Positions 1 through 64,000 of a DNA stretch of 64,000 nt are shown here, in pieces; position 1 is the stretch's first letter, and each line of letters starts with the position of its first letter. The translations under genes were made by a program, and so were the position numbers. A model generated the notes under the pieces. That model saw only the letters and a list, made by a program, of their open reading frames with translations, was not told the DNA's origin and did not search any database. Origin of the DNA: an uncultured Lutibacter sp. (GTDB lineage Bacteria > Bacteroidota > Bacteroidia > Flavobacteriales > Flavobacteriaceae); contig NZ_CALAEQ010000049.1 in NCBI RefSeq assembly GCF_937891065.1, positions 2,569 to 66,568 on the forward strand, read 5' to 3'.

Positions 1-69
1 CACTTTTGCAGTCGTAGCATAATTTTTTAACCAATCAACAATATAATCAACAACTTTTTCTGTATTCAT
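1..69 (-). CDS. nadE: NAD+ synthetase, N-terminal fragment running off the window start
   Basis: The reverse strand has ATG at 69-67, then MNTEKVVDYIVDWLKNYATTAKV. This resembles NAD synthetase N-termini. Only 23 codons are visible. Confidence 0.4.
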   Translation of the reverse strand, partial: MNTEKVVDYIVDWLKNYATTAKV

Positions 70-129
70 ACTTAAACTTTTTTAGTAATTTTAGCGTTTT
101 AAAAAATAGAATTGTAAATATAGAAATTA

Positions 130-1080
130 ATGAAGAGATTAGTTGTTCTGGTAATTATTTTATTAGTGATAGTTTCCTGTAAAAATAAAGCTGCGAAAAA
201 AGTGGATGTTTCTGGTATTAAAGTCACTTTTTCTATTGATAGGTTTGAGCAAAAATTTTATAAAGCGAATGAGAAAACGCTTCCAGCTGTTAAAAATCAA
301 TATCCTTATTTATTTCCACCTCAAAATGATAGCATTTGGTTGAATAAAATTATAAATGAGGCTGAATTATTTCAAAAATCTCAAGAAGTTTTTAAGGATT
401 TTGAATCAGAAAAATTGCAAATAGAAGATTTGTTTAAACATGTAAAATATTATCATGCCAATTTTGAATCGCCTAAAATTGTAACGTTAATAACAAATTT
501 AGATTACGAAAATAAAGTGGTTTATGCGGATAGTTTGTTATTTGTTTCTTTAGATATGTATTTGGGCAAAGACAGTGACGTTTATCAAGATTTTCCGTTG
601 TATATAGCTCAGAATTTTGATAAATCACATTTAGTGGTGGATATTGCTAAAAGTATTAGTGAACGTTATTTTATTACCAATAAAAGCCGTCAGTTTATTG
701 ATTTAATGATTAATGAGGGAAAGAAGATGTATCTAATTGATAGTTATTTACCTTCAGTTTCTGATGCTCAAAAAATGGGTTATGCTGTTGAAAAATTAGA
801 TTGGGTTGAGGCCAACGAATCTCAATTGTGGAAATACTTTATTGAAAATAAATTGCTGTATAGTACAAATTCAAATTTATACACTCGTTTTATAGCAAAT
901 GCTCCCTTTTCAAAATTTTATATTGATATAGATAAGGAGTCGCCAGGTAGCGTTGGCGTTTATATTGGTTGGCAAATTGTACGTTCTTATATGAATAATA
1001 ATGATGTAACTTTGCAGCAACTTTTACAAACAAATACGGAAGAAATTTTTAAAAAGTCAAAATATAAACCAAAGAAATAA
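130..1080 (+). CDS. gldB: gliding motility lipoprotein GldB
   Basis: 316 aa with a lipoprotein signal (LVIVSC lipobox). Size matches Flavobacterium GldB, and it directly abuts a GldC-like ORF. Confidence 0.75.
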   Translation: MKRLVVLVIILLVIVSCKNKAAKKVDVSGIKVTFSIDRFEQKFYKANEKTLPAVKNQYPYLFPPQNDSIWLNKIINEAELFQKSQEVFKDFESEKLQIEDLFKHVKYYHANFESPKIVTLITNLDYENKVVYADSLLFVSLDMYLGKDSDVYQDFPLYIAQNFDKSHLVVDIAKSISERYFITNKSRQFIDLMINEGKKMYLIDSYLPSVSDAQKMGYAVEKLDWVEANESQLWKYFIENKLLYSTNSNLYTRFIANAPFSKFYIDIDKESPGSVGVYIGWQIVRSYMNNNDVTLQQLLQTNTEEIFKKSKYKPKK

Positions 1081-1418
1081 TGGCAATAAAAAACACATCA
1101 AAAATTGAAATTACTGTAGGATTAGATGAAAATAAAATTCCTGAAAAATTACATTGGACAGCTCAAGATAGTGATATTATTAACCAAGAGGCTAAAGCTG
1201 TAATACTGGCTGTTTGGGATGAAAAAACAAATGATACACTTCGTATGGATTTGTGGACAAAAGAGATGCAAATTGATGAAATGAAACAGTTTTTTCATCA
1301 AACATTAGTGTCTATGGCAAATACTTTTGAGCGTGCAACTAACGATACTAAAATGACCGCAACTATGAAAGATTTTTGTGATTATTTTGCTGAAAAATTA
1401 GAGTTGAAAAAGAAGTAA
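1080..1418 (+). CDS. gldC: gliding motility-associated protein GldC
   Basis: 112 aa. The N-terminus (IEITVGLDENKIPEKLHWTAQDS) resembles GldC. Its start overlaps the gldB stop (ATAATG). Confidence 0.75.
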   Translation: MAIKNTSKIEITVGLDENKIPEKLHWTAQDSDIINQEAKAVILAVWDEKTNDTLRMDLWTKEMQIDEMKQFFHQTLVSMANTFERATNDTKMTATMKDFCDYFAEKLELKKK

Positions 1419-1430
1419 TTGTTTTCAAAC

Positions 1431-1505
1431 TGTCACACTGAGTGTGTCGAAGTGTTTTTTAAATAGTAATTACTATAAAAGGTCTTCGATAAGCTCAGAC
1501 AGACA
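1431..1505. repeat. Inverted pair of the 25-nt intergenic repeat family, between convergent genes
   Basis: tgtcacactgagtgtgtcgaagtgt at 1431-1455, with a reverse-complement copy cttcgataagctcagacagaca at 1484-1505. Together they can form a long hairpin. Confidence 0.7.
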
Positions 1506-1515
1506 ATAAAAGAAT

Positions 1516-2643
1516 CTATTCTACATTCTTAATAAGGTCAATAATTTCTTTGTAATCTTCAGGATTGTTTAAAAAATCTTTGTTAGAAACATCAATGATT
1601 AAAGTTTTTAAATTTTCTTCAGTTTTAATAAAAGTTGAATAACCACGGTGAATTTTATCTAAATATTCTGGAGCAATATTTTGTTCGTAATTTCTACCAC
1701 GTTTCTTTATATTTTCTAATAAACGAGGAGTTTCTTGATACAGGTAAATGTACAAATCGGGTTTTGAAATTTCTTTATACATAATGTCAAACATTTTCCG
1801 ATATAAAAAATATTCTTCTTTTTGTAAAGTAACTTGAGCGAAAATTAATGATTTAAAAATGTAATAATCAGAAACGATAAAATTTTTAAATAAATCAAAT
1901 TGTGCTAAATCATCTGAAAGTTGTTGATATCTGTCTGCTAAAAAACTCATTTCTAAAGGAAATGCATAGCGTTCATTATCTTCATAAAACTTAGGTAAAA
2001 ACGGATTGTCAGCAAAACGCTCTAAAATAACTTTTGCATTAAAATCCTCAGCAATCATATTAGTTAACGTTGTTTTCCCAGCGCCAATATTTCCTTCAAT
2101 AGCAATATAATTGAACTTTTCAGACAAGCAAATAGGTCTTTTTAACTTTAAATTCGTGTTTTCAATTTCGCTTTTGTCAATACAATTTGTAAGACAAACC
2201 TGTAAGCGTTGTTTTTCAATGGGATGAATTAAATTTGGAGCAATTTCAGCTAAAGGAACCATTACAAATTTTCGGTTTAGCATCTCTTTATGAGGAACAA
2301 TTAATTCTTTTGAAAAAATTATTTCATTTTCAAAAAGTAACACATCAATATCTATGGTTCGGGCTTTATATTGCTTTTCTGAAGTTCTCTTTCTTCCTAA
2401 AAAAAGTTCAATTTTATGAATTTCTTTTATTAAATTTTCAGGATTCAAACCTGTTGAAACTTGCACGCAAATATTATAAAAATCTTCACTGTCAAAACCC
2501 CAAGAAGCCGTTTTGTAAATCGAAGAAATTTTAGCAACTGAGCCAATTTTTTCATCAATTAAATCAATGGCTTGTTGTAAATTTTCAAGCTTGTTTCCTA
2601 GGTTGCTTCCTAATGATAAATATGTAGTTCTCGCTATATGCAT
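1516..2643 (-). CDS. folK: Fusion protein: 6-hydroxymethyl-7,8-dihydropterin pyrophosphokinase (HPPK) N-terminal domain plus deoxynucleoside kinase C-terminal domain
   Basis: The N-terminus (YLSLGSNLGNK...IDIDVLLF...LIVPH) is HPPK-like. The C-terminal half has a P-loop (IAIEGNIGAGKTTL) and a dNK-like body. It is a single 375-aa ORF. Confidence 0.75.
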   Translation of the reverse strand: MHIARTTYLSLGSNLGNKLENLQQAIDLIDEKIGSVAKISSIYKTASWGFDSEDFYNICVQVSTGLNPENLIKEIHKIELFLGRKRTSEKQYKARTIDIDVLLFENEIIFSKELIVPHKEMLNRKFVMVPLAEIAPNLIHPIEKQRLQVCLTNCIDKSEIENTNLKLKRPICLSEKFNYIAIEGNIGAGKTTLTNMIAEDFNAKVILERFADNPFLPKFYEDNERYAFPLEMSFLADRYQQLSDDLAQFDLFKNFIVSDYYIFKSLIFAQVTLQKEEYFLYRKMFDIMYKEISKPDLYIYLYQETPRLLENIKKRGRNYEQNIAPEYLDKIHRGYSTFIKTEENLKTLIIDVSNKDFLNNPEDYKEIIDLIKNVE

Positions 2644-2683
2644 AAAGTAAATACAAAGAAAAGAAAAGTATCATTTAAATACA

Positions 2684-2691
2684 TATATTTG
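2684..2691 (+). promoter_or_regulatory. Bacteroidota -7 promoter box (TATATTTG) for sppA
   Basis: Exact TAnnTTTG match about 58 nt upstream of the ATG at 2749. Confidence 0.4.
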
Positions 2692-2748
2692 TGACTCAAC
2701 TTATAAACATTTTGTAATTTTTTAAATTATAAATTCAACTTTTTAATT

Positions 2749-4515
2749 ATGAACTTTTTAAGAAATTTATTAGCATCAATTTTAGGAACATTTATAGTTT
2801 TTGGGATAATTTTAATCTTATTCTTTGCAATTATTTCAGTAATGGCTTCATCAGTTGGAGACCTTAAGGCGGTAGATTTAAAAAGTAATTCAGTTTTAGA
2901 GTTAAAATTGGAGGCTTTAGTTAAAGACTATGCTCCAAAAAGTGATGACCCATTTGATAAAATTTTCGGTTTTGAGGACGATAAAATTGGCTTAAATGCA
3001 ATTTTAAACGCCATTGAAAATGCGAAAGATGATGAAAACATAAAAGGAATAAGTATCACAACTTTAGGTGTAAATGCTGGGATTGCACAAACACAAGCTA
3101 TTAGAAATAAATTATTAGAATTTAAAGAATCAGGAAAATTTATAAAAGCATATGCGGATATTTATGATCAAAAATCGTATTATTTTAGTTCGGTAGCAGA
3201 TTCTATTTTTTTGAATCCTGTTGGCGCAATTGATTTTAAAGGTTTGTCTTCGGAAATATTATTTTATAAAGATTTAGAAGATAAATCGGGTGTAAAAATG
3301 GAAGTAATTAGACACGGGAAATATAAAAGTGCTGTTGAACCATTTTTATACAATGAAATGAGTGATGATAACAGAAATCAAATTACAATATTTTTAAAGT
3401 CTATTTGGGATGAAATGCTTGCTGAAATTTCTAATAGTAGAAATTTAACTGTTGAAGAATTAAATTTGGTTGCTGATAATTTGTTAGCAAGAAATGCAAA
3501 CTTAGCTATTGAAAATAAAATAATTGATGGCGCAATTTATGTTGATGAGTATACTAATAAATTGAAAATTGCCTCTGGGATTTCTATAGATGAAGATTTA
3601 AATAAAATTTCAATTTCAGATTATATTTCTATCGGAAAAGGAAGAATAATATCAACTGCTTCTGATAAAATAGCTGTTATTTATGCACAAGGCGAAATTA
3701 TTTATGGCAAAGGTGATGAAAATTTAATAGGTCAGGATTTAATTATAAAAGCTCTAAAAAAAGCTAGAAAAGATAAAAATGTAAAAGCGATAGTTTTAAG
3801 GGTGAACTCACCAGGAGGAAGTGCTTTAGCTTCAGAATTAATTTGGAGAGAATTAGAATTAACAAAAGAAACCTTACCATTGGTTGTATCAATGGGAAAT
3901 GTTGCAGCATCAGGTGGTTATTATTTGTCGTGTAATGCAGATAGAATTTTTGCTGAACCTACTACAATTACTGGCTCTATTGGTGTTTTTGGAGTGATTC
4001 CTAATTTAAGCAACTTGGCAAAAACAATAGGAATTAATGCAGAACAGGTAAGTACAAATACAGGAGCTAATTACAGTGTTTTTGAACCAATGACAGATGA
4101 ATTTAGATCTGTTACAACTGAAGGTGTTGAAGCAGTTTATACTACATTTTTAGAAAGGGTTTCTAAAGGTAGAAATATGTCAATTCAGGCTGTTGATAGT
4201 ATTGCTCAAGGTAGAGTTTGGAGTGGAGTAGATGCTTTAAACAATGGATTAGTTGATGAATTAGGAAATTTAGATGACGCTATTTTATATGCTGCAGAAT
4301 TGGCTGAAATAACAGATTTTAAAGTACGTAATTACCCAAGTTATAAAGTAGAATTAGAAGATAGATTTAACAATTTTCCTTTTATGAAAACGAAAGAAAA
4401 AGTTTTAATAGAAGAGCTAGGTGAAGCAAACTACAAAATATATCAAACCATAAAACAATTTTCTAAATTAAAAGGAGTTCAAGCTAGAATGCCTTATTTG
4501 ATAGATATTCAGTAA
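2749..4515 (+). CDS. sppA: signal peptide peptidase SppA, 67K type
   Basis: 588 aa with an N-terminal TM segment, duplicated ClpP-like domains and the GNVAASGGYY motif. Confidence 0.85.
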   Translation: MNFLRNLLASILGTFIVFGIILILFFAIISVMASSVGDLKAVDLKSNSVLELKLEALVKDYAPKSDDPFDKIFGFEDDKIGLNAILNAIENAKDDENIKGISITTLGVNAGIAQTQAIRNKLLEFKESGKFIKAYADIYDQKSYYFSSVADSIFLNPVGAIDFKGLSSEILFYKDLEDKSGVKMEVIRHGKYKSAVEPFLYNEMSDDNRNQITIFLKSIWDEMLAEISNSRNLTVEELNLVADNLLARNANLAIENKIIDGAIYVDEYTNKLKIASGISIDEDLNKISISDYISIGKGRIISTASDKIAVIYAQGEIIYGKGDENLIGQDLIIKALKKARKDKNVKAIVLRVNSPGGSALASELIWRELELTKETLPLVVSMGNVAASGGYYLSCNADRIFAEPTTITGSIGVFGVIPNLSNLAKTIGINAEQVSTNTGANYSVFEPMTDEFRSVTTEGVEAVYTTFLERVSKGRNMSIQAVDSIAQGRVWSGVDALNNGLVDELGNLDDAILYAAELAEITDFKVRNYPSYKVELEDRFNNFPFMKTKEKVLIEELGEANYKIYQTIKQFSKLKGVQARMPYLIDIQ

Positions 4516-4531
4516 CTAATTTGAATGTTGG

Positions 4532-5410
4532 TTATTTTTGTTCAACCAATTGTTTCATTTCGTTTCTATATTTTAAAGGACTTTTTCCTGTAAACTTTTT
4601 GAATAATTTATTGAAGTGAGAAAAATTATTAAAACCACTTTCAAAACAAATATCAGTAATACTGGTTGGGTTTTCAGCTAATAATTTTGTTGCGTGTACT
4701 ATTCTAAACTCATTCACAAATTGAGTAAATGTTTTTCCTGTTGATTTTTTAAAATACCTACAAAATGCAGGAACTGTCATGCTTACTTTATCTGCAATTT
4801 CATTTAAAGGTATTGGTTGTTTAAAGTTTTTATTCACATGTCCAAAAATAATATCTATCTTTTTATTGTCCTGTGGTTCTATTTCAAAGGCAAAACCATC
4901 AACATTAAGTAAAGAATAATTTTTAGATGACGCTAAATCTTTTAGTATTTCTAGAAAATAAATAACCCGTTCTAATCCTTCCTTATTTAGTAAGTTTTCA
5001 ATTTTATGTCCAACTATATCTTTTGTATCTCTTTCGAAAAGAATCCCTTTTTTTGCTCTTTCAAATAAGGTTTTAATTAATTTTGCTTCAGGAATTTTTA
5101 AAAAATCATTTCCTAAAAAATCTTCTTTAAATTGGATAATGGTTTCTGATCCGTTAGTGGTAAATCTATCAGTAAAACCACTATGAGGCAAACTTGCACC
5201 AATTAAAATTAACTGACTATTGTCAAAATATGACAAATGACTACCAATATGCCTTTTCCCTTTTGCATTATTTATATAAACTAATTCAAGCTCAGGATGA
5301 AAATGCCAAGTAGGTAATTTGTTTTCAACCATTTTAGTATGTTGCTTTACTCGCATAGAAGTTCCAAACTCTGGAATTATCTTTTCAAATGAAGGCTTTG
5401 TGTTTTTCAT
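4532..5410 (-). CDS. AraC family transcriptional regulator
   Basis: Cupin-like N-terminal half. The C-terminal HTH_18 signature is FCRYFKK...GFNNFSHFNKLFKKFTGKSP. Confidence 0.8.
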   Translation of the reverse strand: MKNTKPSFEKIIPEFGTSMRVKQHTKMVENKLPTWHFHPELELVYINNAKGKRHIGSHLSYFDNSQLILIGASLPHSGFTDRFTTNGSETIIQFKEDFLGNDFLKIPEAKLIKTLFERAKKGILFERDTKDIVGHKIENLLNKEGLERVIYFLEILKDLASSKNYSLLNVDGFAFEIEPQDNKKIDIIFGHVNKNFKQPIPLNEIADKVSMTVPAFCRYFKKSTGKTFTQFVNEFRIVHATKLLAENPTSITDICFESGFNNFSHFNKLFKKFTGKSPLKYRNEMKQLVEQK

Positions 5411-5623
5411 GTCAAATTTGTTTATCCAAAAGTAGGTATTAAAATTTCAGATTTTAGATGTTTATTTCGCTTCTTTATGTGCTATTTTAACCTTAATTAC
5501 AACATTGTTTATTTTTAAACTATTTTTTATGTTAATATAACATATAAATATGAAAAATTAGAAACTATTTTCTTGAAAGATTGTGTCTAATTTTGTCTTG
5601 TCTAATTATTAAAATAGAAAATT

Positions 5624-6226
5624 ATGAAAAATTTATTTAAAAGAAGTTTACAAGTAGTAGTCTTATTTACATTGCTAGGAAGTAATGCAATGAGCAATGA
5701 TAATAACCCGAGCAATAATCTTATTGTTGTAAATGGTAAGTTAGTTGATATAACGTTAAAATATAATGATGGAGATTTAAAGATTAACATTAATGATAGT
5801 TTTGGGTATGTTTTGTATAATGATATTTATAAAGGAGCAAGTTTTACTAGAAAATTTGATTTAACATCTTTACCGAATGGAAGTTATTATTTTGAAATTG
5901 AAGGGCAAACAAGAATTAGTAGGATTCCTTTTAATGTAAATTCAACCAATGTTGATTTTCTAAAAGATGAAGAGTCAGTTTTCTTTAAACCGATTGTTAG
6001 AATGCAAGACAATACTATTTTGATTTCAAAAATAACTTTAAATAATGAAAAATTAAATTTAGAGCTTTATGATGAAGATTTAAATTTGTTATACACTGAA
6101 GAATTAGTAGGTGATATTCAATTACAAAGAGGTCTTAATATTTCAAAACTTATGGTTGGTGAATACAAATTAGTGATGAACAGTGAAAAGAGAAAATTTG
6201 AACAAAAAGTGAAAAAGAGAAAGTAA
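5624..6226 (+). CDS. hypothetical secreted protein with two beta-sandwich-like repeats
   Basis: Has a signal peptide. Two segments, LPNGSYYFEIEG and MVGEYKLVMNS, are reminiscent of T9SS-CTD/Ig-like folds. No family could be assigned. Confidence 0.5.
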   Translation: MKNLFKRSLQVVVLFTLLGSNAMSNDNNPSNNLIVVNGKLVDITLKYNDGDLKININDSFGYVLYNDIYKGASFTRKFDLTSLPNGSYYFEIEGQTRISRIPFNVNSTNVDFLKDEESVFFKPIVRMQDNTILISKITLNNEKLNLELYDEDLNLLYTEELVGDIQLQRGLNISKLMVGEYKLVMNSEKRKFEQKVKKRK

Positions 6227-6247
6227 TATTTTAATTAAGTTAAGTTT

Positions 6248-6282
6248 AAAAGGAGGTTTTATTCACAAAGCCTCCTTTTTTT
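6248..6282 (+). terminator. intrinsic terminator
   Basis: aaaggagg...cctccttt stem followed by a T-run, just after the stop at 6226. Confidence 0.55.
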
Positions 6283-6763
6283 AGTTTCTAATATATGTTA
6301 CAAAACTATAATCATATTTGTTTTTTTCATCTGCTTTAAAATCTTCTCTTAAAATTTCTTTCCAAACGGTTGTATCTATTTTTGGAAAAAAAGCATCTGC
6401 TTCAAATTGATGATGCACAAAAGTTAAGTCTAATTTATCTGCAATTTCAATGGCTTGGGTGTAAATTTCTGCTCCACCTAAAATATAAGGATTTTCGTCA
6501 TCTTTTGAAGCTTCTATAGCTTGCTGTAAAGAGTTTACAATAATACAGCCTTCTGCTTTAAAATTACTATTGCGTGTAATAATAATATTGGTTCTGTTTG
6601 GTAATGGTTTTCCTAATGATTCAAACGTTTTTCGGCCCATAATCACATGGTGATTAGAAGTTACTTTTTTAAACCGTTTTAAATCTACTGGTAAATACCA
6701 AATTAATTGATTGTCTTTTCCTAGTGCATTTTTTTCAGCTATCGCAGCTATAATTGTTATCAT
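6281..6763 (-). CDS. folA: dihydrofolate reductase
   Basis: 160 aa with MITIIAAIAEKNALGKDNQLIW, VIMGRKTFESLG and LGGAEIY motifs. Confidence 0.9.
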   Translation of the reverse strand: MITIIAAIAEKNALGKDNQLIWYLPVDLKRFKKVTSNHHVIMGRKTFESLGKPLPNRTNIIITRNSNFKAEGCIIVNSLQQAIEASKDDENPYILGGAEIYTQAIEIADKLDLTFVHHQFEADAFFPKIDTTVWKEILREDFKADEKNKYDYSFVTYIRN

Positions 6764-7161
6764 TTTTTTGTTGAATTGTTTTGGGAGTTTTTTTTTAATT
6801 CGGAAGCATATTGTTCACTTTCGGTTTTTAGTTTTGCTTCTTGGATTATTTCTTTTTCTAATTGAGCTATTTTAACTTCTTGTTTTAATACTAATCTATC
6901 AGTTTGTTTACGTTCCCAATCTCTTCCCATAAAACGATTGGTAATAAAAACGTTGATAAAATGTAATATAAAAAAGAACAACCATAAAAGGATTGCCCAA
7001 ATAAACCAATTAGTAAAAAGAGACTCGTCAATTTTTAAATACTTGTTAAGGAAAATTAAATAGATAGAGCCAACTACAAATACGATAAAATGAAAATACA
7101 AACGTTTTTTTTGTTTTACACGATATCGTGCATTTTCATATAATTCATGTTGTTCATTCAT
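6760..7161 (-). CDS. 2TM domain-containing membrane protein
   Basis: 133 aa with two hydrophobic helices and a charged coiled tail. It overlaps the folA start by 4 nt. Confidence 0.6.
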   Translation of the reverse strand: MNEQHELYENARYRVKQKKRLYFHFIVFVVGSIYLIFLNKYLKIDESLFTNWFIWAILLWLFFFILHFINVFITNRFMGRDWERKQTDRLVLKQEVKIAQLEKEIIQEAKLKTESEQYASELKKNSQNNSTKK

Positions 7162-7172
7162 AGCATTAATTA

Positions 7173-7385
7173 TTACATACTTTTAACCCATTCTTTAATG
7201 TAACCACTAAAATCTTCGGTTTCATTCATTTCTTGATTTTGTAAATTTTCATGAGCAAAATTCAAAAATTTTAAAATATTTTCATCAGAAGTGTTGAAAA
7301 TAAGTTCAAGAGATTTTAATAAGTTAACGTCATCAATTTCAATGATTCGTTTTATTATTTTATTTTTTAATTGTAGTGTGTCCAT
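7173..7385 (-). CDS. hypothetical small protein (70 aa)
   Basis: ORF packed tightly between thyA and the 2TM gene on the same strand. No recognisable motif. Confidence 0.4.
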   Translation of the reverse strand: MDTLQLKNKIIKRIIEIDDVNLLKSLELIFNTSDENILKFLNFAHENLQNQEMNETEDFSGYIKEWVKSM

Positions 7386-7505
7386 TATTAATTCTTTTTG
7401 ATAGCTATAAAATTATTAAATGATTTTCGATTAATGCATTAAAAATATCTTAATATTTTAGTAAACGAGCTATTTTAGCTTTCAGTATATAATTATTATG
7501 AATTA

Positions 7506-8330
7506 TTAAACGGAAACGCGACCTTTAATATGCGGATGTGGATTGTAACTTGTTAATGTGAAATCTTCAAATGTAAAATCAAATATATTTTTTATGGAAG
7601 GATTTATTTCAATTTTTGGTAATTCTTTAGGTTCTCTAGATAATTGTAAATCAATTTGTTCACTGTGGTTGTTGTAAATGTGTGCATCACCAAACGTATG
7701 AATAAAATCACCAGGCTTTAAATCACAAACTTGAGCCATCATCATAGTAAATAAAGCGTAAGATGCAATATTAAAAGGAACTCCTAAAAAAATATCGGCA
7801 CTACGTTGGTATAATTGACATGATAACTTTCCATCAGTTACATAGAATTGAAAAAAAGCGTGACAAGGAGGTAAAGCTGCTTTTCCATTTGCAACATTTT
7901 CTGAAAATGATAAAGATGTATCTGGTAAAACACTTGGATTCCAAGCGGAAATTAACATTCTTCTACTATCTGGATTTGTTTTAATAGTTTCTATTACTTC
8001 TGTAATTTGATCTATTCCTTCACTATTCCAATTTCGCCATTGGTGTCCGTAAACAGGTCCTAAATCACCATTTTCATCAGCCCAAGCATCCCAAATTTTT
8101 ACATTATTTTCTTTTAAATATTCAATATTGGTATCGCCTTTTAAAAACCATAGCAACTCATAAATAATAGATTTTAAATGTAGTTTTTTAGTAGTTAACA
8201 TTGGAAATCCTTCACTTAAATCAAAACGCATTTGATATCCAAAAACACTTTTAGTTCCAGTACCAGTTCTATCTTCTTTTACAATTCCGTTATCACGAAC
8301 GTGTTTTATTAAGTCTAAATATTGTTTCAT
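7506..8330 (-). CDS. thyA: thymidylate synthase
   Basis: 274 aa with DRTGTGT, LPPCH and QRSAD motifs. Confidence 0.95.
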
Positions 8331-8401
8331 GTTGTTGTTTATAAGTTTAATTGTTATAATGTTAATTTACACGATTCAACAATTAAACAATTACACCTTA
8401 A

Positions 8402-9796
8402 TTACCCTATAATCATCCCCGCAATTGTAGCTGATAATAATGAAGCTAAGGAACCACCAATTAGTGCTTTTATACCAAACTCTGATAATGTTTTACGTTG
8501 CCCTGGGGCTAAAGAACCAATACCTCCAATTTGTATACCAATTGAAGCGAAATTCGCAAAACCACATAGCATATAAGTTGCCATGATTACAGATTTACTA
8601 TAGGTAAAGTGAGTTAAGTTTGCTACATTTTTTAATTCAGCAAGTTGAATATATCCTACAAATTCGCTCGCAGCTAATTTAACTCCTAATAATTGTCCCA
8701 TTAACATCATATCTTCTTTAGCAACTCCAATTAACCACATAAGCGGAGCAAATATGGTTCCTAAAATAGATTCTAATGAGAATTTTTGATAAGGTGTATA
8801 AGTTGCCACCAAATCATTAAGGTTCGTAATATCACCAACCCAACCTAAGATACCATTTAACATGGCAATAATAGCAACAAAAACTAATAGCATAGCGGCA
8901 ACATTAGCAGCTAATTTTAAGCCTTCAGTTGTTCCGTTTGCAATTGCATCTAAAATATTTGATCCAATTTTATCTTGTGAAACTTTCACATCTGTATTAA
9001 TTTTTTCGGTTTGTGGGTACAACATTTTAGCAACCACAATAGCTCCAGGGGCAGCCATTACAGATGCGGCTAATAAATGTTTTGCATAATGTAAACGTAA
9101 AACAGGATCATTTCCACCTAAAAAACCAATATACGCAGCTAAAACACCACCAGCAACAGTTGCCATCCCACCAATCATTACTAATAATATTTCTGAACGA
9201 TTCATGCGTTCTAAATAAGCTTTAATCATTAAAGGAGCTTCTGTTTGTCCTAAAAATATATTTCCTGCAACAGATAAACCTTCAGCACCAGATATTTTCA
9301 ATAATTTAGTTAAAACTAATGCCATTCCTTTTACAACAATTTGGATAACTCCTAAATAAAATAATAAAGATGTTAATGCTGAAAAAAAGATAATTGTTGG
9401 TAAAATTTGAAAAACAAATATGAATCCATAAGATTCAATATTCATTAAACCTCCAAATAAAAATTCGCTTCCAGCCATTGTATAATCTAGAATATTAGTA
9501 AATATTCCTCCAACAAATTCAAAACCACTTTGTATAAAAGGTACTTTTATAACCCCAAAAGCAATAATTAACTGAGCTGTTAAACCTGCACCAACCGTTT
9601 TCCAATTGATAGCTTTTCTGTTGCTGCTAAATAAGTAAGCAATTAACAATAGTGAGACCATTCCTAAAACACCACGCCATAATGTTGTTATAGAAAACCC
9701 TTGATTTTCTATTAGTGATGTTTGAATTGTATCTTGTGCATTTGTTGAAATTAAACAGAAAAAGAATAGGGTGAATAAACTTAATTTTTTAATCAT
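8402..9796 (-). CDS. NupC/NupG-family concentrative nucleoside transporter
   Basis: 464-aa polytopic membrane protein. The C-terminal CGFANFASIGIQIGG motif is typical of CNT transporters. Confidence 0.8.
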   Translation of the reverse strand: MIKKLSLFTLFFFCLISTNAQDTIQTSLIENQGFSITTLWRGVLGMVSLLLIAYLFSSNRKAINWKTVGAGLTAQLIIAFGVIKVPFIQSGFEFVGGIFTNILDYTMAGSEFLFGGLMNIESYGFIFVFQILPTIIFFSALTSLLFYLGVIQIVVKGMALVLTKLLKISGAEGLSVAGNIFLGQTEAPLMIKAYLERMNRSEILLVMIGGMATVAGGVLAAYIGFLGGNDPVLRLHYAKHLLAASVMAAPGAIVVAKMLYPQTEKINTDVKVSQDKIGSNILDAIANGTTEGLKLAANVAAMLLVFVAIIAMLNGILGWVGDITNLNDLVATYTPYQKFSLESILGTIFAPLMWLIGVAKEDMMLMGQLLGVKLAASEFVGYIQLAELKNVANLTHFTYSKSVIMATYMLCGFANFASIGIQIGGIGSLAPGQRKTLSEFGIKALIGGSLASLLSATIAGMIIG

Positions 9797-9804
9797 ATTT
9801 TAAT

Positions 9805-10413
9805 TTATTTGGAAGTGCGTTTATTTATTTCGTCACGAAGAGTAGCAGCTAATTCATAATTTTCTTTTTGAATAGCCTCGTTTAATTTTTTATTTAATTG
9901 ATTAAGTGTGTCTTTAGAAAAAGAAGTTTCTTTTTTAACAGGTTCATCTATTAAATTTTCAAGACTTAAAGGATCTTCATCTGTTATTGATTCCTCTTTT
10001 ATTTTTAAATAGATTCCAGCTTTGTCTAGGATATTCTCGTAAGTAAAAATTGGAGCATTAAATCGTGTTGCTAATGCAATGGCATCAGAAGTTCGGGTAT
10101 CAATAATTTCTTCAATTTTATCGCGTTCACAAATTAAACTTGAATAAAAGACGCCATCAACTAGTTTGTGTATGATAACTTGTTTTATGATAATGTGAAA
10201 TCGATCAGCAAAAGTTTTAAAAAGGTCGTGAGTAAGAGGACGAGGTGGCTTAATTTCCTTTTCTAAAGCAATTGCTATTGATTGTGCTTCAAAAGCTCCA
10301 ATAACAATTGGTAACGTTCTGTTACCACCAACCTCACTAAGCACTAATGCATAAGCACCACTTTGTGTTTGACTGTATGATATGCCTTTAATATCTAGAC
10401 GAACTAAACTCAT
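9805..10413 (-). CDS. bifunctional nuclease family protein (DUF151) with C-terminal UVR motif
   Basis: The first ~140 aa are DUF151-like (PIVIGAFEAQSIA). The C-terminal YELAATLRDEI is a UvrB/C-type motif. Confidence 0.7.
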   Translation of the reverse strand: MSLVRLDIKGISYSQTQSGAYALVLSEVGGNRTLPIVIGAFEAQSIAIALEKEIKPPRPLTHDLFKTFADRFHIIIKQVIIHKLVDGVFYSSLICERDKIEEIIDTRTSDAIALATRFNAPIFTYENILDKAGIYLKIKEESITDEDPLSLENLIDEPVKKETSFSKDTLNQLNKKLNEAIQKENYELAATLRDEINKRTSK

Positions 10414-10503
10414 AAGTTAAAATTAACAAAAAAGACTGTCTAATCAAAGGACTTTGATGTCCAATAATCAGACAGCCTATTTAAGAGGCACAATTTAATA
10501 AAA

Positions 10504-11466
10504 TTATGCGTTATTTGCTTTAAATTCCTTTAACTTTTCAATTAATTTTGGAACTACTTCAAAAGCATCACCAACAATTCCATAATCTGCAGCTTTAAAG
10601 AATGGTGCTTCAGGGTCTGTATTGATAACAACTTTTACTTTTGATGAGTTAACACCTGCTAAATGTTGAATTGCACCAGAAATCCCTATTGCAACGTATA
10701 AATTTGAAGCCACAGGCTTACCAGTTTGTCCAACGTGTTCACTATGAGGTCTCCATCCTAAATCAGAAACAGGTTTAGAGCAGGCAGTGGCTGCGCCTAA
10801 AACTTCAGCTAATTCTTCAACCATTCCCCAATTTTCAGGCCCTTTTAAACCTCTACCGCCTGAAACTACAATATCTGCATCAGCAATAGTTACTTTTCCA
10901 GTGGTTTGTTCAATAGCTGTAGAACTAAGTTTACTTTCAATTATAGCAGGAGAATATTCTTCAATGCTTCCTGAAACTTCATTTTCAATTAATCCGTATG
11001 AATTTTTTGCTAATGAAATAACTTTAACAGGGGTTTTTAATACGGTGTTATTAAATGCTTTATTTGAAAAGGTTTTTCTTTTTACAGTGAATGGCGAAGT
11101 TGCACTTGGTAATGCTACAACATTTGTTGCGTAACCGGCATCTAAATTAACTGCAACATTTGGACCCATGTATAAACTATTTGAAGCTGAATCTAATATT
11201 ACAACTTGTGAGCCTTCTTTTTCAGCAGCTTGCTTAATAATGTTAGCGTATATTTTAACATTGAAAGTTTTTAATGCGTCATTTGAAACATTTAAAACTT
11301 TCTCTGCACCATAGGTGTATAATAATGTAGGGTCGTTTGAATTTATTGTTAATACAACAATAGTTGTTCCTAACTGCTCAGCAACTTTTTTTCCATAAGA
11401 TGTTACTTCAAAAGCAGATTTCTTAAATTTTCCTTCCGATGTTTCGGCAAAAACTAATACTGACAT
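10504..11466 (-). CDS. etfA: electron transfer flavoprotein subunit alpha
   Basis: 320 aa. The FAD-binding C-terminal region is VSGGRGL...YVAIGISGAIQHLAG. Confidence 0.9.
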   Translation of the reverse strand: MSVLVFAETSEGKFKKSAFEVTSYGKKVAEQLGTTIVVLTINSNDPTLLYTYGAEKVLNVSNDALKTFNVKIYANIIKQAAEKEGSQVVILDSASNSLYMGPNVAVNLDAGYATNVVALPSATSPFTVKRKTFSNKAFNNTVLKTPVKVISLAKNSYGLIENEVSGSIEEYSPAIIESKLSSTAIEQTTGKVTIADADIVVSGGRGLKGPENWGMVEELAEVLGAATACSKPVSDLGWRPHSEHVGQTGKPVASNLYVAIGISGAIQHLAGVNSSKVKVVINTDPEAPFFKAADYGIVGDAFEVVPKLIEKLKEFKANNA

Positions 11467-11519
11467 ATATTTTTTTTGTTAAATCGTTTATTTGTTAAGT
11501 TGATTCAATGTATTAATAA

Positions 11520-12260
11520 CTATATTACTTTAGCTTCGGTATGTAATAAACTAATAAGTTCATCTACATTATCAACTAATTTGCAAGCAGATTTAGCCGC
11601 TTGTTTTTCAAATGAAGTGATTGAAGTTGTTGGATTGCTATTTATTGGTTCAACAATAGTTAAAGGTTTTTGGCGAGCCATCATAATACCTCTCATATTT
11701 GGTATACGTAAATCTTTTTCTTGTACCAATCCTTTTTGACCAGCTATAATTAAAGGTAGATTAGAGGTGAGTGTTTCTTTTCCTCCATCAATCTCACGTG
11801 AAATAGTTGCCGTATCTCCTTCAATTTCAAGGCCAATACAAGCATTTACAAAACTAAAATCTAATAATGCAGCAAGCATTCCTGGAACCATTTCTCCATT
11901 ATAATCTATAGACTCTCTACCTGCTAATACTAAGTCATAACCTCCATTTTTAACAACTTCAGCTAATTCTCTAGCAACTGAAAAACCATCAATTGCTTCT
12001 GTATTTACTCTAATGGCATTATCAGCGCCAATAGCCAATGCTTTTCTTAAAGTAGGTTCTGTAGCAACAGTACCAACATTCACTACCGTTACAGTAGCAC
12101 CTTGTTTCTCTTTAAACCACATAGCTCTTGTAAGGGCAAATTCATCAAATGGGTTTATCACAAATTGCACGCCATTATTATCAAATTTAGTGTCATTTTC
12201 AGTGAAATTGATTTTTGAAGTAGTGTCTGGTACGTGACTAATACAAACTAATATTTTCAT
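11520..12260 (-). CDS. etfB: electron transfer flavoprotein subunit beta
   Basis: 246 aa starting MKILVCISHVPDTTSKI, adjacent to etfA. Confidence 0.9.
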   Translation of the reverse strand: MKILVCISHVPDTTSKINFTENDTKFDNNGVQFVINPFDEFALTRAMWFKEKQGATVTVVNVGTVATEPTLRKALAIGADNAIRVNTEAIDGFSVARELAEVVKNGGYDLVLAGRESIDYNGEMVPGMLAALLDFSFVNACIGLEIEGDTATISREIDGGKETLTSNLPLIIAGQKGLVQEKDLRIPNMRGIMMARQKPLTIVEPINSNPTTSITSFEKQAAKSACKLVDNVDELISLLHTEAKVI

Positions 12261-12409
12261 TTTATTATGTATTTATTAAATAATTTTGGTATAAAATTAA
12301 ACAGCTTTTTTAATTAATAAGACGAATATACTGTTTTTTTTTAATATGTTATGCGCGCATAGTATTTTTTATATCACATTATTATTTTGATTCTAATTTT
12401 AGAAATGCT

Positions 12410-12417
12410 TACTTTTG
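12410..12417 (+). promoter_or_regulatory. -7 promoter box (TACTTTTG) for pdhB
   Basis: Exact TAnnTTTG. It overlaps the TTG start proposed by the ORF track, which supports the ATG at 12439 as the real start. Confidence 0.4.
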
Positions 12418-12438
12418 CAAATCTTAAAATTAGACAAG

Positions 12439-13419
12439 ATGAAGACAATACAATTTAGAGAAGCTATTTGTGAAGCAATGAGTGAAGAAATGCGTAGGGA
12501 TGAAACTATTTTCTTAATAGGAGAAGAAGTTGCTGAATACAATGGTGCATACAAGGCTTCTAAAGGAATGTTAGATGAGTTTGGAGCAAAACGTGTAATT
12601 GATTCTCCAATTGCCGAATTAGGTTTTACGGGAATTGCAATTGGATCAGCTATGAATGGAAATAGACCAATTGTTGAGTTTATGACATTTAACTTTGCAT
12701 TAGTAGGTATTGATCAAATTATTAATAATGCAGCAAAAATCAGACAAATGTCTGGTGGGCAATTAAACTGTCCAATTGTTTTTAGAGGACCAACAGGATC
12801 TGCAGGTCAATTAGGAGCAACACATTCACAAGCTTTTGAAAACTGGTTTGCTAATACACCTGGATTAAAAGTAGTAGTTCCTTCAAATCCGTACGATGCA
12901 AAAGGATTATTAAAAGCCGCAATTAGAGATGATGATCCAGTAATTTTTATGGAATCGGAACAAATGTATGGTGATAAAATGGAAATTCCTGAAGGAGAAT
13001 ACATAATCCCTATTGGTGTTGCTGATATTAAAAGAGAAGGAACAGATGTAACTATTGTATCATTTGGAAAAATAATAAAAGAAGCATACAAAGCTGCTGA
13101 AATTTTAGAAGAAGAAGGAATTTCTGTTGAAATATTGGATATGCGAACGGTTAGACCAATGGATTTTGAAGCGATTTTTAAATCGGTTAAAAAAACCAAC
13201 AGATTGGTTATTTTAGAAGAAGCTTGGCCATTTGCTAGTGTTTCTTCTGAAATTACATTTCAAGTGCAAGAAAATGTATTTGATTATTTAGACGCTCCAA
13301 TTAGAAGAATTACTACAGCTGATACACCAGCACCATATTCACCAGTATTATTAGAAGAATGGTTACCAAACTTTAACGATGTTGTAAAAGCTGTTAAAGA
13401 CGTACTGTATAAAAAATAA
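12439..13419 (+). CDS. pdhB: pyruvate dehydrogenase E1 component subunit beta
   Basis: Transketolase-like Pyr and C-terminal domains (FLIGEEVAEYNGAYK, IDSPIAE). The start was moved from TTG 12415 to ATG 12439. Confidence 0.85.
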   Translation: MKTIQFREAICEAMSEEMRRDETIFLIGEEVAEYNGAYKASKGMLDEFGAKRVIDSPIAELGFTGIAIGSAMNGNRPIVEFMTFNFALVGIDQIINNAAKIRQMSGGQLNCPIVFRGPTGSAGQLGATHSQAFENWFANTPGLKVVVPSNPYDAKGLLKAAIRDDDPVIFMESEQMYGDKMEIPEGEYIIPIGVADIKREGTDVTIVSFGKIIKEAYKAAEILEEEGISVEILDMRTVRPMDFEAIFKSVKKTNRLVILEEAWPFASVSSEITFQVQENVFDYLDAPIRRITTADTPAPYSPVLLEEWLPNFNDVVKAVKDVLYKK

Positions 13420-13478
13420 AGGCATAATATTTGCGTTATAAACTCCTTTCAAGATAAACCTTGGAAGGATTTTTTATT

Positions 13479-15974
13479 ATGAAAAGAAAAAATAAATTAG
13501 TCACTTTACTGTTATTGTTTATAATATCTGCAAGTTTTTCGCAGGTAAAAATTAGTGGTGTTGTTAAAGATGAAGCAAATGAAACTATTCCATTTGCGAA
13601 TATCATTTTTGTTAATTCAACAATAGGAACAGTTTCAGATGAATACGGAAAATTCTACTTAGAATCAGATAATACTTTTACGCAAGTTGAAGTTTCATTT
13701 TTAGGTTACGAAACTAAAATTATTCCTATAAAAAGCAGAGATTTTAATTTAGTAATTACCCTAATTGAAGAAGCTTCTAAATTAGATGAAGTGTTTATTT
13801 ATAGTGGGAAAGTTAAGAAAAAAGGAAATCCAGCAATAGCAATTCTAAAAAAGATTTGGGAAAAGAAGCGTGAAAACGGTATTTATTTATTCGATCAATA
13901 TCAATACGAGAAATACGAAAAATTAGAGTTCGATCTAAATAATGTAGATAGTGCTATGAAAAAAAGCAAATTCTTTAAAGGAATGGAGTTTGTTTTTGAG
14001 GGTATTGATACATCTCGAATTACAGGAAAAGCTTTTTTGCCAATTTTTATAAATGAATCTGTTTATAAATCGTATGGTAAAAATAAAGATGGAAAAAGCT
14101 TTCGAGAAGATTTAATTGCCAATAAAAATTCTGGTTTTGAATCCAATCAAAATGTAATTGCATTTATAAAAGATTTATATGTAGACTATAATATTTATGA
14201 TAGTTATATTAAAATTTTCGATAAAAGTTTTGTAAGCCCAATTTCAAAAGCAGCAGGAATTTCAACCTATAACTATATATTAAGAGATAGTGCCTTTATT
14301 GATAATAAATGGTGTTACAATATTTTATATTATCCTCGCAGAAAAAATGAATTAACTTTTAAAGGTGATTTTTGGGTGAATGATACCACGTTTGCAGTGA
14401 AAGAAATTAATATGCAAGCCAATCGGAGTGCCAATATTAACTGGGTAAAAGATATTTATATTGAACAAGAATTTGATGTATTAAATGATTCAGTGTTTTT
14501 ATTGAAGCGAGATTATATGTTGTCAGATTTTAGCTTTAAAAAGAAAGAAAAAGCAAAAGGAATGTACGGTAGAAGAACTACTATGTACAAAAATTATGAT
14601 TTTAACAAAGAGAAAGAATCTAAATTTTACACAAAAGATATAAATGTTTATGATAAAGAAATTTATAATAAAACAGATGATTATTGGGGTGTAAATAGGC
14701 AAGAACAATTAAACAAAAATGAAGAAGGTATTTATAAGATGTTAGATACTTTAAAAACAGTTCCAAAATTTAAGCAAATTTATAATTTAGTTTCTATTTT
14801 AGGTTCTGGTTATATTGAGTTTAATAAGTTCGATTTTGGTGATGTTTTTTCAACTTTCGGAAAAAATGATGTTGAAGGATGGAGGTTACGAGTTGGAGGT
14901 AGAACATTTTTAGGAGGAAATGAACCTTGGCGTTTGCAAGGATATACAGCTTATGGTTTTAAAGACGATAAGTTTAAATATGGCTTATCAGGTAAATGGA
15001 TGTTAGATCCAAAGAGCAGATTTATAATTGGTGGAGGGAATAGAAGAGATGTAGAACAAATAGGAGTAAGTTTAACAACTACAAATGATGTTTTAGGAAG
15101 AAGTTTCGCATCATCATCCTTGTTTTCAAGTGGAGATAATAGTAAGCTTACTTCCATAAATTTGTCGAATGTATTTATGTCTATTGAACCTAAAAAGAAT
15201 TTAGATTTTAGAATAGGAGCGTCTTTTAGAACGCTAGAATCTGCTTCTCCTGAAACATTTAATTTAGATTATTGGATAGATAAAGATAGTAACATTAAAA
15301 AATCGGATGTAATTCAATCTGAAATTGATTTTTCTATAAGATATAGGCCAAATAGAAAAACAATTGGGTATGGTGTTGAACGAAATGAAGTTACAGATAC
15401 ATATTCTACATTGTTTTTAAACTATTCAAGAGGAATAAAAGATGTATTTAATAGTGATTTTGAGTATGAAAAGGTTCAGTTTTTTTATCGCCAGCCAATA
15501 TTAATTGGAGGTTTTGGTAGAATGTTTACCACTTTTGAAGTAGGGAAAACATTTGGAGAAGTACCTTTAGGATTGTTAAGTGTTGTACCAGGAAATCAAT
15601 CGTATTTCACCATTGAAAACACTTATTCATTATTAGATTACTACGAGTTTGTAACTGATACTTATGCATCACTTCATATTGAGCATAATTTTAATGGAAG
15701 ATTTTTATCGAGAATACCATTATTAAGAAAATTGAATTTGCGTGAAATAGTGGGTGTTAAAGTTTTATGGGGAGATATTTCAGATAAAAACATAGCTTTA
15801 AATGCATCAAACATAAATTATATTGCGCCAACTAAAGGATATTATGAATACAATGTTGGAATAGGAAATATTTTTAAAGTTTTTAGAATAGATTTTAGCT
15901 GGAGAGGTAATTATAGAGATACATCAAACGCAACTAATTTTGCTATAAAAGGAGCTTTCGGGTTTCATTTTTAA
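13479..15974 (+). CDS. DUF5686 / carboxypeptidase-regulatory-like domain outer membrane protein
   Basis: Signal peptide, an N-terminal CarboxypepD_reg segment (ISGVVKDEANETIPFANI) and a long beta-rich body ending in F. The start is taken at ATG 13479. Confidence 0.7.
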   Translation: MKRKNKLVTLLLLFIISASFSQVKISGVVKDEANETIPFANIIFVNSTIGTVSDEYGKFYLESDNTFTQVEVSFLGYETKIIPIKSRDFNLVITLIEEASKLDEVFIYSGKVKKKGNPAIAILKKIWEKKRENGIYLFDQYQYEKYEKLEFDLNNVDSAMKKSKFFKGMEFVFEGIDTSRITGKAFLPIFINESVYKSYGKNKDGKSFREDLIANKNSGFESNQNVIAFIKDLYVDYNIYDSYIKIFDKSFVSPISKAAGISTYNYILRDSAFIDNKWCYNILYYPRRKNELTFKGDFWVNDTTFAVKEINMQANRSANINWVKDIYIEQEFDVLNDSVFLLKRDYMLSDFSFKKKEKAKGMYGRRTTMYKNYDFNKEKESKFYTKDINVYDKEIYNKTDDYWGVNRQEQLNKNEEGIYKMLDTLKTVPKFKQIYNLVSILGSGYIEFNKFDFGDVFSTFGKNDVEGWRLRVGGRTFLGGNEPWRLQGYTAYGFKDDKFKYGLSGKWMLDPKSRFIIGGGNRRDVEQIGVSLTTTNDVLGRSFASSSLFSSGDNSKLTSINLSNVFMSIEPKKNLDFRIGASFRTLESASPETFNLDYWIDKDSNIKKSDVIQSEIDFSIRYRPNRKTIGYGVERNEVTDTYSTLFLNYSRGIKDVFNSDFEYEKVQFFYRQPILIGGFGRMFTTFEVGKTFGEVPLGLLSVVPGNQSYFTIENTYSLLDYYEFVTDTYASLHIEHNFNGRFLSRIPLLRKLNLREIVGVKVLWGDISDKNIALNASNINYIAPTKGYYEYNVGIGNIFKVFRIDFSWRGNYRDTSNATNFAIKGAFGFHF

Positions 15975-16013
15975 AATTCCATGATATTTATAAGCTTTAC
16001 TTAATGAATTTTG

Positions 16014-16021
16014 TACTTTTG
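16014..16021 (+). promoter_or_regulatory. -7 promoter box (TACTTTTG) for ppa
   Basis: Exact TAnnTTTG, 22 nt upstream of the ATG at 16043. Confidence 0.4.
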
Positions 16022-16042
16022 CTTTAAGAAAAACTAAAAAGA

Positions 16043-16576
16043 ATGACTGCTAAGAATAAAAAATTATTAACATTTGATGTATTAATAGAAATACCAAAAG
16101 GAAGTAGAAACAAGTATGAATATGATTTTACATTACATAAAATTAGATTTGATAGAATGTTATTTTCTTCTATGATGTATCCAGGAGATTATGGATTTAT
16201 ACCTGAAACTCTTGCGTTAGATCAAGATCCATTAGATGTGTTGGTATTAGGTTCTGAACCTACTTTTCCAATGGTAGTTATGGAGGTTAGACCAATTGGT
16301 GTTTTTCATATGACAGATGAAAAAGGGCCTGATGAAAAAATTATTTGTGTACCAGTTTCAGATCCTATTTGGAATAATAGAAAAGATATTACAGATTTAA
16401 ATCCACACAGGTTAAAAGAAATTGAACACTTTTTTCAAGTTTATAAAGATTTGGAAGAAAAGAAAGTTGATGTTGGTGGTTGGGGAAATGCAGAAGAAGC
16501 AGTTAAAATTTATCATGAGTGTGTTGAAAGATATGAAAATAGCGATCACAAGAAGAAAAGAACGTTTACAATATAA
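16043..16576 (+). CDS. ppa: inorganic pyrophosphatase, soluble family I
   Basis: 177 aa with IEIPKGSRNKYEYD, YPGDYGFIP and DPLDVLVL motifs. Confidence 0.95.
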   Translation: MTAKNKKLLTFDVLIEIPKGSRNKYEYDFTLHKIRFDRMLFSSMMYPGDYGFIPETLALDQDPLDVLVLGSEPTFPMVVMEVRPIGVFHMTDEKGPDEKIICVPVSDPIWNNRKDITDLNPHRLKEIEHFFQVYKDLEEKKVDVGGWGNAEEAVKIYHECVERYENSDHKKKRTFTI

Positions 16577-16591
16577 CAATTACAATTTTTT

Positions 16592-16627
16592 AAAAAAAAC
16601 CTTTCAGAAATGAAAGGTTTTTTTTTG
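16592..16627 (+). terminator. intrinsic terminator after ppa
   Basis: cctttca-gaaa-tgaaagg stem-loop flanked by an A-run and a 10-nt T-run. Confidence 0.75.
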
Positions 16628-16707
16628 GATAAAAATCTTGCGAAAACGTTTGAAATAACTATTTTTAGCTCCGTTAAAAAAAACTAACTAACTAATTAAA
16701 ATTAAAA

Positions 16708-19131
16708 ATGGAGATAATCGTGAATTATTTACCCTTGTTTGGAGTATTGGGTCTTTTGTTTGTATATGTGAAAAATACATGGGTTACAAAACAAGACAAG
16801 GGAAATGAGAAAATGTCAAAAATCGCAAAACACATTGCTGACGGAGCAATGTCTTTTTTAAAAGCTGAGTATAAAATACTTTTTATATTTATAGTTGGAG
16901 TTGCAATCTTATTATTTTTTAAAGGAGTTGATGAATATGGAGACGAAAATAGTGTTCATATTTCTCATGGGATGGTTGCTTTTTCTTTTATTGTTGGTGC
17001 AATCTGTTCTGGTTTAGCAGGTTTCATCGGAATGAGAGCAGCTACAAAAGCAAATGTAAGAACTACACAAGCAGCAAGAACATCATTAGAAAAAGCCTTA
17101 GAAGTTGCTTTTGCGGGAGGCTCAGTTATGGGTATGGGTGTTGTTGGTTTAGGTGTTTTAGGTTTGAGTGGATTGTTTATGGTTTACCAATATATGTGGC
17201 CAGGGACTGAGAATATACCAATGGTATTAAATGTGCTTTCAGGTTTTTCATTAGGAGCTTCATCAATCGCTTTATTTGCACGTGTGGGTGGAGGTATTTA
17301 TACAAAAGCTGCTGATGTTGGAGCAGATTTAGTTGGTAAAGTTGAAGCCGGTATCCCTGAAGATCATCCATTAAACCCTGCAACAATTGCGGATAATGTT
17401 GGAGATAATGTTGGAGATGTTGCGGGTATGGGGGCTGATTTATTTGAATCATATGTTGGTTCAATTATTGGTACTATGGTTTTAGGAGCTTTTATATTCA
17501 CTCCAAATTTTAATGGTTTAGGAGCTGTTTATTTACCTTTGGTTCTTGCAGCTGTAGGTATTATAATGTCAATTATAGGTACTTTTTTTGTAAAAGTAAA
17601 AGAAGGAGGTTCACCGCATAAAGCATTAAATTTAGGAGAATTTGGGTCAGGCGCTTTAATGATTGTAGCTTCCTATTTTATAATAAATGAAATGTTACCA
17701 GAATCTATAGAAGGTTTGCCGTTTGGAGCAATGGGTGTTTTTTATGCAACATTAACAGGTTTAATTGCAGGTTTTTGTGTTGGTAAAGCAACGGAATATT
17801 ATACAGGAACAGGAACCAAGCCAGTACTGTCAATTGTAAAACAATCTGAAACAGGCTCAGCCACTAATATTATTGCTGGTTTAGGTGTAGGAATGATGTC
17901 AACAATGTTTCCAGTACTTTTAATCGCTATTGCAATTATAGTGTCACATCACTTTGCAGGTTTATATGGTATTGCTATTGCTGCTGTTGGTATGTTAGCA
18001 AATACGGGTATTCAATTAGCTGTAGATGCGTATGGACCAATATCTGATAATGCTGGTGGGATTGCTCAAATGGCTGACTTGCCAAGTGAAGTTCGTGAAC
18101 GAACAGATAAATTAGATGCTGTTGGTAATACAACCGCTGCAATAGGTAAAGGATTTGCAATTGCATCTGCAGCATTAACTGCACTTGCCTTATTTGCAGC
18201 TTTTATGAAAACGGCAAATGTAACTTCAATTGATGTTTCTCAACCAAAAATTATGGCTGGTTTATTAGTGGGAGGAATGTTGCCATTTGTTTTTTCAGCC
18301 TTATCAATGAAAGCAGTTGGTAGAGCTGCAATGGCAATGATTGAAGAAGTTCGTCGTCAGTTTAGAGATATTCCACAACTTCATGCCGCACTTGAAGTAA
18401 TGAGAAAACATGATTCAGATAAATCTAATTTTTCTAAAGAAGAACTAGCTATTTTTGATGAAGCTGATGGATATGTTGAATATGAAAAATGTGTTGAAAT
18501 ATCTACAGAAGCTTCAATTAAAGAAATGGTATTACCGGGATTATTAGCTTTAGTTGTACCAGTTGCTGTTGGGTTTATTGGAGGAGCTGAAATGTTAGGA
18601 GGTTTATTAGCCGGTGTAACAACAACAGGTGTTGTAATGGCAATTTTTCAATCTAATGCAGGAGGTGCTTGGGATAATGCCAAAAAAATGATTGAAGAAC
18701 AAGGTAAAAAAGGAACAGAAGCACACAAAGCAGCTGTTGTAGGAGATACAGTTGGAGACCCTTTTAAAGATACTTCAGGACCATCATTAAACATATTATT
18801 AAAATTAATGTCTGTTGTTGCATTGGTTATTGCACCTAGTATTGCATTAGATGCTGTTGAGGTTGCTAATTATTCAAATGAAAAGGCAGCTATTGAAGTT
18901 GTTGCTAAAGAAATCTTTAAAGATGTAAAAGTTGAAATGACGAAAAATGATGATGGAACTGTGAAAGCAACTGTAACAACTACCACAACTGAAAATGGCG
19001 AAGTTTTAATAGATGTGAAAATCATTGAAGGAACTGAAGAAGAAGTAAAAACTCAACTAGGAACATTAAAGGAAACTATTGTTAAAATTGAAAAAATTAA
19101 TAAAGAAAAAATTATAGATAAGAATTCTTAA
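16708..19131 (+). CDS. hppA: membrane-bound ion-translocating pyrophosphatase, K+-dependent type, with C-terminal extension
   Basis: [29 protein letters not shown] and [13 protein letters not shown] motifs (Ala at the K+-dependence position). A 94-aa hydrophilic tail follows the last TM helix. Confidence 0.9.
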
Positions 19132-19157
19132 AATAGGAATTCATCTATTTTCAATAT

Positions 19158-19186
19158 AAAATGCTCGCTGTTTGCGAGCATTTTTG
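19158..19186 (+). terminator. intrinsic terminator after hppA
   Basis: atgctcgc-tgttt-gcgagcat stem-loop followed by TTTT. Confidence 0.7.
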
Positions 19187-19419
19187 TTAAAAAAGAGAAA
19201 TGTTATATTTATTACAAATAGCTTTGTGAAAAATAATTAGTTGTTTAATATTAAATTTTTATATTTATACAATATTAACGACTAAATGGTATTATTTAAA
19301 ATGGAGTATTTTAGTAATCTAATTTTAACTAGAGAAAATACAAATACTTATTTTAATATTTTTAATTCCAACGTCTACCTGCCTTTAAAATCAATCACTA
19401 ATCTTTATCTATATAACAA

Positions 19420-21861
19420 ATGAAAAAAATTATCGCAATTTTAGTTGTATTAATGTTTCCAATACGCAGTATAGCAAGTGAAGCAGATCTAGTAATCCCA
19501 GATGCAATTAAAGAACAAAGTATTTTATATTGGGGCTTTTTGATTACGTTAGCCGGTTTGCTTTTTGGGTTTTACCAATTTGTACAAGTTAAAAAAATAA
19601 GGGCTCATAAATCTATGTTAGATGTTGCTCAAGTAATTTTTGAAACCTCTAAAACGTATTTAATTCAGCAAGGGAAATTTATTTTTATTTTATTTGCTTT
19701 TATAGGTACTGCAGTTGCACTTTATTTTGGGTTTTTATCAAAAGACCCAGTTACTGGTGAAAATTTATTTGGTATAGGTGGTGTATTAATGATTCTTGGC
19801 TGGATGATTCTTGGAATTTTAGGATCCTATTCTGTTGCTTGGTTTGGAATAAGAATGAATACTTTAGCAAACTCTCGTATGGCTTTTGCTTCTCTTGAAA
19901 GAAAACCAATTAAATTATTAAATATTCCGTTGAATGCAGGAATGAGTATTGGAGTAGTATTAATTTCTTTGGAATTATTATTGATGCTTATTATTCTTTT
20001 GTTTGTTCCTGGAGAATATGCAGGAGCTAGTTTTATTGGTTTTGCTATTGGTGAATCTTTAGGAGCTTCGGCTTTGCGTATTGCTGGTGGTATTTTTACT
20101 AAGATTGCAGATATTGGTTCTGATTTAATGAAAGTGATATTTAAAATTGGTGAAGATGATCCACGTAACCCAGGTACTATTGCCGACTGTGTTGGAGATA
20201 ATGCAGGAGATTCTGTTGGCCCAACTGCTGATGGTTTTGAAACTTATGGAGTTACTGGAGTTGCTTTAATTTCTTTTATTTTATTAGCTATTACAGATAC
20301 AGCTTTGCAAACTCAATTATTGGTTTGGATTTTTGTAATGCGGATATTAATGATTATCACTTCTATAGTTTCTTACTGGATAAATGGAGCGATTACAACA
20401 GCTAAATATAGTGATGTTGATGAATTGGATTTTGAAAAACCATTAACATCATTGGTTTGGATAACATCTATATTATCAATGGTTGTTACTTTTGTTGCAA
20501 GTTATTTTTTGATTGGAAATCTCGGAAATAATTTATGGATTACACTTTCAGTAATCATAAGTGCTGGAACTCTTGGAGCTGCGCTTATCCCGGAATTCAC
20601 AAAATTATTTACAAGCCCTAAATCTATTCATGTAGAAGAAGTTGTTGAAGCTTCAAAAGAAGGGGGAGCATCTCTTAATATTCTTTCTGGATTAGTATCA
20701 GGTAATTTTAGTGCATTTTGGTTAGGAATGGTATTTTTCTTATTAATGTTTATTGCTTATTATGCTTCAAATTATGGTTTAGGTGAAATTATGATTTACC
20801 CATCAATATTTGCCTTTGGTTTAGTTGCTTTTGGTATGTTAGGTATGGGGCCAGTTACCATTGCTGTAGATAGTTATGGACCAGTAACTGATAATGCTCA
20901 ATCTATTTATGAGTTATCGCTAATAGAAGAAGATATTGCTGCTATTACTCCTGAAATTGAAAGAGATTTTGGTTTTACTCCAGATTTTGAAAAATCAAAA
21001 TATTATTTAGAAGCAAATGATGGTGCTGGAAATACTTTTAAAGCAACTGCAAAACCGGTATTAATTGGTACAGCTGTTGTAGGTGCAACTACCATGATTT
21101 TTGCACTTATTTTAGTAATAGAGCATTCTTTAGGTATTAAACCTGAACTAGTTTTAAATTTATTAAATCCTTATACAATTTTTGGTTTTTTATTGGGTGG
21201 TGCTGTTATTTATTGGTTCTCTGGAGCTAGTATTCAGGCTGTAACTACAGGGGCAAGCCAGGCGGTTGCTTATATTAAAGATAATATTAACCTTGACCCT
21301 GATGCACCTAAAAGAGCAGATGTAGAAAAATCGAAAGCGGTTGTGAAAATCTGTACTCAGTATGCTCAAAAAGGGATGTTAAATATTTTTATTGCTGTCT
21401 TTGCATTTGCACTGGCTTTTGCATTCTTTTCTGCACCAACAGGTATAGTTCCTGGTATGAGTGAAGCTGATATAATAATTGCTGCAGCTCCTGTTTCGTT
21501 ATTTATAAGTTATCTTATTTCAATTGCGTTTTTTGGGTTATACCAAGCTATTTTTATGGCAAATGCAGGTGGAGCTTGGGATAATGCTAAAAAAGTAATT
21601 GAAGTGGATATGAAAGAAAAGGGAACTGATTTACACGCAGCTTCTGTTGTTGGAGATACGGTAGGTGATCCTTTTAAAGATACATCTTCAGTGGCTCTTA
21701 ATCCAATAATTAAATTCACAACATTGTTTGGTTTATTAGCTATGGAAATAGCTATTTCTCCTTCATTTAGAGAGATTGCTCCTTATTTTGGTGTAGTTTT
21801 CTTTGTGATAGCTTTGTATTTTGTGTATAGATCATTTTATAAAATGCGTATTAATAGTTAA
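19420..21861 (+). CDS. divergent membrane-bound pyrophosphatase paralog
   Basis: 813 aa, polytopic. It keeps the acidic mPPase motifs in altered form ([66 protein letters not shown]). The N-terminus looks like a signal peptide. Confidence 0.8.
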   Translation: MKKIIAILVVLMFPIRSIASEADLVIPDAIKEQSILYWGFLITLAGLLFGFYQFVQVKKIRAHKSMLDVAQVIFETSKTYLIQQGKFIFILFAFIGTAVALYFGFLSKDPVTGENLFGIGGVLMILGWMILGILGSYSVAWFGIRMNTLANSRMAFASLERKPIKLLNIPLNAGMSIGVVLISLELLLMLIILLFVPGEYAGASFIGFAIGESLGASALRIAGGIFTKIADIGSDLMKVIFKIGEDDPRNPGTIADCVGDNAGDSVGPTADGFETYGVTGVALISFILLAITDTALQTQLLVWIFVMRILMIITSIVSYWINGAITTAKYSDVDELDFEKPLTSLVWITSILSMVVTFVASYFLIGNLGNNLWITLSVIISAGTLGAALIPEFTKLFTSPKSIHVEEVVEASKEGGASLNILSGLVSGNFSAFWLGMVFFLLMFIAYYASNYGLGEIMIYPSIFAFGLVAFGMLGMGPVTIAVDSYGPVTDNAQSIYELSLIEEDIAAITPEIERDFGFTPDFEKSKYYLEANDGAGNTFKATAKPVLIGTAVVGATTMIFALILVIEHSLGIKPELVLNLLNPYTIFGFLLGGAVIYWFSGASIQAVTTGASQAVAYIKDNINLDPDAPKRADVEKSKAVVKICTQYAQKGMLNIFIAVFAFALAFAFFSAPTGIVPGMSEADIIIAAAPVSLFISYLISIAFFGLYQAIFMANAGGAWDNAKKVIEVDMKEKGTDLHAASVVGDTVGDPFKDTSSVALNPIIKFTTLFGLLAMEIAISPSFREIAPYFGVVFFVIALYFVYRSFYKMRINS

Positions 21862-21872
21862 TCGCATTGAAA

Positions 21873-21914
21873 TAAAAAAAACGGGTTACTTAAATTAAGT
21901 AACCCGTTTTTTTG
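21873..21914. terminator. bidirectional intrinsic terminator between convergent genes
   Basis: acgggttactta-aat-taagtaacccgt 12-bp stem with an A-run on one side and a T-run on the other. Confidence 0.75.
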
Positions 21915-21941
21915 TTTATGATTGTTGGTGTAATTATTTTC

Positions 21942-22556
21942 TTAAAATAACCCGTTTATTTGGGCATCTATTTTATCAATAACAGTTCCTAAATCTTCTT
22001 GGTTATCTACAAAATTTAAATTATCAACATCAACTATTAGTAATTTCCCTTTGGTGTATTTTGTAATCCAACCTTCGTAACGTTCATTTAATCTACTTAA
22101 ATAATCTATGCTTATTGAGTTTTCGTAATCCCGACCTCTTTTATGAATTTGTCCAACCAATGTAGGAATTGAGGCTCTTAAATAAATTAATAAATCGGGC
22201 GGTGTTACTAAGCGTTCCATAAGTTCAAATAGTGATGAGTAATTTTTAAAATCTCTATTTGTCATTAAACCCATTGCATGTAAGTTTGGTGCAAAAATAC
22301 GAGCATCTTCATAAATAGTTCGATCTTGAATAATGCTTCTTCCGCTTTCTCTAATTTCTAGTACTTGGCGAAATCTACTGTTTAAAAAGTAAACTTGTAA
22401 ATTAAACGACCAACGTTCCATTTCACCATAAAAATCATCCAAGTAAGGATTTTCATCTACAGATTCAAAATGAGGATCCCATTTATAATGTTTTGCTAAA
22501 AGTTTTGTTAAAGTGGTTTTTCCGGCTCCAATATTTCCCGCAATAGCTACGTGCAT
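21942..22556 (-). CDS. deoxynucleoside kinase
   Basis: 204 aa with P-loop IAGNIGAGKTTL and a dNK/dCK-type body (RSIIQDRTIYED). Confidence 0.85.
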   Translation of the reverse strand: MHVAIAGNIGAGKTTLTKLLAKHYKWDPHFESVDENPYLDDFYGEMERWSFNLQVYFLNSRFRQVLEIRESGRSIIQDRTIYEDARIFAPNLHAMGLMTNRDFKNYSSLFELMERLVTPPDLLIYLRASIPTLVGQIHKRGRDYENSISIDYLSRLNERYEGWITKYTKGKLLIVDVDNLNFVDNQEDLGTVIDKIDAQINGLF

Positions 22557-22632
22557 AATTAATCTTTAAGTGAAATTTAAAACGTTAAAGTTAATTAAAT
22601 TTTTCGTGTTTTTGGTCCTCAAATACAAACTG

Positions 22633-23325
22633 TTAATAAATTAATTTATAGCCGTAACCACGAACGTTAATTATTTGAATAGCAGAATCCTCTTTTAATT
22701 TTTTTCTAAGTTTTGTAATAAAAACATCCATACTTCTTGCATTAAAGAAGTCATCATCTCCCCATAATTTTTTTAAAATGAACGAACGTTCTAAAACTTG
22801 GTTTTTATTTTTTATTAAATAGTATAATAAATGAGCTTCACGATGTGTTAAATTTTCAATAGAAGTTGCAGTTTGAAGTGTTTGTTTTTTTAAGTTGAAA
22901 ATGTAGCTCCCAATTTTTATTGGGCCATCATTTAATTCACCTTTTCCTCTTTTTAAAAGCGCATTTATTCTAACAATAAGCTCTTCCATACTAAAGGGTT
23001 TCTTTAAATAATCATTACCACCTAAATTAAAACCTTCTACTACGTCATCAGTTTGCGATTTTGCTGTTAAAAAAATAATTGGAATATCTGAGTTTTCTTC
23101 CCTAATTTCTTTGGCAAGTGTAAATCCATCTTTTTTTGGCATCATTACATCCAATACTAATAAAAGTGGATTTTCAGCTTTGTAAACTTTATAAGCTTCT
23201 TCTCCATTAGCACAGAGTAATACTTCAAAATTACGAGTTTCTAAACTTTCTTTAATAATTTGTCCTAAAGAAGGTTCATCTTCGGCTAATAATATTTTTA
23301 TAGGACTATTCATTTGGTAATTCAA
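22633..23325 (-). CDS. OmpR-family response regulator
   Basis: Receiver domain (LLAEDEP...VLDVMMPKKDG) plus a winged-helix output domain (VRGYGYKL). Confidence 0.9.
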   Translation of the reverse strand: MNYQMNSPIKILLAEDEPSLGQIIKESLETRNFEVLLCANGEEAYKVYKAENPLLLVLDVMMPKKDGFTLAKEIREENSDIPIIFLTAKSQTDDVVEGFNLGGNDYLKKPFSMEELIVRINALLKRGKGELNDGPIKIGSYIFNLKKQTLQTATSIENLTHREAHLLYYLIKNKNQVLERSFILKKLWGDDDFFNARSMDVFITKLRKKLKEDSAIQIINVRGYGYKLIY

Positions 23326-24775
23326 TTTTAAACAAGGTACTATTATTTTTGTCGTAAATAATAGTTACGTTTCCACCATGTTTTTCAATAATTTTTTTGG
23401 TGTAATACAAACCAATACCAAAGCCTTTTACATTGTGAGTATTCCCCATTGGAATTCTATAAAATTGATCAAAAACCTTTTCTTTATGGGCTTTAGAAAT
23501 TCCATTTCCATTGTCTTTGATTACAATAATAATTTTATTTTTTATTGAAGTTAGCTCAATATTAATAATATTCCCACCATATTTTATAGCATTATCTATG
23601 ATATTTCCTAAAGCATTTTCAAAATGAAATTTATCTAAATTTAAAAGTGTAGTTTCAATAGAATTGCTAAACTTAAAAGTTTTATCAGTATTAATAATTT
23701 TATACTTTTCAACTACTTCTTCAACTACTTCAACCAGATTAAATGGCTGTTTATTGATGGCTAATTCTTCGTGATTTAATGCTGCGGTTTCTAAAATTTT
23801 CTCAACCATTAAGTCTAATTTAGAAACTTGTGTGTTTGCAATTGCAATGTATTTTTCAGATTTAACTTTATCATTTAGCGCATTAAAATTTTTCATAGCT
23901 TCTAAAGCAGTAGAAATAGTTGCGATTGGTGTTTTAAATTCGTGTGTAATATTGTTTATTAAATCGCTTTTTACTTCAGCCAATTGTTTTTGTTTGTAAA
24001 TAGTATTTAGCAAATACAATAAGCTTGCGATAATACTAATTGACAATAATAATGAGAGCAAAATACTAATAAATGAGTTTCGTAATAAAATAGCGGTTTC
24101 ATTTGTGAAATACAATTCTAATTTGCTTCTATGTGGTAAAAAATTTGAATTTGAAACGGTGGTTAAATGTTTTTTAGGAAAATTTTCAAGATTATAATCT
24201 ATTGTTTTTGTAACAGATTTATCTTCAAAGTGAGAAGAGGTGTAGTTGTATTTTAAAGCATAAGTAACATCAATTTTATTACGATTAAACTCATCAATAA
24301 TATAAGTGTCTAATTTTTTTAAATCAAGAGTGTCTCTTGAAATTGAAATAATAACTTTAGATATTAAACTGTCAATATGTTTTGGAAGTATATTATTTGC
24401 TGTAAAAAATGGATAAAAATTATGTCTCGGCGATTTAATTAAAATAGGTTTTTCTCCATCTTGTCTAGCCATATTATTTAAAGTACTGTCCATTTTTTTT
24501 CTAAAATTTCTTCTATAATTTGTACTCACAATAATGGTGTCAGTTTTTTCTTTAAGATTAACAGAATCTAATGAGGTGTATGTAATAATACCTGATTTGG
24601 TTAAATTTATAAAATAAGCTTCAACCGAATTATCTAAACTCAGTTGTACTTTACTAATTAAATTTTGTTTGTTTATTTGATATTCTCTAAAGTTCCAATA
24701 AACTTGTACGGCAATTGTTGTAATTACCGTAATACCAATAAAATAAACAACCCATTTGTAGTTTGACTTATTCAT
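23306..24775 (-). CDS. sensor histidine kinase
   Basis: Two TM segments, an H-box (ITHEFKTPIATI) and an HATPase_c domain (DNGNGI, GFGIGL). The start is taken at ATG 24775. It overlaps the response regulator gene by 20 nt. Confidence 0.85.
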   Translation of the reverse strand: MNKSNYKWVVYFIGITVITTIAVQVYWNFREYQINKQNLISKVQLSLDNSVEAYFINLTKSGIITYTSLDSVNLKEKTDTIIVSTNYRRNFRKKMDSTLNNMARQDGEKPILIKSPRHNFYPFFTANNILPKHIDSLISKVIISISRDTLDLKKLDTYIIDEFNRNKIDVTYALKYNYTSSHFEDKSVTKTIDYNLENFPKKHLTTVSNSNFLPHRSKLELYFTNETAILLRNSFISILLSLLLSISIIASLLYLLNTIYKQKQLAEVKSDLINNITHEFKTPIATISTALEAMKNFNALNDKVKSEKYIAIANTQVSKLDLMVEKILETAALNHEELAINKQPFNLVEVVEEVVEKYKIINTDKTFKFSNSIETTLLNLDKFHFENALGNIIDNAIKYGGNIINIELTSIKNKIIIVIKDNGNGISKAHKEKVFDQFYRIPMGNTHNVKGFGIGLYYTKKIIEKHGGNVTIIYDKNNSTLFKIELPNE

Positions 24776-24863
24776 AGTTTCAAAGTTAAGTACATAAATT
24801 GTATTATCACAATTGCTTAACAATCGTTAACACTAATTAACTGTAATAAATTTAATAAGCGCA

Positions 24864-24871
24864 TATATTTG
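24864..24871 (+). promoter_or_regulatory. -7 promoter box (TATATTTG)
   Basis: Exact TAnnTTTG, 29 nt upstream of the ATG at 24900. Confidence 0.4.
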
Positions 24872-24899
24872 TTCAGAAATTAATTAAAAATACCATAAA

Positions 24900-25775
24900 A
24901 TGAAAAACATTCTTTTAAAAAGTATAACTGCCACATTTTTATTAGTAATAACTACAATAAGTGCTCAAGATTTTCAAGGTCAAGCGGTTTATCAAACCAA
25001 AACCGCCATGGAAATGGATTTAGCAGGTTCAGGAATTCCGGCTGATAGAGTAAAACGTATTGAAGAAATGATGAAAAGTAGACTTGAAAAAACATATACT
25101 TTATCGTTCGATAAAACAGCTTCAATTTATAAAGAAGAAGCTAAATTAGACCAAACTTCAGGTGGTCATGGAGGTATGAGATTTATGATGATGGGTGGTG
25201 GTGTTTCAGGAAAACATTTTAAAAATACACAAACTAAAATTTCAGCCAAAGAAAATGAGTTTAGTGGTAAAAACTTCTTAATTAAAGATGATTTAATTAC
25301 TTACGATTGGAAAATGGAACAAGAAACTAAAATGATTGGTGAAAACTTATGCTTTAAAGCAACAACAGTTGTTGAAAAACCGGTGCGTGAAAATAATTTC
25401 AGATTTGGAAGAGGGAATAATAACTCAGAAAAAGAAGAAGCTAAAGAAGAACCAAAAGAAGATGTTATGGAACTTGTGATTGTTACGGCTTGGTATACAC
25501 TTGATATTCCTGTAAGTCATGGGCCAAGTGATTATTGGGGTTTGCCAGGCTTAATTTTAGAAGTAAGTGATGACAATACTCAAATTTTATGCACAAAAAT
25601 TGTAATGAATCCAAAAGAGAAATCAGAGATAACTGAGCCAACAAAAGGAAAAGTGGTTACACAAAAAGAGTACGATGAAATTTTTGAAGAAAAGACCAAA
25701 GAAATGAGAGAAAGAATGAGTAATGAACGTGAGAAAAGTGGCGGAAGTGGAAGACATATTAGAATTGGAGGATAA
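24900..25775 (+). CDS. GLPGLI family protein
   Basis: Signal peptide plus the literal GLPGLILEV motif that names this Bacteroidota family. Confidence 0.8.
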   Translation: MKNILLKSITATFLLVITTISAQDFQGQAVYQTKTAMEMDLAGSGIPADRVKRIEEMMKSRLEKTYTLSFDKTASIYKEEAKLDQTSGGHGGMRFMMMGGGVSGKHFKNTQTKISAKENEFSGKNFLIKDDLITYDWKMEQETKMIGENLCFKATTVVEKPVRENNFRFGRGNNNSEKEEAKEEPKEDVMELVIVTAWYTLDIPVSHGPSDYWGLPGLILEVSDDNTQILCTKIVMNPKEKSEITEPTKGKVVTQKEYDEIFEEKTKEMRERMSNEREKSGGSGRHIRIGG

Positions 25776-25862
25776 AAATCAATTATCAATTTACAGTCTA
25801 AAAAAGTTAACTCGATTAAAGTCGAAAGGTTTTTTACATGCTATAAAAGCAAGTTTTCGAAA

Positions 25863-25889
25863 TGTAACACTGAACTTATCGAAGTGTAA
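25863..25889 (+). repeat. copy of 25-nt intergenic repeat family
   Basis: tgtaacactgaacttatcgaagtgtaa matches the consensus TGTCACACTGAGCTTGTCGAAGTGT. Confidence 0.6.
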
Positions 25890-25957
25890 TTAATCAGACT
25901 CATAAATTTAATATCTATTAAAAAACAATAAAATAGCTTCAAAAAAATATAGTTTAA

Positions 25958-28627
25958 ATGAAAAAAATAGCAAGTTTACTCTTAGTAACAATATTTCCAT
26001 TTATTGTCTTTTCTCAAAATATTAAATTAGAAGGAACTGTTAAAGATGAAGCGGGAACTCCTTTAGAAATGGCAAATGTAATAGCCTTTAAAAAAGGAAC
26101 AAAATTTTTAAAATCTTATTCAATAACAGATTCACAAGGAAATTATAAATTAAGTTTAGAAGATAGTCAGGAATACACTTTAAAAGTAAGTTATTTGGGA
26201 TTTGACACAAAAAATGTGGAAATATCTGTAGATAATTCTTTAACAGATTTGGTACAAGATATTATTTTAAGTGAATCAAATCAATCCTTAAATGAAGTTG
26301 AAATCACCTATGAAATGCCAATTAAAATTGTTGGTGACACTATTAGCTATAATGCAGATTCATTTACTTCAGGAAAAGAAAAAAAGTTAGAAGATGTACT
26401 TAAAAAATTACCAGGTGTAGATATTGATGATAATGGAGAAGTGGAAGTAGAAGGTAAAAAAGTTCAAAAAGTATTGGTTGAAGGAAAAGAGTTTTTTGAT
26501 GGTGATTCTAAACTGGCAACTCAAAATATCCCAGCTTCTGCAATTGATAAAATTCAGGTTCTAAAAAATTACAATGAAGTTTCAGGAATGCGTGGCGTTA
26601 CAAATAACGAAGATAACATCGCTATTAATATTAAATTAAAACAAGGTAAAAAACGATTTTGGTTTGGAGAAGTAAATGCAGGCGTTGGAGATAATGAAAA
26701 GCATTTAGTGAAGCCAAAACTATTTTATTATAGCCCTGAAAAAAGTGTAAATGTACTAGCTGATATTAATAATATTGGAGAAGCACCTTTTACAATGCGA
26801 GATTATTTCAGATTTACAGGAGGTTTACGAGGTGGAATGAGTGGTAGCGGAACTAATTTTAATGTGTCGTCTGGCGGTTTAGGTTTTATGACTGTTCAAA
26901 ATAATAGAGCACAAGAAATAACTTCAAAATTTGGAGCTTTAAACTTTAGTATGGCTCCTAAAAAAACATTAGATTTTAATGGTTTTGCTATTGTAAATGA
27001 TTCGGAAACTGATATGTTTACGCAATCAAATACAGTTTATAACAACTTAAATTTAACTGAAGAAAATGAAACTTCAGCAATACAAGGAAGTCAATTAGGA
27101 ATGTTAAAATTTAGTACAACTTATAAACCAAATACGAATGTGCATATAGATTATGATATTTTTGGTAAAATGTCTAAACAAACAGAATTGTTAGATGTTT
27201 CTTCTACTGAGAGAGGAGCTGTGGATACTTACAAAGAGGAAAAACCATTTTCTTTAAATCAAAATTTTAATTTGTATTATACGATTGATGAGAAAAATAT
27301 CTTCTCGGCTGAAATTCAACATAACTATGAAAAAGATGAACCGTTATACAATTCAACAGCAGCAACTCAGCCTTTTTTAATAATTCCAACAGACAATACG
27401 GAGGATTTTATAGAGTTAATTCAAGATAAAAAAACAAGCACTAATAAGTTAGATGCTAAATTTGACTACTTTTATTTATTAACGCCAAAAAGCAATATTA
27501 ACCTAACTTTAGGAACAACTTTAAGCAAGCAAACGTTAACTTCTGGAATTTCACAAACTTTAGAAGATGGCAGTGTTTTTAATTTTAATGAACCTGTTTT
27601 AAATAACGATGTTGATTACAATTTCTCCGATCTTTTTTTAAGATTAAACTATAAAATGGTTTCAGGTATTTTAACATTTAATCCAGGAGTAAGTGTTCAC
27701 CAGTATATTACAAAAGATTCACAATTAGGAGCCATTATTAAAGAAAATAAAACAAAATTATTACCGGATTTGTATGCGCGTTTACAGTTTAAATCGTCTG
27801 AAAGTTTACGTTTCAATTATTCAATTTCTACTGAATTTTCAGATATCAATAATATTGCTGAAGGCTATCTTTTATCTAATTACAATTCTTTAAAGCGAGG
27901 AAATAGAGAATTAGAGAATGCGTTATACCATAAGTATTCATTAAGTTATTTTAGTTTTAGTATGTTTTCGTTTACCAATATTCATGCATCTATTAACTAT
28001 ACTAAAAAAGTTGATGGTATAAAAAATAGTACCGTATTATTAGGCGTAGATAGAATTTCAATACCTGTAAATTCTAATTTAGCCGACGAAACAATGTCAG
28101 CTTCTTTTAGATACGGTAAAACATATAGTAAGCTTAAAACGAATTTTAGAGCGAGTGTTAACAATTCAATTTTTAATAATATTGTAAACGGAACGCAAAT
28201 AAACTCAAAAACACTTTCACACAATTACCAAGCGAGTATTGCTAGTAAATTTAAAGATGCTCCTAATTTTGAGGTAGGTTATCAAAAATCGTTTTCTGAA
28301 TATTCAAATACGGGTTCAACAACTGATCGCCCATTTGCCAATATGGAAATAGCATTTTTAAAGAATTTTATTTTAACTGCAGATTATAGTTATTACAACT
28401 ATAAAAATGATGAGAATACCGTAAAAAACACGTACTCATTTTTAAATGCTAATTTATATTATCAGCAAAAAGACAGCAAATGGGAATTTAAACTTTCAGC
28501 AACTAATTTAACAAATAATACTTCCATGAATACTGACAGTTACAACGAGATTTCTGATAGTAATACAACATCATTATATTTTATTCAACCAAGGCTTTAT
28601 ATGTTTTCTGTAAAGTTTAATTTATAA
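25958..28627 (+). CDS. outer membrane beta-barrel protein / TonB-dependent receptor-like with CarboxypepD_reg domain
   Basis: 889 aa with a signal peptide, an N-terminal LEGTVKDEAGTPLEMANV domain, a plug-like region and a C-terminal aromatic-ending barrel. Confidence 0.75.
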   Translation: MKKIASLLLVTIFPFIVFSQNIKLEGTVKDEAGTPLEMANVIAFKKGTKFLKSYSITDSQGNYKLSLEDSQEYTLKVSYLGFDTKNVEISVDNSLTDLVQDIILSESNQSLNEVEITYEMPIKIVGDTISYNADSFTSGKEKKLEDVLKKLPGVDIDDNGEVEVEGKKVQKVLVEGKEFFDGDSKLATQNIPASAIDKIQVLKNYNEVSGMRGVTNNEDNIAINIKLKQGKKRFWFGEVNAGVGDNEKHLVKPKLFYYSPEKSVNVLADINNIGEAPFTMRDYFRFTGGLRGGMSGSGTNFNVSSGGLGFMTVQNNRAQEITSKFGALNFSMAPKKTLDFNGFAIVNDSETDMFTQSNTVYNNLNLTEENETSAIQGSQLGMLKFSTTYKPNTNVHIDYDIFGKMSKQTELLDVSSTERGAVDTYKEEKPFSLNQNFNLYYTIDEKNIFSAEIQHNYEKDEPLYNSTAATQPFLIIPTDNTEDFIELIQDKKTSTNKLDAKFDYFYLLTPKSNINLTLGTTLSKQTLTSGISQTLEDGSVFNFNEPVLNNDVDYNFSDLFLRLNYKMVSGILTFNPGVSVHQYITKDSQLGAIIKENKTKLLPDLYARLQFKSSESLRFNYSISTEFSDINNIAEGYLLSNYNSLKRGNRELENALYHKYSLSYFSFSMFSFTNIHASINYTKKVDGIKNSTVLLGVDRISIPVNSNLADETMSASFRYGKTYSKLKTNFRASVNNSIFNNIVNGTQINSKTLSHNYQASIASKFKDAPNFEVGYQKSFSEYSNTGSTTDRPFANMEIAFLKNFILTADYSYYNYKNDENTVKNTYSFLNANLYYQQKDSKWEFKLSATNLTNNTSMNTDSYNEISDSNTTSLYFIQPRLYMFSVKFNL

Positions 28628-28665
28628 AGAATTAAGATACTATAAGTTTACTAATGAAAACCTTA

Positions 28666-28698
28666 TCTAATTTGATAGGGTTTTTAATTTAAACAAAT
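28666..28698 (+). terminator. intrinsic terminator
   Basis: aaaaccttatc / gatagggtttt stem containing one G-U pair, followed by Ts. Confidence 0.5.
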
Positions 28699-28874
28699 AT
28701 GTAGCTGAACAATTTTTCAAAGAATATAAGAATTAGTTAAGCCAATTTATCCAGATTAACTTTATAGCTATTGTAACCATACTGTAAGTTATGAATTTTG
28801 TAATCCTGAAAATTACGAACTTTTTTTGTGCGAATATTTTCAAATTTTCCTGAATTAATGGCTATATTAGATTT

Positions 28875-29198
28875 ATGGATAGTGATGATATAAAACAAAA
28901 ACTTCTTGAACAAATATCTTTAACTGAAAAATCAATTGAAGAATATAAAGAACTAACAAAACCAATCGCTCCAGATTGTGCTATCGGTCGTGTTTCGCGT
29001 ATGGATGCTATTAATAATAAAAGTATTTCGGAAGCAGCATTAAGACAAGCCGAAAGTAAATTGAGAAACTTACAACGTGTTTCTTCTCAAGTAGGAAGTG
29101 AAGAATTTGGGATTTGCTTAAAATGTAAAAAACCAATTCCATTAGGAAGAATTTTAATTAGACCTGAGAGCCTATTTTGTGTCAATTGTGCACAATAG
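28875..29198 (+). CDS. TraR/DksA family C4-type zinc finger protein
   Basis: 107 aa with an N-terminal coiled coil and C-terminal CLKCKKPI...CVNC. Confidence 0.75.
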   Translation: MDSDDIKQKLLEQISLTEKSIEEYKELTKPIAPDCAIGRVSRMDAINNKSISEAALRQAESKLRNLQRVSSQVGSEEFGICLKCKKPIPLGRILIRPESLFCVNCAQ

Positions 29199-29503
29199 TA
29201 TTAGTTTTATGTTAGATTTTAATGGTTATTTTTAAGTTGTTTTTCGCCTTACCTGCAAACGAATTAAGAGAATTAGATATTTATCAATTCAATTTTAATT
29301 ATTTGCTTTTTTTTCAATATAAAAAATACGTTTTTCTCTTTTTTATAGATCCTTTTTTGATTTTAAGATAAATCGTATTAATTATCGCAAAAACTGACAT
29401 TACTCAAGTTTTTACAATTTGCTTTGCTTTAATTTTACGTATATAAAAAATAGGTATACAGCATTTTTAATTATTGTTAATTCCTATTGTAAATTATCAA
29501 AAT

Positions 29504-30343
29504 ATGTTTAAAATAATTGAAAAGGAATTTCTATCTGAAAATGTTGCCAGATTAAGTATAGAAGCTCCATATATTGCTAAAAGTAGAAAAGCAGGAAATT
29601 TTATCATTTTAAGAATTGATGAAAAAGGAGAAAGAATTCCTTTAACAATTGCCGATGCAAATACTGAAAAAGGAACAATTTATGTAATAGTTCAAAGAGT
29701 TGGAGTTTCGTCTCATAAATTGTGTGATATGAATGTTGGAGATACTATTTTAGATGTTGTAGGTCCACTAGGTACAGCAACTCATATTGCAAATGTTGGC
29801 ACAGTTTTATGTGCTGGAGGAGGTGTTGGTGTTGCACCACTTTTCCCAATTGTACAAGCAATGAAATTAGCGGGCAATAGAGTAATAACAGTAATTGCAG
29901 CAAGAACAAAAGAACTTGTTATTTTAGAGAATGAAATGAGGGAATACTCAGATGAATTAATTATTATGACAGATGATGGTTCTTTAGGTGAAAAAGGATT
30001 AGTAACTCTAGGAATGGAAAAAGTAATTCAACGAGAAAAGGTAAATGAAGCAGTTGTTATTGGTCCAGCTATAATGATGAAGTTTGCAGCTTTAACAACT
30101 AAAAAATATGATATACCTACAGTTGCAAGTTTAAATACTATCATGGTTGATGGAACAGGAATGTGTGGAGCTTGTAGGGTTTCTGTTGGTGGAAAAACTG
30201 AATTTGTTTGTGTTAGTGGTCCTGAGTTTGACGCGCATCAAGTAAATTTTGATGAAATGTTAAGCAGATTAAATGCCTATAAAACGAAGGAATCAAGTGG
30301 TTATAGTGATTATTTAAAATCTTTAAAGCCAGTATTAAACTAA
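29504..30343 (+). CDS. sulfide/dihydroorotate dehydrogenase-like FAD/NAD-binding subunit (NfnA/SudB-like)
   Basis: FNR-like fold (RIPLTIAD, GGGVGVAP) with a C-terminal Cys cluster (GMCGACRV...FVCVSGPEF). The start is taken at ATG 29504. Confidence 0.75.
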   Translation: MFKIIEKEFLSENVARLSIEAPYIAKSRKAGNFIILRIDEKGERIPLTIADANTEKGTIYVIVQRVGVSSHKLCDMNVGDTILDVVGPLGTATHIANVGTVLCAGGGVGVAPLFPIVQAMKLAGNRVITVIAARTKELVILENEMREYSDELIIMTDDGSLGEKGLVTLGMEKVIQREKVNEAVVIGPAIMMKFAALTTKKYDIPTVASLNTIMVDGTGMCGACRVSVGGKTEFVCVSGPEFDAHQVNFDEMLSRLNAYKTKESSGYSDYLKSLKPVLN

Positions 30344-30373
30344 GTTTATTTTTATAATTATATAGCACATAAA

Positions 30374-31867
30374 ATGGGAACAGAATTCGATAAAGAATAT
30401 TATAAAAAAGAACGTAAAGCCGATTGGCGAGATAAATTACGTAAAGAAATAAAGAGCAAAGATCGTACAGAAGGTGTTCGAGTACATATGCCTGAAGCAG
30501 ACCCAAATGTTAGAAATAAAAGCAATATTGAAGTAAATAAAGGGTTAACTTTAGAAATGGCAATGAGTGAATCTTCTCGTTGTTTAGATTGTGCAGTACC
30601 AACTTGTGTGTCAGGTTGTCCGGTAGGTACAAATATTCCAAAGTTTGTAAAGTATATAGAAAAGGGAGATATCTTAGGTGCAGCAAAAGTGTTAAAAGAA
30701 AATAATTCTTTACCGGCAATTTGTGGAAGAGTTTGCCCTCAAGAAATTCAGTGTGAAATAGAATGTGTATATGTTAAAAAATTAAGTAAAGAAGGATCAG
30801 CAATTGGTTATCTTGAAAGATTTGCTGCCGATTATGAACGCGAAAGCGGTAATTCATCCATCCCTGAATTAGCGGAATCTAACGGAATTAAAATGGCAGT
30901 GATAGGTTCTGGACCGGCAGGATTAACAGTAGCTGGTGAGTTAGCAAAATTTGGATATGATGTAACTGTTTTTGAAGCATTACATGATTTAGGAGGCGTT
31001 TTAAAATATGGAATTCCTGAATTTCGTCTTCCAAAAAAAATTGTAGATTTTGAAATAAACACCATTAAACAAATGGGCGTAAAGTTTATTACTAATTTTA
31101 TTGTTGGAAAAACAGCTACAATTGAAGATTTGAAAGAAGAAGGTTTTAAAGCATTTTTTATTGCTTCAGGAGCTGGATTGCCTAATTTTATGAATATTCC
31201 TGGTGAAAATTTTAATGGTATTCAAAGTGCTAATGAATTTCTTACGCGTGTTAATTTAATGAATGGAGATGATGCCAATTTTGACACTCCTGTTCATACA
31301 GGAAAAAATGTTGTAATTGTTGGAGGTGGAAACACAGCAATGGATTCTGTAAGAACTGCAAAACGTATGGGGGCTGAAAGAGCAATTATTGTTTATCGTC
31401 GTTCTCAAGAAGAAATGCCTGCTAGAGCTGAAGAAATTAAACATGCTATTGAAGAAGGAATTGAATTTATGAACCTTACTTCACCAATTGAATACTTTGC
31501 AGATGAAAATGGTATGGTGAATAAGATGAGAGCTCAAAAAATGCAGTTAGGAGAACCAGATGCTTCTGGAAGAAGAAGACCCGAAGTTATTGAAGGTTCT
31601 GAGCACGATATTGATGTAGATAGTGTTGTTATTGCTGTAGGTGTTTCTCCAAATCCAATAATTCAACAAAGTATGCCAGAATTGGAAACAACAAAATGGA
31701 ATACTATAAAAGTAGATGATAATATGATGACTTCTGTTCCAGGTTTGTTTGCCGGAGGAGATATTGTTAGAGGTGGTGCAACTGTTATACTTGCGATGGG
31801 AGATGGAAGAGATGCAGCTCAAGGAATGCATAAATATATACAATCAACTATTTTGGCTGAGGTTTAA
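30374..31867 (+). CDS. NADPH-dependent glutamate synthase small-chain-like oxidoreductase (GltD/NfnB-like)
   Basis: Two ferredoxin-type Cys clusters (CLDCAVPTCVSGCP, CGRVCPQEIQCE), then two Rossmann motifs (VIGSGPAGL, IVGGGNTAMD). Confidence 0.8.
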   Translation: MGTEFDKEYYKKERKADWRDKLRKEIKSKDRTEGVRVHMPEADPNVRNKSNIEVNKGLTLEMAMSESSRCLDCAVPTCVSGCPVGTNIPKFVKYIEKGDILGAAKVLKENNSLPAICGRVCPQEIQCEIECVYVKKLSKEGSAIGYLERFAADYERESGNSSIPELAESNGIKMAVIGSGPAGLTVAGELAKFGYDVTVFEALHDLGGVLKYGIPEFRLPKKIVDFEINTIKQMGVKFITNFIVGKTATIEDLKEEGFKAFFIASGAGLPNFMNIPGENFNGIQSANEFLTRVNLMNGDDANFDTPVHTGKNVVIVGGGNTAMDSVRTAKRMGAERAIIVYRRSQEEMPARAEEIKHAIEEGIEFMNLTSPIEYFADENGMVNKMRAQKMQLGEPDASGRRRPEVIEGSEHDIDVDSVVIAVGVSPNPIIQQSMPELETTKWNTIKVDDNMMTSVPGLFAGGDIVRGGATVILAMGDGRDAAQGMHKYIQSTILAEV

Positions 31868-31874
31868 AATTTCA

Positions 31875-31900
31875 TGTCATATTGAGCTTGTCGAAATATT
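31875..31900 (+). repeat. copy of 25-nt intergenic repeat family
   Basis: tgtcatattgagcttgtcgaaatatt. Confidence 0.6.
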
Positions 31901-31957
31901 ATAAATAACTAAAAACCCTCAAAATTCAATAATTTTTGAGGGTTTTTAGTTATTTAT
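31901..31957. terminator. bidirectional terminator formed by a 24-bp perfect inverted repeat
   Basis: ataaataactaaaaaccctcaaaa ... ttttgagggtttttagttatttat, between convergent genes (gltD-like and metK). Confidence 0.75.
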
Positions 31958-31968
31958 AAAAAGGCTTA

Positions 31969-33225
31969 TTATAATCCAAAAGCTTCTTTTACTTTATCTA
32001 CATAATCTAATTTTTCCCAAGTAAATAGCTCAACATCAATTGTCTTTTTAGTTCCATCAACATTTTCAAAAGTTTTTGAAACAGTTTCGTTTTTACGGCC
32101 CATATGCCCGTAAGCTGCAGTTTCTAAATACATTGGTTGGCGTAATTTTAAGCGTTCTTCAATTGCAAAAGGACGCATGTCAAAAATAGTTCCTATAATT
32201 TCAGCAATTTCTCCATCTGCTTTTTCAATATTTGAAGTACCGTTTGTATTTACATAAATTCCCATAGGTTCAACAACACCAATAGCGTAAGAAACCTGAA
32301 TTAAAACTTCATCAGCAACACCTGCGGCAACTAAATTTTTAGCAATATGACGCGTTGCATATGCAGCACTTCTATCTACTTTACTTGGATCTTTTCCTGA
32401 AAATGCACCACCACCGTGAGCTCCTTTACCACCGTAAGTATCAACAATAATTTTTCTTCCAGTTAAGCCTGTATCACCGTGTGGTCCTCCAATAACAAAT
32501 TTCCCTGTTGGATTTACATGGTACACAATATTGTTATTAAATAATACTTTTGTTGCTGTAGGTAATTTTGCAATTACACGAGGAATTAAAATTGAAATAA
32601 CATCACTTTTAATTTTAGCTAACATGGCTTCATCATTAGGTCCAAAATCATCGTGTTGTGTTGAAACTACAATGTCTTTAATTCTAAAAGGTACATTATC
32701 ATCAGTATATTCAATAGTAACCTGACTTTTAGAATCTGGACGTAAATAAGTAATATCCTTATTTTCTCTACGCAATTCAGCAAGTTCAACTAATATTTTA
32801 TGACTTAAATCCAATGCTAATGGCATAAAATTTTCAGTTTCTTTGGTTGCGTAACCAAACATCATTCCTTGATCACCGGCACCTTGTTGTTCTTTAGAAT
32901 CTCTATCAACACCTTGATTAATATCTTGTGATTGTTCATGAATTGCAGAAAAAACACCGCAAGAATTTCCATCAAACATATATTCACTTTTGGTATACCC
33001 AATTTTATTAATAACGTCTCTAGCTATCTTTTGAACATCTAAATAAGTATTAGACTTTACTTCTCCAGCTAATACAACTTGACCAGTTGTTACTAAGGTT
33101 TCACAAGCAACTTTTGAATTTTCATCAAAGGCTAAAAAATTATCAACTAAAGCATCTGAAATTTGATCAGCAACTTTATCTGGATGTCCTTCTGAAACAG
33201 ATTCGGATGTAAATAAATATGACAT
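31969..33225 (-). CDS. metK: S-adenosylmethionine synthetase
   Basis: 418 aa with [25 protein letters not shown] and GGGAFSGKD motifs. Confidence 0.95.
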
Positions 33226-33365
33226 AATTATAATTTATTAAATTTAAATTAACGGAAAATTATGGTGATTGCTTTGGTCGCTATAAGAAGTAAATTATTA
33301 CTGCTTTAGCATTTTTTAAAGAGGTTGCAATCAGTTCAAATTTTTCCTCGAGTTATTTTCGGGTG

Positions 33366-33373
33366 CAAAGTTA
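33366..33373 (-). promoter_or_regulatory. -7 promoter box (TAACTTTG) for metK
   Basis: The reverse complement of caaagtta is TAACTTTG. It implies a ~130-nt 5' leader before the ATG at 33225. Confidence 0.4.
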
Positions 33374-33476
33374 TAAAAAATTAAAGCCTAAATAGCAAAT
33401 TAGTCATAAATAATTCATAAAAATGTTTGTAAGGTGTTGATATGAATTCCGACGAAGAAAATTAAAAACGATATTT

Positions 33477-33908
33477 ATGATGAAAAAAATAGTAATATTT
33501 TTATTTAGTTTAGTGTTGATTATGAGTTGTTCTAAAAGTGATGATATGCAAATTGTAATTGAACAAATGGAGGGAGATGTTGTGATTGATGATATGAATT
33601 CTAACACATTTTTCATGGGTGATTTTATTGCCAGAGCGCACCCAACTTCAGGAAAAACATCAGTAAATTCTGATGAAACAATATTGACTTTTACAAATTT
33701 TAAAACAGATAATGGACCAAAGTTGTTAGTTTATTTATCTACAGATGCTAGTTCTACTGAGTACATTAATCTTGGAGATTTAAAAGGTATTTCAGGTGAT
33801 TTCACTTATACAATTCCAACAAATACCGATTTGGAAAAATTTAAAATAGTGAACGTTTGGTGTGTAGATTTCTCAGTAAGTTTTGGTACTGCTGAATTAA
33901 AAAAATAA
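33477..33908 (+). CDS. DM13 domain-containing lipoprotein
   Basis: Lipoprotein signal (LIMSC) and a DM13-like segment (LTFTNFKTDNGPKLLVYLS). Confidence 0.65.
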   Translation: MMKKIVIFLFSLVLIMSCSKSDDMQIVIEQMEGDVVIDDMNSNTFFMGDFIARAHPTSGKTSVNSDETILTFTNFKTDNGPKLLVYLSTDASSTEYINLGDLKGISGDFTYTIPTNTDLEKFKIVNVWCVDFSVSFGTAELKK

Positions 33909-33938
33909 TTTTTTTGTTGCATATTTAAAAAATGTAAT

Positions 33939-33946
33939 TACATTTG
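33939..33946 (+). promoter_or_regulatory. -7 promoter box (TACATTTG) with upstream TTG, driving the metY leader
   Basis: Exact TAnnTTTG. A TTG at 33917-33919 lies 19 nt upstream. The first mini-ORF ATG lies 21 nt downstream. Confidence 0.5.
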
Positions 33947-33966
33947 CAGCAACAAAAAGATAAAAA

Positions 33967-34035
33967 ATGACAATTAAATTGAACAATATGTGTGGTATGA
34001 TGTGTAAAAATTACGCTGAGGCTACTATTGTTTAA
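33967..34035 (+). CDS. candidate leader peptide 1 (22 aa, MTIKLNNMCGMMCKNYAEATIV)
   Basis: Hand-translated. It has 3 internal Met and 2 Cys within 6 consecutive codons, an A-rich start context and a terminator downstream. Confidence 0.55.
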   Translation: MTIKLNNMCGMMCKNYAEATIV

Positions 34036-34056
34036 AATCTAATAATATATAACAAT

Positions 34057-34090
34057 AAAAAACCTCTGAATTATCAGAGGTTTTTTATTT
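34057..34090 (+). terminator. intrinsic terminator 1 in the metY leader
   Basis: cctctga-atta-tcagagg core stem, extendable with A/U pairs, followed by TTTTTT. Confidence 0.75.
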
Positions 34091-34106
34091 TAAAAAAATA
34101 ACTAAA

Positions 34107-34199
34107 ATGAATTTAAATTTCCAAAAAAATATGTGCAACCTAATGACAATGTGTATGCAAATGATGTGTAGCACAATGAAACGGTATTGCCTAAAATAA
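34107..34199 (+). CDS. candidate leader peptide 2 (30 aa, MNLNFQKNMCNLMTMCMQMMCSTMKRYCLK)
   Basis: Hand-translated. It has 7 internal Met and 4 Cys among 29 codons, with the MC dipeptide repeated. A terminator lies downstream. Confidence 0.6.
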   Translation: MNLNFQKNMCNLMTMCMQMMCSTMKRYCLK

Positions 34200-34225
34200 A
34201 TGGAAAAATAAAATCGAAAAGATTT

Positions 34226-34268
34226 AAGTCCCTTTGGTAATATCAAAATACCAAAGGGACTTTTTTTA
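34226..34268 (+). terminator. intrinsic terminator 2 in the metY leader
   Basis: gtccctttggta-(9 nt loop)-taccaaagggac 12-bp stem followed by TTTTTTT. It lies 38 nt before the metY ATG. Confidence 0.8.
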
Positions 34269-34305
34269 TTTCAAAAACTAGAAGAAAAATATTAAAAATA
34301 TAATT

Positions 34306-35595
34306 ATGAGTACTCAAAAAATATCAACACAAGCATTACACGCAGGACACGACACAACTAAAACAGGAGGAACAAGAGCTGTGCCAATTTATCAAACATC
34401 ATCGTATGTATTTAATGATACAGAACACGCAGCAAATTTGTTTTCGTTAAAAGAATTAGGATTTATTTATACACGATTAAACAATCCAACTAACGATATT
34501 TTACAACAACGTTTGGCAGCAATTGAAGGAGGAATAGGAGCAGTTGTTTTTGCTTCAGGAACTTCAGCAATTTCTACAGGATTATTAACTTTATTAAAAG
34601 CAGGAGATCATATTGTAGCTTCTAGTAGTTTGTATGGCGGAACGTTTACACTGTTAAATGTTACCTTACCAAGATTAGGAATTACAACTACGTTTGTAGA
34701 TGCATCAAATCCTGAAAATTTTAAAAATGCTGTTCAAGATAATACAAGAGCCTTTTTTGTGGAATCTTTAGGGAATCCAAAATTAGATGTGTTAGATTTA
34801 GAAGCAATTGCTGAACATTCTAAACCGGCTGGAGTACCATTTATTGTTGATAATACTGTCGCAAGTCCAGCTTTATTGAATCCTATAAAACACGGAGCAA
34901 ATTTAGTAATTCATTCATTAACTAAATATATTGGCGGACAAGGAAACTCTTTAGGAGGTGCAATTATTGATGCAGGTACTTTTGATTGGAGAAATGGAAA
35001 ATTTCCAGAATTTACAGAGCCTTCAGCTGGATATCACGGGTTGGTTTATAGCGAAGCTTTAGGAGCGGCGGCTTTTACATTTAAATTGATTTTAGAAGGA
35101 TTGCGTGATTTTGGAGGTGCTTTAAGTCCGTTTAATGCTTTCCAAATTATTCAAGGATTAGAAACATTACCGGTGCGTATCAAACAACACAGTGCAAATG
35201 CCTTAGAATTAGCACAATGGTTAGAAAGTAGAGAAGAAGTGGCTTGGGTAAATTACCCAGGATTAGAAAGTAGTAAATACAATACTTTAGCTAAAAAATA
35301 TTTACCAAAGGGTCAAAGCGGACTAGTTACTTTTGGTGTTAAAGGAGGTTTTGAAGCTGCTAAAATAGTGACAGATGCTACTAAAATATTTTCGTTATTG
35401 GCAAATATTGGAGATACAAAATCATTAATAATTCACCCAGCAAGTACCACTCATCAACAATTAACGGTTGAGCAACAATCTGCAGCTGGAGTAACACAAG
35501 ATTTAATAAGATTGTCAGTAGGAATTGAAGATATTGATGATTTAAAGCAAGATTTACAAGAGGCTTTTGCAGCAATTTCTGAATTGGCAATATAG
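34306..35595 (+). CDS. metY: O-acetylhomoserine sulfhydrylase (aminocarboxypropyltransferase)
   Basis: 429 aa Cys/Met-metabolism PLP enzyme with the HSLTKYIGG lysine motif. The N-terminus (TQALHAGH...VPIYQTSSY) is typical of MetY/MET17. Confidence 0.9.
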   Translation: MSTQKISTQALHAGHDTTKTGGTRAVPIYQTSSYVFNDTEHAANLFSLKELGFIYTRLNNPTNDILQQRLAAIEGGIGAVVFASGTSAISTGLLTLLKAGDHIVASSSLYGGTFTLLNVTLPRLGITTTFVDASNPENFKNAVQDNTRAFFVESLGNPKLDVLDLEAIAEHSKPAGVPFIVDNTVASPALLNPIKHGANLVIHSLTKYIGGQGNSLGGAIIDAGTFDWRNGKFPEFTEPSAGYHGLVYSEALGAAAFTFKLILEGLRDFGGALSPFNAFQIIQGLETLPVRIKQHSANALELAQWLESREEVAWVNYPGLESSKYNTLAKKYLPKGQSGLVTFGVKGGFEAAKIVTDATKIFSLLANIGDTKSLIIHPASTTHQQLTVEQQSAAGVTQDLIRLSVGIEDIDDLKQDLQEAFAAISELAI

Positions 35596-35598
35596 ATT

Positions 35599-35624
35599 TG
35601 TCATTCCTGTGAAGGCAGGAGTCT
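35599..35624 (+). repeat. short intergenic repeat (variant type)
   Basis: tgtcattcctgtgaaggcaggagtct shares the TGTCAT head with the main family and carries an internal cctg...cagg hairpin. Confidence 0.4.
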
Positions 35625-35728
35625 ATAATTAACAAAATTCAAAAAAAAGTTATTTAAATAGAAAACAATTGTTTAGAAAAAAAATAGTGCGTTAATTTGC
35701 TGCTTAGTTCATATACTTATTGACTATT

Positions 35729-35824
35729 GTTATCAAGAAAGGCAGAGGGAATAGACCCTATGAAGCCTTAGCAACCCTTTATTTATAAAGAAGGTGCTAA
35801 ATTCTACCCATTTGGATAGATAAC
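35729..35824 (+). promoter_or_regulatory. SAM-I (S-box) riboswitch aptamer
   Basis: gttatcaagaaaggcagagggaatagaccctatgaagccttagcaaccc...gaaggtgctaaattctaccc...ggatagataac. It has the conserved GAGGGA, GCAACC and GGUGCUAA cores, and P1 is closed by gttatc/gataac. Confidence 0.85.
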
Positions 35825-35929
35825 TCAATAAAATTACTTCGTGTAGTTTTCTGCAATTTTTCATAACATTATTTTTTAAGCAATATCAACTCAAATTAAT
35901 TGAGTATGAATCAATTTATAATATAATTA

Positions 35930-38900
35930 ATGAGTCAATTAAAAAACATAAGAATATCTAATTTCATTCCTGAGAAAAGAACTGAAGGGCAAGAAATAAA
36001 TTTGTCGTACCAACTATTTGGTAAAGAATTATTTTCTGCACCTATTGTTTTAATAAATCATGCATTAACGGGAAACTCAGATGTAGCTGGTGAAAATGGT
36101 TGGTGGAAAGATGTAGTAGGTGAGGACAAAGTAATAGACACCGGAAAATATACCATTTTAGCATTTAATATACCGGGAAATGGTTATGATGGATTTGTAA
36201 TCGAAAATTATAAAGATTTTGTTGCTCGAGATATTGCAAATCTGTTTTTAATTGGTTTAAAACAACTAAAAGTTAACGAATTATTTGCAATTGTAGGAGG
36301 TTCTTTGGGGGGTGGTATTGCTTGGGAAATGGCAGTTTTAAACCCTGTGATTGCAAAACATTTAATTGTTGTTGCAACAGATTGGAAATCGACTGATTGG
36401 TTGATAGCAAATTGTCAGATTCAAGAACAGTTTTTATCAAATTCATGTAATCCAGTACACGATGCTCGTATGCACGCTATGTTGTGTTATAGAACTCCAG
36501 AATCGTTTAAAGAGCGTTTTCAACGTTCGAAAAATGAAGATTTAGAAATTTTTAATGTTGAGAGTTGGTTGTTGCATCATGGAAATAAATTGCAGGAGCG
36601 TTTTCAATTATCAGCTTATAAATTAATGAATCAATTGTTAAAAACTATTGATGTTACTATAGGAAGAGCAGAAAATGTATTGGATGCAATTAAAGCAAAT
36701 ATTCATATTATAGGAGTAAACTCAGATTTGTTTTTTTCTGCTGAAGAGAACAAAGAAACACAAAAGCAATTAGCGTTATTAAACCCAAATGTTACTTATA
36801 ACGAAATTAATTCTGTTCACGGACACGATGCTTTTTTAATAGAATATGAGCAATTGAAAAAAATAATAGCGCCAATATTTAATAAAAATTTTAAGAATAA
36901 CAACATGAAGGTAGTAAAGTTTGGAGGAAAATCATTAGCAAATGGTAAAGGCTTAGAGAGCACGCTAGCTATTATTAAAAATAAAATAAACCAAGGTGAA
37001 AAGATTGCAGTTGTTGTTTCAGCAAGAGGTAAAACGACTGATCATTTAGAGTCAATTTTAATGAAATCTAAAAATAACTTACCTTATCTAGAAGAGTTTG
37101 AAATGCTTAAAAATTATCAAACAGCAATTGATGAAACTATCAATTTTAATGAAGAGTTTAAATTGTTAGATGAAATTTTTAGAGGTGTTAATTTGTTGGG
37201 TGATTATAGTGAAAAAGTGAAAGATCAGGTACTTTCACAAGGGGAAATATTGTCGGGAAAATCAATTGCATATTTACTGAATAAACAAGGTGTTAAGGCT
37301 AATTTTGTTGATGCTAGAACCTTAATAAAAACAAATGAACAATTTGGAGAAGCTCAACCATTTGAAGGTATTTCAGAAGATAATGTAATAGCACATTTTA
37401 AGCAACATAATGGAGATACTACTCAAATAATCACAGGTTTTATTGGCTCTAATTTAAATGGAGAAACAACAACTTTGGGTAGAAACGGAAGTAATTATAC
37501 AGCTGCTTTAATTGCAAACTTTTTAAATGCTGAAGAGTTTCAAAATTACACACATTTAAACGGAATATATACAGCAAACCCTGATTTGGTTTCCACCTCA
37601 AAAAAGATTGAAAAGCTTTCATATCAAGAAGCCAACGAAATGGCAAATTTTGGAACAGATATTTTACATGCAAAAACCATTATCCCATTAATTGAAAAAA
37701 ATATTCCATTAAGAATCCTAAATACTTTTGATCCAGAAAATGAAGGAACTTTAATAGGTTCTGAAACTGAAAGAGGGGGAATTAAATCTTTGTCGGTTCA
37801 AGAAAATGTATGTTTGGTGAATTTTATTGGTCGAGGTTTATTAGGTAAAGTTGGTGTTGACGGACGAATTTTTGGCTCATTAGGTAAAGAAAATATAAGT
37901 GTTAGTATAATTTCTCAAGGATCCTCAGAACGTGGTATTGGTTTTATTGTTGATGCAAAAGATGGGTACAAGGCTAAAATTGTGTTGGAAAACGAGTTTA
38001 AAAATGAGTTTCAAAGTAAAGATGTAAGTCAAATTTATATTACGGAAGATGTTTCTGTGATATCCGTTATTGGACAAAGTTTACAGTCATTTAATCAACC
38101 TTATAGTGCGTTAATAAAAAATAGGATTACACCAATTTTAATTAATAATACGGTAACTGGTGAGAATGTTTGTTTGGTGGTTAAAAAATCCGATTTACGG
38201 AAAGCGGCAAATGTAATACATGGTGAAATATTTGGTGTTTCAAAAAATATTAACATTGCCATTTTTGGTAAAGGTTTGGTTGGAGGTACTTTAATAGAGC
38301 AAATTTTTAAAAGTCAGCAAAACATTTTAAAACGAAAAAATATTCATTTAAACATTTTCGCAGTTGCAAACTCAACCAATGTATTGTTAGATAAAAACGG
38401 AATTACAACCAATTGGAAAAATGACTTAGAAGATAATTCATTGAAGAACTACACAATTAATGACGTTATTGAATTTGCAGAAAAACATCATTTAGAAAAT
38501 TTAATAGCTATTGATAATACGGCAAGCAGTAAATTTATTGAAAATTATCTTCAGTTGATAGAGAACGGTTTCGATTTAATTTCATCTAATAAAATTGCAA
38601 ATACGGTTCGCTATGATGCTTATAAAGAATTACGTGAAAAAATAAAAGAAAACAATAAATCATATTTATACGAAACCAATGTTGGCGCTGGATTACCATT
38701 GGTTGATACCATTAAGTTACTACATGATTCAGGTGAAAATATTACAAGAATAAGAGGTGTTTTTTCGGGGTCATTAAGCTATTTATTTAATAATTTTTCT
38801 GTTCAAAACAGACCATTTTCAGAAGTTTTACAAGAAGCTATTGAAAACGGATATACAGAACCTGATCCACGTGAAGATTTATGTGGAAATGATGTAGGTC

Positions 38901-39322
38901 GTAAATTATTAATTCTAGCTCGTGAATTAGATTTACAAAACGAATTTGAAGATGTTAACATTGAAAATTTAATTCCAGAAAATTTGAGAGAAGGTTCAAC
39001 CACTGATTTTTTAAATAAATTAGATGTAATGGATGCTTATTTTCAAGATATAAAAGACAAACAAGAAGAAAATCATGTGTTAAGGTATATTGGTGATCTA
39101 TCTGGAAATTTACAAGAAGATAAAGGGAATTTAGATGTGAATTTAGTTTCTGTACCAAAAAACAGTGCATTAGGTCAAATACAAGGTGCTGATGCTATTT
39201 TTGAAATATACACAGAGTCTTATGGAGAAAAACCATTAGTAATTCAGGGAGCTGGAGCAGGTGCAGCGGTAACTGCTCGTGGAGTTTTTGGAGATATTTT
39301 AAGATTGGCAGATAAAAATTAA
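35930..39322 (+). CDS. Triple-fusion protein: homoserine O-acetyltransferase (MetX) plus aspartate kinase plus homoserine dehydrogenase
   Basis: aa 1-325 form an alpha/beta hydrolase MetX domain (INHALTGNS, GGSLGGG nucleophile elbow). aa 326 onward is MKVVKFGGKSL aspartokinase with ACT-like repeats. Then comes the IAIFGKGLVGG Rossmann of homoserine dehydrogenase. There is no stop codon across either junction. Confidence 0.85.
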   Translation: MSQLKNIRISNFIPEKRTEGQEINLSYQLFGKELFSAPIVLINHALTGNSDVAGENGWWKDVVGEDKVIDTGKYTILAFNIPGNGYDGFVIENYKDFVARDIANLFLIGLKQLKVNELFAIVGGSLGGGIAWEMAVLNPVIAKHLIVVATDWKSTDWLIANCQIQEQFLSNSCNPVHDARMHAMLCYRTPESFKERFQRSKNEDLEIFNVESWLLHHGNKLQERFQLSAYKLMNQLLKTIDVTIGRAENVLDAIKANIHIIGVNSDLFFSAEENKETQKQLALLNPNVTYNEINSVHGHDAFLIEYEQLKKIIAPIFNKNFKNNNMKVVKFGGKSLANGKGLESTLAIIKNKINQGEKIAVVVSARGKTTDHLESILMKSKNNLPYLEEFEMLKNYQTAIDETINFNEEFKLLDEIFRGVNLLGDYSEKVKDQVLSQGEILSGKSIAYLLNKQGVKANFVDARTLIKTNEQFGEAQPFEGISEDNVIAHFKQHNGDTTQIITGFIGSNLNGETTTLGRNGSNYTAALIANFLNAEEFQNYTHLNGIYTANPDLVSTSKKIEKLSYQEANEMANFGTDILHAKTIIPLIEKNIPLRILNTFDPENEGTLIGSETERGGIKSLSVQENVCLVNFIGRGLLGKVGVDGRIFGSLGKENISVSIISQGSSERGIGFIVDAKDGYKAKIVLENEFKNEFQSKDVSQIYITEDVSVISVIGQSLQSFNQPYSALIKNRITPILINNTVTGENVCLVVKKSDLRKAANVIHGEIFGVSKNINIAIFGKGLVGGTLIEQIFKSQQNILKRKNIHLNIFAVANSTNVLLDKNGITTNWKNDLEDNSLKNYTINDVIEFAEKHHLENLIAIDNTASSKFIENYLQLIENGFDLISSNKIANTVRYDAYKELREKIKENNKSYLYETNVGAGLPLVDTIKLLHDSGENITRIRGVFSGSLSYLFNNFSVQNRPFSEVLQEAIENGYTEPDPREDLCGNDVGRKLLILARELDLQNEFEDVNIENLIPENLREGSTTDFLNKLDVMDAYFQDIKDKQEENHVLRYIGDLSGNLQEDKGNLDVNLVSVPKNSALGQIQGADAIFEIYTESYGEKPLVIQGAGAGAAVTARGVFGDILRLADKN

Positions 39323-39342
39323 GAATGAGCTTTATGTTGAAG

Positions 39343-39370
39343 TTGTCATACTGAGCCTGTCGAAGTATTG
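39343..39370 (+). repeat. copy of 25-nt intergenic repeat family
   Basis: ttgtcatactgagcctgtcgaagtattg. Confidence 0.6.
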
Positions 39371-39412
39371 ATTCAGGGTTTAATTATAAAAAATAAAGAT
39401 AAAAACAAGATT

Positions 39413-40582
39413 ATGAGTAGTAAACATTTTGAAACAGACGCAATTAGAAATCAATTAGAACGCTCACAGTTTCAAGAACATTCAACGCCATTATACCTTA
39501 CTTCAAGTTTTGTATTTGATGATGCTGAAGAAATGAGAGCGGCATTTACTGAAGAAAATCAGCGAAATATTTATTCTCGTTTTAGTAATCCGAACACCAC
39601 TGAATTTATTGAAAAAGTGGTTCAAATGGAAGGAGCTGAAGATGGGTACGCATTTGCAACAGGAATGGCTGCAGTTTTTTCAACATTTGCAGCTTTGTTA
39701 AATAGTGGAGATCATATAGTTTCAGCACGTTCTGTCTTTGGTTCAACGCATACCCTATTTACTAAATATTTTCCAAAATGGAATATTGAAACTTCATATT
39801 TTGATATCAATAAACCTGAAGAAATAGAAAGTTTAATTCAACCTTCAACAAAAATTTTATATGCAGAATCTCCTACCAATCCAGGTGTAGATATTATTGA
39901 TTTAGAATTGTTAGGTGAGATTGCTAAGAAGCACAATTTATTATTAATAATAGACAATTGTTTTGCAACACCTTACATTCAACAACCAATTAAGTTTGGT
40001 GCGGATTTGGTGATACATTCTGCTACAAAATTAATGGATGGACAAGGGCGTGTTTTAGGAGGAGTAGTAGTTGGTAAATCTGATTTAGTACGTGAAATTT
40101 ATTTGTTTTCTCGAAATACGGGTCCGGCATTGTCACCTTTTAACGCTTGGGTTTTGTCAAAAAGTTTAGAAACTTTAGCTGTTAGAGTTGAAAAACATTG
40201 TGAAAATGCTCTAAAATTAGCTAAATTTTTAGAAAATCATGCGAAAGTCTCAAAAGTAAAATATCCATTTTTAAAATCTCATCCACAGTTTGAAATAGCT
40301 AAAAAGCAAATGAAGCTAGGTGGAAATATTATTGCAATTGAAGTAAAAGGAGGATTGGAAGCTGGTAAAAACTTTTTAGATGCAATTAAAATGTGTTCAT
40401 TATCAGCTAATTTGGGTGATACAAGAACAATAGTAACGCACCCAGCATCTACAACGCATAGTAAATTGTCAATGAAAGAACAATTAGCAGCAGGAATAAC
40501 ACCTGGCTTGGTAAGAATTTCTGTAGGCTTAGAACATATTTCTGATATAATTGAAGATATCAAACAAGCTTTAATTAATTAA
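39413..40582 (+). CDS. trans-sulfuration PLP enzyme (cystathionine gamma-synthase / O-succinylhomoserine sulfhydrylase-like)
   Basis: Cys/Met-metabolism PLP family with the HSATKLMDG lysine motif. The start is taken at ATG 39413. The exact reaction cannot be assigned from sequence alone. Confidence 0.8.
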   Translation: MSSKHFETDAIRNQLERSQFQEHSTPLYLTSSFVFDDAEEMRAAFTEENQRNIYSRFSNPNTTEFIEKVVQMEGAEDGYAFATGMAAVFSTFAALLNSGDHIVSARSVFGSTHTLFTKYFPKWNIETSYFDINKPEEIESLIQPSTKILYAESPTNPGVDIIDLELLGEIAKKHNLLLIIDNCFATPYIQQPIKFGADLVIHSATKLMDGQGRVLGGVVVGKSDLVREIYLFSRNTGPALSPFNAWVLSKSLETLAVRVEKHCENALKLAKFLENHAKVSKVKYPFLKSHPQFEIAKKQMKLGGNIIAIEVKGGLEAGKNFLDAIKMCSLSANLGDTRTIVTHPASTTHSKLSMKEQLAAGITPGLVRISVGLEHISDIIEDIKQALIN

Positions 40583-40672
40583 TTAATTTAAAATTCATTA
40601 AAAATTAAATTTAAAAATTAAATTTCTTTAATTTTTAAAGCCTACTGAATAGGTAGGGTAATAAAAAATTGG

Positions 40673-40680
40673 TATTTTTG
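40673..40680 (+). promoter_or_regulatory. -7 promoter box (TATTTTTG) ahead of the cys genes
   Basis: Exact TAnnTTTG, 27 nt upstream of the ATG at 40707. An AT-only hairpin precedes it at 40613-40636. Confidence 0.35.
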
Positions 40681-40706
40681 GCATCATAAAAAAGAGTTAA
40701 TAGTAT

Positions 40707-40976
40707 ATGATATTAGATCAAATTTTTACTTCAAATAAAAACAAATCTGAAAAAAGTTTTCAAGAAATTAAAAACTCAGATAAAGCAACACGAAGTATTG
40801 TTAAAGCAATAAGCTGGAGAATATTAGGCACAATTGATACTATTGTAATTTCTTGGTTCGTAACGGGTGAAATTACAGTGGCATTATCAATTGGTTTGAT
40901 TGAAGTTATAACTAAAATGATACTTTACTTTTTCCATGAAAGAATTTGGAATTTAGTAAAGTGGGGAAAACACTAA
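40707..40976 (+). CDS. DUF2061 domain-containing membrane protein
   Basis: 89 aa with two TM helices and KAISWR..GT motifs. My recollection is that DUF2061 commonly sits next to cysH/cysDN in Bacteroidota. Confidence 0.6.
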   Translation: MILDQIFTSNKNKSEKSFQEIKNSDKATRSIVKAISWRILGTIDTIVISWFVTGEITVALSIGLIEVITKMILYFFHERIWNLVKWGKH

Positions 40977-40987
40977 ACCTAAAGAGT

Positions 40988-41605
40988 ATGAAAAATCTAA
41001 ATATAGAAGATTTAAATAAAGAATTAAAAGATAAAACACCTCAGCAAATTATTGAGTGGGCTCTTAGTATTGCTAAAAATCCATTGGTTACAACAAATTT
41101 CAGACCTTATGAAGTTGCAATTTTACATGCCTGTACACACGTTGATGAAAATTTAAAAGTAATTTGGTGCGATACGGGTTATAATACACCACAAACATAT
41201 GCTCATGCAAATGAATTAATAGATCGCTTAGGGCTAAATGTTCATTTATATGTGCCAAAACAAACTGCGGCTCATAGAGATGCTACTATTGGAATTCCTC
41301 AAATTGAAGATCCAAAGCACGCTATTTTTACGGATCAGGTAAAATTAGAACCTTTCAATAGAGCAATGCAAGAACAAAAACCAGATGTTTGGTTCACTAA
41401 TTTAAGAAAAGGGCAAACAGCTTTTAGAAGTAGCATAGATATTGTTTCAATGAGTAAAGATGGATTGTTAAAAGTAAGTCCTTTTTACCACTGGTCTGAT
41501 GAACAGTTAGATGAATATTTAGTCCAAAATAATTTACCAAATGAGTTTACTTATTTTGACCCAACAAAAGTATTAGAGAACAGAGAATGTGGTTTACATT
41601 CCTAA
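40988..41605 (+). CDS. cysH: phosphoadenosine phosphosulfate (PAPS/APS) reductase
   Basis: PAPS_reduct fold with a C-terminal ECGLH motif. The start is taken at ATG 40988. Confidence 0.85.
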   Translation: MKNLNIEDLNKELKDKTPQQIIEWALSIAKNPLVTTNFRPYEVAILHACTHVDENLKVIWCDTGYNTPQTYAHANELIDRLGLNVHLYVPKQTAAHRDATIGIPQIEDPKHAIFTDQVKLEPFNRAMQEQKPDVWFTNLRKGQTAFRSSIDIVSMSKDGLLKVSPFYHWSDEQLDEYLVQNNLPNEFTYFDPTKVLENRECGLHS

Positions 41606-41616
41606 AACTATAAAAA

Positions 41617-42516
41617 ATGACAGAGAAATTACACATAAATGCATTGGAGAATGAAGCAATTTATATTTTTAGAGAAGTTGCTGCTCAATTCGAAAAACCA
41701 GTACTATTATTTTCTGGAGGAAAGGATTCTATAACATTGGTTAGATTGGCCCAAAAAGCATTTTATCCAGCGAAAATCCCGTTTCCATTAATGCACATTG
41801 ATACCGGACATAATTTCCCTGAAACAATTGAATTTCGTGATCGATTGGTTGAAGAATTAGGTGTTGAATTGATTGTTAGAAATGTACAAGATAGTATAGA
41901 TCAAGGAAAAGTGAAAGAAGAGTCTGGAAGATATTCAAGTAGAAATATGTTGCAAACAACAACACTTTTAGATGCTATTGAAGAATTTAAATTTGATGCT
42001 TGTATTGGTGGTGCTCGTAGAGATGAAGAAAAAGCAAGAGCAAAAGAACGTATTTTTTCTGTACGTGATGATTTTGGACAGTGGGATGAAAAAAACCAAC
42101 GTCCAGAATTATTTGATATGCTAAATGGAAATATTGATTTAGGTCAAAATGTACGAGTTTTTCCAATTTCAAATTGGACAGAATTAGATGTTTGGACATA
42201 TATTGAAAATGAAGATTTGGAGATTCCTTCCATTTATTTTGCTCATAAACGAGACATATTTGTTCGTGATGGACTTATTTGGTCGGCATCAGAACACGTA
42301 TATAAAGATGATGAAGAATTAGTTGAAGAAAGAATGGTTCGCTTTAGAACAGTTGGAGATATGAGTTGTACTGCTGCAGTAGATTCTTATGCCTTAAGCA
42401 TAAGTGAAGTAGTGGCAGAAATTAGAGATTCAAGTATTTCAGAACGTGGAGCAAGAATTGATGATAAACGATCTGAAGCTGCTATGGAAAAACGTAAACA
42501 GCAAGGGTACTTTTAG
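41617..42516 (+). CDS. cysD: sulfate adenylyltransferase subunit 2
   Basis: 299 aa with LLFSGGKDS, HIDTGHNFPE and a C-terminal KRKQQGYF. Confidence 0.95.
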   Translation: MTEKLHINALENEAIYIFREVAAQFEKPVLLFSGGKDSITLVRLAQKAFYPAKIPFPLMHIDTGHNFPETIEFRDRLVEELGVELIVRNVQDSIDQGKVKEESGRYSSRNMLQTTTLLDAIEEFKFDACIGGARRDEEKARAKERIFSVRDDFGQWDEKNQRPELFDMLNGNIDLGQNVRVFPISNWTELDVWTYIENEDLEIPSIYFAHKRDIFVRDGLIWSASEHVYKDDEELVEERMVRFRTVGDMSCTAAVDSYALSISEVVAEIRDSSISERGARIDDKRSEAAMEKRKQQGYF

Positions 42517-42548
42517 AAAATTGATGATTAAAAATTAACAATGAATAA

Positions 42549-42576
42549 TGTCACACTGAGCTTGTCGAAGTGTTTG
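42549..42576 (+). repeat. copy of 25-nt intergenic repeat family (consensus-like)
   Basis: tgtcacactgagcttgtcgaagtgtttg, in the cysD-cysN spacer. Confidence 0.65.
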
Positions 42577-42611
42577 TCATAAAATTAATAATAAAAAAAC
42601 AAACAACCGAA

Positions 42612-43859
42612 ATGGAAGTTTTAAAAATAGCAACAGCAGGAAGTGTAGATGATGGTAAAAGTACTTTAATAGGAAGGCTATTATACGATACAAAATCATT
42701 AACAGATGATAAATTGAAAGCTATTGAGCGCAGTAGCAAACAAAAAGGGTATGACTATTTAGATTTTTCTTTAGCAACAGATGGTTTAGTAGCAGAGCGT
42801 GAGCAAGGAATTACTATTGATGTAGCTCATATTTATTTTTCAACAGCTACAAGAAGTTATATTATTGCAGATACTCCTGGGCATGTAGAGTATACCAGAA
42901 ACATGGTTACAGGCGCTTCAACATCGCAAGCGGCAATTATTTTAATTGATGCACGTCATGGTGTAATTGAGCAGACCTATCGTCACTTTTTTATCAATAA
43001 TTTGTTGAGGATTAAAAATGTAATTGTAGCAGTAAATAAAATGGATTTAGTTGATTTTTCTGAGGAAAGATACAATGAAATTAAAGCTGATTTTCAGAAA
43101 TTAGTTGAAAAAAGCGAATATGAAGATCAGCATATTGCATTCATTCCAGTAAGCGCCTTAAAAGGTGATAATGTTGTGAAAAAATCTGATAGTATGTCTT
43201 GGTATAAAGGAGAAACTTTACTTTCTCATTTAGAAAAATTAGATACAAATGATATTTACAATACTGGAAAAATGCGTTTTCCAGTACAATTTGTGATTCG
43301 TCCAAAAACTGAAGAATTTCATGATTATAGAGGTTATGCAGGTAAAGTTTATGGAGGTGATATAAAAGTTGGAGATGAAGTTGTAGTACTTCCTTCGCAA
43401 ACCAAAACAAAAATTAAAGAGATTTACTTTAATGATAAAAAATACGAGAGCGCATCTCGAAGATCATCTATATCTGTAATTTTAGAGAACGATGTAAATG
43501 TAAGTAGAGGTGATATGATTGTGAAAATTAATGAATTGCCTAAAGTTGAAAAGCAATTTACAGCAACGGTTTCTTGGATGGATGCAATGCAATTGGTTGC
43601 AGGTTCAAAATATGTATTGCAGCATGGAGTTCATAAAGTTTTAGCAAAAGTAACTGCTATAAATCATAAAATTGAAACCGATTTTTCTGGTGTCGAAAAT
43701 AATGTGTCAGCATTAAATATGAACGACATAGCTTCCGTTTCATTTCAATTAAATAAACCAATTTTCTTCGATTCATTTAAAGAAAACAGAACAAATGGGG
43801 CGTTTATTTTGATAGATGTCCAATCCAATAATACTGCTGGAGTAGGTTTTATTGAGTAA
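42612..43859 (+). CDS. cysN: sulfate adenylyltransferase subunit 1 (GTPase)
   Basis: GSVDDGKST, DTPGH and NKMD GTPase motifs. There is no APS kinase domain. The start is taken at ATG 42612. Confidence 0.9.
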   Translation: MEVLKIATAGSVDDGKSTLIGRLLYDTKSLTDDKLKAIERSSKQKGYDYLDFSLATDGLVAEREQGITIDVAHIYFSTATRSYIIADTPGHVEYTRNMVTGASTSQAAIILIDARHGVIEQTYRHFFINNLLRIKNVIVAVNKMDLVDFSEERYNEIKADFQKLVEKSEYEDQHIAFIPVSALKGDNVVKKSDSMSWYKGETLLSHLEKLDTNDIYNTGKMRFPVQFVIRPKTEEFHDYRGYAGKVYGGDIKVGDEVVVLPSQTKTKIKEIYFNDKKYESASRRSSISVILENDVNVSRGDMIVKINELPKVEKQFTATVSWMDAMQLVAGSKYVLQHGVHKVLAKVTAINHKIETDFSGVENNVSALNMNDIASVSFQLNKPIFFDSFKENRTNGAFILIDVQSNNTAGVGFIE

Positions 43860-43955
43860 TTAAAACACTAAAAATCAAAAACATATAATTTAAAACAGCT
43901 CATAATTCCTTATGGGCTAGGGAAACTATTACTACTAACTAAAAAATAAAATAAC

Positions 43956-46046
43956 ATGCAAAGCTTTAGAAGCGAGATCGAAAATCCGATCGTCGAAAGG
44001 GATATTATTGACCTAGAAAAAAAGATAAGTTTATTTTACGAAGGCAAAATTGATGAAGCAAGATTCAGAAGTTTACGTTTAGCACGTGGAGTTTATGGGC
44101 AACGTCAATTTGGAGTTCAAATGATTCGTATTAAATTACCTTATGGTAAATTAACTAGTGAACAACTGCATAGAATTGCCAATGTTTCCGATGAATATTC
44201 TAGAGGAAGATTGCACATAACTACACGGCAAGATATTCAAATTCACCATGTAAGTTTAGATAGAACTCCTGAACTTTGGGCTGAATTAGAAAAAGATGAT
44301 ATTACGTTACGTGAAGCTTGTGGAAACGCAGTTAGAAACGTAACTGCAAGTGAAACCGCAGGAATTGATAAAGAAGAACCTTTTGATGTTTCGCCTTATG
44401 CACATGCTGTTTTTGAATTCTTTTTAAGAAACCCTATTTGTCAGGAATTAGGAAGGAAATTCAAAATTTCATTTTCAGGTTCAGATAAAGATACAGCACT
44501 TAGTTTTATGCACGATTTAGGTTTTATAGCCAAAATTAAAAATGGAGAAGTTGGTTTTAAAATAATGATTGGTGGAGGTTTAGGTTCACAAGCAAGATTA
44601 GCAGATGTGTTATTTGAATTTGTAGCAGCTGATAAAATTATTCCAATAACCGAAGCTGTTTTGCGTGTATTCGATAGATTTGGAGAACGTTCAAAAAGAG
44701 CAAAAGCCAGATTGAAATTTTTAATAAAAGATATTGGTTTTAATGCTTTTGTAAAACTTGTTGAAGAAGAACAAAAAGCACTGTCAGTAACTTCATTTCC
44801 AATTGATACAACAGCCTTTGATGCAGAAATAGAGGTGTCTCATGTTGAAATCCCTTCAGTGACTATTGAAGATGCTAAAGCATTTGAACTGTGGAAATCT
44901 ACCAATGTAATTGAACAAAAACAAGCAGGTTTAAGTGCCATTGGTATTAAAGTACACTTGGGAGATTTTTACACTGATAAAGCAAGAATTTTAGCTGATT
45001 TGGTAAAAAAATATGCAGGAAATGAAATTCGTTTATCATTACGTCAAAACATATTAATTCGTCATGTAAAAAACGAATTACTACCATTTTTTTATGTTGA
45101 ATTACAAAAATTAGGATTTGTTGATGTGGGTTATGAAAGTACTTTGGATATTACTTCTTGTCCGGGAACAGATACTTGTAACTTAGGAATTGCAAGTAGT
45201 ACAGGGGTTACGGCTGAGTTAGAGGGAGTGTTAAAAAGTGAGTTTCCTCAGTATGCCAATAATAAAGAAATTACTATTAAAATTAGTGGTTGTATGAATT
45301 CTTGTGGACAACATACTATGGCTCATATTGGTTTTCAGGGAATGTCAATTAAATCAGGAAATTATGTTGCTCCGGCATTACAAGTGTTGTTGGGTGGTAG
45401 TATTTTAGGAAATGGTGCTGGAAGAATTGCAGATAAAGTATTGAAAATACCAAGTAAAAGAGGGCCTCAGGCATTGCGTGCAATTTTAAATGATTTTGAA
45501 GCGAATGATGTTTCTGGTGAAACATTCATAAATTATTATGACCGTAAAGGAGAGAAATATTTTTATGATTTATTGAAACCATTGTCAGATACTACTAATT
45601 TAGAGCAAAGTGATTTTATTGATTGGGGAAGCGATGAAGCTTATGAAAAAGCAGTTGGTGTTGGAGAATGTGCAGGTGTGGTTATCGATTTAATTGCAAC
45701 ATTGTTGTTAGAAAGTGAAGAAAAATTAGAAAATGCTTCAGAATCTTTAAAATTAAATCAGTTTTCAGATAGTATTTATTATGCCTATTCAAGTATTGTA
45801 AATACGGCAAAGGCATTGTTAACTTTTGAAGGGAAGAAAACAAATACACATGTTGGAATAATTTCTCAGTTTGATGAAGTTTTTGCTTCTGAAATTGAAT
45901 TAGATGTTCCTTTTTCTGATTTTATTTATCAAATTAAAAATAATGAACCTACTCTAGAGTTTGCTCAGAAATATTTGACTGATGCTCAATTATTTTATAA
46001 AAAAGTAGCTACTTACAGAGCTAATAGTATTACTGATGAAAAATAA
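43956..46046 (+). CDS. assimilatory sulfite reductase hemoprotein (NirA/Sir-type) with C-terminal helical extension
   Basis: Two nitrite/sulfite reductase repeats with siroheme-[4Fe-4S] cysteines (TSCPGTDTCNLG, SGCMNSCGQH). About 140 extra residues sit at the C-terminus. Confidence 0.85.
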   Translation: MQSFRSEIENPIVERDIIDLEKKISLFYEGKIDEARFRSLRLARGVYGQRQFGVQMIRIKLPYGKLTSEQLHRIANVSDEYSRGRLHITTRQDIQIHHVSLDRTPELWAELEKDDITLREACGNAVRNVTASETAGIDKEEPFDVSPYAHAVFEFFLRNPICQELGRKFKISFSGSDKDTALSFMHDLGFIAKIKNGEVGFKIMIGGGLGSQARLADVLFEFVAADKIIPITEAVLRVFDRFGERSKRAKARLKFLIKDIGFNAFVKLVEEEQKALSVTSFPIDTTAFDAEIEVSHVEIPSVTIEDAKAFELWKSTNVIEQKQAGLSAIGIKVHLGDFYTDKARILADLVKKYAGNEIRLSLRQNILIRHVKNELLPFFYVELQKLGFVDVGYESTLDITSCPGTDTCNLGIASSTGVTAELEGVLKSEFPQYANNKEITIKISGCMNSCGQHTMAHIGFQGMSIKSGNYVAPALQVLLGGSILGNGAGRIADKVLKIPSKRGPQALRAILNDFEANDVSGETFINYYDRKGEKYFYDLLKPLSDTTNLEQSDFIDWGSDEAYEKAVGVGECAGVVIDLIATLLLESEEKLENASESLKLNQFSDSIYYAYSSIVNTAKALLTFEGKKTNTHVGIISQFDEVFASEIELDVPFSDFIYQIKNNEPTLEFAQKYLTDAQLFYKKVATYRANSITDEK

Positions 46047-46809
46047 TATAAAACCAAAAGTAACGCTAATTGGCGCAGGTCCTGGTGATCCAGATTTAAT
46101 TACTGTGAAAGGAGTAAAAGCACTTAAAAATGCAGATGTTGTTTTGTACGATGCTTTAGTTAATAGAGAATTATTAACATATGCGCCAACTGCAAAATTA
46201 ATTTTTGTTGGAAAAAAAAAGGGTTTACATAGCTATTCTCAGGATGAAATTAATGAGTTGATTGTAAAAAGTTCTTTTGAATATAGAAATGCGGTTCGCT
46301 TAAAAGGTGGTGATCCATTTATATTTGGAAGAGGTTCAGAAGAAATAGATTATATTGAATCTTTTGGAATTGAAACCGAAGTTATTTCTGGAATTTCATC
46401 ATCAATGGCAGTGCCTGCAAGCCAAGGTATTTCTTTAACTAAAAGAGGAGTTTCTGAAAGTTTTTGGGTAATTACAGGGACAACTTCAGAAAGGAAACTT
46501 TCTACAGATGTGTATTTGGCGGCACAATCAACCGCAACTGTTGTTATTTTGATGGGAATGAGTAAACTTTCTAAAATTGTTTCAATATTCAAAAAGTTTA
46601 ATAAAAATGAATTGCCAACGGCTATCATTCAAAACGGAACTACTAAAAACGAGAAATTAGCTTTAGGAACTATCAGTACTATTGAAGAGGTTGTTGCTCA
46701 AAAACAATTATCGTCACCTGCTATTATTGTAATTGGCGAAGTAGTAAAAGAAAGTTCAAAATTACGTTCATTTTACGAGAGTTTGAATTTGGTAGAAAAT
46801 CAATTTTAG
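46036..46809 (+). CDS. cobA: uroporphyrinogen-III C-methyltransferase
   Basis: 257 aa with LIGAGPGDPDLIT, VVLYD and RLKGGDPFIFGRG motifs. It overlaps the preceding gene by 11 nt. Confidence 0.9.
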   Translation: MKNNIKPKVTLIGAGPGDPDLITVKGVKALKNADVVLYDALVNRELLTYAPTAKLIFVGKKKGLHSYSQDEINELIVKSSFEYRNAVRLKGGDPFIFGRGSEEIDYIESFGIETEVISGISSSMAVPASQGISLTKRGVSESFWVITGTTSERKLSTDVYLAAQSTATVVILMGMSKLSKIVSIFKKFNKNELPTAIIQNGTTKNEKLALGTISTIEEVVAQKQLSSPAIIVIGEVVKESSKLRSFYESLNLVENQF

Positions 46810-46832
46810 TAAACTAATAAGTTGAAAAGAAC

Positions 46833-46857
46833 GTCATGCTGAACTTGTTTCAGCATC
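46833..46857 (+). repeat. variant intergenic repeat
   Basis: gtcatgctgaacttgtttcagcatc contains the hairpin atgctgaa/ttcagcat. Confidence 0.5.
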
Positions 46858-46883
46858 TCATCCTTCTGATTACTTATGAAAGT

Positions 46884-46910
46884 GTGACTCTGAACCAAGT
46901 TCAGAGTCAC
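46884..46910. repeat. perfect 12-bp-stem palindrome
   Basis: gtgactctgaac-caa-gttcagagtcac. Confidence 0.7.
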
Positions 46911-46938
46911 GAAAAGGTTAATTAAATTAAAATTATTT

Positions 46939-47508
46939 ATGAATCAAAACGAATTATATCCAATATTTTTAAAAGTTGCGCAGTTAAATGTGTTAATAGT
47001 TGGAGGTGGAAATGTAGGACTCGAGAAACTAACTTTTTTGTTAAAATCGAGTCCAAATGCTAAGGTAACAATTGTAGCTCCAGATTTTCATCACGAGTTA
47101 ATAAAATTGGCTAAAAAACACGCTGTTGAAATTATAGAAGAATCATATCAAGTTTCTTATTTGGAAGGGAAACATGTGGTAATTGCAACTACTAATATTA
47201 TTGATGTAAATATTCAAGTTTATAAAGATTGTAAAGATCGGCATATTTTGGTAAATGTAGCTGATAATCCACCTTACTGCGATTTTTATATGGGTGGAAT
47301 AGTAACTAAAGGAAATGTAAAAATAGCAATTTCAACAAATGGTAAATCTCCAACATTAGCAAAAAGATTGCGTCAGTTTTTTGAGGAAGTAATTCCAGAT
47401 AACATTGATGAACTGGCGGAAAATTTAAATAAATTCAGAAATACAATTAAAGGAGATTTTTCAAACAAGGTAACACAGTTAAATAAATTAACCGAAAAAC
47501 TACTTTAG
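46939..47508 (+). CDS. precorrin-2 dehydrogenase / sirohydrochlorin ferrochelatase (SirC/Met8-like)
   Basis: 189 aa with an N-terminal Rossmann motif (VLIVGGGNVGLEK) and ISTNGKSPTLAKRLR. Confidence 0.8.
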   Translation: MNQNELYPIFLKVAQLNVLIVGGGNVGLEKLTFLLKSSPNAKVTIVAPDFHHELIKLAKKHAVEIIEESYQVSYLEGKHVVIATTNIIDVNIQVYKDCKDRHILVNVADNPPYCDFYMGGIVTKGNVKIAISTNGKSPTLAKRLRQFFEEVIPDNIDELAENLNKFRNTIKGDFSNKVTQLNKLTEKLL

Positions 47509-47590
47509 TGTATTATAAAAATGAATGGTTGTTTGTAATTCAAAAGAATATGCCGTTTCTTTGCACAAAGTTCATAAACATAGTTAATTA

Positions 47591-47691
47591 GTTATTAAGA
47601 AAGGCAGAGGGAATAGACCTATTGAAGCCTTAGCAACCCTTTAAAGCTAAAGAAGGTGCTACGTTCTACCGCAATTTTGTGGGAAAATAAC
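47591..47691 (+). promoter_or_regulatory. SAM-I (S-box) riboswitch aptamer
   Basis: gttattaagaaaggcagagggaatagacctattgaagccttagcaaccc...gaaggtgctacgttctaccg...gggaaaataac. P1 is gttatt/aataac. The core is nearly identical to the copy at 35729. Confidence 0.85.
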
Positions 47692-47750
47692 ACCTGCTTT
47701 TAAAGTAATTCTACTTAATAACTTCCAAATGTTTATGCTAAATTTTAAAA

Positions 47751-48752
47751 ATGGAAGACATCAGAAATATATTAAAAAATAAAATCCTAGTGCTTGATGG
47801 CGCTATGGGAACTATGATTCAGCAGTATAAATTTACTGAAGAAGATTATAGAGGTGAAAAATTTAAAGATTTTCATATTTCTGTAAAAGGAAATAATGAT
47901 ATGCTTTCTATAACTCAGCCTGAAGCTATTAAAACTATTCACGGAAAATATTTAGAAGCAGGAGCTGATATTATTGAAACCAACACTTTCTCTAGTACAA
48001 CTATTGCAATGGCAGATTATGAAATGGAAGAGTTTGTATATGAGTTGAATTTTGAATCTGCTAAAATAGCAAAAGAAGTAGCACTAGAATTCACATTAAA
48101 AAATCCAGATCAACCTCGTTATGTTGCTGGTTCAATGGGACCAACAAATAGAACTGCAAGTATGTCTCCTGATGTGAATGATCCTGGTTTTAGAGCGGTT
48201 ACTTTTGATAATTTAAGAGTTGCATACAAGCAGCAAGCCGAAGCTTTAATTGATGGTGGAGTTGATGTTTTATTGGTTGAAACTGTTTTTGACACGTTAA
48301 ATGCAAAAGCAGCATTATTTGCTATTGAAGAAATTAAAGCTGAAAGAAATATTGATATTCCAATAATGTTAAGCGGTACAATTACTGATGCAAGCGGAAG
48401 AACTTTATCTGGTCAAACGGCAGAAGCATTTTTAATATCAGTTTCTCACATTCCATTGTTAACAGTTGGATTTAATTGTGCTTTGGGAGCAAGTCAGTTA
48501 ACACCTCATCTAGAAGTATTGGCACAAAAATCTGATTTAAGAATTTCGGCACATCCAAATGCAGGATTACCAAATGCTTTTGGTGAATATGATGAAACTC
48601 CAGAAATAATGGCCAATCAAATTAAAGAATATTTAGATAAAAGTTTAATAAATATTATTGGTGGCTGTTGCGGAACTACACCAGCACATATAAATGCAAT
48701 TGCTGATTTGGTTAAAGATTATAAGCCAAGGTTGGTTGAGTCAGAAATTTAA
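47751..48752 (+). CDS. metH: methionine synthase, homocysteine-binding (S-methyltransferase) module encoded as a separate gene
   Basis: 333 aa with LDGAMGT, IETNTF and a C-terminal GGCCGTTP zinc motif. Confidence 0.9.
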
Positions 48753-48771
48753 TTTTTAAGAATTTCAAAAA

Positions 48772-48798
48772 TGTAACACTGAGCTTGTTGAAGTGTTT
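48772..48798 (+). repeat. copy of 25-nt intergenic repeat family
   Basis: tgtaacactgagcttgttgaagtgttt, in the spacer between the two metH genes. Confidence 0.6.
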
Positions 48799-48817
48799 AG
48801 AATCTCATTTGAATATA

Positions 48818-51496
48818 ATGAATAAAGAAAAAAAATATTTAAAACTTTCAGGTTTAGAACCATTAATAATTACTCCGGAAAGTAATTTTATCAATGTTGG
48901 TGAACGAACCAATGTAGCAGGTTCTCGTAAGTTTTTACGATTAATTAAAGAAGAAAAATTTGATGAAGCTTTAGCTATTGCTCGTCATCAGGTTGAAGGA
49001 GGTGCGCAAATTATCGATATAAATATGGATGATGGTTTGTTAGACGGAAAGGAATCAATGGTTCGTTTTATGAACTTAATTGCTGCCGAACCTGATATTG
49101 CACGTGTTCCAATTATGATTGATAGTTCTAAATGGGAAATTATTGAAGCAGGTTTGCAAGTTGCACAAGGTAAATGCGTTGTGAATTCTATTTCTTTAAA
49201 AGAAGGTGAAGCACAATTTATTGAGCACGCAAGAAAAATAAAAATGTATGGCGCTGCAGTTATAGTGATGGCTTTTGATGAGGTTGGGCAAGCTGATAAT
49301 TATGAACGTAGATTAGAAATAGCAAAACGTTCGTATGACGTTTTAGTGAATAAAGTAAAATTTCCTTCAGAAGATATTATTTTCGATTTAAATATTTTTC
49401 CAGTAGCAACAGGAATGGATGAGCACAGAAGAAATGCCATCGATTTTATTGAAGCAACACGTTGGGTAAGAACAAACTTACCAAATGTAAGTGTAAGTGG
49501 TGGTGTTAGTAATGTTTCGTTTTCTTTTAGAGGAAATAATACAGTGCGTGAAGCAATGCATTCTGTTTTTTTATACCACGCTATAAAAGCAGGGATGAAT
49601 ATTGGAATTGTAAATCCATCAATGTTAGAAGTTTATGATGAAATTCCAAAAGATTTATTAGTACATGTTGAAGATGTAATTTTAGATAGAAGAGAAGATT
49701 CAACCGAACGATTATTGACTTTTGCTGAAACTGTTATAAGTTCAGTAAAGGAACATAAAGTCGATTTGGCTTGGCGAGAAAAATCAGTACAAGACAGAAT
49801 TACCCATGCGTTAGTTAAAGGTTTAGATGAATTTATTTTGGAAGATATAGAAGAAGCTAGAATAAATGCTTCGCAACCAATTGAAGTTATTGAAATTAAT
49901 TTAATGACTGGAATGAATGTGGTTGGGGATTTATTTGGTTCAGGAAAAATGTTTTTGCCTCAAGTGGTAAAATCGGCACGTGTAATGAAAAAAGCAGTTG
50001 CTCATTTGTTACCATTTATTGAAGCTGAAAAAAATGGTGTAAGTCAGGCGAATGGTAAAATACTTTTAGCAACCGTAAAAGGAGATGTACACGATATTGG
50101 TAAAAATATTGTGAGCGTAGTTCTAGCTTGTAATAATTACGATATTATTGATTTAGGAGTGATGGTTTCTCCACAAAGAATTATTGAGACTGCCAAAGCT
50201 GAAAATGTTGATGTCATTGGATTAAGTGGTTTAATTACACCGTCATTAGATGAAATGGTGTATTTAGCAAAAGAAATGGAGCGTTTAAATTTTGAAGTTC
50301 CTTTAATAATTGGAGGTGCAACAACTTCAAAAGCGCATACTGCGGTAAAAATTGATCCACAATATAAAAATGCAGTGGTTTATGTACTTGACGCTTCAAG
50401 AGCTGTTACAGTAGTTAGTAATTTATTAAATAAAGGAACAAATCAGCAATATATAGGAGCTATAAAAGAAGATTATGTGAAGGTTAGGGAAGGATTTTTA
50501 AATCGTTCTAAACGAAAAGAATTCCTATCATTGGCAGAAGCAAGAAACAATAAATTTAAAATTGATTGGGATGCTACAAAAATCTCAACACCAAATTATA
50601 TTGGAACACAAGTTTTTGAAGATTTTGATTTAACAAAATTAGTAGATTATATAGATTGGAGCCCGTTTTTTAGAACTTGGGAATTGGCTGGGAAATACCC
50701 AGCAATTTTAACAGATGAAGTTGTAGGTTCAGCAGCAACAAATTTATTTAATGATGCTAAATTATTATTAGCCAGAATACTTGATGAGAAATTATTAACT
50801 GCAAAAGCTGTTTTCGGAATTTTCCCTGCAAACTCTGTGAATGATGATATTGAAGTGTACGCAGATTCAACTAGAAAAGATGTAAATGTTAAGTTTGTAA
50901 CTTTACGTCAGCAATTAAAAAAGAAAGAAGGAATTCCTTCAATTGCATTAGCCGATTTTATTGCTCCAAAAGAAACAGGGATTAATGATTATTTAGGTTC
51001 GTTTTGTGTATCTACAGGATTTGGAACAGCTGAATTGGCTGCGGAATTTGAAAAAGACCACGATGATTATAATTCTATTATGATTAAAGCATTGGCAGAT
51101 AGATTGGCGGAAGCTTTTGCTGAATATTTGCATGAAAAAGTCAGAAAAGAATATTGGGGATATGATTCTGAAGAAGGTCTTTCAAATCAAGAGTTAATAA
51201 AAGAAAGCTATAAAGGAATTAGACCCGCACCGGGTTATCCAGCTTGCCCAGATCATACAGAAAAACGGACAATTTGGGAGTTACTAAGTGTGAAAGAAAC
51301 TATTGGAGTGGAATTAACTGATAGCTTAGCTATGTGGCCTGCAGCATCTGTTTCAGGTTATTATTTTGGAAATGAAAAGGCTAAATATTTTGGTTTAGGA
51401 AAAATTACAGAGGAACAAGTTAAAGATTTTGCAGAGCGAAAAAACATGAGTTTAGAGGAAGCAAAAAAATGGTTAAATCCTAACTTAGCAGAATAA
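48818..51496 (+). CDS. metH: methionine synthase: pterin-binding, B12-cap/B12-binding and AdoMet-activation modules
   Basis: INVGERTNV pterin domain, the [11 protein letters not shown] cobalamin motif and a C-terminal activation domain ([12 protein letters not shown]). The start is taken at ATG 48818. Confidence 0.9.
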
Positions 51497-51700
51497 GAAT
51501 CAATAATTAGAAATTTTAACTGTGAATAAGCGTTAGCGATTGAAGTGATATCCTTTTTTGAAGTGAAATGGAGAAAAAGATTTAACGGAAAGCGCGACCT
51601 GAAAGGGAACGCCCAATAACTAAAAATGTAAAGTAAGAGTTCATTGTTTTAACAATAATTACAAGAATTAAGAGATGAACTTTTAAGCAATAAATAAAAA

Positions 51701-52657
51701 ATGAAAGTAACAGAACATATAAAACAGGCCAACGGAAAAACATTATTTTCATTTGAAATTATACCGCCACAAAAGGGGCAAAATATACAGGAATTGTATA
51801 ATAATATTGATCCTTTAATGGAGTTTAAACCTCCTTTTATTGATGTAACCACATCTAGAGAAGAATATGTTTATATTTCAAAAGAAAACGGACTTTTAGA
51901 ACAAAAAATGACACGAATGCGCCCGGGAACTGTTGGTATTTGTGCGTCTTTGAAATATAAATACAACGTAGATGCTATTCCTCACGTATTGTGTGGTGGT
52001 TTTACCAAAGAGGAAACAGAATATGTGTTGCTTGATTGTCATTATTTAGGCTTGGATAATTTGATGGCTTTGCGCGGTGATGCTATGAAACAAGAGCAGT
52101 TTTTTTCAGCGACTAAAGATGGTCATAAATTCGCATCAGAATTGGTTACTCAAATTAAAAATTTGAATAGCGGGAAATATCTGCACGAAATAATTGAAAC
52201 ACCTTATAATTCTGATTTCTGTATTGGAGTTGCTGGTTATCCTGAAAAACATTTAGAAGCTCCAAGTATGGATGCTGATTTGCGAAGATTAAAAGAAAAG
52301 GTAGATGCAGGTGCTGATTATGTGGTTACTCAAATGTTTTTTGATAATAATAAATATTTTGATTTTGTGACAAAAGCTAGAGCTATTGGGATTACAGTTC
52401 CAATTATTCCAGGAATAAAACCTATTGCAATAAAGAGACATCTTCAAGTGCTTCCACAGATTTTTAAATTAGATTTACCAGAAACGCTAATTTTGGAAGT
52501 TGAAAGTTGTAAAGATAATGAACAAGTAAGACAAGTTGGTGTAGAATGGGCTATTGAACAATCTAAAGAATTAATAGCGCAAGGAGCTCCTGTAGTTCAT
52601 TTTTATTCTATGGGAAAATCAGAAAATATTAAATCTATAGCTTCAGCAGTTTTTTAA
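51701..52657 (+). CDS. metF: 5,10-methylenetetrahydrofolate reductase
   Basis: 318 aa with FSFEIIPP, LRGD and DYVVTQMFFD motifs. Confidence 0.9.
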   Translation: MKVTEHIKQANGKTLFSFEIIPPQKGQNIQELYNNIDPLMEFKPPFIDVTTSREEYVYISKENGLLEQKMTRMRPGTVGICASLKYKYNVDAIPHVLCGGFTKEETEYVLLDCHYLGLDNLMALRGDAMKQEQFFSATKDGHKFASELVTQIKNLNSGKYLHEIIETPYNSDFCIGVAGYPEKHLEAPSMDADLRRLKEKVDAGADYVVTQMFFDNNKYFDFVTKARAIGITVPIIPGIKPIAIKRHLQVLPQIFKLDLPETLILEVESCKDNEQVRQVGVEWAIEQSKELIAQGAPVVHFYSMGKSENIKSIASAVF

Positions 52658-52774
52658 AATTACTTTTCTATTTGCTTAAAAATTAAATTAATATATTTGA
52701 ATAGAGTTAAATAATACGAAATTTAACTCTTACTTTAAATTAATAAATATTAATGCTTAATAAGCAAATTCAGT

Positions 52775-54127
52775 ATGAACTCAAGAAGAAATTTTATTAA
52801 GAAATCAGCAATAGTTGGAGCAGGAATTGCAGTTGTGCCAAATATGACTTTCGCTATGGAAAATAGTTCTGACAAATTAAGAGTCGGAATGATTGGCGTA
52901 GGTTTAAGAGGTACAAATCATTTGAATAATGTACTAAATAGAAACGATGTTTTAGTCACTGCAATATGTGATATTGATCCCAAAAGAATTTCAATTGCTT
53001 TAGATTTATTAGAAAAGTCAGGACAACATAAACCAGCAGTTTTCGGAAATAATGACTATGATTACAGGAATCTTTTAGCGCTTAAAAATGTTGATGCCGT
53101 AATAATTTCTACACCTTGGCTTTGGCATACACGTATGGCAAAAGATGCTATGTTAGCTGGGAAATACACTGGACTAGAAGTTTCTGCAGCTAATACTATG
53201 GAAGAATGTTGGGATTTAGTAAATACGCACGAACAAACCGGAACACATTTAATGATTTTAGAAAATGTGAATTACAGAAGAGATATTTTGGCCGTACTAA
53301 ATATGGTGAAACAAGATGTGTTTGGAGAGTTAGTTCATTTTAGATGTGGTTACCAACACGATCTTCGTTTTGTAAAATTGAATGATGGAAAAACGGCTTA
53401 CGGAAAAGGAGTTGAATTTGGAGAAAAAGGAATCTCAGAATCTGTTTGGAGAACACAACATTCATTGTTAAGAAATGCAGATGTATATCCAACTCACGGT
53501 GTAGGTCCAATTGCCACTATGTGTGATATAAATAGAGGAAACCGTTTTTTGTCCATCACTTCTAATGCAAGCAAGGGAATTGGATTGCATGATTATATCG
53601 TTAAAAATGGAGGAGCAGACCATCCGAATGCAAAGCTAAAATTTAAACAAGGCGATGTAATTACTTCTACTATTGAAACAGCCAATGGAGAAACTATAAT
53701 TGTAACACATGATTGTAATTTACCAAGGCCTTATTCTTTAGGGTTTAGAGTTCAGGGATCAAATGGTTTATGGGAAGTAGACGGAAATAGAATATATATA
53801 GAAGGGCAATCTGATCCACATAGATGGGATGAAGCTGACGAGTGGTTAAAAAAGTATGACCACCCTCTTTGGAAAAAATATGGAGAATTGGCAACAGGTG
53901 CTGGTCATGGAGGAATGGATTATTTTGTTATCAATGCTTTTGTTGAATCTGCAAAACTAAATATTGCACCACCATTAGATGTTTATGATGCTGCTGCTTG
54001 GAGTGCGGTTACACCTCTTTCTGAATTATCGATTGAAAATAATGGAGAGCCACAAAATTTCCCTGATTTTACGAGAGGAAATTGGATTAAGCGAAAACCA
54101 TATAATTGGATGAAAGACACCTATTAA
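52775..54127 (+). CDS. Gfo/Idh/MocA-family oxidoreductase with Tat signal (GH109-like)
   Basis: Twin-arginine signal (NSRRNFIKKSA) and a Rossmann motif (VGMIGVGLRG). Length and C-terminal region resemble GH109 alpha-N-acetylgalactosaminidases. Confidence 0.65.
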   Translation: MNSRRNFIKKSAIVGAGIAVVPNMTFAMENSSDKLRVGMIGVGLRGTNHLNNVLNRNDVLVTAICDIDPKRISIALDLLEKSGQHKPAVFGNNDYDYRNLLALKNVDAVIISTPWLWHTRMAKDAMLAGKYTGLEVSAANTMEECWDLVNTHEQTGTHLMILENVNYRRDILAVLNMVKQDVFGELVHFRCGYQHDLRFVKLNDGKTAYGKGVEFGEKGISESVWRTQHSLLRNADVYPTHGVGPIATMCDINRGNRFLSITSNASKGIGLHDYIVKNGGADHPNAKLKFKQGDVITSTIETANGETIIVTHDCNLPRPYSLGFRVQGSNGLWEVDGNRIYIEGQSDPHRWDEADEWLKKYDHPLWKKYGELATGAGHGGMDYFVINAFVESAKLNIAPPLDVYDAAAWSAVTPLSELSIENNGEPQNFPDFTRGNWIKRKPYNWMKDTY

Positions 54128-54246
54128 TAAAATTACTTTTACCAATAGACTCATAAATAAAAGTAATGTACTTAAATAGATATGGCAAATTATTTGTTTA
54201 CTTTTGTAATATAAAATATAGAAATTAATAATTAAAAAAATAGAGT

Positions 54247-54564
54247 ATGGCATTAGAAGTAACAGACGCAACTTTTGACGAAGTAGTTTTAAAATCAGAC
54301 AAACCAGTTATGGTTGATTTTTGGGCAGCATGGTGTGGACCTTGTAGAATGGTTGCTCCAATAATGGATCAATTAACTACAGAGTTTGAAGGAAAAGCAG
54401 TAATAACTAAGGTTGACGTTGATGCAAATCAAGAATTTGCGGCAAAATACGGAGTAAGAAATATTCCAACAGTTTTAGTATTTAAAAATGGTGAGGTTGT
54501 TGAAAAGCAAGTAGGTGTAGCTCCAAAATCTGTTTATGAAGAAAAAATAAATGCACATTTATAA
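54247..54564 (+). CDS. trxA: thioredoxin
   Basis: 105 aa with the WCGPC active site. Confidence 0.95.
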   Translation: MALEVTDATFDEVVLKSDKPVMVDFWAAWCGPCRMVAPIMDQLTTEFEGKAVITKVDVDANQEFAAKYGVRNIPTVLVFKNGEVVEKQVGVAPKSVYEEKINAHL

Positions 54565-54587
54565 AATATATCTTTCAAGATAATTTT

Positions 54588-54624
54588 AAAGGCTTAACAT
54601 ATTGTTAAGCCTTTTCTTTTTTTT
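54588..54624 (+). terminator. intrinsic terminator after trxA
   Basis: aggcttaaca-tat-tgttaagcct stem-loop followed by a T-rich run. Confidence 0.75.
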
Positions 54625-54656
54625 AATAGTATATTTACGAGTGTTAAAAAGCAAAA

Positions 54657-55580
54657 ATGAGCCCGTTATTAGTTAAAAATATTTCTGAATTAAACAACCT
54701 GGAATTGTTAGCAAATCAGGTAGTTGAAGGATTTATTACGGGGATGCATAAAAGCCCTTTTCACGGTTTTTCAGTTGAATTTGCGGAACACAGATTGTAT
54801 AATAAAGGAGAGAGCACTAGACATATAGATTGGAAATTATATGCCAAAACTAAGAAGCTATTTGTAAAACGTTACGAAGAGGAAACCAATTTAAGATGCC
54901 ATTTAATTATTGATAATTCAGCATCTATGCACTATCCAATAGTTAAAAACCCTTCCATAGATAATTTAACAAAGATTGCTTTCTCAACAATAGCTTCAGC
55001 AGCATTAATGGAAATATTAAAGCGTCAGAGAGACGCTGTAGGCCTAAGTATTTACAGTGATAAGGATGATTATTATGCGCCAACAAAAGGAAGTGACAGG
55101 CATAGAAGGATGTTATTGGCTCAATTAACAGAGTTACTAAAGAATACTTCTAAGGCTTCTACTGAAACTTATACAATTCTACATGAAATTGCAGAAAAAA
55201 TTCATAGAAGGTCGTTAATTTTTTTGTTTACAGATATGTTTCAGGAATCCAAAAATGAAAATGAGCTATTTGAAGCCTTACGTCATTTAAAATATAATAA
55301 ACATGAGGTTGTTTTGTTTCATACATATGATGGAAAATTAGAATTAAACTTTGATTTTGATAATTCACCAAAGAAATTTGTTGATGTTGAAACCGGTGAA
55401 GAAATAAATTTATATGCTGAATCTGTAAAGAAACAATACAAAGTTGAGGTAGAAAATTATTTTAATGATTTGAAAATGAAATGTATGCAGTATAAGATTG
55501 ATTATGTTCCTGTAGATATTAATAAAGGGTTTCATCAAATATTAGTTTCGTATTTAATTAGTAGAAAAAGATTTTTGTAA
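54657..55580 (+). CDS. DUF58 domain-containing protein
   Basis: 307 aa with GFSVEFAEHRLY and IDWK motifs and a vWA-like body typical of DUF58. Confidence 0.7.
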   Translation: MSPLLVKNISELNNLELLANQVVEGFITGMHKSPFHGFSVEFAEHRLYNKGESTRHIDWKLYAKTKKLFVKRYEEETNLRCHLIIDNSASMHYPIVKNPSIDNLTKIAFSTIASAALMEILKRQRDAVGLSIYSDKDDYYAPTKGSDRHRRMLLAQLTELLKNTSKASTETYTILHEIAEKIHRRSLIFLFTDMFQESKNENELFEALRHLKYNKHEVVLFHTYDGKLELNFDFDNSPKKFVDVETGEEINLYAESVKKQYKVEVENYFNDLKMKCMQYKIDYVPVDINKGFHQILVSYLISRKRFL

Positions 55581-55619
55581 AAACATTAAAAAAAGCTTTG
55601 TATATATAAAAAACACTAT

Positions 55620-55627
55620 TATATTTG
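55620..55627 (+). promoter_or_regulatory. -7 promoter box (TATATTTG) for tRNA-Asp
   Basis: Exact TAnnTTTG, 17 nt before the tRNA 5' end. Confidence 0.45.
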
Positions 55628-55644
55628 CATCCGCTAAGAGCAAC

Positions 55645-55718
55645 GGTCTGGTAGTTCAGCTGGTTAGAATACCTGCCTGTCACGCAGGGGGTCGCGGGTT
55701 CGAGTCCCGTCCAGACCG
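55645..55718 (+). tRNA. tRNA-Asp (anticodon GTC)
   Basis: Cloverleaf folded by hand. Acceptor stem GGTCTGG/CCAGACC, anticodon stem CCTGC/GCAGG with loop CTGTCAC, and T-arm GCGGG-TTCGAGT-CCCGT. No CCA is encoded. Confidence 0.9.
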
Positions 55719-55750
55719 CTTTTCAAAAAGTAAATCAAAGAAATTTGATG

Positions 55751-55778
55751 AAAGCCCCTTTAAAATGGGGCTTTTTTT
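55751..55778 (+). terminator. intrinsic terminator after tRNA-Asp
   Basis: aaagcccc-tttaaaat-ggggcttt stem-loop followed by a T-run. Confidence 0.7.
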
Positions 55779-55952
55779 ATTTTATATTGTTTCCTATTTC
55801 TTTTCAATTCTTCACATTGCGAGTGTCTTATACGGAGGACTTTTAATGTCAATTTTAGTTCCACCTATTTAGGTTTTTATGCACTGGTTTTCAGTGTTTT
55901 TCACAGTAAAATTTAAATGTTTTGCTATAATTTTAACCTTAAATATTTTAGT

Positions 55953-57170
55953 ATGAAAAGAGCAACATTTAGTATTTTATTTTTTATCAAAAAAAGCAAG
56001 TTATTAAAAGATCAAACCGCACCAATTTATATGCGTGTTACGGTAAATGGAAAACGATCTGAAGTTTCTATTAAAAGAAGTATACCTCCAAGACTTTGGG
56101 ATGCTTCTAGGAATAAAGCAAAAGGAAATTCTAAAGAAAATAAAAAATTGAACGATTACCTTTCAAGTATCAGAGGACAACTTTTTATGCATCAGCAGGA
56201 ACTTCAAGAAAGTAATAAATCAGTTTCTCCTAAATCGTTGACAAATGCATTTTTAGGAGTTGGAGAGGAAATGTGGACTCTAATTGAATTGTTCCAGGAT
56301 CACAATACTAAAATGAAACAATTAGTAGGCAGTGAATATGCTCCATTAACATTACAACGTTATAAGTCAGCATTAAAACATATTAAAACCTTTTGCCAGA
56401 CTGAGTATAAAAATCTAAATCTTCCTTTAGCAGAAGTTGATAATAAGTTCATCACGCGTTTTGAGTTTTATTTAAAAACCAAAGCCAAATGCCAACACAA
56501 TTCAGCAATGAAACATATTAAAGCTTTAAAGAAGATTATCAATCTAGCGATGGCCAATGATTATATTAGAAAAAATCCATTCAGAAGCTATAAGATAACT
56601 CAGAAAACGGTAGAGCGAGAGTGTCTTTCGCAAGGTGAATTAAATAAGTTGATGGAAAAAGAATTTTCTATTGAAAGAATTGCAATCGTAAGAGATTTAT
56701 TTCTATTTCAATGCTACACAGGTTTATCATATAAAGATTTAGAAAAACTTTCTGAAAACCATATCCAAATTGGAATAGATGGTCGTAAATGGATAGTCAT
56801 TAATAGAACAAAAACGGGTGTACAATGCAGGATTCCATTGTTGCCAATAGCTGCTCAAATTTTAGATAAATACAAAAATCATATTTCTGCACAAGTAAAA
56901 AACGTGTTGTTACCTGTACCAAGCAATCAAAAAATGAATGCCTATTTAAAAGAAGTAGCAGACCTGTGCGGAATTCATAAAAGTTTGCATAGCCACTTAG
57001 GAAGACACACCTTTGCTAGTACTGTAACACTTTCTCAAGGCGTGCCAATGGAAACAGTTTCCAAACTTTTAGGTCATAAAAAAATAGCAACCACTCAAAT
57101 TTACTCTAAAGTATCTGATGCTAAAACAAGTGTAGATATGGCTTTTCTAAGTGATAAAACTGCAATGTAG
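55953..57170 (+). CDS. site-specific tyrosine recombinase (phage integrase family, Bacteroidota type)
   Basis: N-terminal Arm/SAM-like region (ATFSILFFIKKSK...IYMRVTVNGKRSE) and a C-terminal catalytic region (HLGRHTFAS...LLGHKKIATTQIYSKV). The start is taken at ATG 55953. Confidence 0.85.
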   Translation: MKRATFSILFFIKKSKLLKDQTAPIYMRVTVNGKRSEVSIKRSIPPRLWDASRNKAKGNSKENKKLNDYLSSIRGQLFMHQQELQESNKSVSPKSLTNAFLGVGEEMWTLIELFQDHNTKMKQLVGSEYAPLTLQRYKSALKHIKTFCQTEYKNLNLPLAEVDNKFITRFEFYLKTKAKCQHNSAMKHIKALKKIINLAMANDYIRKNPFRSYKITQKTVERECLSQGELNKLMEKEFSIERIAIVRDLFLFQCYTGLSYKDLEKLSENHIQIGIDGRKWIVINRTKTGVQCRIPLLPIAAQILDKYKNHISAQVKNVLLPVPSNQKMNAYLKEVADLCGIHKSLHSHLGRHTFASTVTLSQGVPMETVSKLLGHKKIATTQIYSKVSDAKTSVDMAFLSDKTAM

Positions 57171-57183
57171 TTTTAAAAAATAG

Positions 57184-57191
57184 TACTTTTG
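57184..57191 (+). promoter_or_regulatory. -7 promoter box (TACTTTTG) ahead of the 478-aa orphan
   Basis: Exact TAnnTTTG, 14 nt after the integrase stop and 82 nt before GTG 57273. Confidence 0.35.
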
Positions 57192-57272
57192 GATTTAGAT
57201 ACGTTACTTCGCATTGTAGTGTGTCTTTTTTGTCTGACATTTTAATAATGCACTCCTAAGTAACTATCTATT

Positions 57273-58709
57273 GTGAGTAAAGAAATTATATTAGAAAGTT
57301 TTAAAAACTTGTTATATGAACTAAGTTCAATTAATGATATATATAATAAATCTAAAAAAGAAGAACTACAAAAAGCACTTAAAAATGCAGATGATCTTAT
57401 TTTTCTGAATCATAGTAGTTTTAGTACATTTTATGAATGTGTAAATGAATATATATGCTCAGGATATAAACCATATTCTACTAATATATTTAATAAAACC
57501 ATATTGGGTCCAGATATTAAAAAGAGAATACCCTTAGTTGAAGTAAAAGTAATTTACAATCAGTTAATTAAGTTAATAGAAGATGAAATGTCTAGTGGCC
57601 TTATAGATACGAATGCTGCTATTAAGAATGACAATCAATTAGGTGCAGAAAAAGTGATATTGTCTAGTATTACAGGTGTAAATGACGAAATTGTTGAGTT
57701 GCATAAAGCTTTAAGTATAAATGCACTTTCTAAAGCTAAACTTCAAATAAAAACAGATAGATATGTAAAGGAAATAGTTTCATTGATTAACAGCGTGTTG
57801 CTAAATGATATATATAGAATTTTTGAGAAGCGTAAAATTAATGAAGAAGTGCTGCTTGAAATTTTCCGTTTAAATCCTAAGCCTAAAAATGATTACATTC
57901 AAAAGTGGGTAGATTGTACGGTAGCTCCCAATGAAATCAAAAGGTTTAAAACTATAGATTATTGGGCAGAAATTATGGAGTTTGAGTTGGATGATGATGA
58001 AATTCAAAAAATTGAGGTTCATCAGAAAAAAACATTTTTAGAAGGGGTTAAGTTAAAATTGGATTTAGAAATTAATAAATTAAATAGTTTGCCAAATAAA
58101 CTTTTTATTGTTGAGCAAAACAAAAACCTTTTAGAAAAATTCTTTATTGGAAATGCAACAAATGAAGATGAAGTTAGGCTAAAAAAAATATTCAATTTTA
58201 ATGATTCAGCTGAAGTGTTATTAGCGTATGATAATGTTCTCAATGAAAAAGTTGGTTTTGATCAATTTACCATTTTCAGTAAAAATGGTGGTTATTCGTC
58301 AATATTTATTGCAGCTTTCTTTATGCTTTATCTTGAAAGTATAAAAAGTGACACAAAAGATACAGGAAGTGAACAGCAAACTTTTAATTCTATCCTTCCT
58401 GATATTGAAAGTAGGAAATTTGTAATGAAAACACTTGAAGACTTGAGAATTACTGTAGATGGAAAATCTGTTTTAACACCAAGAAAAAAAGGTGCACTAA
58501 GGGGAGTTGTGGAGGCTTTGAGAGAGAAATTGATTATTCCAAATATTGGTTTAGCATTACTTTGTAATTTAATAGCTGAAGAAATTCAATTAGAATTAAA
58601 ATCAGAATTAGACGCTTCAAATATTTCAGAAAAATATAAAAAAGAAGCACTAGAATACATAAAAAACAACCCATTTCACCAAAATACTTCCATTATAAGG
58701 GTTTTATAA
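57273..58709 (+). CDS. hypothetical protein, 478 aa (island cargo, no recognisable domain)
   Basis: Long uninterrupted ORF. An in-frame TAA at 57261 leaves GTG 57273 as the only plausible start. The protein looks mostly helical and Lys/Glu/Asn-rich, with no catalytic motif I recognise. Confidence 0.55.
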   Translation: MSKEIILESFKNLLYELSSINDIYNKSKKEELQKALKNADDLIFLNHSSFSTFYECVNEYICSGYKPYSTNIFNKTILGPDIKKRIPLVEVKVIYNQLIKLIEDEMSSGLIDTNAAIKNDNQLGAEKVILSSITGVNDEIVELHKALSINALSKAKLQIKTDRYVKEIVSLINSVLLNDIYRIFEKRKINEEVLLEIFRLNPKPKNDYIQKWVDCTVAPNEIKRFKTIDYWAEIMEFELDDDEIQKIEVHQKKTFLEGVKLKLDLEINKLNSLPNKLFIVEQNKNLLEKFFIGNATNEDEVRLKKIFNFNDSAEVLLAYDNVLNEKVGFDQFTIFSKNGGYSSIFIAAFFMLYLESIKSDTKDTGSEQQTFNSILPDIESRKFVMKTLEDLRITVDGKSVLTPRKKGALRGVVEALREKLIIPNIGLALLCNLIAEEIQLELKSELDASNISEKYKKEALEYIKNNPFHQNTSIIRVL

Positions 58710-58775
58710 GGGTGACCTAATAGCTACCCGTCAATCATGCAACCTTGCAGTATAATATTAAATAAATATACCAAT

Positions 58776-59069
58776 ATGGAAGTAATTATTTTAAGTGTAG
58801 AACAATTCACTAAAATCGAAAATAGTATAGAAGAACTAAAGAAGAAAATAGAAGGAAGCCAAAAGTCACCAAAAATCACATTTCTAGACAATCAAGAATT
58901 TATTCAACTTATGAATATTAGCAAACGTACCGCCCAAACCTGGAGAGACAATAGCGTTATACCCTTTTCGCAGATTGGCAATAAAATCTATTACAAAATT
59001 AGTAATGTAGAGATGCTTTTAGAAAAGAATTCTCATAATGCTTTCAGGAATGAAAGAAAACAATCTTAA
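58776..59069 (+). CDS. helix-turn-helix (MerR/excisionase-like, HTH_17) DNA-binding protein
   Basis: FLDNQEFIQLMNISKRTAQTWRDNSVIPFSQIGNKIYY is typical of Bacteroidota mobile-element Xis-like proteins. The start is taken at ATG 58776. Confidence 0.7.
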   Translation: MEVIILSVEQFTKIENSIEELKKKIEGSQKSPKITFLDNQEFIQLMNISKRTAQTWRDNSVIPFSQIGNKIYYKISNVEMLLEKNSHNAFRNERKQS

Positions 59070-59079
59070 TTGTCAGGTT

Positions 59080-59844
59080 ATGAGTAAATCAACTATAGAA
59101 TGGACTAACACCACATGGAACCCAGTAACAGGATGTGATAAAGTATCCCAGGGATGTAAATATTGTTACGCAGAAATAATGTCCAAAAGGCTTCAGGCAA
59201 TGGGAGTAAAAAAATATAAAGACAATTTTAAAGTTAGGGAACACCCAGAGACACTTAAAGAACCTTCCACTTGGAAAAAACCAAGATTGGTATTCGTAAA
59301 CTCGATGAGCGATTTATTTCATAAAGAAGTTTCTACAGACTTTATTAAGCAAGTTTTTAAAGTGATGAACGAAAACCCCAAACACACCTTTCAAGTATTA
59401 ACAAAACGAGCAGACAGGTTATTGGAACTAAGTTCAGAGATAAATTGGACACCAAATATTTGGATGGGTGTTTCTGTTGAAAATGAGGATGTATTAGAAC
59501 GAGTAGATTATTTAAAGCAAACTGGAGCGCAAATTAAGTTTTTATCTATTGAACCATTATTGGGGCCTGTTGATGATTTAAATCTTAATGGTATTAACTG
59601 GGTAATAGTTGGTGGTGAAAGTGGACCAAAATCAAGACCAATGAAAGTTGAGTGGGTAAACCAAATACACAAAAAGTGCACTGAAGTTGGTGCACCATTC
59701 TTTTTCAAACAATGGGGTACCTGGGGATCTGATGGTATAAAACGAAGTAAAAAAACCAATGGAAGGCTTTTAAATGGTAGAACTTATGATGAAATTGAAA
59801 CAACAGCTGCTAACTATTTATTAACTAACAAATTAAAAAAGTAA
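59080..59844 (+). CDS. DUF5131 (phage Gp37/Gp68) family protein
   Basis: The N-terminus is IEWTNTTWNPVTGCDKVSQGCKYCYAE. Internal FVNSMSDLFH, SIEPLLGP and VIVGGESGP motifs are characteristic of this family. The start is taken at ATG 59080. Confidence 0.75.
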   Translation: MSKSTIEWTNTTWNPVTGCDKVSQGCKYCYAEIMSKRLQAMGVKKYKDNFKVREHPETLKEPSTWKKPRLVFVNSMSDLFHKEVSTDFIKQVFKVMNENPKHTFQVLTKRADRLLELSSEINWTPNIWMGVSVENEDVLERVDYLKQTGAQIKFLSIEPLLGPVDDLNLNGINWVIVGGESGPKSRPMKVEWVNQIHKKCTEVGAPFFFKQWGTWGSDGIKRSKKTNGRLLNGRTYDEIETTAANYLLTNKLKK

Positions 59845-59847
59845 GCT

Positions 59848-60303
59848 ATGAGCAATATATTTAACAACTTTATACGAACAAATAAATTTAATAACGCAAA
59901 TAGGTACATTTTGATAAAGATGGAATCAAAATTAGATAAAATCTTAGAGATGATCCACGATAAAACTAACCCTGACAAAATTTTTATTGACGAAGAAACT
60001 TATACTCAAGTAATAATTCATATAGAGGGAATTGATAAGCTTTGGCATACTATAAAAAACCATTCTGAAAATATGAAATATGTTTATGACACTCTAATAC
60101 AAATTGAAGATTTAATAAACATTAATATTAGACATTTTGACAACAAAACTTTTAATAGTGATATTAGTGCTCCTTATCCAGCAGTTGGTCGAACCTTTAG
60201 AGATGGTAAACCTTATATTTATTTAGATAAAATGAATTCATCTTCTAAAACAGATACAGATAGCGTGTTAAAAGGGGCTGAAAATAAAAAGGGTTTAGTA
60301 TGA
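59848..60303 (+). CDS. hypothetical protein (151 aa; alternative start at ATG 59920)
   Basis: ORF tightly coupled to its neighbours, with a 4-nt overlap onto the downstream ATPase gene. No motif recognised. Confidence 0.45.
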   Translation: MSNIFNNFIRTNKFNNANRYILIKMESKLDKILEMIHDKTNPDKIFIDEETYTQVIIHIEGIDKLWHTIKNHSENMKYVYDTLIQIEDLININIRHFDNKTFNSDISAPYPAVGRTFRDGKPYIYLDKMNSSSKTDTDSVLKGAENKKGLV

Positions 60304-61409
60304 AAAAAAACATAACAAACCCTAAAAATCTTTTGGAACAAAGACAAGGGCAAGATACAAAATTAATTTCAAAGTTTGAAGATTTAAGTACACCTGAAAC
60401 AGTTACAAATCATACTCAGAACACTCATGAGCAAGCTTCTAGTAAAAATTTATTTGTTGTTATGACTGCAAATCAATGGATTGATGAAGCAAAAAACAGA
60501 CCCATTCCTAAAATGCTTTTTAGTGAATTTTGGTTTGAGGGTGAAATATGCATTCTCTTTGCAGACACTAATTTAGGAAAGTCAATTCTTGCAGTTCAAA
60601 TAGGCGACAGCATAAGTACTGGAGAGCAAATTAAAGGTTTCAAATTAGAAGCATTAGGGCAATCGGTGCTATACTTCGACTTTGAACTATCCGACAAGCA
60701 ATTTCAAAATAGATATTCAATAGACTATGTAGATGAATATAAATTCAGTCCGAATTTTAAAAGAGTAGAAATCAATCCAGAAGCAGATATACCAGCAAAG
60801 AAATCTTTTGAAGACTATCTTAATGATGAGCTAGAAAATGAAATAATTAGAACCAATACTAAGATTTTAATTATCGACAATCTCACATACTTGAGAAATG
60901 AAACCGAACAGGCAAAAAATGCACTTCCTTTAATGAAGCATTTAAAAGCCTTGAAAAAGAAGTATGACTTATCAATTTTAGTATTAGCTCACACACCAAA
61001 AAGAGACCTATCAAAACCAATTACAAGAAATGATTTAGCAGGTAGTAAAATGCTGATTAATTTCTGTGATAGTGTATTTACAATTGGAGAAAGTAGCAGC
61101 AATAAAAATATAAGATATTTAAAACAAATCAAGGCTCGTAATACTGAAATATTATATGATTCTGAAAATGTAATTGTTTGCCATATAGAAAAGCCAATCA
61201 ATTTTCTAAAATTCATTTTAGTTGATCTAGGAACAGAGTTAGATCACCTAAAACAATTAACAAAAGAAGATAAAGAAAAGACAAAAATAGCAGTTTTAGA
61301 ATTGACTGATAAAGGAGTTTCAAATGTCGAAATTGGCAAAAAATTAGGCATTCACGAGAGTACCGTACGAAAGTATAAAAAACAAAACATCTCATTATCA
61401 GATTATTAA
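60300..61409 (+). CDS. RepA/AAA_25-like P-loop ATPase with C-terminal HTH
   Basis: Walker A (ADTNLGKS), Walker B-like (KILIIDNLTY) and a RecA/DnaB-like core. The C-terminal GVSNVEIGKKLGIHESTVRKY is a LuxR/sigma-70 region-4-type HTH. Confidence 0.7.
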   Translation: MKKNITNPKNLLEQRQGQDTKLISKFEDLSTPETVTNHTQNTHEQASSKNLFVVMTANQWIDEAKNRPIPKMLFSEFWFEGEICILFADTNLGKSILAVQIGDSISTGEQIKGFKLEALGQSVLYFDFELSDKQFQNRYSIDYVDEYKFSPNFKRVEINPEADIPAKKSFEDYLNDELENEIIRTNTKILIIDNLTYLRNETEQAKNALPLMKHLKALKKKYDLSILVLAHTPKRDLSKPITRNDLAGSKMLINFCDSVFTIGESSSNKNIRYLKQIKARNTEILYDSENVIVCHIEKPINFLKFILVDLGTELDHLKQLTKEDKEKTKIAVLELTDKGVSNVEIGKKLGIHESTVRKYKKQNISLSDY

Positions 61410-61417
61410 CTTTATAT

Positions 61418-61470
61418 TTCGTATGATTCGTATACCTCGTACACTATACGAGGTATACGAACTGTACGAA
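61418..61470. repeat. 53-bp palindrome with TTCGTA repeats (candidate ori or protein-binding site)
   Basis: Perfect 15-bp arms ttcgtatacctcgta / tacgaggtatacgaa (61427-61441 and 61447-61461) around the loop cacta. The arms extend to 24 nt with 3 mismatches. Confidence 0.7.
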
Positions 61471-62170
61471 TTGAACCCTAAAAACTCAGCTTACAAATCA
61501 TTTATATCATTTGCTTCTTAAAAAATAATAAACTTTGCTTCGATATCCCTGGGATAGAATCTATACATTTTAGAGTCATTATTAATTTAAATTGTAGCTA
61601 TAAAGAATTAGTCAATGTAAGCGATATAGATTTCTAAATACCATTTTTGATTTGTAGATAAAAACAGAGGAGTGTCCACACCACCCATAATTCGACCCCT
61701 AACGAAGGATATTGATTTTGAGACCATGTGGCTGCATAGCATTAAAGTCTTTGTTCAGTATCCTAATATTACCTCAAATGGATGTTTTGTCTTTGGTTTT
61801 TAGCTGATTTTTTCTCAGGTTTTGAGCATAAATAATCAATATTTAAGCTATAATATTCATTTTTTATCTTGTTTTTTTTTGATAGTTATACGAATCAAAA
61901 TTTTCAGTTAAAATAGAATCACTATAAATTAGATTGAGAATGTAAACCTGGGGATATATTTATTAAATTAGACAGACCTAAAAATCCTATTAAAAATTGC
62001 TAGTTACATTAACTTAAATTTATCTCTGAATTTGTAATGATAAACAGTTTGTTTCTAATAGATATAACAAGTTAGCCATTTCTTGTAGCTTTTAAAAATC
62101 AATGATTCATTTAATATTAAAGCACTTACTTATTTCTATATTTCTTTACATTCCCTAGATAATTCATTTT

Positions 62171-63160
62171 TTAAATTACACTAAATTGAAATGTCGTTTC
62201 ATTAATATATTCTTCCCCTGGTTTTAATATTGAAGTCGGAAATATTTTATTATTAGGCGCATCGGGAAAATTCTGTGTTTCAAAACAAATAGCTGAAAAT
62301 TTAGAATAACTAACTCCATTTTTATAAGTCAAATCAGGTAATTTTACAGGTGTATAAACTACACCTGCAGGTTGATTGGTATAAACTTCCATTTGTATTC
62401 CTTTTTTTGGGGACATTAATAAAGCTTTTAATCTTTCATCTCCAAAGACAAATGTATCATCAAAACCTTTAAAATCTCTTCTTCCAAGTAGTGACATTTT
62501 ATTTCTATCAAAACGGGTGTTCAATGAATTTATCAATTCTCCTGAAGGAATTAATTGTTCATTTACCTCTAAATAATATGGACTATTAATTAATAATTTA
62601 TGATCTAATATAGTGCCTTTTCCATCTAAATTAAAATAAGAATGATTGGTTAAATTGACGTGTGTTTCAGCATCTGATTTTGCTTTATATGTAATTTTAA
62701 CTTCATTATCTTCGCTAAGCTGATAGGTTACAAAAGTTTTTAAATTCCCCGGATAGCCTTCCTCTAAATGTTCGCTGAAACAAGATAATGTTACTTGTGG
62801 GTTTCTTCCTTCATTTAAACTTACAACTTCCCAATATTTTTTATCAAGTCCAATTTTTCCACCATGTAAGTGAACACCATTTTCATGATGAATTGGATAT
62901 ACCTCATCATTAATTTTAAAGCATCCTCTAGAAATTCTACCAGCATATCTTCCAACTGAACTACCTAAATACAGCCCTTTTTCCAAATAAATCGGTTTAA
63001 TATAATCTTCAGCAGATTCTAAACCAATAACTACATTTATGAGTTCTTTATTTTTATCGGGGACCATTAAGCTTATTATGGTAGCTCCAAAATTAGAAAC
63101 TTGTAATTCTAACCCATTTGAATTTATGAGTTTTATTGCTATAATTTGTTGAACCATCAC
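62171..63160 (-). CDS. galM: aldose 1-epimerase (galactose mutarotase)
   Basis: 329 aa with GRYAGRI, HLHGG and NLTNHSYFNL motifs. Confidence 0.85.
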   Translation of the reverse strand: MMVQQIIAIKLINSNGLELQVSNFGATIISLMVPDKNKELINVVIGLESAEDYIKPIYLEKGLYLGSSVGRYAGRISRGCFKINDEVYPIHHENGVHLHGGKIGLDKKYWEVVSLNEGRNPQVTLSCFSEHLEEGYPGNLKTFVTYQLSEDNEVKITYKAKSDAETHVNLTNHSYFNLDGKGTILDHKLLINSPYYLEVNEQLIPSGELINSLNTRFDRNKMSLLGRRDFKGFDDTFVFGDERLKALLMSPKKGIQMEVYTNQPAGVVYTPVKLPDLTYKNGVSYSKFSAICFETQNFPDAPNNKIFPTSILKPGEEYINETTFQFSVI

Positions 63161-63191
63161 TTTTAATTAATTTTATAATACAATTTTCAAA

Positions 63192-64000
63192 TTAACTGTT
63201 TCTTTTCTTTTCCCATTCCCAAGATGATTCTGTCATATCATCTAGTGTTAATATAGGATTCCAATTCAATTCTTCTTTTGCTTTAGAAGTACTTGCGTAT
63301 AAAATTGGCACATCTCCTTCTCTTTTAGAGGCGAATGAATAATTTAATTTTTGTTTTGTTGTTTTCTCAAAAGAAGCTATTACATCTAAAACTGAGTAAC
63401 CGATTCCTGTACCAATATTAAAAATTTCAAAATTCTCAAGTACTTCATTTCGTATCAATCTTTGAAGTGCCAAAACATGTGCTTTTGCAAGATCCACCAC
63501 ATGAATGTAGTCTCTTACGGCCGTACCATCTTTTGTTTTATAATCATTCCCAAATATTTTTAGCTCATCTCTAAGCCCTAAAGCTGTTTGTGTAATAAAT
63601 GGCATTAAATTATTTGGAATACCAGTAGGAGTTTCGCCTAAATTACCTGAGCTGTGGGCTCCTATTGGGTTAAAATACCTTAATGATATTGCTTTAAAGT
63701 TTATTGATGCTTTTGAAAAATCTTCAATTATTTCTTCTCCAATTTTTTTGGTATTGCCATAAGGTGATGTAGGTCTTTTTGTTGTTGAATTTTCGTTTAA
63801 CGGAAAACAATCTGGCAATCCATAAACGGTTGCTGATGAAGAGAATATTAAATTTCTTATTCCAAACCTATTCATACCTTCAAGAACATTTAACAATATA
63901 TTTAAATTGTTATGATAATATTGAAGAGGCATTTTCACACTTTCTCCTACAGCTTTAAATGCAGCAAAATTAATTAATCCTACTGCATCCTTATTGCTTT
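63192..64000 (-). CDS. galE: UDP-glucose 4-epimerase, C-terminal ~270 aa (N-terminus beyond the window end)
   Basis: YGNTK, RYFNPIGAH and VRDYIHVVDLA motifs. The reading frame stays open upstream of the ORF-track Met (AFKAVGESVKMPLQYY) to the window edge. Confidence 0.85.
   Translation of the reverse strand, partial: SNKDAVGLINFAAFKAVGESVKMPLQYYHNNLNILLNVLEGMNRFGIRNLIFSSSATVYGLPDCFPLNENSTTKRPTSPYGNTKKIGEEIIEDFSKASINFKAISLRYFNPIGAHSSGNLGETPTGIPNNLMPFITQTALGLRDELKIFGNDYKTKDGTAVRDYIHVVDLAKAHVLALQRLIRNEVLENFEIFNIGTGIGYSVLDVIASFEKTTKQKLNYSFASKREGDVPILYASTSKAKEELNWNPILTLDDMTESSWEWEKKRNS

Follow-up and report, generated by a model that had tools for sequence, protein, structure and literature searches.

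Two putative methionine-codon attenuators arranged in series in the metY leader of an uncultured Lutibacter

The known controllers of methionine regulons are SAM riboswitches, T-boxes and proteins of the MetJ/MetR type. Tandem cis-regulators (mgtM/mgtP of Salmonella mgtCBR, tandem riboswitches and T-boxes) place sensors in series and achieve combined or sharper control; mgtM and mgtP answer different signals within one leader, whereas the two units of the metY leader described here appear to read the same amino acid, each with a complete terminator. Met codons are said to have been predicted by Vitreschak and colleagues in 2004 in the thrA leader of Pasteurellales. The leader-peptide specificities known in a 2013 survey are His, Leu, Thr, Trp, Ile/Val and Phe (PMC3766115). 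The described specificities lack Met, and a Met leader would be a new specificity of a textbook mechanism.

The classical attenuators of Proteobacteria (trpL, hisL, pheL, leuL, thrL and ilvL) share with the metY leader a short ORF, a cluster of codons for the end product, an intrinsic terminator, an antiterminator whose 5' strand lies in the 3' end of the ORF, and the principle that the position of the ribosome decides the outcome. In trpL, as in ORF1 of the metY leader, there are only two adjacent regulatory codons. The metY leader differs from these systems in its AUG regulatory codon, in its Shine-Dalgarno-less Bacteroidota host and in having two non-homologous units in series. There is no sequence similarity: a permissive cmscan of 33850-34400 found no Rfam family at its gathering score and no T-box or Bacteroid-trp match, and none of the leader models scores above 25.6 bits, where 49-55 would be needed: Phe_leader has 25.6 bits (gathering score 55) and His_leader 17.4 bits (gathering score 49). 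The sub-threshold matches at E<=10 are terminator-like families.

Attenuation by trp, his and ilv leader peptides has been reported in Flavobacteriaceae (PMC9723704). The Bacteroidota attenuators (Bacteroid-trp and the ilvE and hisG leaders of Flavobacterium psychrophilum) belong to the same phylum, use the same mechanism and have a comparable layout, in which an ORF about 15-20 nt past a TAnnTTTG box is followed by a hairpin and a U run, but they sense Trp, Ile or His (PMC9723704). In F. psychrophilum, two unexplained short transcripts, Rfp20 and Rfp21, are located upstream of metY and were not read as a leader peptide (PMC9723704); Rfp20 begins at a -7 box, and its level goes up with that of metY (PMC9723704 supplement), which is an indirect experimental hint at such a leader. 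Its ORF, hairpin and CAGAG are similar to those of unit 1 of the metY leader, but the ORF has one Met and two Cys codons.

Apart from a single, weakly supported table entry, we found no Met leader-peptide switch in the literature. This entry, 'metL' of Streptomyces lividans TK24, lies upstream of metNIQ and was proposed to be a Met-dependent leader peptide (PMC8079986); the original prediction, whose author was aware of no described Met/Cys leader-peptide class, was nearly right, with this CMCRRMC peptide as the exception. The metL peptide, MSTTSDRTPATEATTTPGARCMCRRMCAF (PMC8079986), has Met and Cys alternating at its end and resembles NMCGMMC and TMCMQMMC of the ORFs studied here. It differs in phylum, in the transporter gene downstream, in being leaderless and in having only two internal Met codons, and its authors did not find an intrinsic terminator of the usual kind and offered neither comparative nor structural support (PMC8079986). 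Homology of metL with the present ORFs is unlikely. A Met-responsive 5'UTR of Xanthomonas was rejected as a precedent for a Met leader peptide, since it resembles SAM-I (PMC6230763).

The poly-Cys small ORFs of mycobacteria (bioRxiv 10.1101/834739; predicted in PMC1262725) are comparable in their runs of codons for a sulfur amino acid, in ribosome stalling and in the sulfur-metabolism genes involved. They differ in reading Cys and not Met, in being leaderless single units and in acting through translation and possibly Rho with no intrinsic terminator; in the metY leader, 20 nt separate the end of the promoter from the ORF1 ATG, the Cys codons are isolated and unconserved, and strong terminators are present. 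The SAM-I riboswitch (S-box, RF00162) occupies the same position upstream of metY in relatives and also chooses between a terminator and an antiterminator. Unlike the leader described here, for which the proposed signal is Met-tRNA charging, it binds SAM by a four-helix aptamer and needs no ORF or ribosome.

The window analyzed here is a 64,000-nucleotide stretch of DNA from an uncultured Lutibacter sp. (assembly GCF_937891065.1, contig NZ_CALAEQ010000049.1, positions 2,569 to 66,568). Read from the sequence, its metY leader is 390 nt long and consists of two units under one promoter, each composed of a mini-ORF and a hairpin/U-run terminator (Table 1). Sequence and folding confirmed both mini-ORFs, both terminators, the single promoter and metY at the places proposed in the original prediction, and the TIGR01326 match bears out its naming of metY as O-acetylhomoserine sulfhydrylase. 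Folding of 33950-34310 gave an MFE of -79.7 kcal/mol (z-score of -7.5 versus shuffles), and showed two long hairpins with a U run after each. A simple terminator scan with a loop limit of 3-8 nt found neither hairpin on the plus strand and reported hairpin 1 only as a minus-strand site; hairpin 2 was missed because its 9-nt loop exceeds this limit. The TACATTTG box and the TTG at 33917 are unchanged across 13 Lutibacter leaders, TAnnTTTG at equal spacing from the mini-ORF is also present in non-Lutibacter lineages, and the two elements likely function as a promoter. No further TAnnTTTG is present on the plus strand between 33477 and 34306, and a second -7 box was not found between the units or ahead of metY. 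The start context of the mini-ORFs is A-rich, like that of metY, which is probably the gene regulated by the leader.

Table 1. Positions of the metY leader elements and of metY in the window
Feature	Positions	Strand	Details
Promoter, Bacteroidota-type (putative)	33917..33946	+	TTG (-33) 33917-33919; TACATTTG (-7 box) 33939-33946
Leader ORF1, MTIKLNNMCGMMCKNYAEATIV	33967..34035	+	22 codons
Segment 1 of unit 1, predicted anti-antiterminator strand	33979..33996	+	pairs with 34021-34035 (constraint folding)
ORF1 regulatory codons (putative), ATG TGT GGT ATG ATG TGT	33988..34005	+	ATG-ATG run 33997-34002
Hairpin P1, GUGUAA-AAA-UUACGC	34002..34016	+	directly 3' of the Met run
Antiterminator 1, 5' strand	34018..34031	+	GAGG 34018-34021, UAUUGU 34026-34031; within the last 6 codons of ORF1
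Antiterminator 1, 3' strand	34052..34066	+	ACAAUA 34052-34057, CCUC 34063-34066; overlaps the 5' arm of terminator 1
Intrinsic terminator 1	34054..34089	+	16-bp stem, AUUA loop, U run 34081-34086
Leader ORF2, MNLNFQKNMCNLMTMCMQMMCSTMKRYCLK	34107..34199	+	30 codons
ORF2 Met cluster	34131..34178	+	ATG at 34131, 34143, 34149, 34155, 34161, 34164, 34176
Antiterminator 2, 5' strand, GGUAUUGCC	34183..34191	+	ORF2 codons 26-29; stop codon 6 nt downstream
Antiterminator 2, 3' strand, GGUAAUAUC	34236..34244	+	distal 5' arm and loop of terminator 2
Intrinsic terminator 2	34226..34267	+	14-bp stem, 9-nt loop, U7 34261-34267
metY, O-acetylhomoserine sulfhydrylase	34306..35595	+	429 aa; TIGR01326, 619 bits

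A SAM-I riboswitch is located 108-198 nt upstream of metY in 60 of 80 metY loci of Flavobacteriaceae. Met-rich mini-ORFs with terminators are present in 15 of the 18 informative loci without SAM-I, and in the cut-off L066 locus, a 16th case, unit 2 is retained. No SAM-I locus carries a Met mini-ORF adjoining metY, and no SAM riboswitch family matches the metY leader at E<=10. The Met leader and SAM-I are mutually exclusive upstream of metY, in agreement with the idea that the leader is an input separate from that of the SAM riboswitches. The sole ORF that passed the filter among the SAM-I loci (L061) lies about 500 nt upstream, contains no internal Met run and looks unrelated. Leaders with Met mini-ORFs are found at all 12 Lutibacter loci, and, among several marine relatives in the Flavobacteriaceae, in Flavicella (L013) and in the L067/L076 clade, with drift at the other residues, and metY is the first gene downstream of the leader at all genome loci. 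The ortholog comparison proposed earlier, when carried out on Flavobacteriaceae, revealed conservation of Met mini-ORFs and terminators but not of Cys codons. An unbiased metagenome scan, whose pattern contained only GAGG and the terminator and presupposed no Met, yielded 120 loci, 22 of which passed the Met-run filter with ORFs carrying MM, MMM or MMMM; MetY (77-95% identity) is encoded by the next gene in all 18 metagenome loci with enough DNA. In the metagenome set, GAGG:CCUC and the terminator core were set by the search pattern and their invariance proves nothing; related sequences also share ancestry, and shuffle controls overstate significance.

It could be argued that the two units are free-standing small genes for Met/Cys-rich peptides or sRNAs and that metY is transcribed from its own unrecognised promoter. 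Each unit is closed by a strong terminator, the short transcripts of F. psychrophilum were considered 'independent', and terminated leaders can act in trans in other bacteria, for example rnTrpL/peTrpL (PMC7298713). We nevertheless consider this highly improbable: there is no -7 box between the units or before metY, the peptides are poorly conserved outside Met, the elements always lie directly upstream of metY and never elsewhere, they exclude SAM-I, and the 3' ends of the ORFs can pair with the arms of the terminators, a complementarity for which an ordinary small gene would have no use. The idea of a metal-binding or RiPP peptide was also rejected, since partner genes are absent and the residues unconserved.

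The Met codons of the ORFs speak for leader peptides. Across at least 5 lineages, 33 distinct leaders retain an ORF of the ORF1 type, 22-24 codons long (14 in L167). Its ATGATGTGT is unchanged within Lutibacter; in other lineages the Met run is MM, MMM or MMMM, always in frame. With 3 internal Met codons, ORF1 is by this measure alone only in the top ~6% of the 267 ATG-ORFs of 18-45 codons in the window, and the case for it rests on conservation. ORF2 is an extreme outlier in the same set, with 7 internal Met codons (next best 5) and 11 Met plus Cys codons (next best 6). No Lutibacter locus lacks it, although L009 carries a 12-nt deletion that preserves the frame and the start in L007 is shifted by 3 nt, and a related ORF is present in L167. 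Among 13 Lutibacter leaders, both ORFs share their start and stop register. In Lutibacter leaders, its ATGs at codons 15, 17, 20 and 24 are invariant islands amid variable neighbours, and all 8 ATGs of ORF2 are in frame.

Inside the ORFs, 170 ATG triplets are in frame versus 5 and 9 (14 in total) in the other two frames; the Met runs change in length by 3-nt steps (MM, MMM, MMMM), and indels preserve the frame. Conservation and frame speak against a chance ORF in AT-rich DNA, and they bear on the proposal that the leader is a structured RNA that senses a ligand or protein without translation, with AUG stretches as binding or structural motifs and the ORFs incidental. Many blocks of the leader are conserved at the nucleotide and not the amino-acid level, the residues other than Met drift, and SAM riboswitches control all other nearby Met units; these points favor such an RNA. 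However, an untranslated RNA accounts poorly for ATGs concentrated in one frame, for whole-codon changes of the runs, and for start and stop codons that hold their place relative to the helices across differing lineages; the best Rfam scores are far below gathering values, and mutually exclusive hairpins are present in place of a conserved multi-helix aptamer-like core. We regard this proposal as very improbable, and Rho or a protein bound to AUGUGU repeats, both suggested earlier as alternative mechanisms, are not needed.

Whether the leader reads Cys as well as Met is a separate question. The original prediction had it sensing both, and the Met half of that claim is supported by the invariant in-frame codons. 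The strain studied here has 6 Cys codons, mostly as ATG-TGY, and if those of the MC dipeptides were also regulatory, metY would answer to the charging of both tRNAs. In favor of this are L158, whose ORF1 contains MCCMIC and whose ORF2 has a CCC run, the ICNICRM of the Rfp20 ORF in F. psychrophilum, the CMCRRMC of metL and the existence of poly-Cys attenuators in mycobacteria. Most Cys codons are, however, not kept even within Lutibacter, where TGT, CGT, CAT, TCT, TTT and TAT interchange (Arg, Ser, Phe, Tyr and His), and in the L067 clade ORF1 is free of Cys at both genome loci and has no more than one in the metagenome members. Only two Cys codons are invariant, and they fall inside conserved helices, namely the UGUGUAA of P1 and GGUAUUGCC. 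In addition, direct sulfhydrylation by MetY uses sulfide, not cysteine, as the sulfur donor. Judged from the aligned leaders, Cys content is a trait of this strain more than of the family; joint sensing of Cys is unproven, and we think it rather unlikely.

By eye, the original prediction had seen no convincing antiterminator. Alternative-structure folding, which it had recommended, revealed one in each unit, formed when the final ORF codons pair with the terminator's 5' arm, and the tattgtt/aacaata and gagg/cctc fragments that it had listed separately constitute two helices of a single antiterminator. In the window, antiterminator 1 has a predicted energy of -8.4 to -9.7 kcal/mol (RNAduplex; relatives -10 to -20). 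Across 33 leaders, the unit-1 antiterminators range from -9.7 to -20.3 kcal/mol, whereas the means for shuffles are -4.6 to -9.9, and 31 of the 33 reach p<=0.05; the one in the window is weak, has CUGAGG in place of CAGAGG, and gave p=0.056 in one of two tests. The second helix (helix b) varies by lineage with pairing kept, as CUAU:AUAG, AUUUUUAU:AUAAAAAU or, in Flavicella, GAUCUGUAGGGG:CCUCUAUAGAUU. The geometry is also preserved in the 33 leaders: antiterminator 1 begins to pair 10-20 nt (median 15) beyond the first nucleotide of the final Met codon in the run, and its last paired nucleotide and the stop codon are a median of 0 nt apart.

The other helices of unit 1 are supported to different degrees. 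Terminator 1 pairs in 99.7% of cells in 32 leaders, with its core imposed by the search pattern in 20 of them. P1, which may be a pause or a 1:2 element, has changes on both sides in 5 of 7 pairs in 32 leaders, and its observed score was reached by 0 of 500 shuffles. Segment 1 would form an ORF-enclosing stem (33979-33996/34021-34035), predicted when the ribosome is absent; in 18 Lutibacter-type leaders 86.8% of cells pair versus 38-49% when slid, with weak covariation, and support for this predicted 1:2 anti-antiterminator is modest.

In unit 2, antiterminator 2 pairs in 94.9% of cells in 13 leaders versus at most 52% when slid, and its pairing survives a G-to-A change (L005, L158) and a U-to-C change (L076 type). 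Segments 2, 3 and 4 are altered jointly in L167, as GCCAC / GUGG / CCAC. Terminator 2 pairs in 99.3% of cells, has compensatory changes in 3 pairs and an observed score reached by 0 of 500 shuffles. Covariation is thus seen in P1, in terminator 2, in helix b of antiterminator 1 between clades and in the three-way change of L167. RNAalifold, applied to a 16-sequence alignment and to 18 truncated leaders, reported only P1 and the terminator and no long-range or alternative helices; for these, we turned to duplex folding, masking and explicit counts of pairs.

Folds of the nascent RNA with a 28-nt ribosome mask reproduce the attenuator logic in both units. Only these folds are informative, because the full-length MFE with a ribosome mask always retains the terminator, as expected for a kinetic switch. 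In unit 1, antiterminator 1 forms only when the ribosome is placed on the Met codons, and termination is predicted without any ribosome. In unit 2, the antiterminator forms in the nascent-RNA MFE even without a ribosome, and termination is predicted only once the ribosome reaches the end of ORF2. A ribosome stalled at the conserved Met24 of ORF2 would block antiterminator 2 and not free it.

The behavior of unit 2 makes it conceivable that these are translation-coupled attenuators without amino-acid specificity, of the pyrBI or ermC type, which report general translation capacity or coupling. If unit 2 terminates only when the ribosome reaches the end of its ORF, any slowdown would register, and the short unit-2 ORFs of the L067 clade hold a single Met, placed where a stalled ribosome would block the antiterminator. 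The single feature common to all lineages is, however, the Met run, whose spacing from the antiterminator is fixed, the regulated gene is always a Met-pathway enzyme, and the leader stands in the place of a SAM sensor; we judge an unspecific device to be improbable.

It is likely that two ribosome-mediated transcription attenuators, independent of each other and both read through Met codons, stand in series in the metY leader. A conserved ORF, a cluster of Met codons, an intrinsic terminator and an exclusive, well-placed antiterminator were all found computationally, and the conserved ORFs with invariant in-frame Met, the covarying terminators and the antiterminators agree with the tandem leader-peptide attenuators initially proposed. 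Translation of the mini-ORFs, stalling of the ribosome at Met codons and terminator action in vivo are what we infer from these models. Transcription would start a few nucleotides past the -7 box and a ribosome would load on ORF1. When Met-tRNA(Met) is plentiful, the ribosome would reach the ORF1 stop codon and cover the last codons, i.e., the 5' strand of antiterminator 1, so that terminator 1 would form and the transcript would end near 34086. When elongator Met-tRNA is scarce, the ribosome would stall on ATG-ATG with its front edge short of GAGG..UAUUGU, which would be free to pair with ACAAUA..CCUC in the 5' arm of terminator 1; the polymerase would then read through. Unit 2 would follow the same logic with different sequences: a stall at ORF2 codons 9-20 would free GGUAUUGCC for GGUAAUAUC, whereas GGUAUUGCC would be covered if the ribosome stood at codon 24 or had reached the stop codon. 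As metY would be made only when both gates are open, the response should be steeper. Met limitation limits initiation too.

That leader-peptide attenuation acts here as a known mechanism with a new amino-acid specificity appears well supported in silico. If true, a Met-codon attenuator would let the cell gauge the Met available for translation separately from SAM, and the metY leader would be a natural case of exchange of sensor type at one gene; the element could also join RNA and leader-motif libraries for Flavobacteriaceae. It is possible, though doubtful, that this is the first well-defined class of Met-sensing leader peptides, in which the charging of elongator Met-tRNA can be read by stalling even though initiation needs Met, which replaced SAM-I at metY in some Flavobacteriaceae, in which untranslated unit 1 terminates and untranslated unit 2 reads through, and which in some strains may also read Cys-tRNA.

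The leader ORFs of 22-30 codons are absent from protein databases, where an exact peptide look-up returned only an unnamed 43-aa extended form of ORF2. The matches of a MetY protein search were all at least 88% identical, and the named ones are mostly Lutibacter. Elsewhere in the window, SAM-I / SAM-II matches are located at 35727, 47589 and 33296; every other Met unit nearby is under SAM riboswitches, and the SAM-I at 35727-35826 precedes the next transcription unit.

The best reading of the metY leader is a pair of ribosome-mediated attenuators in series, both specific for Met codons. Both mini-ORFs, both terminators and metY itself lie at the places given in the original prediction, as judged by translation, RNA folding and TIGR01326, and the minimum free energy of the folded leader RNA is -79.7 kcal/mol vs -45.4 +/- 4.6 in shuffles. 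Out of 267 ATG-initiated ORFs in the window that are 18-45 codons long, ORF2 ranks first both in internal Met (7, next best 5) and in Met plus Cys (11, next best 6); ORF1, with three internal Met, is on its own just moderately unusual. The metY surroundings are a methionine island, and the window amounts to a dense methionine regulon in which cis-sensors of three kinds occur. The fusion protein encoded 3' of metY joins a MetX-like homoserine O-acetyltransferase (residues ~20-320) with a complete aspartokinase/homoserine dehydrogenase (326-1128), i.e., three activities. The DM13 gene and the leader promoter have no visible terminator between them, and the C-terminal sequence of the DM13 protein is seen again directly 5' of the leader in two relatives, L067 and L076.

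Features of the metY leader and its neighbourhood (window positions)
Feature	Position	Strand	Basis or remark
SAM-II riboswitch, followed by metK	33296-33355	-	Rfam
DM13-domain gene, 143 aa	33477-33908	+	PF10517, 75 bits; upstream neighbour of leader
TAnnTTTG	33939-33946	+	sole + strand copy from DM13 gene to metY
ORF1	33967-34035	+	translates to MTIKLNNMCGMMCKNYAEATIV
Terminator 1 (hairpin and U run)	34054-34089	+	RNA folding of 33950-34310
ORF2	34107-34199	+	translates to MNLNFQKNMCNLMTMCMQMMCSTMKRYCLK
Terminator 2 (hairpin and U run)	34226-34267	+	RNA folding of 33950-34310
metY, O-acetylhomoserine sulfhydrylase, 429 codons	from 34306	+	TIGR01326, 619 bits
SAM-I riboswitch, directly 3' of metY	35727-35826	+	Rfam; ahead of the fusion gene
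MetX-aspartokinase-homoserine dehydrogenase fusion, 1130 aa	35930-39322	+	behind the SAM-I riboswitch
Second SAM-I riboswitch	47589-47693	+	Rfam
Flavo-1 RNA	51514-51603	+	Rfam

A MetY scan with one genome per species yielded 80 loci; the window is from a Lutibacter, with L025 98% identical. The metY loci show that the mini-ORFs are conserved: both are retained in unchanged register in 12/12 Lutibacter loci, and in a 13-sequence alignment ATGATGTGT of ORF1 and the ATGs at ORF2 codons 15, 17, 20 and 24 are invariant, while the codons beside these ORF2 ATGs vary freely and non-synonymously. L009 carries an in-frame deletion of 12 nt and in L007 the start has moved by 3 nt. Related leaders occur elsewhere, as a single unit with MIFTINMCSNMMCGFRSVGDAIV in Flavicella (L013) and as MRNNNLNMVKMMMRFRMQRIFML followed by a short second ORF in L067 and L076. 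Within the leader ORFs, 170 ATG triplets are in frame 0, and the two remaining frames hold 5 and 9. The units are modular: L013, L132 and L189 have unit 1 alone and other lineages have both.

Metagenome contigs were scanned with the pattern GAGG-N25-55-CCTCTGA-N3-8-TCAGRGGTTTTT, which describes the unit 1 terminator plus four bases and contains no Met codon. The majority of the 120 matching loci are unrelated, being terminators that follow tRNAs, lie within genes or belong to a phage-like mini-ORF family, but a separate group bears Met-run ORFs. It comprises the Lutibacter type (MKIMFNKMSYMMCKIYTEDAIV and others), the L067 type (MKNNSLNMVKMMMRCKSQRIFML and about a dozen variants), further members with MRVNSLKPVKMMMCLMTQRLFME and MISIFCKSMMMMCPKAQRIGMD, and L167, where MKAIFNMMMMTMRN is followed by MRIFKVEINSNSMGMMQSMIRYCHT. 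The Met-run filter was passed by 22 of the 120 loci, and the next gene encodes a MetY orthologue (77-95% identity) in 18/18 filtered loci with enough downstream DNA. A different conserved mini-ORF, MKHFLNIAIDFQLRKEDDLLEDTIKCQRK / MQQFLNIAEVQLDRLEDIEKCQRN, ending in CAGAGG and followed by a CCTCTGA...TCAGAGG terminator as in unit 1, is found on 13 freshwater metagenome contigs (L085, L094, L098, L100, L124, L131, L133, L156, L161, L174, L178, L181, L183). These loci have neither Met codons nor metY; 3' of the mini-ORF lie tRNA genes together with an ORF beginning MARKEKKYHYIYKITCLKN, and the tRNA array hints that they may be phage.

For unit 1, (C)AGAGG and, slightly 3' of it, CUAUUGUU lie in the final six codons of ORF1; they pair with CCUCUG and AACAAUAG-like bases, located just before and inside the terminator 1 5' arm. 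The two pairings noticed originally and not judged convincing are the two helices of this one antiterminator. The sequence of its helix b differs by clade with pairing kept: CUAU:AUAG or UAUUGUUU:AAACAAUA in Lutibacter and AUUUUUAUGC:(G)CAUAAAAA(U) in the L067 clade; in Flavicella the antiterminator is a continuous GAUCUGUAGGGG:CCUCUAUAGAUU and the terminator stem itself is altered. Across 33 distinct leaders the duplex has -9.7 to -20.3 kcal/mol, while the means for shuffles lie at -4.6 to -9.9 (p<=0.05 in 31/33). It starts 10-20 nt (median 15) past the first base of the run's last Met codon, just outside the ~12-nt reach of a ribosome holding that codon in its A site, and ends a median of 0 nt before the stop codon. 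Directly after the Met run, the small hairpin P1 has both-side changes in 5/7 pairs (32 leaders; 0/500 shuffles as high). The stem that encloses the ORF and would sequester segment 2, the 5' strand of the antiterminator, is well paired with hardly any covariation.

In unit 2, codons 26-29 (GGUAUUGCC) pair with GGUAAUAUC, which makes up the loop and distal 5' arm of terminator 2. The duplex has -11.6 kcal/mol in the window; in most Lutibacter it extends to 12-13 bp and reaches -17 to -18. In its core 94.9% of cells pair vs <=52% when slid, and pairs survive G-to-A changes in L005 and L158 and a U-to-C change in the L076 type. ORF segment, 5' arm and 3' arm change jointly in L167, and terminator 2 has three compensated pairs. 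In the L067 clade (L066, L067, L076, L082, L093, L114, L115, L119, L129, L134, L143, L168, L191 and L199) the GGUAUUGCC:GGYAAUACC helix of unit 2 is kept. The unit 2 ORF of that clade (M..KMIRYCHLR) is just ~14 codons long and has a single internal Met, and the terminator of the unit is weaker. What this unit does is not explained by Met stalling.

The switching logic was modelled on nascent RNA ending before the terminator 3' arm and folded with a 28-nt ribosome mask. With no ribosome, the ORF-enclosing stem of unit 1 is predicted to form, leaving the 5' arm free for termination; the antiterminator of unit 2 would form and permit read-through. A ribosome with its A site on the Met codons would allow the antiterminator to form in unit 1 (33988, 33997 or 34000) and in unit 2 (codons 9-20). 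Segment 2 would be covered, and termination follow, with the A site on the stop codon of either unit or on Met24, a position applicable to unit 2 only. In full-length minimum free energy folds the terminator is kept at every ribosome position, as expected of a kinetic switch.

SAM-I riboswitches were surveyed with Rfam on 20 diverse loci and then with an nhmmer profile on all 80, and one was found 108-198 nt upstream of metY in 60/80. Of the 20 loci left, two are truncated, one of which (L066) retains unit 2; the Met mini-ORF leader is present in 15/18 of the others, and L012, L020 and L046 have neither element at metY. No Met/Cys-rich mini-ORF adjoins metY in the 60 SAM-I loci; their only ORF passing the filter, in L061, lies ~500 nt upstream without an internal Met run and looks unrelated. 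Leader-bearing genomes still have SAM-I, but 3' of metY and ahead of the next gene, which means that metY is no longer tied to SAM control and has its own leader instead. SAM-I and leader were not found together upstream of metY, in agreement with the proposal that the leader is an input separate from the nearby riboswitches. In L020 (2780-3000, +) a Gln-rich mini-ORF MSIQQRQVSEQPFRRFF, preceded by a TAnnTTTG promoter, overlaps a CAGAGAC/GUCUCUG hairpin with a U run, and may be a diverged or re-purposed unit 1.

Met codons have reportedly been predicted in the thrA leader of Pasteurellales (Vitreschak et al. 2004). The leader has no Rfam family match, ORF1 and ORF2 are absent under any name from the protein collection, and literature searches turned up no account of a leader-peptide attenuator for Met, a 2013 survey listing His, Leu, Thr, Trp, Ile/Val and Phe specificities (PMC3766115). 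To that extent the original statement that no such class is described stands, but a 'metL' ORF ahead of metNIQ has been proposed in S. lividans, as a one-line entry without terminator or comparative support (PMC8079986), and Cys-run ORFs are known from Actinobacteria (PMC1262725; bioRxiv 10.1101/834739). In F. psychrophilum THC02-90, the 100-nt transcript Rfp20 (321293-321392, -) upstream of the metY-metX-hom operon begins at a -7 box and has the layout of unit 1, with an ORF1-like frame MKITICNICRMASENSAEYRIA..., a hairpin past the Met codon and then CAGAG; its level goes up under the same conditions as that of metY (PMC9723704 supplement). Given this limited prior art, we rate the mechanism as known and the Met specificity and tandem arrangement as new.

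The leader had been proposed to sense both Met and Cys. The conserved in-frame ATGs support the Met part; Cys codons, plentiful in the window strain, are not conserved. ORF1 of the L067 clade has no Cys in the two genome loci and at most one in metagenome members, and the two invariant Cys codons belong to conserved helices. Cys runs do occur in L158, the Rfp20 ORF reads ICNICRM and the S. lividans metL candidate CMCRRMC; taking both sides together, we consider Cys an unlikely, though not negligible, second input beside Met. The L158 leader (4042-4170, -) is of Lutibacter type, with Cys-rich ORFs MTINLNIMCCMICKVCTEASIV and, in unit 2, MNITFQKNIVNCCCMTMQMMHNTMQWYYLN. Its metY starts with ATA, not ATG, and may be a pseudogene, or the ATA may be an assembly error.
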